From Alphaproteobacteria bacterium (GTDB taxonomy: Bacteria > Pseudomonadota > Alphaproteobacteria > SP197): a stretch of 38,298 nt of DNA. Shown here in pieces: positions 1 through 38,298 of this stretch. A program made the position numbers and the translations under genes. The stretch is from the NCBI GenBank assembly GCA_022822575.1, contig JAJEBJ010000493.1, positions 1 to 38,298 on the forward strand, written 5' to 3'. Position 1 is the stretch's first letter; each line of letters starts with the position of its first letter. The notes under the pieces were generated by a model. The model saw nothing but the letters and a program-made list of their open reading frames with translations. It was not told the origin of the DNA and did no database searches.

Positions 1-589
1 GCCCGTCGTGGTCGACGCATGGCCGACGGTAGATCGAGCGCAGCAGGGACATCGCTCGGTTGGCGGCCGACCAGCCATGGTCGGCGGTAATGCCGTTGAA
101 CCGGGCCTCGACGTCCGCGCGCCCGATGGCGTCGAGCGGGCGGGGGAGCCAGTCGCCGAGATAGCGGTTGGCCTCGTAGCGGTAGAGCTCGTTGGTCCGC
201 TTGGAGCGGTTGGGGTTCGCCGCCATGTACTGCTTGAAGCTATCGCCGAGCGTGGGCATGCCCCGCGCCTCGGCGCGCTCTCCGGCCGGATCGTCGCCGC
301 CGGCAACCTTGCCGAGGAGCTCCTGCGCCTTTCGCCGCGCCTGGTCGGCGGTGATCGGGCCGTAACGACCGATCACGACGCGCTTGTTGGGTGCCTTCCT
401 GCCGCCGTCGCCGCTCCGGTAGTTGACGATGAAGGCCTTGGTCCCGGAGGGATGGATGCGGACGCCGAAACCCGTGAGCTTCGCGTCCCATGCGATCCAC
501 GACTTCTCGCCCGGCTTGAGGGCATCGACGGTCCGCTTGGTGAGGTTCGCGCGCACCCTCGCGGTGCGTTTTCCGGTGCTGGTGTCCAT
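1..589 (-). CDS. Tyrosine-type site-specific integrase (P4/DUF4102-like), 5' part only; the catalytic C-terminus lies beyond the left window edge
   Basis: Absent from the ORF track because it is open at the edge. Manual minus-strand translation from the ATG at 589-587 gives MDTSTGKRTARVRANLTKRTVDALKPGEKSWIAWDAKLTGFGVRIHPSGTKAFIVNYRSGDGGRKAPNKRVVIGRYGPITADQARRKAQELLGKVAGGDDPAGE...DWLPRPLDAIGRADVEARF..., with no stop down to position 2. The LT..V..LKPG and L.GFGVR..PSG.K.F patterns are typical of the integrase arm-binding domain. An alternative in-frame ATG lies at 703. Confidence 0.85.
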   Translation of the reverse strand, partial: MDTSTGKRTARVRANLTKRTVDALKPGEKSWIAWDAKLTGFGVRIHPSGTKAFIVNYRSGDGGRKAPNKRVVIGRYGPITADQARRKAQELLGKVAGGDDPAGERAEARGMPTLGDSFKQYMAANPNRSKRTNELYRYEANRYLGDWLPRPLDAIGRADVEARFNGITADHGWSAANRAMSLLRSIYRRPCVDHDG

Positions 590-595
590 GGGAGG

Positions 596-624
596 ACAGT
601 AGCGACCGTCAGGTTTACAGTCAA
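596..624 (-). promoter_or_regulatory. Candidate sigma70-type promoter for the integrase (TTGACT-N17-TACTGT), placing the transcription start at or next to the ATG (leaderless)
   Basis: Minus strand reads TTGACT (624-619), a 17-nt spacer, TACTGT (601-596), then 6 nt (CCTCCC) and the ATG at 589. There is no Shine-Dalgarno sequence; the 6 nt before the ATG are CCTCCC. Confidence 0.35.
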
Positions 625-639
625 CACCACAGTCAACAC
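617..639. repeat. Tandem direct repeat ACAGTCAACAC x2 with 12-bp period
   Basis: Plus strand has acagtcaacac at 617-627, then c, then acagtcaacac at 629-639. Each copy carries a TTGACT box on the minus strand. It lies 28-50 nt upstream of the integrase ATG. Confidence 0.9.
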
Positions 640-882
640 TAGAAAAGAACTCGGTGGCCGCGCTTGGACGCGTTTGGCCCTTTTGAGGGCCGGGAGAACC
701 CATTCTAACCTCTGGAAATAAGGCCGTTAGGCCGCGTTACTGTCCACTCTGGCCGCGTGTGGCCGCAACATAAACACGAGTCTCATAACCTGAAGGTCGC
801 AACCTCGAGGCCTGCCCGTGCCTTTTGCCCGCTTGCGGCCGGCCGGCCGGCAGCTCCACGGAACGCAGCTTGTGGGCAAGGG

Positions 883-942
883 TCGCAGATCGGACCAGGG
901 AACGACGTTGCTCCATGCGACGATGTTCTGAGCCGGGATCAT
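883..942 (-). pseudogene. 20-codon N-terminal relic of an AbiEii/AbiGii-type nucleotidyltransferase toxin
   Basis: Minus-strand ATG at 942 gives MIPAQNIVAWSNVVPWSDLR. This matches the remembered family N-terminus MIP...I..W....PW....QVEQDL, but similarity stops just before the expected QVEQDL. The ATG overlaps the stop of the upstream ORF as ATGA, a typical toxin-antitoxin junction. Confidence 0.35.
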
Positions 943-1075
943 GCATCGACCAGCAGATGACGGCGCGCGATGATCCGCATCCGGACCATCGCGTTGGAGA
1001 GGTTCTGACGCGAAATCCGGCCGGTCGTCCCCGATGGCCCCGGCGATGTCGGGATAGCTCCGGCGCACGAGCGCA
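939..1075 (-). pseudogene. Frameshifted 3' relic of a helix-turn-helix gene upstream of the toxin relic
   Basis: Two minus frames join to give ...SYPDIAGAIG / TTGRISRQNLSNAMVRMRIIARRHLLVDA*, an HTH-like pattern (sigma region 4 or LuxR type). It needs a frameshift, and nothing N-terminal survives. Confidence 0.25.
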
Positions 1076-1109
1076 TTGGTCGCACGCAGGGCGCCGGCGG
1101 GCCTTTTTG

Positions 1110-1352
1110 GCCATGCGGCGGACGACCGCCAGGCACACGGCCGTGGCGTCAGCGAAGGCGTCGAAGTTGTTGCCGCTGGTGAAGGTGTCGCCGTTGTCGG
1201 TAATCCAGAGCGCGCGCGGCGCGGTCGCCGTCGAGAATGGCGTCGGCCAGGGCGCCGTGCATCGCCGGCGTCAGCGTGTTGTTCTTCTCCGTCGGGTCCA
1301 GGCGGATCTCCAGAACGTCCCGCCCGAGGGTCGCCGGCACCCGTTGAGTCAT
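1110..1352 (-). pseudogene. Enoyl-CoA hydratase/isomerase family gene, N-terminal fragment with a frameshift
   Basis: From the ATG at 1352: MTQRVPATLGRDVLEIRLDPTEKNNTLTPAMHGALADAILDGDRAARAL, then a 1-nt shift, then WITDNGDTFTSGNNFDAFAD. This fits the crotonase pattern L.lNRPe..NAl...m...l..al......r...itG.G..F.aG.D. No recognisable continuation follows. Confidence 0.45.
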
Positions 1353-1434
1353 GGCCGTCGTCTTTCCTGTCCATCCGCCCGGCGGACCGCTACCATGGGC
1401 GTGGCGTCCGCCCTTCGCCATGCCGGGAGGCCCG

Positions 1435-2271
1435 ATGTCGCTGACCCTGTCCCCGCTGTCACCGGCCCTTGGCGTCGAGGTCTCCGGCGTCAACCTCGCC
1501 TCGCCGGTCGAAGGCGGGACGGCGGCTGCCTTGCGCGATGCGTTCCGGGAACACCATCTGCTGCTGTTGCGCGGCCAGGAAATCGACGTGGACGCCCAGA
1601 TACGGTTCGCGACGCTGTTCGGTCCCGTCTCGCACCGCGGCGCTTACATGAAGGGCCGCGATTTCAGCCACGTCTCCAACGTGCGCGAGGGCGGCATCCT
1701 GGGCTCAGGCGTCCTGCGCTTCCATTCGGACCATACCTTCTTCCGTCATCCGCTCAGGGCCATCTGTCTTTACGCCATCGAGATTCCGCCGTCGGGCGGT
1801 GACACGCTGTTCGCCAACGCGGCGGCGGCCTACGCCAACCTTCCCGACGAGCTGAGGCAACGTATTGCAGGCCGCCGGTCGCTCCAGCTCTTCGACTACA
1901 GCGGTGACTACAACCGCCGCGTCCTCGAGCGCGACGCCGCGCCCGATGCTCCGCGCTGCTGGCATCCGCTGACCATAGAAGACAGTGCGGGCCGCACAGT
2001 GCTCTTCATGCACGCCCACACAACCGCGGCCGTTGACGGCCTGGGCAACGCCGACACCGGCGCGCTGATCGAGGAGCTGGTGGCCTACATCGCCGATCCC
2101 GCCGTCGGTTATCGCCACGCCTGGCGGCCGGGCGACGTGATCGTCTGGAACAACATCACGCTGCAACACGCCCGCACCGACTTCGACGCGCGCGCCCGCC
2201 GCACCCTGCGTCGCGTCCCGATCGCCGTCAGCGAGGCCGAGGCGTGGGACGAGACGGCGGCAGTGACCTGA
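1435..2271 (+). CDS. TauD/TfdA-family Fe(II)/2-oxoglutarate-dependent dioxygenase
   Basis: ORF 1351..2271. The ATG at 1435 is preceded by GGGAGG. Sequence: MSLTLSPLSPALGVEVSGVNL...FHSDHTFFRHPLRAICLYAIEIPPSGGDTLFAN...WRPGDVIVWNNITLQHAR, giving an H.D...H iron triad in TauD-like context. Confidence 0.85.
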   Translation: MSLTLSPLSPALGVEVSGVNLASPVEGGTAAALRDAFREHHLLLLRGQEIDVDAQIRFATLFGPVSHRGAYMKGRDFSHVSNVREGGILGSGVLRFHSDHTFFRHPLRAICLYAIEIPPSGGDTLFANAAAAYANLPDELRQRIAGRRSLQLFDYSGDYNRRVLERDAAPDAPRCWHPLTIEDSAGRTVLFMHAHTTAAVDGLGNADTGALIEELVAYIADPAVGYRHAWRPGDVIVWNNITLQHARTDFDARARRTLRRVPIAVSEAEAWDETAAVT

Positions 2272-2306
2272 CCGGCACGAGGGGCCGAGGGCATACGGGA
2301 GGAACC

Positions 2307-2420
2307 ATGGCCGAACCCATCGTCGAGACCCGGATCGCCTGGCCAGGCGGTGCGCACTGCGCGATCATGCTCTGCTTCGACTTCCACGCCCGGGTCGCCC
2401 GGGAAGGCAAGTCCCCTTGA
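2307..2420 (+). pseudogene. 37-codon stub resembling the N-terminus of a polysaccharide deacetylase-family protein
   Basis: GGGAGGA, then the ATG at 2307: MAEPIVETRIAWPGGAHCAIMLCFDFHARVAREGKSP*. WPGGA.CA..L.FDF is the usual opening of this family. The stop TGA at 2418-2420 overlaps the TTG start of the next gene as TTGA. Confidence 0.3.
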
Positions 2421-3190
2421 GTGGCGGGCGATTCGCCGGCAAGTCCGTGATCGTCACCGGGGCGGCGGGCGGCATCGGGCGGGCGACGGTGTTGCGCCTG
2501 GTGTCCGAAGGCGCCTCGGTGCTGGCCGTCGACGTCAAGGAACGGGAACTTTGCGAGACCGCCGCCATGGCCGGCGGGCAGGTTTTGCGTACGCTCGTCG
2601 CCGATGTCGCCGACCGCGCCCAGCCAGAGCGCATCGTGAAGGAAGCCCTCGACGCCTACGGCAGCCTCGACCATCTCGTCAACAATGCCGGCATCGGCGG
2701 CAGGGGCGGCGGTGTGGCCGAAGCGAGCGATGCGGACTGGGACGGCGTCCTCGACGTGAACCTCGGTTCGGTCTTTCGCATGTCACGTGCCGCGTTCGGG
2801 TGCCTGCCGCGGCCCGGCGGCAGGATCGTCCAGATCGCCTCCGTCTTCGGTCTCGTCGGCTTTCCCGGCTCCGCCGCCTATGCCGCCGCCAAGGGCGCGG
2901 TCGCCCAGCTCACGCGCCAGATGGCAGCCGACCACGCCGCCGCCGGCGTCAACATCAACGCCATCGCCCCCGGGGTGATCGACACGCCGATGACGGCGCG
3001 GAACATCCGGACGGACGCATGGTACCGGCAGGCCATGATCCGCAACACGCCCATGGGCGTTGGAGGCCCCGACGACGTCGCGGGCGTTGTGGCCTTTCTC
3101 CTGAGCGACGACGCCCGCTACATCAACGGCCAGGTCATTGTCGTCGACGGCGGCTGGCTGGCCACGCGATACCTGCCCAAGGAACACTGA
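2417..3190 (+). CDS. SDR-family oxidoreductase (short-chain dehydrogenase/reductase)
   Basis: ORF 2417..3190 with a TTG start. Motifs: KSVIVTGAAGGIGRA (TGxxxGxG), NNAGI, and YAAAKGAV (catalytic YxxxK). Confidence 0.9.
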   Translation: MSGGRFAGKSVIVTGAAGGIGRATVLRLVSEGASVLAVDVKERELCETAAMAGGQVLRTLVADVADRAQPERIVKEALDAYGSLDHLVNNAGIGGRGGGVAEASDADWDGVLDVNLGSVFRMSRAAFGCLPRPGGRIVQIASVFGLVGFPGSAAYAAAKGAVAQLTRQMAADHAAAGVNINAIAPGVIDTPMTARNIRTDAWYRQAMIRNTPMGVGGPDDVAGVVAFLLSDDARYINGQVIVVDGGWLATRYLPKEH

Positions 3191-3492
3191 AGCGACCGGG
3201 ATCCAAACGCTCCCGGAGCGACCTTTGGCGGCTTGATCAGGGTCGCTGACGGCCGCGCCTTCGTCGAGGCCATCGAAGCGCACCCGCGCACCGTGCCGGA
3301 GGCTCTGAACCGCAGGGGAGGATTGCTCGAGCCTCCGAAGCCCGCTCCCGTTGCGGGTTTCCGGATTTCGAACGTGTCCGCAACGACAGGTCAACACATG
3401 ATGGCATCGATCAGGGTCCGGGATTCCGGGTCGGATAGCAGGGCAAGCTGCGGTCCGTGTCGGCATGACCAGGCTGGCGTGGGAGGGTCCCC

Positions 3493-3521
3493 TTGTCGGA
3501 CGGGCAGACAATCCCTATATT
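3493..3521 (+). promoter_or_regulatory. Candidate sigma70-type promoter for hpf-ptsN-hprK (TTGTCG-N17-TATATT)
   Basis: TTGTCG at 3493-3498, a 17-nt spacer, TATATT at 3516-3521. It sits in a locally AT-richer patch about 84 nt upstream of the hpf ATG. Confidence 0.3.
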
Positions 3522-3604
3522 TCGGACCACGAAACGCGGGCGAGGTCCATGTCCGCGACCGGGGATGTTGGTAGTGGTCCCCGGTGACGATGAGCGGATC
3601 ATCA

Positions 3605-3901
3605 ATGAAGATTTCCATCACAGGTCATCAGACAGACGTCAGTGAAGCGTTGCGCCATCACGTGGAGCAGGCTCTCGGCAGCGCCATCGACAAGTACTTT
3701 GCCGATTCGAAGAGCGCTCACGTGACATTCTCGCGCGAGGCGCTGTCTCACCGGGTGCACATCTCTGTCCATGTCGGGCACGACATCAATGCCGAGGGGC
3801 AGGGCGATGCGCAGACGGCGTCTGCCGCGTTCGGCGAGGCTATGGAACATGTCGCAAAGCAGCTCCGGCGCAACAAGCGGAAACTGCGCGAACATCACTG
3901 A
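3605..3901 (+). CDS. hpf: Ribosome hibernation promoting factor (short HPF / sigma-54 modulation protein family)
   Basis: ORF 3584..3901; start taken at the MKISITG ATG at 3605. Sequence: MKISITGHQTDVSEALRHHVEQALGSAIDKYF...HISVHV...AMEHVAKQLRRNKRKLREH. Confidence 0.9.
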   Translation: MKISITGHQTDVSEALRHHVEQALGSAIDKYFADSKSAHVTFSREALSHRVHISVHVGHDINAEGQGDAQTASAAFGEAMEHVAKQLRRNKRKLREHH

Positions 3902-3939
3902 CATGGCCAACGCCATGCCGAGCCGGATCGGGTGACGGG

Positions 3940-4404
3940 ATGGAGATCTCCTCGCTGGTGACGCCTGATTGCGTGGTCCCGCGCCTGCGGTCGGCCAGCA
4001 AGAAGCAGGTACTCCAGGAATTGGCCCGCCACGCATCGCGTGTCGCCGGCACCGACGAACGGGTCATCTTCGACGCCCTTCTCGAACGTGAAAGACTGGG
4101 CTCGACGGGTGTGGGGCTGGGCATCGCCATTCCCCATGCCAAGCTGCCCGGACTGCCGGGCCTCCATGGTGTCTTCGCGCGGGCGACCTCGCCGATAGAC
4201 TTCGATTCCGTGGATGAGCAGCCGGTCGATCTCGTGTTCCTGCTTCTGGCCCCGGAAGATGCCGGTGCGGACCACCTCAAGGCCCTCGCGAGGGTGTCGC
4301 GTCTGCTTCGCAACCACGACATCTGCCAGAAACTCCGGGGTGCTGACAGTCAGGAGGCCATCTATGCCCTCCTGACTGAAGAGGAGACGGGCCATCCGGA
4401 CTGA
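3940..4404 (+). CDS. ptsN: PTS IIA-like nitrogen regulatory protein PtsN (EIIA-Ntr)
   Basis: ORF 3940..4404. Sequence: LRSASKKQVLQELARHA...ERERLGSTGVGLGIAIPHAKLPGL, which includes the phosphorylatable His. Confidence 0.9.
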   Translation: MEISSLVTPDCVVPRLRSASKKQVLQELARHASRVAGTDERVIFDALLERERLGSTGVGLGIAIPHAKLPGLPGLHGVFARATSPIDFDSVDEQPVDLVFLLLAPEDAGADHLKALARVSRLLRNHDICQKLRGADSQEAIYALLTEEETGHPD

Positions 4405-4410
4405 ACTGTC

Positions 4411-4851
4411 GTGCTGATTCACGGCACCTCGGTCGAGATCGACGGTGCCGGTATCCTGTTGCGCGGTCCACCGGGAAGCGGCAAGAGCGATCTTGCCCTT
4501 CGTCTGATCAGCGAACGCGAGGCGCGGCTGGTGGCCGACGACCAGGTCGAGGTCAGCTTGCGGGACGGACGCCTGGTGGCCCGGGCGCCGGAGACTCTGG
4601 CGGGCATGATCGAAGTGCGGGGACTGGGCATTGCCAGGCTCGACCACCACCCTTCCTGGGCTCTTCACCTGGTCATCGAACTCTGCGATACCGTGGCCAG
4701 GTTTCCCTCGCCCAGCCAGACAGTGATTGCCGGGCATCCTCTGCCGGTCTGCCGACTTCGTGCAACCGAAGCCTCCGCCGTGGCCAAGGTGATGCTGGCG
4801 GTGAAGGCGCTCCAGGGCACGGTGTCCATCGACGGTGGTCCAGGCTGCTGA
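4411..4851 (+). CDS. hprK: HPr kinase/phosphorylase, short alphaproteobacterial form (C-terminal kinase domain only)
   Basis: ORF 4411..4851 with a GTG start 6 nt after the ptsN stop. Sequence: MLIHGTSVEIDGAGILLRGPPGSGKSDLALRLI...GMIEVRGLGI, showing the P-loop and signature. Confidence 0.9.
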   Translation: MLIHGTSVEIDGAGILLRGPPGSGKSDLALRLISEREARLVADDQVEVSLRDGRLVARAPETLAGMIEVRGLGIARLDHHPSWALHLVIELCDTVARFPSPSQTVIAGHPLPVCRLRATEASAVAKVMLAVKALQGTVSIDGGPGC

Positions 4852-5104
4852 ATGCAGGGCCTCGAGAACGCGGCGATGCCGATAGTCATCGCCGGCGCCA
4901 CGAGCTGGGGCCTGGGGGTCGTGGCGTCTCGATGCAGGAAATCCGCTACCGCAGGCTGAGGGCCTTCGCCGCCCGGTGAAGAGACCTCCGATCCTCGGGG
5001 CCATTGGCGACGGCGTCGCTTTCGCGGGGGTGAGTTGTGCCGTCTTGCACGAAGCGCGAAAGTGGCATGGGCGCGACGATGCGGCCGGAAGGAGACTGTC
5101 TGTC

Positions 5105-6130
5105 ATGTTCGAGGAACTGGGGCTCGGGGAACTGACGCCGCTCACGGCTTCTGTGCTGCTGGGCATGGTGCTCGGCGGCGCCTATGGCGCGCTGGCGCAG
5201 CGTAGCGCCTTGTGCCTGCGCCGCAGCCTGGCAGGAAAGTGGCGCGACTGCTTGCCGGCGCTGGGCGTTTGGACGATGGCGCTGGCATGTGCGATCGCCG
5301 GAAGCCGACTGGCGGTTGCCGTCGACCTGATCTCGTTCGACGCGCACCGGTTTCTCGCGCCCGACCTGCCGGTCGCCTCCGCGCTGACGGGCGGTGCGTT
5401 GTTCGGGGCCGGCATGGTGCTGGCTGGCGGCTGCGTTTCGCGCCTGACGGTGCTGATCGGCACCGGCAATCTTCGCGCCCTGTTCGTCCTGCTCGTCTTT
5501 GCCGTCACGGCCCATGCGACGATGAAGGGTGTGCTGGCACCGGTGCGCGAGACGCTCGGCGCGGCAACCGTTCACGGCGGAGATGCGACCGCACTCACGG
5601 TGCTGCCCGGCGGGGAGGTCTGGCCGCTGGCTCTGGCGGCCGCCGCAGCGCTCTTCGCGCTTCGCTCCGGCGCGCCGGTCTCTCGCCTCGCCATGGGAGC
5701 TGCAATCGGGCTGCTGGTTCCACTCGGCTGGGCCGGCACGGGGTTCCTTCTGCAGGACGATTTCGACCCGATTCCCCTGCAGTCGCTGGGTTTCACGGGA
5801 CCAATGGCCGACACGCTGTTCTGGACCGTGGCGGCAACGGCCATTCCGGCCGGCTTCGGCACCGGCCTGGCTGCGGGCGTCGTTGGCGGAAGCCTGATCG
5901 CGGCGCTGACGTGCGGCGACTTCCGCTGGCTGAGCCTTGAAGGGCCGAGGCAGACCGGCCGCTACCTCGCCGGCGCCGTGATGATGGGGGTCGGCGGCGT
6001 GCTGGCGGGCGGCTGCACGGTCGGCGCCGGTCTTTCCGGCGTCTCGACCGCGAGCCTTGCCGCCCTGCTGGCGCTGGCTGCCATGGCGGTCTCGGCGAAA
6101 GCCGTCTGGGCGATGCTCGACGACCGGTAG
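5105..6130 (+). CDS. YeeE/YedE-family sulfur-compound (thiosulfate-type) membrane transporter
   Basis: ORF 4976..6130; start taken at the ATG at 5105 after GGAAGGAGA. It is a polytopic membrane protein with the two family motifs LAGGCVSR and LAGGCTVGAG. Confidence 0.8.
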   Translation: MFEELGLGELTPLTASVLLGMVLGGAYGALAQRSALCLRRSLAGKWRDCLPALGVWTMALACAIAGSRLAVAVDLISFDAHRFLAPDLPVASALTGGALFGAGMVLAGGCVSRLTVLIGTGNLRALFVLLVFAVTAHATMKGVLAPVRETLGAATVHGGDATALTVLPGGEVWPLALAAAAALFALRSGAPVSRLAMGAAIGLLVPLGWAGTGFLLQDDFDPIPLQSLGFTGPMADTLFWTVAATAIPAGFGTGLAAGVVGGSLIAALTCGDFRWLSLEGPRQTGRYLAGAVMMGVGGVLAGGCTVGAGLSGVSTASLAALLALAAMAVSAKAVWAMLDDR

Positions 6131-6173
6131 CGCGGGAGGGCCGGCGCCCGGAGCGGTTCGCAGGCGATCCGTT

Positions 6174-7460
6174 CTACCCGAACATGTCCCCGGCGATGGC
6201 GTCATACCAGCCGAGCGACTCCTCATAGGTCGCCTTGCGGGTCTCCTCGCTTTCCCCGGTCTGGGATATGAAGCCGTCGGTCTTGGCGATCTTCTCGTCG
6301 GTCCCTTCGTAGGAGGCCCCGACCTTGACGCCGTCATCGGTGCCGATGAGCGACCAGCAGGTGTTCGAGAAGCGCGCCGGAAACACCGTCGAGCCGGTAA
6401 GCGCCCCGCGCACCGCCATGGCGCACACCTTCGCCTGACTGTTGGCCGAGAACCCCGACTTCGGCATGTCGCCTTGCAGCGCGGCGTCTCCCAGCACATG
6501 AACGTTGGCGTCCGCCCGGCTTTCCATGGTGTGCGGCACCACCGGCGCCCAGCCGGACTCGTCGATGAGCCCCGCCAGTGCCGCGATGCGCCCCGCCTGC
6601 TGCGCGGGAATGACGTTGCAGACATCCACCGTCATCGCCTCGCCGTCCACCACCACCTCCATGGTCGAGGGACGCACCTCGACCCGGTCGCCACCGAAGT
6701 CAGGGCCGATGCGCTCGATCATGCCGGGATAGTGGCGCTGCCAACCGTCCTCGAACAGGCCCTGCTTGGAAAACTTCTCCTTGGGATCGACGATCAGGAT
6801 TTTCGCCGTCGGATTGGCCTGTTTCAGCACATGGGCCACCATGGAGATCCGTTCATAGGGTCCCGGTGGGCAGCGGAAAGGATTCGGCGGCGCGACCATG
6901 CAATAGGTGCCGCCCTGCGGCATGGCCTCGATCTGCGCCTTGAGAAGCTGGGTCTGCGAGCCGGCCTTGTAAGCGTGCGGCATGCGGTTCTGCTGCGACA
7001 GGTCCCACCCCGGGACGGACCCCGGCCGGAAGTCGATGCCCGGCGACAGGATGAGGCGGTCGTAGTCAAGGCTGGCCCCGCCGGCGAGTTCCACGCTCCG
7101 CTTGTCGCGATCGACGAAGACCGCCCAGTCGTGGACGACGTTGATCTCATGCCTTGCCGCCAGCGCGCCATAGCTGTGACCGATCGAGGCGAAATCGCGA
7201 AAGCCGCCCAGGTAGAGGTTCGAGAAGAAGCAGGAATAGTAGGCGCGGCTCGGTTCCACGAGCGTCACATCCACGGCGCCTTCCGAGTCCTTGGCAATGT
7301 AGCGCGCCGCCGTCGCGCCGCCCGCGCCACCTCCCACGACCACGACACGTGGACGGCCCTGTGCGAGTACCGCCGGCGCCGACAGCGCCGTTGTCGCCGC
7401 AACTGTGGATGCAAGGAAGCGGCGCCGACTCAGGCCGCTGTTTTCATTTCTCAGGTTCAT
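6174..7460 (-). CDS. fccB: Flavocytochrome c sulfide dehydrogenase flavoprotein subunit (FccB/SoxF family) with a Tat signal
   Basis: ORF 6174..7481; start at the ATG at 7460 after GGAGGG. Sequence: MNLRNENSGLSRRRFLASTVAATTALSAPAVLAQGRPRVVVVGGGAGGATAARY..., with the FAD fold and NPFRCPPGPYER typical of FCSD. Confidence 0.85.
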   Translation of the reverse strand: MNLRNENSGLSRRRFLASTVAATTALSAPAVLAQGRPRVVVVGGGAGGATAARYIAKDSEGAVDVTLVEPSRAYYSCFFSNLYLGGFRDFASIGHSYGALAARHEINVVHDWAVFVDRDKRSVELAGGASLDYDRLILSPGIDFRPGSVPGWDLSQQNRMPHAYKAGSQTQLLKAQIEAMPQGGTYCMVAPPNPFRCPPGPYERISMVAHVLKQANPTAKILIVDPKEKFSKQGLFEDGWQRHYPGMIERIGPDFGGDRVEVRPSTMEVVVDGEAMTVDVCNVIPAQQAGRIAALAGLIDESGWAPVVPHTMESRADANVHVLGDAALQGDMPKSGFSANSQAKVCAMAVRGALTGSTVFPARFSNTCWSLIGTDDGVKVGASYEGTDEKIAKTDGFISQTGESEETRKATYEESLGWYDAIAGDMFG

Positions 7461-7477
7461 GTCGTGTTCCCTCCGGT

Positions 7478-8218
7478 TCACGGATCGTCTTCCGCATCGC
7501 GAAAATACGCGGCGAGAGCGGCGATTTCCTCATCCGACAGACGCCCGGCCACGAGCTGCATGGCCGGATGCACCCGCTTTCCCCGCTTGTAGGCGTGCAA
7601 GGCTATCACGAAGTCGTCGAATGGCCATCCCGTTATCGAAGGGATGCCCTGGTCGGAACCGTCCGTCCGGTGGCAGGTGGTGCATTCGCCCGCGAGATAG
7701 GCGCCGTACTCGGGGTCTCCCCGGACGGTGAGGATCTGCGGGTCGAGGCCGTATTCCTCGGGCGTGGCGGTCGGCTCCGCCAGCGGAAGATCGGCGCGGG
7801 AACTGGAAAAGCCGCGCAGCCATGCCAGCAGGTCTGCCCTGTCGCCGGCTTCCGCCATGCCTCGGAAACTCATGCGCGAACCAGGCACGAGAGCGGTCGG
7901 GTCCGACAGAAAGGCGTCAAGCGTCGCCTCGGTCCAGACCAGGCCGCCTGCCCCCGCAGCCTTCATCGCCGCGGAGTAGCGAAAATCCGCGAGCCAACCG
8001 GCCGCACGGCCGAAGACATCATTGAGCTCAGGGCCGATCCGGTGTTTCGCGCCTTGACCCACCTGGTGGCAGCGCTTGCATTCAAGGAAGAGCGCCTTGC
8101 CGCGCTCGGCGTCGGCGCTCCATGCATCGACGGCCAGGGGAAAGACCAGCAGTGCCGCGCCAAGCAGCCTGAATGCGGCGAATGCCGCAGGACCGATCGT
8201 CCGGGACCGACGTCGCAC
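7478..8218 (-). CDS. fccA: Dihaem c-type cytochrome, probable FccA partner of the sulfide dehydrogenase
   Basis: ORF 7478..8446; the real start is probably the GTG at 8218 (AGGA 5 nt upstream, 5 nt after the soxZ stop). Signal peptide MRRRSRTIGPAAFAAFRLLGAALLVFPLAVDAWSA. Two CxxCH motifs are present (CKRCH, CTTCH). Confidence 0.8.
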   Translation of the reverse strand: MRRRSRTIGPAAFAAFRLLGAALLVFPLAVDAWSADAERGKALFLECKRCHQVGQGAKHRIGPELNDVFGRAAGWLADFRYSAAMKAAGAGGLVWTEATLDAFLSDPTALVPGSRMSFRGMAEAGDRADLLAWLRGFSSSRADLPLAEPTATPEEYGLDPQILTVRGDPEYGAYLAGECTTCHRTDGSDQGIPSITGWPFDDFVIALHAYKRGKRVHPAMQLVAGRLSDEEIAALAAYFRDAEDDP

Positions 8219-8225
8219 GGTGGTC

Positions 8226-8552
8226 CTAACCGACGTCAATCTCTTTGCGAATGCTGTAGACCGAGCCGTCGTCATCGATCCAACCGAACTCCAGAAGGCC
8301 CGACTCCGGAACGGACATTTCGAACTGAATGTAGGGATCGGCCGACACCGCCGGTTGCAGATCGACGGAAAGCGCCACCTCGCCGTTGTAGTGAACCGCG
8401 AAGCGGTTGATGATCTGGCGGGGCACGAGCTCGCCGTCGCTGCCATGGCGTAGCCCCGTATGCATCGGATGGGTAATCCGGGCCTTGACCGTGAAGGGGA
8501 CTCCCGCCACCACCGACTTCGGTAGTCTCACGCGCGGCTTGGGTTCCGCCAT
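8226..8552 (-). CDS. soxZ: Thiosulfate oxidation carrier complex protein SoxZ
   Basis: ORF 8226..8552. Sequence: MAEPKPRVRLPKSVVAGVPFTVKARITHPMHTGLR...INRFAVHYNGEVALSVDLQPAVSADPYIQFEM. There is no signal peptide, as expected for SoxZ. Confidence 0.85.
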   Translation of the reverse strand: MAEPKPRVRLPKSVVAGVPFTVKARITHPMHTGLRHGSDGELVPRQIINRFAVHYNGEVALSVDLQPAVSADPYIQFEMSVPESGLLEFGWIDDDGSVYSIRKEIDVG

Positions 8553-8562
8553 CGCCCGTTCC

Positions 8563-8979
8563 TCACGCGCAGCCGCCGACCGTCACCGCGATCGCCTGGG
8601 AGGCCTGGCGGAATGTGCCGTCCGCCATCTCCGCCACGGCGATCACCTTCTGGCTCCCGGCCAGCCGGATGCGGATCGTGGCCGCGGGCGGTACCAGCCT
8701 TCCGAATGTGAAAACGGCGACGCCGGGATTCGGGTTGCCGTCGGCGAACAGGGCGATTCGCCTGGCGCCCTCGGCAGCGATCTGAACCGGCACGGAGCCG
8801 CCGTTGTCGGCAATTTCGGGCGCCTCAAGAAGCACGCCGCCCTTCAGGGGCGTCGCCCCTCCCGTGAATTCCGCGATCGCCTGCTCAACGCCGTTCGAAG
8901 CCCGGGCCAGACCGACAGGAACCAGCGCCGCCGCGGCGGCGGCGCTGAGCCGCAAAACATCCCTGCGCGTCGGAGCGAT
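8563..8979 (-). CDS. soxY: Thiosulfate oxidation carrier protein SoxY (C-terminal GGC carrier cysteine); start codon uncertain
   Basis: The ORF track gives 8563..8955 (TTG). The protein ends ...AIAVTVGGCA. The in-frame sequence upstream encodes (I)IAPTRRDVLRLSAAAAAALVPVGLARA, a Tat-type signal. That stretch has only ATC/ATT/ATA codons available after a GGAGGAGG Shine-Dalgarno sequence. The end coordinate 8979 assumes an ATC start. Confidence 0.75.
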   Translation of the reverse strand: MAPTRRDVLRLSAAAAAALVPVGLARASNGVEQAIAEFTGGATPLKGGVLLEAPEIADNGGSVPVQIAAEGARRIALFADGNPNPGVAVFTFGRLVPPAATIRIRLAGSQKVIAVAEMADGTFRQASQAIAVTVGGCA

Positions 8980-8989
8980 GATGCAGCCT

Positions 8990-9288
8990 CCTCCAATTCG
9001 CCAGATACCCGGCGATATGGCTCTCCATGGCGACGCCTGTCAAGCCCCTGCAGCCCCAGGATTCGGCCTTCTGCATGATGACGGAGAGTATCGGCGCAAA
9101 GCGGTTTGCCGCCGCCGCCGTCGTCGATGGTCTTCCAGATTCGCCGGCCTTCGTGCTGAGAGTGAATGAAGCAGCGTCTGGCGCCCGAAGGCGCCAAAGC
9201 CCTTCAGTTCGGTATCGCGCACATCCAGGATGACCTTCCTTGGTTTGAGCGTATCGACCCGGTATTGGGTGAGGTGTAGTGTGGCCAT
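8990..9288 (-). pseudogene. Frameshifted 5' relic of a P4/DUF4102-type integrase
   Basis: GGAGGA, then the ATG at 9288: MATLHLTQYRVDTLKPRKVILDVRDTELKGFG. After a frameshift: APSGARRCFIHSQHEGRRIWKTIDDGGGGKPLCADTLRHHAEGRILGLQG. After a second shift: VAMESHIAGYLANW. The pattern parallels the intact integrase at 1-589. Only about 100 codons remain and they run directly into the soxY start region. Confidence 0.6.
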
Positions 9289-9484
9289 GATCGTTCCTCC
9301 GGTGTTCTGTGACATTGGGGGAAGAAGGACATCGCCCTGCCGTCCGCAGTTGCAGAAACGAGAGGAATTAAGTACGTTGTATCAGTTGATTAGCACCACA
9401 GTGTGGCCTCTTTTGTCATGGGTGACATGCCCTGCACAAGGGGGGAATTGAAGACGTGACACGCTGCACTCCGGCAGGTGCCGC

Positions 9485-9889
9485 ATGATCGGCGTCGTTC
9501 TTGTGACCCACGGCCGGCTGGCCGACGAATTTGTCGCCGCCATCAGGCATATCGTGGGTGACCAGGAGAACATGACGGCGATCTCGATCGGACCCGACGA
9601 CGACATGAAGCAGCGCCGCGCCGACATCGTCGAGGCGGTTGCCGGTGTCGATACCGGTTCGGGCGTCATCATCCTCACAGACATGTTCGGTGGCACGCCG
9701 TCCAATCTCGCAATCTCGGTCATGAACCCCGGAAAGGTGGAGGTCATCGCCGGCGTCAATCTGCCGATGCTTGTCCGATTGGCATCGGTCCGCCAGAACG
9801 CCACGGTCGAAGAGGCCGTTGCCGCCGCACAGGAAGCGGCACGGCGCTACATCAACGTGGCCAGCAGCCTCCTCAAGACTGAATCGTGA
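9485..9889 (+). CDS. PTS EIIA component, mannose/fructose family (ManX/PtsM-like regulatory EIIA)
   Basis: ORF 9485..9889. Sequence: MIGVVLVTHGRLADEFVAAIRHIVG...IILTDMFGGTPSN, which includes the phospho-His. Confidence 0.9.
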   Translation: MIGVVLVTHGRLADEFVAAIRHIVGDQENMTAISIGPDDDMKQRRADIVEAVAGVDTGSGVIILTDMFGGTPSNLAISVMNPGKVEVIAGVNLPMLVRLASVRQNATVEEAVAAAQEAARRYINVASSLLKTES

Positions 9890-10173
9890 CAGCCGGTTCC
9901 TCTCCTGCGGTGATGCGCCGCTGTTTCACCATTGTCAACGAGCGGGGATTGCATGCCCGGGCGGCGGCACGCTTTGTTGCGGCACTCGACTCCTTCAGCG
10001 CCACGGTCGAGGTGGAAAAGGACGGCATAAGAGTGTCCGGCAGGTCTATCATGGGTCTCATGATGCTGGCCGCCGCCATTGGCACGACTATCGAGGTGGA
10101 GGCCCGTGGCGACGATGCCGGGGCTGCTCTCGATGCCCTCGGGACACTCGTCGGGAACCGGTTTGATGAATAG
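9886..10173 (+). CDS. HPr-family phosphocarrier protein (NPr/PtsO-like)
   Basis: ORF 9886..10173. The GTG start overlaps the EIIA stop as GTGA; an alternative ATG lies at 9913. Sequence: FTIVNERGLHARAAARFV (His15 region) and SGRSIMGLMML (Ser46 region, the HprK target). Confidence 0.85.
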   Translation: MTAGSSPAVMRRCFTIVNERGLHARAAARFVAALDSFSATVEVEKDGIRVSGRSIMGLMMLAAAIGTTIEVEARGDDAGAALDALGTLVGNRFDE

Positions 10174-11923
10174 GAAAGGCGGTCTGCAGCTGGCCGGACT
10201 GGGAATTGCACCGGGCATCGCCATCGGGCCGGCCTATGTCGCCGAGAGCGGCGCCCTCGAGGTGCCGGTCCATGAGATCGCAACGGGCGAGGTGGCGGCG
10301 GAAATTGACCGGTTCCACGATGCCGTGGCCCGCGGGCGCGAGCAACTCGCCGTCCTCTCCCAGAAGGCGCGGACACTGCACGGAAGCGCTGCCGAGGAAC
10401 TCGAGTACCTGCTGGTCGCGCACAGCCGGATGCTGGAAGGATCGCGGTTGGTCCGGGGTGTCGAGGAGAGGATCCGCGACCAGCGCCTCAATGCGGAGGC
10501 CGCGGTTTCCCAGGAGGTCGGCGATATCGTCCGGGCCTTCGAGGACATGAATGACAGCTATCTCGCCGAACGCAGCAAGGACGTGCGCGACGTCGGCAAG
10601 CGCCTGTTGCACAATCTGATGGCCGCCCCTTACCGCGCCCTCACCGATCTTGCCCCGGGGACTGTTGTAGTGGCCGACGAACTCACGCCGGCCGACACCG
10701 CGCTCCTCGACCCGCGCCGTGTTGCGGGGTTCGTCACGGCGTCGGGCGGCGCCCAGGACCACACCGGCATCCTGGCCCGATCCCTTGGTCTGCCAGCTGT
10801 GGTTGCCACCGGAGAACTGCTCGCAAATGTGGCGAGCGGTGATCGCGTGATTGTCGACGGCGGCACCGGTACCGTGGTCATCAATCCCGATGCCGACGCC
10901 GAGCGGGCTTTCGAGAAACGCCGCGGCGAACTCCGCGTGCAGGCCCGCAAGCTCCGCCGCCTGCGTGATGTCCCCGCGGTCTCGCGAGATCAGGTCCGCA
11001 TCGGCCTTCTGGCCAACGTGGAACTCGCCAGTGAAATTGATCCCGCCCTCGACCACGGCGCCGAGGGCATAGGTCTCTTCCGCACCGAGTACCTCTTTCT
11101 CAACCGCGACACCATTCCCGACGAGGACGAACAGTACGTTCACCTCGCCAACGTCGTCGAGCGCATGGCCGGCCGCACCGTGACCATCCGGACCCTGGAC
11201 GCCGGCAACGACAAGCTGCCCTATTCCCTCGGCGAACCGGTTGGCGCCGGCGCCAATCCCGCCATGGGACTGCGGGCCATTCGCCTGTCGCTCAAGTTTG
11301 GCGATCTCCTGGAGAACCAGCTCGCCGCCATCCTGCGCGCCGGCGCCCATGGCAGGGTGCGCATCCTCCTGCCGATGATCTCGACGACCTCGGAAGTGCG
11401 CCAGGTCCGCAAGGTAAGGGACAGGGTGGCCGAACGGCTCAACCGGGCGGGCGTGGCCATTGCCGACCCGTTGCCTCCGGTCGGCATCATGATCGAGATC
11501 CCCGGCGCCGCGCTGGCGGCTGATTCCCTGGCCGGGGTCAGCGACTTTTTCTCGATCGGCACCAATGACCTCACCATGTACACGCTCGCCATCGACCGCG
11601 GCGACGATCAGGTGGCCCACCTTTACAATCCGCTTCATCCGGCAGTGCTGCGGCTCATCCAGTTCACCACCGCTGCCGCCGAACGCGCCGGTATCGGCGT
11701 CAATGTGTGTGGCGAAATGGCAGGGGACGAGAGAATGACAGCGATTCTCGTCGGACTGGGTATCCGCGAACTTTCCATGGCCTCGTCCGGGGTGCCGCGG
11801 GTGAAGCAGCGCATCCGCAGCCTCGACATCACCGAGGCGGTGCGGCGGACAGAGGCGATCATGGAACAGAACGACTCCGGCATGGTGGCAAGCCTGCTCG
11901 ATGACTTCAACGCGCTCGCCTGA
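10166..11923 (+). CDS. ptsP: Phosphoenolpyruvate-protein phosphotransferase (PTS enzyme I) without an N-terminal GAF domain
   Basis: ORF 10079..11923; the ATG at 10166 overlaps the HPr stop by 8 nt. Sequence: [25 protein letters not shown]...[20 protein letters not shown] (active-site His)...[15 protein letters not shown]. Confidence 0.9.
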
Positions 11924-11991
11924 GGCGGTGGACGGCTCCGCAGGTCTCTGGTAAGCGATGCGCCCGCTCGGGTGGAAGAGATGGCATTGTC

Positions 11992-13293
11992 ATGAACAAG
12001 GACAGGGATTACCGGGTGGCCGACATTGGTCAGGCTTCCTGGGGACGCAAGGAGATCAACATCGCCGAAGGCGAAATGCCGGGCCTGATGGCGCTGCGCA
12101 GGTCCTACGGCGACACCAGGCCCCTGGACGGCGCCCGCATCACCGGGTGTCTCCACATGACCATCCAGACCGCGGTGCTGATCGAGACGTTGCGCCACCT
12201 GGGTGCCGAGATCCGCTGGTCATCGTGCAATGTCTTTTCGACTCAGGACCACGCCGCCGCGGCGATGGCGGAAGCCGGAGTGCCCGTCTTCGCCTGGAAG
12301 GGCGAAACGGAAGAGGAGTACTGGTGGTGCATTGACCGTACGGTGGAGGGACCCGACGGCTGGACACCCAACATGCTGCTTGACGATGGCGGCGATCTGA
12401 CCGCGGTGATGCATGGCAAGTACGCCGGCATGCTCGAAGACATCCACGGGGTCAGCGAGGAGACGACCACAGGCGTCGCCCGCCTCCACCAGATGGCGTC
12501 GGCGGGCGAACTCGCGATGCCGGCTTTCGATGTCAACAGTTCGGTGACCAAGTCGAAGTTCGACAATGTCTATGGGGCTCGCGAGAGCCTGGTGGACGGC
12601 ATCCGTCGCGCCACGGACGTCATGCTGGCGGGCAAGGTCGCCGTGGTGGCCGGCTACGGTGGTGTCGGGAAGGGCTCGGCCCAGTCGCTCCAGGGAGCCG
12701 GGGCCCGCGTCGTGGTGACCGAGGTCGATCCCATTTGCGCCCTGCAGGCTGCCATGGACGGCTTCCAGGTCGTGTCCATGGACGCTGCCGCGAAGGAGGC
12801 GGACATCTTCGTGACGGCTACGGGTAACGTCGGCGTCATCACCATGGATCACATGCGGGCGATGAAGGACCGTGCGATCGTCTGCAACATCGGACACTTC
12901 GACAACGAGATCGACGTTCAGTCGCTGCGCAATCTCCGGTGGACCAACATCAAGCCCCAGGTCGACGAGATTGCCTTTCCCGACGGCAAGAAGATCATCC
13001 TTCTGGCCGAGGGGAGACTGGTCAATCTGGGCTGCGCCACGGGCCACCCGAGCTTCGTCATGAGCGCCAGCTTCACCAATCAGGTCCTTGCCCAGATCGA
13101 ATTGTGGTCCGAGCGCGGCAACGGCACCTACGGGGTCGGTGTGCATGTCCTTCCCAGGCACCTCGACGAGCAGGTGGCACGGCTCCATCTCGACAAGGTG
13201 GGGGCGCATCTGACAACCCTCACACCAGCTCAGGCGGACTACATCGGAGTCGATCGGGCCGGTCCCTTCAAGACGGACGACTACCGTTACTGA
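11992..13293 (+). CDS. ahcY: Adenosylhomocysteinase
   Basis: ORF 11992..13293. Sequence: [30 protein letters not shown]...[15 protein letters not shown]...[10 protein letters not shown]. Confidence 0.95.
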
Positions 13294-13302
13294 TGGTGCG
13301 GC

Positions 13303-14319
13303 TCAGGAACCGGGCACGCCTTTCGTCGTCGAGTACTCGAAGCGAAGCGGCTTGTCGGGCCACACCAGGGAATGGATGTCATGGGCAGCCATGGCGGCTT
13401 CGCTGAAACCGGAGAGAATCAGTTTCAGCTTGCCCGGATAGGTGGCGATATCACCGATGGCATGGATGCCCGGAGTCGACGTGGCGCATGTCGCCGGATC
13501 GACGCTGATGAGGTTCCTCTCCAGGTTGAGCCCCCAGCCGGCGATGGGTCCCAGCTCCATCCTGAGGCCGTAGAAGGCCAGCAGAAGATCGGCTTCGAGA
13601 CTCTTCGTGCGGCCATCGAGGTCGGCCACGACGACTTTCTCGAGGCGTCCCTCGCTGCCCTCGAGTCCGTGAAGCTGCCAGGGCACTACCCGTTCGACCT
13701 CGCCGGACTCGACCAGCGCCTCGAAGCGGCGCACCGTCTCGGGTGCCGCCCGGAAACGGTTGCGGCGGTGCACCACCTGGATACGTGCGGCGATGCCGTT
13801 GAGGGCCAGCACCCAGTCGAGGGCGGAATCGCCGCCACCGGCGATCACGATGTTCTTGCCCCTGTGGTCTTCCTTGCGTGTCACGAGATAGGCGACGGAT
13901 CCCTTTTCCTCGAAGGCCTCGATACCGGCAATCGGTGGCCGGTTGGGTCCGAAAGCGCCACACCCGGCGGCTATGACGACAGCCTTGCAGGCGATGGCCG
14001 TGTCGGCGGAGGTGGTGACAGTAAAGGCGCCGGCCTCGCCGTCGAGACGGACAACCTGCTGATCGAGGTGGTAGACCGGCGAGAAGGGGGCGGCCTGGCG
14101 TTCGAGTCGGTCGATCAGGTCCCGGGCCTCGACCACGGTGAGGGCCGGGATGTCGTAGATCGGCTTTTCCGGATAGAGCGCCGTGCACTGGCCACCGATG
14201 GCATCAAGGGTGTCAACAACATGACACTGCATGTCGAGCATTCCCGCCTCGAACACCTGAAAGAGACCCACGGGCCCGGCTCCGACAATGACGATGTCGG
14301 TCTCGTGCGATGTGTGCAT
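13303..14319 (-). CDS. Ferredoxin-NADP(+) reductase, thioredoxin-reductase-like type
   Basis: ORF 13303..14346; start at the ATG at 14319. Sequence: MHTSHETDIVIVGAGPVGLF...GGQCTALYPEKPIYDIP...IVIAGGGDSALDW...HAIGDIATYPGKLKLILSGF. Confidence 0.85.
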   Translation of the reverse strand: MHTSHETDIVIVGAGPVGLFQVFEAGMLDMQCHVVDTLDAIGGQCTALYPEKPIYDIPALTVVEARDLIDRLERQAAPFSPVYHLDQQVVRLDGEAGAFTVTTSADTAIACKAVVIAAGCGAFGPNRPPIAGIEAFEEKGSVAYLVTRKEDHRGKNIVIAGGGDSALDWVLALNGIAARIQVVHRRNRFRAAPETVRRFEALVESGEVERVVPWQLHGLEGSEGRLEKVVVADLDGRTKSLEADLLLAFYGLRMELGPIAGWGLNLERNLISVDPATCATSTPGIHAIGDIATYPGKLKLILSGFSEAAMAAHDIHSLVWPDKPLRFEYSTTKGVPGS

Positions 14320-14396
14320 GGCCGGTATCCTGTCCACAGGTCTCATAAGGCTTACCCGAAGGCGGCGGGAGGTAACAACCCGGTTGGGGATTGTCC

Positions 14397-15383
14397 ATGA
14401 GCGCCTTGCGCGAGAGCGAGATCAGGGAGTTCCTGCAACGCTTCGGCTGGGACGATGCGCGGCGCCGGCCGATTCAAGGCGACGCCTCCTTCCGCCGCTA
14501 CGAGCGCCTCGAAGGGCCCAGGGGCCGGGCCGTGCTCATGGATGCGTCGCCGGATCATGAGGATGTCAGGCCCTTCGTGCGCATCGCCCGGCACCTCATC
14601 TCTGTCGGCCTTTCCGCCCCGGCCATCCTGGCCAGGGATGTCACGAGGGGCTTTCTTCTCCTCGAGGATCTTGGTGACGATCTCTACAACCGCATTCTCG
14701 ATGAGGGAGCCGACGAAGGACTTCTCTATCGCGTCGCAGTGGAAGCGCTGGCACGGCTCCACAGGGAGCCGGTTCCCGAAGACCTTCCCCCCTACAGCGA
14801 CGACCTCTTTCTCTTCGAGGTCTCGCTCGTGACCGACTGGTTCATGCCGCTCGCCGGCCTCGAGATCAGCCGCGCCGGTCGCGACGACTTCCTCGCCCTG
14901 TGGCGCGACCTCCTGCCACTGGCACGCAGGGGGCCCACGTGTGTGGTCCTCAGGGACTACCATGCCGACAACCTCCTTTGGTTGCCGGCGCGCGACGGTG
15001 TGGCGCGGGTGGGCCAGCTCGACTTCCAGGATGCGGTCGCAGGCCCGGTGTCCTACGATATCGTCTCGCTGCTCGAGGATGTCAGGAGGAGGATTTCCCC
15101 TCAGACCGTGGAAATGTGCAGAGCGCATTACCTCAGCCTGATGCCGCATATCGATCCCGGGGTATTCGCCACATCCGCGACGATCATGACGGCCCAGCGC
15201 AATCTGAAGATCGCAGGCATCTTCAGCCGCCTGCTGAGCCGAGATGGCAAGGCGGCCTACCAGAGGTTCATGCCGAGGACCTGGGCGCTCGTCAACGACA
15301 GCCTCAGCTGTCGCCATCTGGCGCCGCTGGCGGCATGGCTCGACCACTGGATCCCGCCGCAAGCGCGGCGAGGCGTGGCATGA
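14397..15383 (+). CDS. amgK: Aminoglycoside-phosphotransferase-fold kinase, AmgK-like (anomeric MurNAc/GlcNAc kinase)
   Basis: ORF 14391..15383 (TTG), with an ATG at 14397. Sequence: GDASFRRYERL...LRDYHADNLLWL...GQLDFQDA. The stop overlaps the next start as ATGA, giving the usual amgK-murU pair. Confidence 0.75.
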   Translation: MSALRESEIREFLQRFGWDDARRRPIQGDASFRRYERLEGPRGRAVLMDASPDHEDVRPFVRIARHLISVGLSAPAILARDVTRGFLLLEDLGDDLYNRILDEGADEGLLYRVAVEALARLHREPVPEDLPPYSDDLFLFEVSLVTDWFMPLAGLEISRAGRDDFLALWRDLLPLARRGPTCVVLRDYHADNLLWLPARDGVARVGQLDFQDAVAGPVSYDIVSLLEDVRRRISPQTVEMCRAHYLSLMPHIDPGVFATSATIMTAQRNLKIAGIFSRLLSRDGKAAYQRFMPRTWALVNDSLSCRHLAPLAAWLDHWIPPQARRGVA

Positions 15384-16111
15384 CTGTCCCGAAACGCGCC
15401 ATGATCCTTGCCGCCGGGCGGGGAGAGCGCATGCGGCCGATGACCGACCACATGCCCAAGCCCGTCATTCCCGTCGCCGGACGATCCGCGCTCGACCGCA
15501 TGCTGGACAGACTGGCCGGTTTCGAGCTTGTGGTGATCAACGCCTGGCATCTTGCCGGGAAGATCGAGGCAGCGGTGGCCGCCCGGCGTGACCCGCCGGT
15601 GGTGGTGGTGCGCGAGGAGCACGTTCTCGGTACCGGCGGCGGGGTCGCGAACGCCCTTGGACTCCTCGGTGATCAACCCTTTCTTGTCGCCAACGGCGAT
15701 GTCTTCCTCAGCGAATCGCCTGGTCACCCGGTCCTGGAGACCCTGGCCGGAGCATGGGATGGCGACAGCACGGATGCCCTGTTGCTGCTGGTGGAACGGG
15801 AGCACGCCCGGGGCTACCGCTACGCAGGAGACTTCGCCATGACGGACGGGAACCGTCTTCTCGCCCGGGGCGAGCGCGATTCCGCACCCTATGTCTACGC
15901 CAGCCTGCAGATCGTCCATCCCCGGCTCCTCGAGGGAGCACCCGAAGGCGCCTTCTCCTTCACTCTCCTGTGGGACCGGGCGGCCCGGCATGGGAGGCTC
16001 CGCGGCGTCGTGTGGGGCGGCGGCTGGATGACCGTCGATACCGTCGACAATCTCGCCGCGGCCGGTGACTGGCTTGCCGCGCCGGACAAGAATCATGAAC
16101 AGGTGGTTTGA
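15380..16111 (+). CDS. murU: Nucleotidyltransferase, MurU-like (MurNAc-1-P uridylyltransferase)
   Basis: In ORF 14900..16111, from the ATG at 15380: [34 protein letters not shown]... Confidence 0.75.
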
Positions 16112-16120
16112 CCGGTCCGC

Positions 16121-16148
16121 TTGACGGGCACCGTCGCACTTCTAGATT
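16121..16148 (+). promoter_or_regulatory. Candidate sigma70-type promoter for trxA (TTGACG-N16-TAGATT)
   Basis: TTGACG at 16121-16126, a 16-nt spacer, TAGATT at 16143-16148. It lies about 58 nt upstream of the trxA ATG. Confidence 0.35.
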
Positions 16149-16206
16149 GGTGGCTGGTGCGTCAATACAAAACACAACCCGGCGCACGTCTCGGAAGGGA
16201 ACACCC

Positions 16207-16527
16207 ATGAACATTCGTCACGTCACCGATGATTCGTTCGAGGAGGACGTCCTCCAGGCGACTGGACCCGTGCTGGTCGACTTCTGGGCCGAGTGGTGCG
16301 GTCCGTGCAAGCAGATCGCGCCGGCGCTCGAGGACCTTGCCCAGCGCTACCAGGACAAGGTCCAGGTGGTGAAGGTCAACATCGACGAGAATCCGTCCAC
16401 ACCGTCACGCTACGGTGTGCGCGGCATCCCCACGATCATGATGTTCAAGGCCGGAGAAGTGGCAGCCGTCAAAGTGGGCGCGCTGCCGAAGAGCCGACTC
16501 TTCGAGTGGGTCGACAACTCCATGTAA
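16207..16527 (+). CDS. trxA: Thioredoxin
   Basis: In ORF 16108..16527, from the ATG at 16207: [39 protein letters not shown]...GIPT. Confidence 0.95.
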
Positions 16528-16557
16528 GACGGCGTCGGCTGCAGGCAGGACCGGGCC

Positions 16558-17877
16558 ATGACCTCACATTCGAGTTTCCCGGATGTACGGTGGATTGACG
16601 TCCTGATTCCCGACATGTGGGGGATCCCCCGTGGCAAGCGCCTGGACGCTTCGGCCATGGAGAAGGTCCTGTCGACGGGAATCGTTCTCCCCGGGTCCAC
16701 CTACGCGATGGACATGCAGGGCAACAATGTCGAAAGCACCGGCGTGGGTTTCGCCGACGGCGATCCCGACTATCCCTGCCAGGCCGTTGCCGAAACCCTG
16801 GCCCCGGTGCCGTGGCTGGGCCTGGATCATGCCCAGGTCATGCTGTCGATGAGCGATGCTGCCGACCGGCCGTGGTGGCTCGATCCGCGTCACATCGTCC
16901 AGCGCATGGCCACGTCTCTCGGCGCCTTGGGGTACCGGGCAAGGGTCGCCTTCGAACTCGAGTTCTACCTGGTCGAACGCGACAGGGACGGCACGCTGCA
17001 ACCGGCGCCACCGCCCGGCAGCAGCCAGCGTCCGTCCGAGACCCAGGTCTACCTGATGGATGACGTCGAGGCCTATGGCCCGGTTCTGGGCGACATGGTG
17101 ACGACATGCCGCAGGCAGAACATTCCGGCGGACGTCATCACCATGGAGTACGCGCCGGCACAGTTCGAGATCAATCTTCATTACGGCGACGATCCCCTGA
17201 CCGCCTGCGATCACGCCTTTCTGATGAAGCGCGCCGTCAAGGCGGTCGCCAGGTCGCACGGCATGACAGCGACATTCATGGCGCGGCCATTCGGGGGTCT
17301 CTCCGCCAGCGGCACGCACGTCCACATTTCGCTCCTTGACGACGAGGGACGCAATGTCTTCGACGACGGCAGCGACGAGGGAAGCGATATCATGCGCCAC
17401 GCCGTTGCCGGTCTCGCGGCCACGATGGCCGAGGCGATGCCGATCTGGGCGCCTGGCGCCAACTCCTACAGGCGCCTGGCCCCCGGGGGCTGGGTGTCGT
17501 TGGCGGCAAGCTGGGGCTACAACAACCGGGACATGTCCCTGCGCATTCCCGGTGGCGCCGCCTCGGGACGCAGGATCGAACACCGCGCCGCCGGTGCCGA
17601 TGCCAACCCCTACCTCGTCCTGGCGGCGATCCTTGCCGGTCTCAACCACGGCCTTTCGAACAGGCTGGATCCGGGTCCGCCCGCCAGCGCCGACCCGGCC
17701 GCGCTGCCGGTGCTCTGGGTCGATGCGCTTCGTTCCTTCGATCAGGCGGAGGTTCTGCCCGGTTACTTCACGCCGGAGTGGTGGAAGGTCTACAGCGCCC
17801 TTGCATGGTCGGAGTTCCACACCTTCAACGGCCACGTCACGACGCTGGAGCACGATCGCTTCCTCACCCTCGTGTGA
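16558..17877 (+). CDS. Glutamine synthetase family protein (gamma-glutamyl-amine ligase-like)
   Basis: ORF 16558..17877. Sequence: ...FELEFYL...PAQFEINL...GTHVHISL...NSYRRL...NRDMSLRIP...IEHRAAGADANPYL. Confidence 0.85.
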   Translation: MTSHSSFPDVRWIDVLIPDMWGIPRGKRLDASAMEKVLSTGIVLPGSTYAMDMQGNNVESTGVGFADGDPDYPCQAVAETLAPVPWLGLDHAQVMLSMSDAADRPWWLDPRHIVQRMATSLGALGYRARVAFELEFYLVERDRDGTLQPAPPPGSSQRPSETQVYLMDDVEAYGPVLGDMVTTCRRQNIPADVITMEYAPAQFEINLHYGDDPLTACDHAFLMKRAVKAVARSHGMTATFMARPFGGLSASGTHVHISLLDDEGRNVFDDGSDEGSDIMRHAVAGLAATMAEAMPIWAPGANSYRRLAPGGWVSLAASWGYNNRDMSLRIPGGAASGRRIEHRAAGADANPYLVLAAILAGLNHGLSNRLDPGPPASADPAALPVLWVDALRSFDQAEVLPGYFTPEWWKVYSALAWSEFHTFNGHVTTLEHDRFLTLV

Positions 17878-17886
17878 TCCCTCCGG

Positions 17887-19191
17887 TCAGCCGTTGGCGC
17901 CGAGAACCCGTCCGGCGAGATAGAGTGAACCACACACCAGGACACGTGACGTCTCTGTGGGAGAATCCGAAAGGCAGGAGATGGCGTCTTCGATGCCCGG
18001 AGCCACCGTTGCTGTGACGCCTTCTGCTTCGAGAACGGCGCGGGTTGCCGTGGCGTCGAAGGTGTTCTTTTCGCCCGGAATGGAGACGGCGACGGCATGC
18101 CGGATGAAGGGAGCGAGCGGACGGATGAAACCCGCCGGGTCCTTCGTGTTCATCATGCCGATGACCACGTCGAGGGGACGGTCATGCCATGTGCGCGCCA
18201 TGTCGGCGAGGACGGCGCCGGCTGCCGGATTGTGGCCACCGTCGAGCCACAGTTCCTTCCCGCGGCCCAGCCGGTCCACCAGGCGACCCGATTCCAGGCG
18301 CTGCAGTCGTGCCGGCCACCGGGCCTGCAGCATGCCTGCCGCGAGGGCCCCGTCATCGGGCGCCAGGTGGCCGGTGAGACCAAGGGCGACGACGGCGGTC
18401 GCCGCGTTGGCGAGTTGGTGATGGCCGGCCAGTGCCGGCGCCGGCAGCACCGTCCGCCTGCCCCCGGGGGATGTCACCTCGAAGCGGCCGCCGGTTTCTG
18501 CATGAAAGGTGAAATCGCGGCCCGCCACGATGGCCGGGGCCCCCAGCGCGCCGGCCCGGTCAAGAAGCACCTCCATGGCTTCGCCTTCCTGGGGAGCGAT
18601 GACGACGGGAACATCGCTCTTGATGATCCCCGCCTTCTCGCCCGCGATGGCGGCAAGCGTGGTGCCGAGAAACTGCTGATGATCCAGTGACACCGGCGTG
18701 ATGATCGTGACCAGCGGCTTGTCGATGACATTGGTGGCATCGAGCCTGCCGCCGAGTCCGGTCTCGAGAAGCAGGATGTCCGCCTGTTCCCGGGCAAATG
18801 CCAGGTAGGCGGCGGCGGTGGTGATCTCGAAGAAGGTGATCGGCTCGCCGCGGTTGGCAACCTCGCATTCCTCGAGCAGGGCCATGAGCCGATCCTCCTC
18901 GATCAGGTGACCGGCTGTCTCGATTCTCTCGTGAAAGCGCACGAGATGCGGGGAGGTGTAGACGTGGACCGCATGTCCGGCGGCCATGAGCGCAGACCGC
19001 ATGTAGGCGATGACCGATCCCTTGCCGTTGGTTCCGGCCACGTGGACAACGGGGGGCAGACACCGTTGCGGCTCGCCCAGGTGTTCGAGGAGTCGGTGGA
19101 GGCGGTCGAGTGAAAGGTCGATGAGCTTGGGATGAAGCTGCATCAACCTTTCGAGAACGACATCACTTCCCGTCTGGGAGGTGTTCGGCAT
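17887..19191 (-). CDS. folC: Bifunctional folylpolyglutamate synthase / dihydrofolate synthase
   Basis: ORF 17887..19191. Sequence: VVHVAGTNGKGSVIAYM...LETGLGGRLDATNV...DGGHNP. Confidence 0.9.
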   Translation of the reverse strand: MPNTSQTGSDVVLERLMQLHPKLIDLSLDRLHRLLEHLGEPQRCLPPVVHVAGTNGKGSVIAYMRSALMAAGHAVHVYTSPHLVRFHERIETAGHLIEEDRLMALLEECEVANRGEPITFFEITTAAAYLAFAREQADILLLETGLGGRLDATNVIDKPLVTIITPVSLDHQQFLGTTLAAIAGEKAGIIKSDVPVVIAPQEGEAMEVLLDRAGALGAPAIVAGRDFTFHAETGGRFEVTSPGGRRTVLPAPALAGHHQLANAATAVVALGLTGHLAPDDGALAAGMLQARWPARLQRLESGRLVDRLGRGKELWLDGGHNPAAGAVLADMARTWHDRPLDVVIGMMNTKDPAGFIRPLAPFIRHAVAVSIPGEKNTFDATATRAVLEAEGVTATVAPGIEDAISCLSDSPTETSRVLVCGSLYLAGRVLGANG

Positions 19192-20071
19192 CGTTCACCG
19201 CTGGCTGCAGAAGCTGCCGGGATGTCGCCGGCATGAGGTGACTGAGCAGAATGGCGATGGTGGAACGCATCTTCGAACGCGTCACCACCATGTCGAGCAT
19301 GCCGTGATCGAGGAGATACTCCGAGCGCTGGAATCCGTCCGGCAGCTCTTCCCTGATGGTCTCGCGGATGACCCGTGCCCCGGCGAATCCGATGATGGCG
19401 CCGGGCTCGGCGATGGAGACGTCGCCAAGCATGGCAAAGGAGGCGGTTACGCCTCCGGTCGTCGGATTGGTGAGGACGCTGATGTAGGGAAGGCCGGCAT
19501 CCTTGACCTGGGCAATCGCGGTTGTCGTGCGCGCCATCTGCATCAGCGACAGGATGCCTTCCTGCATGCGGGCGCCTCCCGAAGCGGAGAAGATGACGAG
19601 GGCACGGCTCTCGTCGACGGAGATTCTCGCGGCCTCGACGATGGCTTCTCCCAATCCCATTCCCATGGAGCCGCCCATGAAGTCGAAATTGAAGACGGCG
19701 ACGATGGCAGGCCGGCCGTCGATCATGCCGCGGGCGACGACGATGGCCTCGTGCTGGCCGGTCTTTCCCTGGGCTTCCTTCAACCGGTCCGAATAGCGCT
19801 TCCTGTCTCGAAAGCGCAACGGATCGGTGGCTACGCCGGGGAGGTCAACATCGCTCCATGTGTCCTCGTCAAGGATGTCCTGCAGGCGGTCGCGTGGCGC
19901 GATGCGCATGTGGTAGCCGCAGCGCGGACAGACATTGAGCGAGTCCTCGAGATCACGGCCGAACACCATCTGGTCACAGCTCGGGCATTTGTCCCACAGC
20001 GTTTCCTCGCTCGGAGTCCTGCCGACAAGGTCACGGATCTTCGGCAGGGTGAGATTCGACAGCCAGTTCAT
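19163..20071 (-). CDS. accD: Acetyl-CoA carboxylase carboxyltransferase subunit beta
   Basis: In ORF 19163..20110, from the ATG at 20071: MNWLSNL...[32 protein letters not shown] (zinc ribbon)...FMGGSMG. Confidence 0.95.
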
Positions 20072-20895
20072 GCACGCGCCTTGCGGACATCGTGCGAGAT
20101 CGATTCGCACAACGTCAGGGCATTGTCGATGGAGGCGTCTGTCCCCTTGCCGTTGTCGAGGCCGTCGGCCACGGCCTGGCAGAACGCCGAGCCGACAACC
20201 ACCGCATCGGCGATACGGGCGACGCCGGCCGCCTGTTCGCCGTTGCGGATGCCGAACCCGACTGCGACAGGCAGGTCCGTGTGACGACGCAGGCGGTCGA
20301 CCGCGGAAGCGATGGTCTGACTGGTTGCGGCGCGGGTGCCGGTGATGCCGGTGATCGAGACGTAGTAGACGAACCCCGAAGCATGCGCCAGGACGTCGGG
20401 CAGGCGCTTCGAGTCGGTGGTCGGTGTCGCGAGGCGTATCCAGTTGAGCCCGGCCTCGACGGCCGGAAGACAGAGTTCCCGGTCTTCCTCGCTCGGCAGG
20501 TCGACGAGGATGAGGCCGTCAACACCGGCCTCGACGGCATCCTCGAGGAAGGCGCCGTTCCCATAGGAGTAGATGGGGTTGTAGTACCCCATGAGAACGA
20601 TGGGCGTGTCGTCATCATGGCGACGGACCTGGCGCACGAGATCGATGGTGCCGGCCAGGGTCATGCCGGCCTTGAGCGCCCGCTGCGAGGAGGCCTGGAT
20701 GACCGGTCCGTCCGCCATGGGGTCGGTAAAGGGCATGCCGATCTCGATGAGGTCGGCGCCGGCTCCGGGCAGAGCGGCGACAAGGCGCGCCGACAGATCC
20801 GGATCCGGATCCCCCGCCGTCACGAAGGCGGCCAGTCCGGCCCGCTGCTGCCTCGCCAGATCGGCAAAGCGCCTGTCGATGCGGGTGTCGTTCAC
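20068..20895 (-). CDS. trpA: Tryptophan synthase alpha chain
   Basis: In ORF 20068..21135. The GTG at 20895 overlaps the trpB stop as GTGA. Sequence: AFVTAGDPD...[20 protein letters not shown]...[13 protein letters not shown]. Confidence 0.9.
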
Positions 20896-22100
20896 AGGTC
20901 CACTCCCTGGGTCTGAGCGACGGTGAACACGTCCTTGTCGCCCCTGCCGCACATGTTCATGCAGATGATGTGATCGTCGGGGAGCGCCGGCGCAATCTTC
21001 ATGACATGGGCGAGCGCATGGGCGGGCTCGAGGGCCGGAATGATGCCTTCGAGCCGGGAACACAGGAGGAAGGCCTCGAGAGCCTCGTCGTCCGTGGCCG
21101 ACACGTAGCTGACCCGACCCTGCTCCGCCAGCCACGCGTGTTCGGGGCCGATTCCCGGGTAGTCGAGACCCGCCGAGATCGAATGGGCCTCGACGATCTG
21201 GCCGTCATCGTCCTGCAGGAGATAGGTCCGGTTGCCGTGCAGGACACCGGGTCGGCCGCCGGTGATTGATGCCGCGTGCTCGCCGCTCTCAATACCTCGT
21301 CCAGCGGCCTCCACGCCGATGATGTCGACGGTCCGGTCATCGAGAAACGGATGAAAGAGGCCCATGGCGTTCGATCCACCGCCGATACAGGCGACAACCG
21401 TGTCGGGAAGACGCCCTTCGACGGCCATCAACTGCTCCTTCGCTTCGCGTCCGATAATCGCCTGGAACTCGCGCACGAGTTCCGGATAGGGGTGAGGACC
21501 GGCCACGGTGCCGATGATGTAGAAGGTTGAATCGACGTTGGTGACCCAATCGCGCAAGGCCTCGTTGAGGGCGTCCTTGAGGCTGCGGGAGCCAGATGTC
21601 ACATGACGGACCTCGGCGCCGAGGAGCTTCATGCGAAAGACATTGGGAGCCTGGCGTTCGACATCCTTGGTCCCCATGTAGACGACGCAGGGAAGGTTGA
21701 AGCGGGCGCACACCGTCGCCGTCGCCACGCCGTGCTGGCCAGCGCCGGTTTCGGCGATGATCCGGGTCTTGCCCATGCGTTGGGCCAGAAGGATCTGGCC
21801 GACCGTGTTGTTGATCTTGTGGGAACCGGTGTGATTGAGTTCATCGCGCTTGAAGTAGATGCGGGCGCCGCCAAGATGCCGGGTCAGCCGTTCGGCGAAG
21901 TAGAGCGGACTGGGCCTGCCGATGTAGTCCTTGCCCAGGCCGTGGAACGCGTCCCAGAACTCCGGGTCGTTGCGAGCCTCCTGCCAGGTCCGGTTCAGGT
22001 CCAGAATGAGCGGCATCAGCGTTTCGGCGACATAGCGGCCGCCAAACATGCCGAAGTGGCCGTCCTGATCCGGACCCTGGGCGTAGGAATTGTCCGTCAT
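20892..22100 (-). CDS. trpB: Tryptophan synthase beta chain
   Basis: In ORF 20892..22298, from the ATG at 22100: [30 protein letters not shown]...[11 protein letters not shown]...GGGSNAMG. Confidence 0.95.
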
Positions 22101-22138
22101 CGTTGGTCTGTCCGGGCGCGAACCTGGCACAATGGATA

Positions 22139-22780
22139 TCAGATAACCCGGGCCTGCTCCATAAACTCGGCGATGCGTGAGGCAGACTTGTGTCCGGGTG
22201 ATGTCTCGACGCCGGAAGACACATCGACCATGGTGGCGCCGCTCGCCTTCACGGCCCGGCAGAGGTTGCCGGCGTCGAGACCGCCCGAGAGGATCCACGG
22301 CGACCGCGGCCGGATGCCGGTCAGCAGCGTCCAGTCGAAGGCTGTCGCGTTGCCTCCGGGACGCGTCGCACCCCTGGGCGGCATGGCGTCGAACATGACC
22401 ATGTCAGCCACGGTGTCGAAGGACGGCAGGGATTCCAGGTCAACGGCCGTCGCCACGCGAATGACCTTCATCACCCGGACACCGAAACGCGTGCGGACGT
22501 GGGCGAGTCGGCGGGCATCCTCGCGGCCGTGAAACTGGATGGTATCGAGCCCTGCTGCCGTGATCACGGCGCCAAGCCTGTCATCGCCGGCATCGACAGT
22601 GACGCCGACCTTCTCGATGCCTTGGGGCACGTGCCGCGCCAGGGCGGCGACGTCACCGAGGGACACGTTCCGCGGGCTCCTGTCGAAGAATATGAACCCG
22701 ACCATGCGGGCCCCGTGGCGCACCGCTGCATCGAGAGCCTGCCGCTCCCTCAAGCCACAGATCTTGACGCCGACGGCCAA
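22139..22780 (-). CDS. trpF: Phosphoribosylanthranilate isomerase
   Basis: ORF 22139..22780. Sequence: [12 protein letters not shown]...[11 protein letters not shown]...[10 protein letters not shown]. Confidence 0.9.
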
Positions 22781-22783
22781 GGG

Positions 22784-23497
22784 TCAGGACCGGCTCATGT
22801 CGGCAACGGTCCGTGCTGCAGCCGCGGCCGGGTCCGGGGCCCGGGTGATCGGGCGTCCAACGACAATGTAGGACGCGCCGGCGGCCACGGCGTCACCGGG
22901 AGACATGGTGCGTTTCTGATCGTCGCACCCGTTGCCCCCAGGGCGGATGCCGGGGGTGACGACAAGGAATCCGGGTCCGCAAAAACGGCGCACGTCGGCG
23001 ATTTCATGGGGTGAACACACCACGCCGTCGACGCCCGTGTCGAGGGCGAGTTCGGTCAGGCGCAACACCTGGTCACGAACGTTGCCACGGCCGCCGGTCA
23101 CCTCGACGTCATCGTCATCCATGCTCGTCAACACGGTGACGGCGAGAATCTTCGGCCGGGCATCTCCCGCCGGGGCCACGGCCTCCATGGCGGCGCACAT
23201 CATGTCGGGCCCGCCGCTAGCGTGGACCGTCGTCATGAAAGGGGCGAGGGGCAGGAGGGCACGCAATCCTCCGGCCACGGTCGCCGGGATGTCATTCAGC
23301 TTGAGATCAAGAAAGATCCGGGCCTCTTCGCCGGCGACCGCCTGGATACCTGACACGCCGTGGGCATAGAAGAACTCCATGCCGAACTTGAAGGCCCCGA
23401 CATGGCCCTCCAGGCAGGAGACGAGTGACGACGCCCTTTCCGTGCAGGTGGTGTCGATGGCACAGACAAGGCGTTTCCTGGGGTCAGCCGTTTGCAC
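22784..23497 (-). CDS. pyrF: Orotidine 5'-phosphate decarboxylase
   Basis: ORF 22784..23560; the likely start is the GTG at 23497 after GGAGGG. Sequence: LVCAIDT...AFKFGMEFF...IFLDLKLNDIPATV...YIVVGRPIT. Confidence 0.9.
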   Translation of the reverse strand: MQTADPRKRLVCAIDTTCTERASSLVSCLEGHVGAFKFGMEFFYAHGVSGIQAVAGEEARIFLDLKLNDIPATVAGGLRALLPLAPFMTTVHASGGPDMMCAAMEAVAPAGDARPKILAVTVLTSMDDDDVEVTGGRGNVRDQVLRLTELALDTGVDGVVCSPHEIADVRRFCGPGFLVVTPGIRPGGNGCDDQKRTMSPGDAVAAGASYIVVGRPITRAPDPAAAAARTVADMSRS

Positions 23498-23583
23498 CCT
23501 ACCCTCCGCCGCGTTGTCGTGGGACGAGTGTCTTGTAGGGCGCCCGGGACAGCAGCGCAAGACGGGTCCGCAGGCCGGCCCTG

Positions 23584-24540
23584 TCAGTCGCCGGCAGCCT
23601 TCGCCAGCAACCAGCGCGCGGTGCCGAGATCGAGGTGTCCGCCACCCGAGTTCTTGAAGAGCGTGATGTCGTCCGCATTCCGTCTGCCGCCGACCGTCCC
23701 CCGCGACAGATCGAAGAGATCACCGGCAACGTCATCCTCGGTGATGATGCCGGCCTCCAGCGGCTGCGAGATGTCGCCGACGCGATGCAGCGTGAACATG
23801 CGGGAATCCATGTAGATCCTGGCACGCCGCACGCAGTCGTCGTCGCTTTCGCGCATGTGTGTCTGGTAGCTTCCGACAAGGTCGAGATGGGCGCCCCTGG
23901 CGAGCCAGGCGCCACGGATCAGGGGCTCGGTGGCCATGGTGGCACAGCTGATGACGTCGGCCTTTCGCGCCGCCTCCTCGAGGTCGTCGGTCGCCTCGAC
24001 CGTGAGGGAGTCGATGGCAAGACGCCGGGCCAGGGACTCGGCCCGTTCCGGTGTGCGGTTCCAGATGCGGGCCACTTCCAGGGAAGGGCGTACGGCCTTC
24101 ATGGCCATGATGAGGTGCGGCGCCATGGCGCCGGCCCCCACCATGAGCATGGTGCGGACATCCTCGCGGGCAAGAAAGCTGGCGCCCGTGGCCGAATCGG
24201 CGGCTGTCTTGCGCAGTGTCAGTGCGATACCGTCGATGAGGGCGAGCGGTTTGCCGTCCTTGCCATCGAAGAGCGCATAGACTCCCTGCACCGATGGCAG
24301 CCCCGTACCCGTGTACTCGTTGTCGGGAAACACCGTGACGAGCTTGATTCCCACCGCTTCGTCGCGCTGCCAGGCGGGAAGGGCCAGAAACACGTTGTCG
24401 GTCCCCGACGGCCCCGGCTGTGAGAGATGGATGTCGCGCACCTCGTCGACGTCCTCGAGGTGAAAGCGCTTGAACCCCTCGACGAGCGCGGCGTAGTCCG
24501 CCAGTTCATGGACTTCCCTGCCGGTGATGAAGCGGACCAT
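23584..24540 (-). CDS. Ornithine cyclodeaminase / mu-crystallin family protein
   Basis: ORF 23584..24540. Sequence: ...IKLVTVFPDN...GIALTLRKTAADSA...MLMVGAGAMAP... Confidence 0.85.
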   Translation of the reverse strand: MVRFITGREVHELADYAALVEGFKRFHLEDVDEVRDIHLSQPGPSGTDNVFLALPAWQRDEAVGIKLVTVFPDNEYTGTGLPSVQGVYALFDGKDGKPLALIDGIALTLRKTAADSATGASFLAREDVRTMLMVGAGAMAPHLIMAMKAVRPSLEVARIWNRTPERAESLARRLAIDSLTVEATDDLEEAARKADVISCATMATEPLIRGAWLARGAHLDLVGSYQTHMRESDDDCVRRARIYMDSRMFTLHRVGDISQPLEAGIITEDDVAGDLFDLSRGTVGGRRNADDITLFKNSGGGHLDLGTARWLLAKAAGD

Positions 24541-24554
24541 CGCCGGGTGTCCGT

Positions 24555-24905
24555 TCAGACGGTCACCGGAGGCGAGCCCTGAGGTTGCCGGTCGAGTTCC
24601 GACTTCAGCGCGTCGCGCTCCCGGGTCACCGAGGCAAGGCTTGTTTCGAGATGCTTCACGCGGCGCTTGCGCTCACCCGACAACCGGCGGGACGGATGGC
24701 CGCGCATCCATACGAAGAGTCCGCCGAAGAGGGCCCCGACGACAAACGACGCGAGGACGACAAGGAAGACGGGAGCCGTCACGATCCGCGGATAGGGGAA
24801 CAGGGAAACCTCCATCTCCGTACGGTTGGCCAGCACGAAGACGACAATGGCGAGAGCGAGAAGGGCGCCAGTAATCCCGACAACGAGCATGAGGGGATTG
24901 CGCAT
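24555..24905 (-). CDS. lapA: LapA-family (DUF1049) inner-membrane protein
   Basis: ORF 24555..24905. It has two TM helices followed by a basic coiled tail (RKRRVKHLETSLASVTRERDALKSEL) and lies directly downstream of ihfB, as is usual. Confidence 0.75.
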   Translation of the reverse strand: MRNPLMLVVGITGALLALAIVVFVLANRTEMEVSLFPYPRIVTAPVFLVVLASFVVGALFGGLFVWMRGHPSRRLSGERKRRVKHLETSLASVTRERDALKSELDRQPQGSPPVTV

Positions 24906-24915
24906 GGCGGCTGGT

Positions 24916-25212
24916 TCAGTCCTGCGCGCCCCTTGAGTTGAGGCGGTCGCGCAGGGGCTTGCCGGTCTTGAAGAAGGGCGCGCGCTTGGCCTTCACGTCG
25001 ACTTTCTCGCCGGTTCGCGGATTGCGCCCGACTCGTGCCCGTCTCTCTCGGGCCGCAAACGAGCCGAAACCACGCAGTTCGACGCGCCGTCCGGACTCCA
25101 GCGACCGGGCGATTTCATCGAAGATCGTGACGACGAGGCTCTCCGCCTCGTACATCTTGAGATAGGGATAACGCGCGGCAACGAGCGCGATGAGGTCAGA
25201 TCTCGTCATCAA
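24916..25212 (-). CDS. ihfB: Integration host factor subunit beta
   Basis: ORF 24916..25212. Sequence: MTRSDLIALVAARYPYL...VELRGFGSFAARERRARVGRNPRTGEKVDV. Confidence 0.95.
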   Translation of the reverse strand: MMTRSDLIALVAARYPYLKMYEAESLVVTIFDEIARSLESGRRVELRGFGSFAARERRARVGRNPRTGEKVDVKAKRAPFFKTGKPLRDRLNSRGAQD

Positions 25213-25273
25213 GGGTGTCCTGTATTCCGGCCACAGAGTCTGGTGCCGGTATCATTCGACTGTCAACGATCTC

Positions 25274-25308
25274 CATGGGGCGGGCGCTCGTCAGGCGCCC
25301 GCCCCATG
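25274..25308 (-). terminator. 14-bp perfect-stem hairpin just after the substrate-binding-protein stop (terminator-like, no clear U-tract)
   Basis: CATGGGGCGGGCGC at 25274-25287, a 7-nt loop, GCGCCCGCCCCATG at 25295-25308. On the minus strand it begins 11 nt after the stop at 25319. Confidence 0.5.
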
Positions 25309-25318
25309 AGGCAGGGAC

Positions 25319-26914
25319 TCAGGCTGTCGGATCCGTGAACCACCAGCGTTCCATCAGGCGGCCTCCGTCGAGGCCCCAGTTGCTGCCGATGTTGGGTCCG
25401 TGGGACAGCGCCGTCGACGCGGCGTCCACGTTGTTGGCATAGGCCATCACCATGGCTCCGCCTTCCATGGCCACGATCTGCTGCATTTCGCGGTACATCT
25501 CGCGGCGCAGCGGCTCGTCGAGCTCGGCGCGGGCCGCGATCAGCAGCTCGTTGAACCGATCGTGCTTCCAGAAGGTGTCGTTCCAGGGCGCATCCGCCGA
25601 ATAGGCGGTGGAGAACATCCAGTCCTCGGTGGGACGGCCTCCCCAATAGCAGGTGCACCAGGCCTTGTTCATCCAGACATCGGCCCAGTAGCCGTCGGCC
25701 GACTCGCGCACGACCTCGATCGTGATGCCGGCCGGCGCCGCGTGCTCCCTGTAGAGGACGGCCGTGTCGACGGCGCCGACGAAGGCCGCCTCGGATGTCG
25801 ACAGCTCCACGGTGAGACTGTCGAGGCCGGACTGCTTGAGATACCACTTCGCCTTGTCGAGATCATAGGTGGCATGCTCGATGTCATCGGCGAAATAGCG
25901 GTTGGCCGGGGTGATCGGAGAATCCTGACCGACCAGTCCGTAGCCGCGCAGCACCTTGTCGACGATGTCCTGGCGATCCATGGCATGCTTGAGCGCGAGG
26001 CGGACATTGTTGTCATCGAACGGCGCCATGTCCGTGCGCATGGGCAGGGTGTAGTGCAGCGTGCCCGTGGCCTCGACAAGATCGACGGCAGGATGCTGCG
26101 CCAGAAGGTGCGCCGTCTTGGTGTCGACACGGTCGATGACGTCGACCTGACCCGACATGATGGCGTTCTGACGCGAGGCCGGGTCGGCGATGGTCGTCAT
26201 CTCGACGGCGTCGAACCAGCCGTAGCCGGTCTTCCAGTAGTTCGCATGGCGCTCGAGGACGGCGCGTACGCCGGGTTCGAACTCGACAATCCGGTAGCTG
26301 CCACAGCCGGTGCCGGACAGTGGATCGGCAATGTTCCCCTCACCGTCGCTTGGCTGAATGCCAAGATGATAGTCACTCATGATGTAGGGGTAGTCGGCAT
26401 TGCCTTCCGTGAGCTCGATGACGACCGAATCGCCGTCGACGCGCATGTCCGCGACCTGCTCGAACAGGCTCGATACCGCCGAGACCGAATCCTCGCCGCG
26501 GTGGTAGTTGAGGCTGGCGACGATGTCGTCGGGCGTGACGGTCTTGCCGTTGTGGAACTCGACGCCCTGGCGAATCCTGAATGTCCAGGTCTTGGCATCG
26601 GGTGTGGCGTCCCACTCCGCGGCCAGTTCGGGTGCGAGCTGGTTGGTTTCGTCGACGGCCGTGAGATAGTTGAAGAGACCGCCCATGCCCATGTTCGACA
26701 CGAAACCGTTCTCGAACGTCGCCGGATCAAGGGAATCAGTCGTCGAACCGTGGCCAAGGCCGATTCTCAGCGTACCGCCGCGTTGCGGTTCGGACGCCTT
26801 CGCCGCGCCGGCTCCCAGCAGGGACGGACCGGCAAAGGCAGCCGCTCCGGCCCCAACCGCACCACCCAGCACGGTGCGCCGTGACGCGCCTTTCCTGTGC
26901 ACTTTCTTTTCCAT
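25319..26914 (-). CDS. ABC transporter substrate-binding protein, family 5 (peptide/nickel/opine type), Tat/Sec-exported, without adjacent permease or ATPase genes
   Basis: In ORF 25319..27103, from the ATG at 26914 after GGGAGG...GGGAGA: MEKKVHRKGASRRTVLGGAVGAGAAAFAGPSLLGAGAAKA..., followed by a typical SBP_bac_5-like body. Confidence 0.85.
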   Translation of the reverse strand: MEKKVHRKGASRRTVLGGAVGAGAAAFAGPSLLGAGAAKASEPQRGGTLRIGLGHGSTTDSLDPATFENGFVSNMGMGGLFNYLTAVDETNQLAPELAAEWDATPDAKTWTFRIRQGVEFHNGKTVTPDDIVASLNYHRGEDSVSAVSSLFEQVADMRVDGDSVVIELTEGNADYPYIMSDYHLGIQPSDGEGNIADPLSGTGCGSYRIVEFEPGVRAVLERHANYWKTGYGWFDAVEMTTIADPASRQNAIMSGQVDVIDRVDTKTAHLLAQHPAVDLVEATGTLHYTLPMRTDMAPFDDNNVRLALKHAMDRQDIVDKVLRGYGLVGQDSPITPANRYFADDIEHATYDLDKAKWYLKQSGLDSLTVELSTSEAAFVGAVDTAVLYREHAAPAGITIEVVRESADGYWADVWMNKAWCTCYWGGRPTEDWMFSTAYSADAPWNDTFWKHDRFNELLIAARAELDEPLRREMYREMQQIVAMEGGAMVMAYANNVDAASTALSHGPNIGSNWGLDGGRLMERWWFTDPTA

Positions 26915-27118
26915 GTCTCCCTGTGACCTCCCGTGGTCTTTCCAGTTTTGAACCACTGGCATAGCGCCAGACTGTATCACCATGATGACAGATTGCCCGG
27001 GTTCTTTCCACACGGGGATTCGGCTCCGTCGAGGTGTCGTTGGGTCGTGTCCGTGGGCCAGGCCGTGAATGCCCACAGACACCTCATCCATGTTCTGCGG
27101 CATCCTTGAAATCGCCTT

Positions 27119-27424
27119 TCAGGGATCGGCTGCATCCATTCGACACACGTCATGATCAAGGCCGGCACCACCCGTTCGGTTTGCCGGACCGCGAGCGAAG
27201 CAGCGCAGGTGATTCAGTATCTGCCCCTTGACCCGGATCTCGTCGTCGGCAGCCAGTCGAAACGGCTCAGGACTTTCCCCCGAAGTTCCGTTGTTCGTGA
27301 CGACCCTGTCTAGCCCGGCAACGGCGTTCTCCGTCATGTGCCCGAGACCGGCACGCCGTCCCGGTGTGAAGGAGTGATGGGATGACAGTTCGATGTGCTT
27401 CCGGAATTGTTCGATTTCCCGCAT
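27119..27424 (-). CDS. Hypothetical 101-aa ORF next to the 3' end of tRNA-Ala; may be non-coding
   Basis: This is the inner part of ORF 27119..27553 after removing the tRNA read-through: MREIEQFRKHIELSSHHSFTPGRRAGLGHMTENAVAGL...FRLAADDEIRVKGQILNHL. No family was recognised, there is no convincing Shine-Dalgarno sequence, and third-position GC looks lower than in neighbouring genes. Confidence 0.15.
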   Translation of the reverse strand: MREIEQFRKHIELSSHHSFTPGRRAGLGHMTENAVAGLDRVVTNNGTSGESPEPFRLAADDEIRVKGQILNHLRCFARGPANRTGGAGLDHDVCRMDAADP

Positions 27425-27494
27425 TCCCCGGGCCGGGGCGGGTGCAGACTTCAGATAGGCTTCAGGGGAATGTCGTCCGGCGGGCCGGAGATTG

Positions 27495-27570
<76 letters not shown>

Positions 27571-27646
27571 CTACGGCCCCTGAATTTGGAATCGGTATTC
27601 CTGCAACCTATGGACAGGCGGCCACGGGTGCAAGACCGGCATCTCC

Positions 27647-27889
27647 TCAATCCTCGATCTCGGGATCCTCCTCGCCCTCGACATCGTCATCGGTCTCGAG
27701 GGTTACATCCGTAGCATCATCGTCATCGCGGACAGGATCATCCTCCGGCGCGTCGGGCGGCGGATCGCCACCATCCAGGGCGATGATCGTCCCGCATTGG
27801 GGGCAGTACGGAAGAGACCGGTTGAAATCGTAGAACTTGGCCGGGCAAGCCGTGCAGCTATGCTTGGTGCCCCATTCGGCCTTGGGCAT
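27647..27889 (-). CDS. FYDLN_acid-type conserved protein (zinc ribbon plus acidic tail)
   Basis: ORF 27647..27889. Sequence: MPKAEWGTKHSCTACPAKFYDFNRSLPYCPQCGT..., followed by a D/E-rich tail. Confidence 0.8.
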   Translation of the reverse strand: MPKAEWGTKHSCTACPAKFYDFNRSLPYCPQCGTIIALDGGDPPPDAPEDDPVRDDDDATDVTLETDDDVEGEEDPEIED

Positions 27890-27993
27890 GGTGTCGATCC
27901 CCGATCGCAGTGATCATTCAAGGCGGCAAGCCGGATATAGACTCAGTGCTGATCTGTCAAAGGGAAGGTTGCGCATGGCGTGGTCCGGATTGA

Positions 27994-28013
27994 CGATGGG
28001 CACGTGCCCATCG
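27994..28013. promoter_or_regulatory. Perfect 20-bp palindrome CGATGGGCACGTGCCCATCG in the divergent FYDLN-gene/aroA control region
   Basis: Read directly from the sequence: cgatgggcac at 27994-28003 is the reverse complement of gtgcccatcg at 28004-28013. It ends 25 nt upstream of the aroA ATG. Confidence 0.5.
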
Positions 28014-28038
28014 ATACCGGGTGCCGGAGAAAGATGTC

Positions 28039-29382
28039 ATGAACCACCCGACTCGGGCAGTGATCGCCCGTCCCCTGGCCCCGTTCACGGGCACTGCGCG
28101 CGTTCCCGGAGACAAGTCCATCTCGCACAGGACGCTCATTCTCGGGGCACTGACGGTCGGCGAAACCACGGTCGAGGGACTGCTCGAGGGCGATGATGTC
28201 CTGGCGACAGCTTCGGCGTTGCGACTGATGGGTGCCCATGTCGAACGCGATGCGTGCGGCGTGTGGCGTATCAACGGGTGCGGCGTTTCGGGGCTGAAGG
28301 AAGCTGATGATGTTCTCGATCTGGGGAATGCCGGCACCGGTGTGCGACTGCTGTGCGGGGTTGCGGCGGGACACCCCTTCACCACGTTCCTGTCTGGCGA
28401 CAGGTCGCTTTCGCGCCGGCCCATGGGTCGTGTCATCGAGCCCCTGGAGGAAATGGGAGCCCGGTTTCTCGGCCGCAGTGGTGGCCGCCTGCCTCTTGCC
28501 GTGACAGGCGGCGATCCCCTGTTGCCTCTTCATCATGAACTCCGGGTGCCGTCGGCGCAGGTCAAGTCGGCGGTGCTGCTGGCGGGCCTTCATGCACCGG
28601 GAACCACCACGGTGGTCGAGAGGACGCCGCTTCGCGATCACACCGAGCGTCTGTTGCGCGCCTTCGGGGCCTCCCTCGAGATCGTGCCTGGCGAGAACGG
28701 CCGGCGGTCGATCAGCATCGCCGGACATCCGGAACTTGTGCCCGTGGACGTCCATGTTCCGGGAGATCCTTCATCGGCCGCCTTCCTCGTCGGCCTCGGC
28801 GCAGCGCTGCCCGGTGCGACGCTGACCGTCAGGCATGTCGGCATCAATCCGACACGGACAGGGTTCTTCGAGACCCTGAAAGACATGGGGGCGAATCTGA
28901 CCTTCACCGATTGCCGCGAAATGGCGGGCGAGCCCGTGGCCGACATCACCGTCGAGGGTACGGTTCTCAAGGGTATCGAGGTGCCTGCGGAGCGGGCTCC
29001 CTCCATGATCGACGAATACCCTGTACTGGCAGTCATTGCGGCGACGGCCGAGGGTCCCACGGTCATGCGGGGCCTCGGCGAACTCCGGGTCAAGGAAAGC
29101 GACCGACTCGCCTCCGCTGCCGCCGGTCTTGAGGCCAATGGCGTCAGGGTTGACGAGGAGAGGACCGGGCTGGTGGTGCATGGCGTGGCCGGCCGGCCTC
29201 CGGGGGGAGGCTGCGTCACCGTCGACCTCGATCACCGGATTGCCATGGCCTTCCTTGTGATGGGACTCCTGTCGCGTGACGGCGTGGCGATCGACGATGC
29301 CGGCGCCATGGACACCAGTTTTCCGGGATTCACCCGTCTCCTCGAGGGGCTGGGCGCGGAGTTTGGCGAATGGACGGGGTGA
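28039..29382 (+). CDS. aroA: 3-phosphoshikimate 1-carboxyvinyltransferase (EPSP synthase)
   Basis: In ORF 28021..29382, from the ATG at 28039: ...ARVPGDKSISHRTLILGAL...LGNAGTGVRLL...LRVKESDR... Confidence 0.95.
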   Translation: MNHPTRAVIARPLAPFTGTARVPGDKSISHRTLILGALTVGETTVEGLLEGDDVLATASALRLMGAHVERDACGVWRINGCGVSGLKEADDVLDLGNAGTGVRLLCGVAAGHPFTTFLSGDRSLSRRPMGRVIEPLEEMGARFLGRSGGRLPLAVTGGDPLLPLHHELRVPSAQVKSAVLLAGLHAPGTTTVVERTPLRDHTERLLRAFGASLEIVPGENGRRSISIAGHPELVPVDVHVPGDPSSAAFLVGLGAALPGATLTVRHVGINPTRTGFFETLKDMGANLTFTDCREMAGEPVADITVEGTVLKGIEVPAERAPSMIDEYPVLAVIAATAEGPTVMRGLGELRVKESDRLASAAAGLEANGVRVDEERTGLVVHGVAGRPPGGGCVTVDLDHRIAMAFLVMGLLSRDGVAIDDAGAMDTSFPGFTRLLEGLGAEFGEWTG

Positions 29383-30023
29383 TCGTGATCGCCGTCGATG
29401 GACCTGTCGCCGCCGGCAAGGGAACACTCGCGCGCGAACTGGCGGCACGCACAGGCTTGCGTCATCTCGACAGCGGCATGATCTACCGGGCCGTGGCCGC
29501 CCTCGTTCTCGAGGCCGGTGATGATTCCGGAGACGGGCGGGCGTGCAGGCGAAGGGCGGAGCGTCTGGTCGTGGCGGATCTCGAGCGTCCGGGACTGCGT
29601 GATCAGAAGATCGGTTCCATGGCCTCGCGCGTCGCTGCCCACCGCGACGTGCGTGAAGCTCTGGTGGGGTTCCAGCGCCGCTTCGGCAGGACGCCGCCCG
29701 GGGCGGTCATCGACGGGCGCGACATCGGCACAGTTGTCTTTCCCGATGCTGATGTGAAGTTCTTCGTCACGGCGCATGTCCGGGCGCGGGCCGCAAGGCG
29801 TCACCGGGAACTGGTCTCCATGGGCGAGACGGCCGACTTTGGCAATGTGCTGCAGGAACTCTCCGAAAGGGACCGCCGCGACAGTGAGCGGGCCTGGGCG
29901 CCATTGCGCAAGGCTGACGACGCTGTCGTCATCGACACCACCAAGCTTGATGCCGCGGCGGCGGCGGAAAAGGCGCTCGACATCGTCCGCCATCGCCTTG
30001 GTGCCGCGTCCGTTTTGAGTTGA
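29370..30023 (+). CDS. cmk: Cytidylate kinase
   Basis: ORF 29370..30023, overlapping the aroA end; an alternative GTG lies at 29379. Sequence: VIAVDGPVAAGKGTLARELA...LDSGMIYRAVA. Confidence 0.9.
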   Translation: MDGVIVIAVDGPVAAGKGTLARELAARTGLRHLDSGMIYRAVAALVLEAGDDSGDGRACRRRAERLVVADLERPGLRDQKIGSMASRVAAHRDVREALVGFQRRFGRTPPGAVIDGRDIGTVVFPDADVKFFVTAHVRARAARRHRELVSMGETADFGNVLQELSERDRRDSERAWAPLRKADDAVVIDTTKLDAAAAAEKALDIVRHRLGAASVLS

Positions 30024-30051
30024 AGATGGCTCCGGCTGACGCTATATGGAC

Positions 30052-30083
30052 GCCGCCACATGCGGCTCGACCGGTGTGGCGGC
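30052..30083 (+). promoter_or_regulatory. 9-bp-stem hairpin at the start of the rpsA leader, just downstream of a TTGAAG-N17-TATATG promoter-like element (30020-30048)
   Basis: GCCGCCACA at 30052-30060, a 14-nt loop, TGTGGCGGC at 30075-30083. There is no U-tract after it. Confidence 0.35.
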
Positions 30084-30168
30084 CTCCGTCTCGCTGCGGC
30101 GAAATCCCACAACGGAGGCACAGGAAGCGCACGCACCAGCTTCCGGAAATCCAAGGAAAAACAGCACC

Positions 30169-32112
30169 ATGACGAACGACTCGAGCACGGCGCCCGACGC
30201 GCCCGCCTCCACCACGCCCCAAGGGGAAGAGAACTTTGCGGATCTCTTCAACGAGTTCCTTGAACGCGTCAACATCGTCGAAGGAGCGGTCACGAGCGGA
30301 ACTGTTCTCGACATTCAGGGCGACCTGGTGCTGATCGATGTCGGACTCAAGGCCGAAGGACGGGTGCCGCTTCGCGAATTCAACACGGCCGGAGGCGAGC
30401 CTTCCGTGGCCGTCGGCGACAAGGTCGAGGTCTTCGTCGAGCGTCTGGAGAACAACCAGGGCGAAACGGTTCTTTCCCGGGAAAAGGCCCAGCGCGAGGA
30501 AGTCTGGAACCAGCTCGAGGCGGCCTTCGCGACCGGCGACCGCGTCAAGGGATACATCTACCAGCGGGTCAAGGGCGGCTTCACCATCAATCTCGGCGGC
30601 GCCTTCGCCTTTCTCCCCGGCAGCCAGATCGACATCCGCCCGGTTCGCGACGTGACACCGCTCATGGGCGAGGAGCACGAATTCCGCATCCTCAAGATGG
30701 ACCGCAGGCGCAGCAACATCGTGGTGTCCCGGCGTTCGGTTCTTGAGGATGAGCGAGCCGACCAGCGCGCCGAACTGATCGCCGGTCTCGCCGAAGGCCA
30801 GGTGCTCGAGGGCGTGGTCAAGAACATCACTGACTACGGCGCCTTCGTCGATCTCGGGGGACTCGACGGGCTGCTTCACGTGACGGACATGTCCTGGCGG
30901 CGCATCAATCACCCCACCGAGGCCGTCGCCATCGGCCAGACCGTGCGCGTCCAGGTGATTCGCTTCAACCCGGAAAACCAGCGCATTTCACTGGGCATGA
31001 AGCAGCTGGAGACGGATCCCTGGGAGGGCGTGGGCGCCAAGTACCCGGTCGGCACCAGGTTCACGGGGCGCATCACCAACATCACGGACTACGGCGCCTT
31101 CGTGGAGCTTGAACCCGGTGTCGAGGGCCTCGTCCACGTCTCGGAAATGAGCTGGACCCGCAAGAACGTTCATCCCGGTAAGATCGCCTCGACCAGCCAG
31201 GAGGTCGAGGTCGAGATTCTTGATGTGGATGCCGGCAAGCGCCGCATCAGCCTTGGCATCAAGCAGACCCAGAGCAATCCCTGGGAGATCTTCCTGCTCG
31301 AACACCCGGTCGGCAGCGAAGTCGAGGGCGAGGTGCGCAACATCACCGAGTTCGGTCTCTTCATCAACATCGGCGGCGACCTCGACGGCATGGTTCACAT
31401 GTCCGATCTTTCCTGGCAGCAGAACGCCGACGAGGAGATCGCAAAGTACCACAAGGGCGATCTGGTCAAGGCCAAGGTTCTCGACGTCGATGTCGACAAG
31501 GAACGCATCAGTCTCGGGATCAAGCAGCTCGAACCCGACCCCTATGCCGATGCCATGGGTGGCATTTCGCGTGGATCCGTCGTCACCTGCACGGTGGCCC
31601 GAGTGGTGGACGGTGGTGTCGAGGTGCTGATCAACGGAGTCGTTCCGGGCATGGTTCGCAAGGCCGAGCTGGCCCGCGACCGCAGCGATCAGCGACCGGA
31701 CCGCTTTGCGCCCGGAGACAGGCTGGATGCCAAGGTGACCAACGTCGACAAGGCGTCCCGCCGTGTCTCCCTTTCCGTCAAGGCCCTGGAAATCGAGGAA
31801 GAAAGGAAGGCGATGGAGGCGTACGGTTCAACGGACAGCGGCGCCACCCTGGGTGATATCCTTGGTGCGGCCCTGTCGGCCCGCAATGCAGACACCGACA
31901 ACGGCGAGGAAGTCCAGGCCAGCGAAGAAGCCCCGGCCGGCGGAGAAGTCCAGGCCAGCGAGGAAGCGCAGGCCAGCGAGGAAGCCCAGGCCAACGAGGA
32001 AGCCCAGGCCGGTGAGGAAGGCCAAGCCGGCGAGGAAGCGCAGGCCAGCGAGGAAGCCCAGGCCGGTGAGGAAGGCCAGGCCAGCGAGGATGACAAGGAG
32101 TCCGGATCCTGA
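30169..32112 (+). CDS. rpsA: 30S ribosomal protein S1 with a repetitive acidic C-terminal extension
   Basis: In ORF 30046..32112, from the ATG at 30169: MTNDSS...FADLFNEFLE...G.V....VLIDVGLKAEGRVPLREF, followed by repeated S1 motifs (ITDYGAFVDLGGLDGLLHVTDMSW and similar). Confidence 0.95.
   Translation: MTNDSSTAPDAPASTTPQGEENFADLFNEFLERVNIVEGAVTSGTVLDIQGDLVLIDVGLKAEGRVPLREFNTAGGEPSVAVGDKVEVFVERLENNQGETVLSREKAQREEVWNQLEAAFATGDRVKGYIYQRVKGGFTINLGGAFAFLPGSQIDIRPVRDVTPLMGEEHEFRILKMDRRRSNIVVSRRSVLEDERADQRAELIAGLAEGQVLEGVVKNITDYGAFVDLGGLDGLLHVTDMSWRRINHPTEAVAIGQTVRVQVIRFNPENQRISLGMKQLETDPWEGVGAKYPVGTRFTGRITNITDYGAFVELEPGVEGLVHVSEMSWTRKNVHPGKIASTSQEVEVEILDVDAGKRRISLGIKQTQSNPWEIFLLEHPVGSEVEGEVRNITEFGLFINIGGDLDGMVHMSDLSWQQNADEEIAKYHKGDLVKAKVLDVDVDKERISLGIKQLEPDPYADAMGGISRGSVVTCTVARVVDGGVEVLINGVVPGMVRKAELARDRSDQRPDRFAPGDRLDAKVTNVDKASRRVSLSVKALEIEEERKAMEAYGSTDSGATLGDILGAALSARNADTDNGEEVQASEEAPAGGEVQASEEAQASEEAQANEEAQAGEEGQAGEEAQASEEAQAGEEGQASEDDKESGS
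31951..32094 (+). repeat. In-frame tandem repeat, 8 x 18 bp (CAGGCCAGCGAGGAAGCS-like), encoding QA(S/G/N)EE(A/G) hexapeptides at the S1 C-terminus
   Basis: Units start at 31951, 31969, 31987, 32005, 32023, 32041, 32059 and 32077. The translation is QASEEA QASEEA QANEEA QAGEEG QAGEEA QASEEA QAGEEG QASEDD. Confidence 0.95.
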
Positions 32113-33062
32113 GCCAGACTGCCGCTACCAGCCAAAGGTCCATCGTTTCGAGGCTCCTTGAGGGGCCTCCCCTGGTGATGGACGGAGCCACGGGCTCGGA
32201 ACTCCAGCGGCGCGGCGTCTATCTCTCATACGGGGTCAGCAGTGCTGGCGTGCTCGGTTCATGGTCGGCGACGGCCATGCGGGACGCACCCGACGTCGTG
32301 CGCGCTGTGCACGAGGACTATCTTGCCATCGGATGCGACATCATCATCACGAACAGCTTCTGGACGAATACAGTCAAGCTGGGACTGGTGGGTCTCGAGG
32401 ACAGAGCGGAGGTCTACACGCGCCTCGCCGGTGATATCGCGGTCGAGGCACGGGACCGGCTCAGCCCCGGTGCCTGGGTTGCCGGCGGCATGGCTCCACC
32501 CCACGGCGGCATGCCCGGGGTTCCGGTTGACCGCGATGACCTGCCCCGGGAATTCGCCATGCAGGCACGCCATCTTGCGGCCGCCGGTGTGGACCTGATC
32601 CTTGTCGAGTATGTCGGCTGGATCGAGGACTGCGTCAATGCCGTGGATGCTGTCAGCAGCACCGGACTGCCGGTGATGCTGGGCCTGCGCCACGTGACCA
32701 TGAACGGCACCATGCAGCATGGCGAGAGCTTTTCCGACCTCGTCGCGGAACTCGGCAACCGCGATGTCTGCGCGATCCTGCTCATGTGTTCGTTGCCCGA
32801 AGAGATTGACGCCTCGCTCCCCGGTTTGCTGAAAGCGTTCGACGGACCCGTCGGGGCCTATCCCAACATCGGGTACGAGTTTTCCGACGAGGACGTCGCT
32901 GCAGGGGGCCACTTTCACAGCCTCGACACCACAAGCTGCACCCCCGAACGCCTTGCCGCCCACGCACGAGGCTGGCTTGACGCCGGTGCACGCATCGTCG
33001 GCGGCTGCTGCGCCACCACGCCCGATCACATCCAGGCGATCCGCGATCTCGTTCCCCGGTGA
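32109..33062 (+). CDS. Homocysteine S-methyltransferase family protein; start codon uncertain (CTG 32109 or ATC 32106 versus GTG 32175)
   Basis: ORF track gives 32175..33062: MDGATGSELQRRGV...NSFWTN...GGCCATTPDHIQAI. The in-frame upstream codons read ...SIVSRLLEGPPLV before MDGATG, which fits the family N-terminus. AAGGAG at 32095-32100 precedes the CTG at 32109. Confidence 0.8.
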   Translation: MSQTAATSQRSIVSRLLEGPPLVMDGATGSELQRRGVYLSYGVSSAGVLGSWSATAMRDAPDVVRAVHEDYLAIGCDIIITNSFWTNTVKLGLVGLEDRAEVYTRLAGDIAVEARDRLSPGAWVAGGMAPPHGGMPGVPVDRDDLPREFAMQARHLAAAGVDLILVEYVGWIEDCVNAVDAVSSTGLPVMLGLRHVTMNGTMQHGESFSDLVAELGNRDVCAILLMCSLPEEIDASLPGLLKAFDGPVGAYPNIGYEFSDEDVAAGGHFHSLDTTSCTPERLAAHARGWLDAGARIVGGCCATTPDHIQAIRDLVPR

Positions 33063-33085
33063 GTCGTGGCGCCGGCCTCTTGGGC

Positions 33086-33718
33086 TCAGGCTGCCGCGAA
33101 GGGTTCGACCCCGTGGCGCTCAAGGAGTGCCGCCATGGCCGGACGTGACTGGATGCGCCTGACGATGGCGCCGACGTGCTTCTCGCGTGCGGTCATGACG
33201 TGACAGTCCCAGTGCATCGTAGCCTGGACGAGAAGAAGAATGTCGGCTGTCGAGAAGCGTTCCCCGACCAGCCATGTCCGGCCGGCCACGCTGGAATCGA
33301 TCTGCCGCCACAGGTCATCGGCATTGCGCCGCGCGGCCTGGCGCACGCCATCGCCGCCGTCCGGTGCCGTCGTGTACCAGTCCGCGTGGTACTCATTGGC
33401 CACCGTAGGGTGAACCACGGAGCCCAGCCAGACCATCCACTGGTACCACCACGCCCGCTCCCGGCTCCCGGGCGACGGGGCAAGGCCCGCCTCCTCGTGC
33501 CTGTCGGCAAGGTGCATGGCGATGGCGGAGCCCTCGTAGATGACGAGGTCGCCGTCGACGAGCGTCGGAACCAGGCCGTCAGGACGGAGTTCGAGATACG
33601 CCGGATCCGTTGAGCGTCCGTCGGGAAGCGTCACCGTCTCGAAGGGAACGCCGATCTCGTCGAGCGTGCCTTCGGGGACCATGGACATGGTGAAGGGTTT
33701 GCCATAGAGGCGGTACAT
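33086..33718 (-). CDS. Glutathione S-transferase family protein
   Basis: ORF 33086..33718. Sequence: MYRLYGKPFTMSMVPEGTLDEIGVPFETV...GLVPTLVDGDLVIYEGSAIAMHLA... Confidence 0.8.
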   Translation of the reverse strand: MYRLYGKPFTMSMVPEGTLDEIGVPFETVTLPDGRSTDPAYLELRPDGLVPTLVDGDLVIYEGSAIAMHLADRHEEAGLAPSPGSRERAWWYQWMVWLGSVVHPTVANEYHADWYTTAPDGGDGVRQAARRNADDLWRQIDSSVAGRTWLVGERFSTADILLLVQATMHWDCHVMTAREKHVGAIVRRIQSRPAMAALLERHGVEPFAAA

Positions 33719-33753
33719 TTGAATATCTCCTGTTCGTCCGGAGGACCCAGACC

Positions 33754-34647
33754 TTGCCGATCATTGATGCCAATGGAACCGGGATTTACGTCGAATGTCA
33801 CGGAGATCCTGTCGGCACGCCCATTCTGCTCGTCAGGGGCCTTGGATCCCAGATCATTCACTGGCCCGATGCGATGATCGGCTGTTTCGTGGACCACGGC
33901 ATGCGCGTCATCGTGCCCGACAACCGTGACGCCGGATTGTCGCAGAAGTTCGATGAACTCGAAACGATCCCTGCCGACGAGGCCCTTCGTCGCGAGGCCG
34001 GGGGCCTTCCCGTCGAGGCGCCCTACTCCATCGGGGACATCGCCTCTGATCATGTCGGTGTCCTTGATCACTTCGGCATTGCCCGTGCCCACATCCTCGG
34101 TGTTTCCATGGGCGGCATGATCGTGCAGACCATGGCCGTCACACACCCCGAGAGGGTGATCACCATGACCTCGGTCATGTCGTCGTCCGGCAATCCGGAA
34201 CTTCCGCAAATGGCGCCCGAGGTGCAGCGCCTGCTGCTCGCCTCTCCTGACGATCCCGATGACCGTGACTCGGTCATCGACTTCACGCTCGCCTGTGACC
34301 GGGTCTGGGGGAGTCCAGGGTATCCCTTCGACGAGAATGAGAGAGCGAACCTCATCGGCCGGGCGTTCGACCGCTGCTACACGCCTTCGGGAGTTCTGCG
34401 TCAGTATCTCGCCGTGCGCCAGGACGGCTCACGGGTCGAGCGCCTGCGGACGATAGGCGTCCCGAGCCTGGTCATCCACGGCACCGATGACACGCTGCTG
34501 TCGATTGAACACGGGCGCGATACCGCGGCCAACATTCCCGGTTGCGTCATCATCGAGATCCCCGGAATGGGCCATGATCTTGAAGGCGAACTCGGCCCGA
34601 TGATCGCCGGATTCACGGCGCATCACGCGCGGACAATGGGGGAGTGA
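33754..34647 (+). CDS. Alpha/beta-fold hydrolase
   Basis: ORF 33754..34647, with a TTG start after GGAGGA. Sequence: PILLVRGLGSQ...GVSMGGMIVQ (nucleophile elbow GxSxG)...IHGTDD...GHD. Confidence 0.8.
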   Translation: MPIIDANGTGIYVECHGDPVGTPILLVRGLGSQIIHWPDAMIGCFVDHGMRVIVPDNRDAGLSQKFDELETIPADEALRREAGGLPVEAPYSIGDIASDHVGVLDHFGIARAHILGVSMGGMIVQTMAVTHPERVITMTSVMSSSGNPELPQMAPEVQRLLLASPDDPDDRDSVIDFTLACDRVWGSPGYPFDENERANLIGRAFDRCYTPSGVLRQYLAVRQDGSRVERLRTIGVPSLVIHGTDDTLLSIEHGRDTAANIPGCVIIEIPGMGHDLEGELGPMIAGFTAHHARTMGE

Positions 34648-34656
34648 CTGATCAGG

Positions 34657-34732
34657 TGGTGCCCAGGGGCGGAATCGAACCACCGACACCATGATTTTCA
34701 GTCATGTGCTCTACCAACTGAGCTACCTGGGC
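34657..34732 (-). tRNA. tRNA-Phe (anticodon GAA)
   Basis: Reverse complement: GCCCAGGTAGCTCAGTTGGTAGAGCACATGACTGAAAATCATGGTGTCGGTGGTTCGATTCCGCCCCTGGGCACCA. Acceptor stem GCCCAGG/CCTGGGC, anticodon stem CATGA/TCATG, loop CTGAAAA, and an encoded CCA. Confidence 0.95.
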
Positions 34733-34782
34733 ACCTTCGGGGGCGTCTTCATAGAGAATTCACCGGGCGTTGTCCATCACGT

Positions 34783-34962
34783 TCACCCGTCCCCCTGATG
34801 CGTTTCGGCGTCGAAGGGGTCCTCTGGCTCGCCTTCGATCACGTAGGGCGGAGCAGCGCCGATCCAGTGCGCCAGGTCCTTCATGCTGCAGCGCCGGGAG
34901 CAGAACGGTGCATGGCGTGCGTTCGTCGGCCTGGCGCACACGGGACATCGCCGGTCGGTCAT
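34783..34962 (-). CDS. yacG: DNA gyrase inhibitor YacG (zinc-binding), 59 aa
   Basis: Not in the ORF track. Manual translation from the ATG at 34962 (ATGA overlap with the maf stop): MTDRRCPVCARPTNARHAPFCSRRCSMKDLAHWIGAAPPYVIEGEPEDPFDAETHQGDG*. It shows the CPxC...PFCSxRC...DL..W pattern. Confidence 0.8.
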   Translation of the reverse strand: MTDRRCPVCARPTNARHAPFCSRRCSMKDLAHWIGAAPPYVIEGEPEDPFDAETHQGDG

Positions 34963-35531
34963 GACGCGGGTGCCAGGCCATGGCCGGCAAGCAGCCCCGC
35001 CGTCTCGTAGAGGCCAAGTCCGACGACATTGCTGTAGGAGCCGTTCAGCCGGCGCACGAAGACCGCCGCGCTTCCCTGGATGGCGTAGGCTCCGGCCTTG
35101 CCATGCCAGTCACCGCCGGCGAGATAGGAATCGATTTCCTGGACCGACAGACGCTTGAAGGCGACGCGGGTGACGACAAGGCGTGAACGTGTGGCGCCGG
35201 AGACGAAGAGACAGATCCCGCCGTACACCATGTGACTGCGACCGGACAGCCGCTCGAGACACAGCCGAGCCTCCTCGGCGTCCGCCGGTTTGGGCAGGAT
35301 GCGCCGGCCGCAGGCCACCACTGTATCGGCGGCGAGGATTGCGGCGCCGGGACGCAGACGGGCGACGGCGAGAGCCTTCTCCCGGGAAAGGCGGGCCGCC
35401 AGCTGCCGCGGCAGTTCTCCCCTGCGCGGCGCCTCCGGGATATCGGCCGGTACGGTCTCGTCTGGAACCACACCGATCTGTGCCAGGAGTTCAAGGCGGC
35501 GAGGCGAGGCCGAGGCCAGAATGAAGGGCAT
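34959..35531 (-). CDS. maf: Maf-family nucleoside triphosphate pyrophosphatase
   Basis: In ORF 34959..35642, from the ATG at 35531: MPFILASASPRRLELLAQIG...ILAADTVV...GKAGAYAIQG. Confidence 0.9.
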   Translation of the reverse strand: MPFILASASPRRLELLAQIGVVPDETVPADIPEAPRRGELPRQLAARLSREKALAVARLRPGAAILAADTVVACGRRILPKPADAEEARLCLERLSGRSHMVYGGICLFVSGATRSRLVVTRVAFKRLSVQEIDSYLAGGDWHGKAGAYAIQGSAAVFVRRLNGSYSNVVGLGLYETAGLLAGHGLAPAS

Positions 35532-35562
35532 GGCAGGACGCCTGGTCGATGTTGTCACGTCT

Positions 35563-36015
35563 TCAGATGGCCGACAGCGAGGTCGGGGGAAAGCGCTCGC
35601 CGATGCGCTGTCGTATGTGGTCGCGCACGCCCCGGAAGGCATCGAGGATCATGTCCCTGTTACCCTCGATGGCAGCCGGATCGAATGTCATCCAGTACTC
35701 CACGTCAAGTGCGGCATAGCGGGTGAGTTCGACAGCGCGGTGCTGCGCCTCGGGCGACATGGTGACCACCAGGTCGAAACTCTCGGCGCCGTCATCGATG
35801 TCGTCGAAGGTCTTGGGCCGGTGGCCGGACATGTCGATGCCGATTTCCGCCATGACCTCGATCATGAAGGGATTGGCGTCCCCGGTCGGGCGCACACCGA
35901 CCGAATCGATGAAGATGCTGTGACCATAGAGGCTTTTCATGAGTCCTTCGGCCATGGGGGATCGCACGGCATTGTAGTTGCATGCGAAGAGCACGGCACC
36001 CGGCATATCGGCCAT
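35563..36015 (-). CDS. Low-molecular-weight phosphotyrosine phosphatase / ArsC-like family protein
   Basis: ORF 35563..36015. Sequence: VLFACNYNAVRSPMAEG, the CX5R(S) P-loop. Confidence 0.8.
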   Translation of the reverse strand: MADMPGAVLFACNYNAVRSPMAEGLMKSLYGHSIFIDSVGVRPTGDANPFMIEVMAEIGIDMSGHRPKTFDDIDDGAESFDLVVTMSPEAQHRAVELTRYAALDVEYWMTFDPAAIEGNRDMILDAFRGVRDHIRQRIGERFPPTSLSAI

Positions 36016-36019
36016 GCCG

Positions 36020-36511
36020 TCAGCTCCGGATATGAAGCACGCAGAGCAGGGTGAAGAGCCGTCTCGAAGTCTCCATGTCGATCGTCACGCGCTTGTCGAG
36101 GGTTTCGCGCAGCAGTGTTGCGCCCTCGTCGTGGAGACTGCGGCGCCCCATGTCGAGCGCTTCGATACGCGATGGAGGCGCACTCTTGATCGCCTCGAAA
36201 TAGCTCTCGCACACCGTGAAATAGTCCTTCACGATCCGCCGAAAGGACTTGATCGGCATGGTGACTTCTCCAAGGGGCCGGTCCTTCTCGTCACCAATTC
36301 CGAACACCAGGCTGCGGCCGTCCCTGACCGCAAGACACACGCGATAGGGTCCAGGTGGCAGACCCTCCGGCTCGAAGTGATTGGACTCCAGGAGATCGTA
36401 GATGGCCACGGCCATCTCGTGTTCGACCTCGGCGCTGCGCCGCACCACCAACCGGTCATCGAGCTGGATATCGCTGATCCGGAAGCGGATGTCGCCGTTC
36501 CCGGTCGTCAT
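36020..36511 (-). CDS. UPF0262 family protein
   Basis: ORF 36020..36511. Sequence: ...EVEHEMAVAIYDLLESNHF...YFTVCESYFEAIK...RIEALDMGRRSLHDEGA..., recognised as the conserved alphaproteobacterial UPF0262 pattern. Confidence 0.75.
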   Translation of the reverse strand: MTTGNGDIRFRISDIQLDDRLVVRRSAEVEHEMAVAIYDLLESNHFEPEGLPPGPYRVCLAVRDGRSLVFGIGDEKDRPLGEVTMPIKSFRRIVKDYFTVCESYFEAIKSAPPSRIEALDMGRRSLHDEGATLLRETLDKRVTIDMETSRRLFTLLCVLHIRS

Positions 36512-36663
36512 GACCGGAACAGGACGAAGGTCAGGGGCGCCATCCGGTTCTGTGGCATGTCACGGTCATGCACCATCATGGCTCACACTATCGGCAGTTC
36601 CGCCGCCGGTTCAATCGGTCCGCCCGGCTTGCAAGTTCCGGAATGCCGCGCAATTGTGATGCC

Positions 36664-36900
36664 ATGTCGGCAGTGGCGGACAAGCTCTCCCATGTGGTGG
36701 GTAACTCTCATCCGCCGCTTCGGCATGTGACAATTTCGGCCCTGCTGCACGAGATGGCCCGGCGATATGCGCCATGACGGTCATCGACTGATGTACAGCG
36801 ATCTCGTCGGCGAGGTCGACGCCATTGCCACGGGCTTTTTCGACCTCGGCATTCGGTCGTCAGGCTGTCCCGAAGGGAGCTGCCGACCGACTCGCCCGGC
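36664..36900 (+). pseudogene. N-terminal relic of an AMP-dependent synthetase/ligase (acyl-CoA synthetase-like), frameshifted and truncated
   Basis: From the ATG at 36664: MSAVADKLSHVVGNSHPPLRHVTISALLHEMARRYAP*. After a 1-nt shift: HDGHRLMYSDLVGEVDAIATGFFDLGIR. This fits the family opening (t...ll...a.r.p...a......tY.eL...v..lA.gl..lGi). Nothing recognisable follows. Confidence 0.4.
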
Positions 36901-37091
36901 ACGCGTGTATGCGCGTGCTTCACGGACTTTCCGGCAGCCGGAAGAGTGCGCCATGGCGTCGGCACCAGCCTTGAGGGTAGTCTATGGACCTTGAAGACAG
37001 GCCAATCCATCATGACCGGGACATGTGAATTCTGACCTGGTGAATCGGGTGGCGCCCATCACGTGTCCAATCAGCCGGAGGACCCTACAGC

Positions 37092-37517
37092 ATGGCCGGT
37101 CGAAAGCCTTCTGCCATGAACCAGTACCTGTTTCACGACCTTGCGGCAGCCCACCGGACTCTCCATGCACGACTCAATGACAGGTTGAAATCCCTCGGCT
37201 TGCAGGTGGAATCCTGGCGAGTCCTGGAAACGCTGAGTTCACACGACGGATTTACGATGGGGGACCTTGCAGACATCGTGCTGATGAATCCGCCGACATT
37301 GACCAAGCTGGTCGACCGCATGGTGTCGAATGGCCTGGTGCAGCGGACCCTCTCGGCGGAAGACCAAAGGCGTGTTCACCTGGTCCTCACCGATGCTGGG
37401 ACGGACCTCGTAGCCAAGGTCAGGTGCCATGCCGAGGAACAGGACCGGGACATTGTCGAACGCCTCGGCGAGGAAAGTGCGCAGGTTCTGCGCGAAGCCC
37501 TGCGTTCCCTGGTCTGA
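37092..37517 (+). CDS. MarR-family transcriptional regulator
   Basis: ORF 37092..37517. Sequence: ...LGLQVESWRVLETLSSHDGFTMGDLADIVLMNPPTLTKLVDRMVSNGLVQR...DQRRVHLVLTDAG. Confidence 0.85.
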   Translation: MAGRKPSAMNQYLFHDLAAAHRTLHARLNDRLKSLGLQVESWRVLETLSSHDGFTMGDLADIVLMNPPTLTKLVDRMVSNGLVQRTLSAEDQRRVHLVLTDAGTDLVAKVRCHAEEQDRDIVERLGEESAQVLREALRSLV

Positions 37518-37549
37518 TCATGATATCGCTGCCACCCCGACGGGATTCT

Positions 37550-38298
37550 ATGGCAGGTCGGGTTCTTCCATCCGGATACCTGACGGTGCCGCGCCGCGCC
37601 GGTCCGGAGTGGTTGTGGGACACCTCTCCCTTCCACCGTTCCTCGCCGGCGTTCCGGGTCGGTCTCCTGGTGCCGCGATGCGGAGCAGCCGGACTATGGG
37701 GCCCTTCGTCGATCGCCAGCGCCGAGGTCGCCGTCAGCGAACTCAACAGGAAAGATGGAATTGGCAGGCAGGAGGTTGAACTCGTCGTCATCGATTCGGC
37801 GGAAGAAGCGCCGACCCCGGCCGAACACATCGTTGACGCAATGATGGCGAGCCACGCGCTCGATGCCATCGTCGGCATGCACATCAGTTCCGTGCGCCAA
37901 CGGCTGACCAGGATCGTGAAAGGGCAGATTCCCTATGTCTATACGCCTCTCTACGAGGGCGGCGAGAACGGAGTGGGCGTGTTCGCGATCGGCGATACGC
38001 CTCCGCAGCAACTCGGACCGGCAATCACCTGGCTTCACGAAAGCAGACGGCTTGAGAACTGGGCCCTGATCGGCAACGACTACGTGTGGCCCAGGGCCTC
38101 CCATCGCTATGCAAAGGCAAGGCTGGCGGCCATGGGTGCGAAACTGGCCTGCGAGCGCTACATCCCCTTCGCATCGAGCAATCTCGCACGGGAAGTCGAG
38201 ATGATCGCGGGTTCGGGTGCGGACGCCGTGCTGGTATCGCTGGTGGGTCAGGACGCCGTGGACTTCAACAGGATCTTCGGTGCCATGGAACTCGACCG
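37550..38298 (+). CDS. AmiC-like type-1 periplasmic-binding-fold protein (amide/urea-binding regulator family), no signal peptide, 3' end beyond the window
   Basis: Open at the right edge, so absent from the ORF track. Manual translation from the ATG at 37550: ...FRVGLLVPRCGAAGLWGPSSIASAEVAVSELNRKDGIGRQEVELVVIDSAEE...IVGMHISSVRQRLTRIVKGQIPYVYTPLYEGGE...ALIGNDYVWPRASH...ERYIPF. It runs parallel to Pseudomonas AmiC (VGCYMSHTRKA...CYPTPYEGFE...IGSDYIYPRESN...EIYIPL). Confidence 0.7.
   Translation, partial: MAGRVLPSGYLTVPRRAGPEWLWDTSPFHRSSPAFRVGLLVPRCGAAGLWGPSSIASAEVAVSELNRKDGIGRQEVELVVIDSAEEAPTPAEHIVDAMMASHALDAIVGMHISSVRQRLTRIVKGQIPYVYTPLYEGGENGVGVFAIGDTPPQQLGPAITWLHESRRLENWALIGNDYVWPRASHRYAKARLAAMGAKLACERYIPFASSNLAREVEMIAGSGADAVLVSLVGQDAVDFNRIFGAMELD

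Follow-up and report, generated by a model that had tools for sequence, protein, structure and literature searches.

The sulfur oxidation genes that separate hprK from manX in the 38,298-nt alphaproteobacterial stretch analyzed here (the window) very probably lie in what is left of a decayed genomic island of the integrase type (4864-9410), whose place among the regulatory PTS genes probably reflects no regulatory connection to them. A sulfur cassette inside a PTS string would then be a case of ordinary genome plasticity. The coordinates of all features are compiled in the table. A preliminary description had proposed that about 4.6 kb of mobile-element-borne DNA landed within an hprK-manX-npr-ptsI string. 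This proposal is strongly supported by empty sites in relatives, a genuine integrase relic, direct repeats at the flanks and the presence of the cassette in many other mobile contexts.

Features of the window between hpf and ptsI, with the evidence for each
Feature	Position	Strand	Evidence and remarks
hpf (ribosome hibernation / sigma-54 modulation protein)	3584-3901	+	Pfam Ribosomal_S30AE, E 2e-18; conserved in all relatives
ptsN (EIIA-Ntr type, PTS_EIIA_2)	3940-4404	+	Pfam, E 2e-31
hprK, short (146 aa) alphaproteobacterial HPr kinase	4411-4851	+	Pfam Hpr_kinase_C, E 1e-19
Left att-like core copy ATGCAGGGCCTC	4852-4863		Directly 3' of hprK stop; alignments with empty sites of L011, L013, L050, L051
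Left arm of island remnant	4864-4975		No recognisable gene
Portable sulfur cassette (~4.1 kb), including upstream regions of both transcription units	4976-9047		Nucleotide identity to other copies
YeeE/YedE-family (SoxT-like) sulfur transporter	5105-6130	+	Pfam Sulf_transp, E 9e-44
Flavocytochrome c sulfide dehydrogenase flavoprotein (FccB/SoxF type)	6174-7460	-	Pfam FCSD_central, FCSD-flav_bind
Dihaem cytochrome c subunit (FccA/SoxE type)	7478-8218	-	Pfam Cytochrom_C, Cytochrome_CBB3
soxZ	8226-8552	-	Pfam SoxZ
soxY	8563-8979	-	Pfam SoxY
Conserved soxY upstream region (putative role)	8983-9046	-	Alignment to L046 and L049; flanks beyond it unrelated
Tyrosine integrase relic, Arm-DNA-bind_3 type	9047-9288	-	tblastn with intact 373-aa integrase of L057
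Integrase upstream region and island right arm, AT-richer	9289-9400		GC 0.57
Right att-like core copy GTGTGGCCTC	9401-9410		Junction alignment; GTGCGGCCTC in L010
Native rest of hprK-manX intergenic region	9411-9484		Conserved in 9/9 genomes aligned
manX/ptsM (EIIA-Man type)	9485-9889	+	Pfam EIIA-man, E 2e-31
npr/ptsH (HPr)	9913-10173	+	Pfam PTS-HPr; alternative start GTG 9886
ptsI (EI, 585 aa, no GAF domain)	10166-11923	+	NCBIfam PTS_I_fam 515 bits

The insert of 4,547 bp is carried by the window and the genomes L010 and L052, which form one clade. In their sister L012 the same site holds an integrase stub alone, and in the relatives L011, L013, L050 and L051, which have no relic, the site is empty: hprK is followed by manX after 84-85 bp, and the length and stop codon of hprK are identical to those of the window. 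Phylogenies of both flanks give (((window,L010),L052),L012), with L014 as outgroup, and place the empty-site genomes outside the insert clade; a single gain therefore accounts for the pattern. Before insertion, hprK and manX were some 85 bp apart inside a consolidated hpf-ptsN-hprK-manX-npr-ptsI string, and a single entry of the island took place in the ancestor shared by the window, L010, L052 and L012. The suggestion that it replaced rapZ did not hold. This gene occurs between hprK and manX solely in distant outgroups and is already missing from the empty-site relatives, so its loss predates the insertion.

It is very unlikely that the cassette was instead here from the start and was later excised with precision from the relatives that lack it. 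The flanking direct repeats could drive such an excision, but independent clean losses, each leaving one core copy, would be needed along the grade L050, L051 and L011+L013. In outgroups further away, the space between hprK and manX is occupied by rapZ or is empty and never contains sulfur genes, and an integrase relic at the edge of the insert and a cargo codon usage that departs from that of the host also argue against this history. Misassembly of metagenome reads, joining sulfur genes to PTS genes, would be conceivable for a metagenome-derived window, yet its probability is practically negligible: the junctions are identical across independent assemblies, samples and technologies (the 1.96-Mb MAG contig of L010, L052, L001), and several Logan contigs span the junction between hprK and yeeE. 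Because the layout was found again in independent assemblies (L001-L009, L010 and L052), it is real and no assembly artefact.

Junction alignments revealed an imperfect direct repeat at the ends of the insert (left copy ATGCAGGGCCTC, right copy GTGTGGCCTC). The final bases of the left core are common to the empty site, the right copy is similar to GTGCGGCnnnCCGTGT, the end of the intact related elements, and L012 holds a third copy of the repeat. The island would have entered by site-specific recombination into an att-like TGC(A)GGGCCTC(TTGTGT) directly 3' of the hprK stop codon. The repeat is short (6 bp exact, approximately 10-12 bp imperfect) and could also be microhomology. Integrase-mediated integration at hprK is what we infer, since no intact copy of the island was found at this site. 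The first ~18 bp of the left arm are common to the L012 remnant (blastn match to 4850-4881 of the window); no match to this arm was found in the cassette copies elsewhere, and no counterpart of the left island end in the intact relatives. The right side, 9289-9400, is conserved with L012 and with the sequence upstream of the intact integrases of L057-L062; with the intact elements, conservation extends over 120 bp ahead of the integrase gene and includes the end of the element, which resembles attB. The native intergenic sequence beyond it contains a palindrome, TGTCA-N4-TGACA, at 9414-9427.

The relic itself is collinear with an intact integrase from other metagenomes and comprises aa 1-32, then aa 35-62 after a frameshift, and finally aa 156-178, with aa 63-155 deleted. 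The three segments share 94%, 75% and 87% identity with the L057 protein (tblastn), and the repaired 62-aa N-terminus matches 19 loci in a single frame at 52-83% identity. A Pfam search of the relic alone did not recognise an integrase; the Arm-DNA-bind_3 type was assigned from the Pfam domains of the intact protein. The frameshifted integrase 5' end that the preliminary description placed at 8990-9288 is thus real, with its extent refined to the 242 bp of surviving sequence at 9047-9288, and the AT-richer spacer reported at 9300-9484 is likewise seen in the GC content (~0.58 around 9000-9750 and 0.573 for 9051-9411, compared to 0.64-0.70 elsewhere). The integrase was destroyed after insertion; with nothing left of it but a once-frameshifted aa 1-62 and aa 156-178, the insert is now fixed in place. 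Its intact relatives are located at other loci, together with a tandem integrase pair and defence cargo.

The cassette consists of a yeeE/soxT-like gene on one strand and soxY, soxZ, a cytochrome c gene and a flavoprotein gene on the other, all identified by Pfam and NCBIfam. The YeeE-family frame spans 4976-6130 with a likely start at 5105; the protein scores under the NCBIfam TsuA cut-offs and has two GGC cysteine motifs. The flavoprotein bears the Tat motif SRRRFL, matches the PDB entries 5n1t_A (E 5e-112) and 1fcd_A and is 75% identical to a sulfide dehydrogenase of Dinoroseobacter shibae; the haem motifs of the cytochrome are CKRCH and CTTCH. SoxZ exceeds the cut-off of NCBIfam SoxZ_true (79.2 bits, cut-off 76), whereas SoxY, which ends in VTVGGCA, stays below that of SoxY_true (107 bits, cut-off 125). 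The soxY frame opens with ATC (8977-8979), aligned to the ATG or GTG start of other cassette copies, and its first canonical start is TTG 8955. In the cargo clade soxY has no canonical start before the Tat motif, which weighs against taking full function of the cassette for granted. Neither in the cassette nor in the whole window could soxXA, soxB or soxCD be found. From what is known of these families, the periplasmic flavocytochrome would oxidise sulfide, SoxYZ would carry sulfane sulfur and the YeeE-family protein would import sulfur.

The cassette moves among many genomes and islands. Copies with 84-87% nucleotide identity were found in six or more unrelated contexts: the L046-L049 copies share 84% identity over 5046/5073-9048/9050, with weaker similarity back to ~4976, L046 and L049 have exactly the cassette unit in common (87.5%) between unrelated flanks, and further copies are present in L053-L056. 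The flanks of these copies carry IS110, IS66 and DDE transposases, integrases, CBASS, Druantia and restriction-modification genes. In every context the cassette keeps about 130 bp of conserved sequence ahead of yeeE and, ahead of soxY, a promoter-like region; the latter contains TTGACA (9043-9038), 17 nt, CCATAT (9020-9015) and GGAGGAGG (8994-8987).

The end of the relic coincides exactly with the start of the cassette, which is fused to integrase codon 178 as a discrete unit. The cassette may either have been part of the arriving island, with a later deletion in L012, or have recombined later into the resident island. The latter history, in which the integrase island inserted and decayed and the cassette then entered codon 178 in the ancestor shared by the window, L010 and L052, is a real possibility that falls somewhat short of probable. 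In L012 the relic and the two ends of the island are present without a trace of the cassette, elsewhere the cassette travels without this integrase and with IS elements at its flanks, intact integrase relatives carry defence cargo and no sulfur genes, and the cassette junction lies inside the integrase frame with CAGGGG microhomology. On the other hand, one internal deletion accounts equally well for the state of L012, whose shorter relic (aa 3-39) fits a larger deletion, and no mechanism was identified for movement of the cassette alone, which has no terminal repeats.

Composition alone would not flag the insert, since its GC and GC3 equal those of the host; of the compositional signals considered, only pooled synonymous codon usage differs, with the cargo at a distance of 0.116 from the host compared to 0.064 +/- 0.009 for host pools (0/2000 reach the cargo value). 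Purifying selection acts on every cargo and PTS gene. For the pair of window and L010, cargo dS is 0.04-0.13, the same as in the flanks, and dN/dS is 0.1-0.4 (0.19-0.25 for yeeE, ~0.1 for the flavoprotein gene); for ptsN dN/dS is 0.02-0.09, and for manX 0.02 within the cargo clade. Selection shows that manX-npr-ptsI remain functional, and the PTS genes are as strongly constrained in genomes that carry the insert as in those that lack it.

The PTS string was largely as first described. The gaps of 38 and 6 nt in hpf-ptsN-hprK were confirmed, as was the 8-nt overlap at 10166-10173 (ATG 10166, TAG ending at 10173). The GTGA at 9886-9889 exists, but HPr more likely starts at ATG 9913: gene callers use the equivalent start in the cargo-bearing L001 and L052 and the empty-site L050, and the L051 call alone matches 9886. 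HPr has its His in GLHARAA and its Ser in GRSIMG, and the EI N-terminus reads MNRKGG...GIAPGIAIG.

It was further suggested that the insertion placed yeeE under read-through from hpf-ptsN-hprK, uncoupled manX-npr-ptsI and linked carbon and nitrogen status to sulfur uptake and oxidation. Such an adaptive position is improbable, and a functional coupling of sulfur metabolism to PTS signalling is not supported. In its favor, yeeE is co-directional with hprK and starts 253 nt downstream, with no terminator-like site or unusually stable structure found in between, and the arrangement is kept in three diverged genomes with genes under purifying selection. Yet yeeE and soxY have their own conserved upstream sequence in every cassette context, these neighbourhoods are unrelated, intact relatives of the integrase occupy other loci, selection on the PTS genes is indifferent to the insert, and with a dead integrase the insert would be expected to persist in any case; no such link was found in the literature searched. 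Consensus scans found neither promoter nor terminator, and no structure signal emerged, an outcome that speaks neither for nor against read-through from hprK into yeeE. Under the preferred reading of a decayed island, the cassette would probably be transcribed from its own promoters, the manX-npr-ptsI promoter would sit in the retained 74 bp or in the island right arm, and the place of the cassette would simply follow from the att-like site at the hprK 3' flank.

Like genomic islands mobilized by P4-like tyrosine integrases whose N-terminal domain is of the Arm-DNA-bind_3 type, the remnant has an inward-reading integrase gene at one of its edges, is bounded on both sides by short direct repeats, is present in some close relatives and absent from others, brings accessory metabolic genes and has an integrase that decayed after fixation. 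It differs in its target, the 3' flank of the protein-coding hprK and not a tRNA gene, in its reduction to 4.5 kb with 242 bp of integrase, and in its sulfur cargo, where intact integrase relatives have a tandem integrase pair and defence genes.

Among sulfur systems, the cassette resembles alphaproteobacterial Sox (soxXYZABCDEF of Paracoccus and Dinoroseobacter), especially SoxYZ and SoxEF, in the VTVGGC swinging-arm motif of SoxY, a SoxZ above the equivalog cut-off, the close relation of the flavoprotein to its D. shibae counterpart and the dihaem cytochrome c. Unlike that system it lacks soxXA, soxB and soxCD, and its SoxY, under the cut-off for true SoxY, ends in GGCA and has ATC before the Tat motif. 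With FccAB of Allochromatium vinosum (1FCD) and Thioalkalivibrio (5N1T) it shares two subunits, the FCSD central and flavin-binding domains, a pair of CXXCH haem motifs and a Tat signal on the flavoprotein; here, by contrast, the genes for this putative sulfide dehydrogenase share an operon with soxYZ and adjoin a YeeE-family transporter gene. For YeeE-like SoxT transporters of Hyphomicrobium denitrificans, import of SoxYZ-bound sulfur has been proposed (PMC11582611). Compared by description only with SoxT1A and SoxT1B, the cassette protein is likewise a YeeE/YedE-family membrane protein with conserved cysteine motifs whose gene lies beside sox genes, but no soxR, TusA or sHdr genes are adjacent here.

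Regulatory PTS loci with the gene order rpoN-hpf-ptsN are known. In Brucella the locus reads bvrRS-hprK-ptsM-ptsO (PMC2937029, PMC9491525). The string described here resembles such loci in its short HprK followed by EIIA-Man and NPr, its hpf-ptsN pair and the lack of permease genes. It departs from them in the absence of rapZ, in an EI without GAF domain and in the lack of rpoN between lptB and hpf in the relatives, and it unites all six genes, hpf-ptsN-hprK-manX-npr-ptsI, in one string.

Among relatives of the window, the insertion of sulfur genes into the regulatory PTS gene string is preserved as a graded series, from empty site through integrase relic only to cargo plus relic. The survey started from an HprK search with one genome per species, and all window proteins were then mapped onto the returned loci. 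In L010 and L052 (HprK 95% and 94% identical) the layout is identical to that of the window. In four empty-site relatives (L011, L013, L050 and L051) hprK is directly followed by manX, the EIIA-Man gene, at a distance of 84-85 bp. In the relic-only relative L012 the gap measures 620 bp and holds an integrase stub only. The preliminary description had proposed that a mobile element landed inside the gene string, and this structural inference was right. The window layout was found again in independent assemblies and is thus not a chimera.

Neighbour-joining trees of both flanks give the order (((window,L010),L052),L012), with the empty-site genomes outside this clade and L014 as outgroup. This distribution is accounted for by one gain on the branch leading to the relic-bearing clade. 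Were the insert instead ancestral and lost in the empty-site relatives, several independent precise losses would be required. Between hprK and manX, the outgroup carries some 1.2 kb of unrelated sequence (L014 10448-11652), in which no rapZ, integrase or Pfam match was found; a guess that it represents a toxin-antitoxin relic was dropped for want of a Pfam match. The hprK/manX site appears to be an insertion hot spot in the clade. The order hprK-rapZ-manX-npr-ptsI, with rapZ assigned by an NCBIfam equivalog model, occurs in distant relatives, namely Acetobacteraceae and others (L016-L028 and L032-L044; e.g. L019 10417-11421), where hpf and ptsN do not lie within 10 kb of hprK. Neither rapZ nor a remnant of it was detected in the window or in L010-L014. 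As rapZ is already missing in the empty-site relatives, its loss predates the arrival of the island, and the replacement of rapZ considered earlier did not take place.

All genes named in the preliminary description, HPr included, were recovered at their places with Pfam and NCBIfam (see the table for the others). The sequence also bears out the gaps of 38 and 6 nt in hpf-ptsN-hprK, the GTGA (9886-9889) and the overlap of 8 nt (10166-10173). The HPr start is more probably the ATG at 9913, which was chosen by the gene callers at L001 (an independent assembly with the window layout), L052 and L050; a start at 9886 is matched by the gene call of L051 only. The locus encodes a regulatory PTS set of EI, NPr/HPr and EIIA-Ntr plus HprK, and no EIIB or EIIC permease genes were found among the window ORFs scanned with Pfam. 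With NCBIfam, EI best matches PTS_I_fam/PtsI along its entire length; the alignment to the PtsP model does not start before model position 170, and the N-terminal GAF domain of EI-Ntr (PtsP) is absent. The AT-richer spacer before manX was also borne out, the GC content falling to about 0.58 around 9000-9750.

Features of the PTS string, the sulfur cassette and the integrase relic (window coordinates)
Feature	Coordinates	Strand	Basis
hpf	3584-3901		Pfam/NCBIfam
ptsN	3940-4404		Pfam/NCBIfam
hprK, short alphaproteobacterial type	4411-4851		Pfam/NCBIfam
YeeE/YedE-family transporter	5105 (likely start)-6130	+	Pfam/NCBIfam
FCSD-type flavoprotein	6174-7460	-	Pfam PF21706, PF09242; PDB 5n1t_A E 5e-112
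Dihaem cytochrome c	7478-8218	-	two CXXCH motifs; adjoins flavoprotein gene
soxZ	8226-8552	-	SoxZ_true 79.2, above cut-off 76 (NCBIfam)
soxY	8563-8955/8979	-	Pfam; SoxY_true 107 bits, below cut-off 125
Integrase relic, aa 156-178	9115-9047		comparison with L057 integrase
Integrase relic, aa 63-155	deleted		comparison with L057 integrase
Integrase relic, aa 35-62, after frameshift	9197-9114		comparison with L057 integrase
Integrase relic, aa 1-32	9288-9193		comparison with L057 integrase
EIIA-Man (manX)	9485-9889		Pfam/NCBIfam
EI (ptsI), GAF-less, 585 aa	10166-11923		Pfam/NCBIfam

Upstream of hpf the gene order varies among relatives. In L050 (3746-6491) and L051 lptC-lptA-lptB directly precede hpf, without rpoN, and L052 has lptB-tauD-SDR-hpf (2792-6491); the window differs in content upstream of tauD (window 1-3583). 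Codon usage of tauD and the SDR gene is somewhat deviant (0.17-0.18). Assignment of the ORF at 8-721 as lptB was dropped, as Pfam gave no match. Farther downstream, tRNA-Ala(GGC) (27505-27580) and tRNA-Phe(GAA) (34657-34732) lie amid the housekeeping genes rpsA, pyrF, trpB-like, accD and folC-like, and Pfam scans of the window placed no integrase next to either.

Alignment of the junctions defines the insert. The empty site reads hprK-TGA-ATGCnGGGCCTC-TTGTGTAATGGGTG. In the window, ATGCAGGGCCTC (4852-4863) followed by GAGAAC forms the left junction, and GTGTGGCCTC (9401-9410) followed by TTTTGTCATGGGTG the right one, from which an insert of 4,547 bp (4864-9410) is derived. It is flanked by an imperfect direct repeat of 10-12 bp with 6 bp exact, a short match that is weak evidence alone. 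The right core of L010 is GTGCGGCCTC, and TGCAGGGCCTCTTGTGT is the candidate attB sequence. Neither the insert nor the cassette is bounded by long terminal repeats, direct or inverted. In L012, about 125 bp of extra DNA (10441-10565) separate the hprK stop from the left end of the island and are bounded by a further copy of GAGTGCAGG; this genome thus has three cores of that type, which suggests repeated recombination or a second event at the core. Immediately right of the window junction, about 60 nt upstream of manX, lies a palindrome (TGTCA-TGGG-TGACA, 9414-9427). Its arms match perfectly in the window, L010 and L012; the L052 version is near-perfect (TGTTA...CGACA), and empty-site genomes have an imperfect one (TGTAA...TGACA or TGGCA). 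The palindrome may serve as an operator or be left over from the att site.

The frameshifted integrase 5' end recognized earlier proved to be a genuine relic, with bounds refined to 9047-9288. Raw or hand-repaired relic peptides gave no Pfam match, and a tblastn search against plasmids was likewise negative; validation came only from intact homologues. Joining two reading frames repaired the N-terminus to a 62-aa peptide, which matched 19 metagenomic loci in a single frame with 52-83% identity. The relic is collinear with an intact protein, the 373-aa integrase of L057, which comprises Arm-DNA-bind_3, SAM-like and Phage_integrase domains. Its structure is identical in L010 and L052; the relic of L012 covers aa 3-39 only and has no frameshift. 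The stretch downstream of 9047, once read as integrase, proved to be conserved DNA upstream of soxY. The integrase copy in the window is non-functional, and because it is truncated and frameshifted, the mobility of the island has presumably been lost.

Conservation with intact elements extends over the 120 bp before the integrase start and the element end ...CCACAGGTGCGGCnnnCCGTGT, and this end is similar to the attB sequence TGCnGGGCCTCTTGTGT. Intact relatives of the integrase occupy the first position in a tandem, overlapping Arm-DNA-bind_3/Phage_integrase pair (L057 10001-12288; L059 10001-12390). The cargo behind such pairs consists of restriction-modification, DUF7380/DUF4209, PLD-type or other defence-type genes, and the intact relatives neither adjoin tRNA genes or hprK nor carry sulfur genes. 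The far end of the intact islands was not found, and the left arm of the window could not be matched to these islands. The relic is a member of a tandem-integrase island family with a non-tRNA att site.

The sulfur genes form a cassette of their own. FccB homologues with 89-91% identity occur on other large MAG contigs within the same five-gene unit. The DNA of window 5046/5073-9048/9050 is common to these copies with 84% nucleotide identity, and a weaker match extends leftward to about 4976. Two such copies, L046 and L049, have exactly the same 4.1 kb in common (87.5%) and nothing else. The boundary of the cassette (9047-9050) falls at integrase codon 178. Surroundings of the copies differ: three tandem IS110, an IS66 fragment, a truncated integrase, CBASS and Prok-E2/JAB genes and another integrase in L046-48; restriction-modification genes, a DDE transposase and DruA in L049; DDE transposases on either side in L053-55; and ordinary metabolic genes in L056. 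The copy in L055 (5800-10200), flanked by DDE transposases and a PMSR gene, has no called soxY or yeeE and looks like a decaying one. Conserved upstream of soxY are a TTGACA-17 nt-CCATAT motif and GGAGGAGG, and about 130 bp upstream of yeeE are conserved among cassette copies, which suggests that each unit probably brings its own expression signals.

Composition, suggested earlier as a check on the insertion, gives a mixed picture. The pooled synonymous codon-usage distance of the cargo is 0.116 vs 0.064 +/- 0.009 for host pools, a value reached by 0 of 2000 host pools. GC content (0.668 in the insert vs 0.668 and 0.646 in the flanks) and GC3 (0.75-0.84 vs 0.72-0.87) do not separate cargo from host. 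Cargo dN/dS is 0.1-0.4, whether the genes are compared inside the clade or with cassette copies elsewhere. For the pair window and L010, cargo dS (0.04-0.13) is the same as in the flanks, which indicates vertical inheritance since the gain. Constraint on the PTS genes in cargo-bearing genomes equals or exceeds that in empty-site genomes (dN/dS of 0.02 vs 0.07 for manX, 0.07 vs 0.12 for npr and 0.04 vs 0.08 for ptsI). Hence manX-npr-ptsI are still in use, despite the 4.5 kb with an opposing operon that separate them from hprK.

A peculiarity of the cargo clade concerns SoxY. At the start codon (8977-8979) the three cargo-bearing genomes (window, L010 and L052) all read ATC, L046 and L047 ATG and L049 GTG. 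A twin-arginine motif (TRRDVL, around 8962-8967) lies between the ATC and the first canonical start, TTG 8955. Judged from these codons, either a non-canonical start codon is used or the Tat signal has been lost, and SoxY expression or export may be altered in this clade. The C-terminus (8563-8570) reads VTVGGCA in the cargo clade vs VTVGGCG in other cassette copies, and the full GGCGG is present in neither.

Among solved structures, those of FCSD are the best matches of the flavoprotein, which shares 75% identity with the sulfide dehydrogenase flavoprotein of Dinoroseobacter shibae. By analogy with FCSD/SoxEF, the flavocytochrome would oxidise sulfide in the periplasm, SoxY, as in SoxYZ, would carry the sulfane sulfur, and the YeeE-family protein might import sulfur in the manner of the YeeE-like SoxT importers (PMC11582611), which serve as analogy here. 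This protein stays below the TsuA cut-offs of NCBIfam (75.7 bits vs 400 and 43 bits vs 645) and belongs only to the broader Sulf_transp family. SoxXA and SoxB were found neither in the cassette nor in the part of the window ORFs scanned with Pfam, nor in the eight cassette loci examined.

A functional coupling of PTS signalling to the sulfur genes, as envisaged initially, was not upheld: the att-like site at the hprK end accounts for the position, and the cassette, like the integrase family, turns up at many unrelated loci. Scans with Rfam (E <= 1) and promoter/terminator consensus around the junctions, and RNA folding of 4849-5104 and 6125-6180, yielded no signal above background; the interval from hprK to yeeE showed neither a terminator or promoter nor an Rfam family or an unusually stable structure. 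A far-reaching version would combine a mobile, self-sufficient 'mini-Sox', in which FccAB/SoxEF loads SoxYZ with sulfide-derived sulfane sulfur and the YeeE/SoxT-like protein imports it without SoxXA/SoxB, with a split ancestral PTS operon whose yeeE is co-transcribed with hpf-ptsN-hprK while manX-npr-ptsI depend on an island-derived promoter. If true, this would create a real regulatory tie of PTS status to sulfur import; it is considered very improbable. The adjacency of sulfur and PTS genes is best explained by the location of the att site and not by shared function. As a cautionary case of physical neighbourhood it opens no new biological question by itself.

The locus represents a typical case of genomic-island insertion, here well resolved, in which the integrase is degraded and the cargo is a recurrent accessory sulfur cassette. 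It documents a clean, datable gain of an accessory sulfur-oxidation module in a core regulatory operon, with every stage preserved. The portable 4.1-kb cassette of soxYZ, flavocytochrome genes and a yeeE-like gene circulates among uncultured Alphaproteobacteria in islands and IS-rich regions, which bears on how heterotrophs gain sulfide oxidation or detoxification. The cassette resembles the Sox multienzyme system in its SoxYZ carrier with a conserved C-terminal cysteine arm, and flavocytochrome c sulfide dehydrogenase (FccAB/SoxEF) in its FAD flavoprotein, with FCSD central and flavin-binding domains, and the adjacent dihaem cytochrome c. With integrase-type genomic islands the insert shares presence or absence at one site, a recombinase gene at one end and direct repeats at both junctions.
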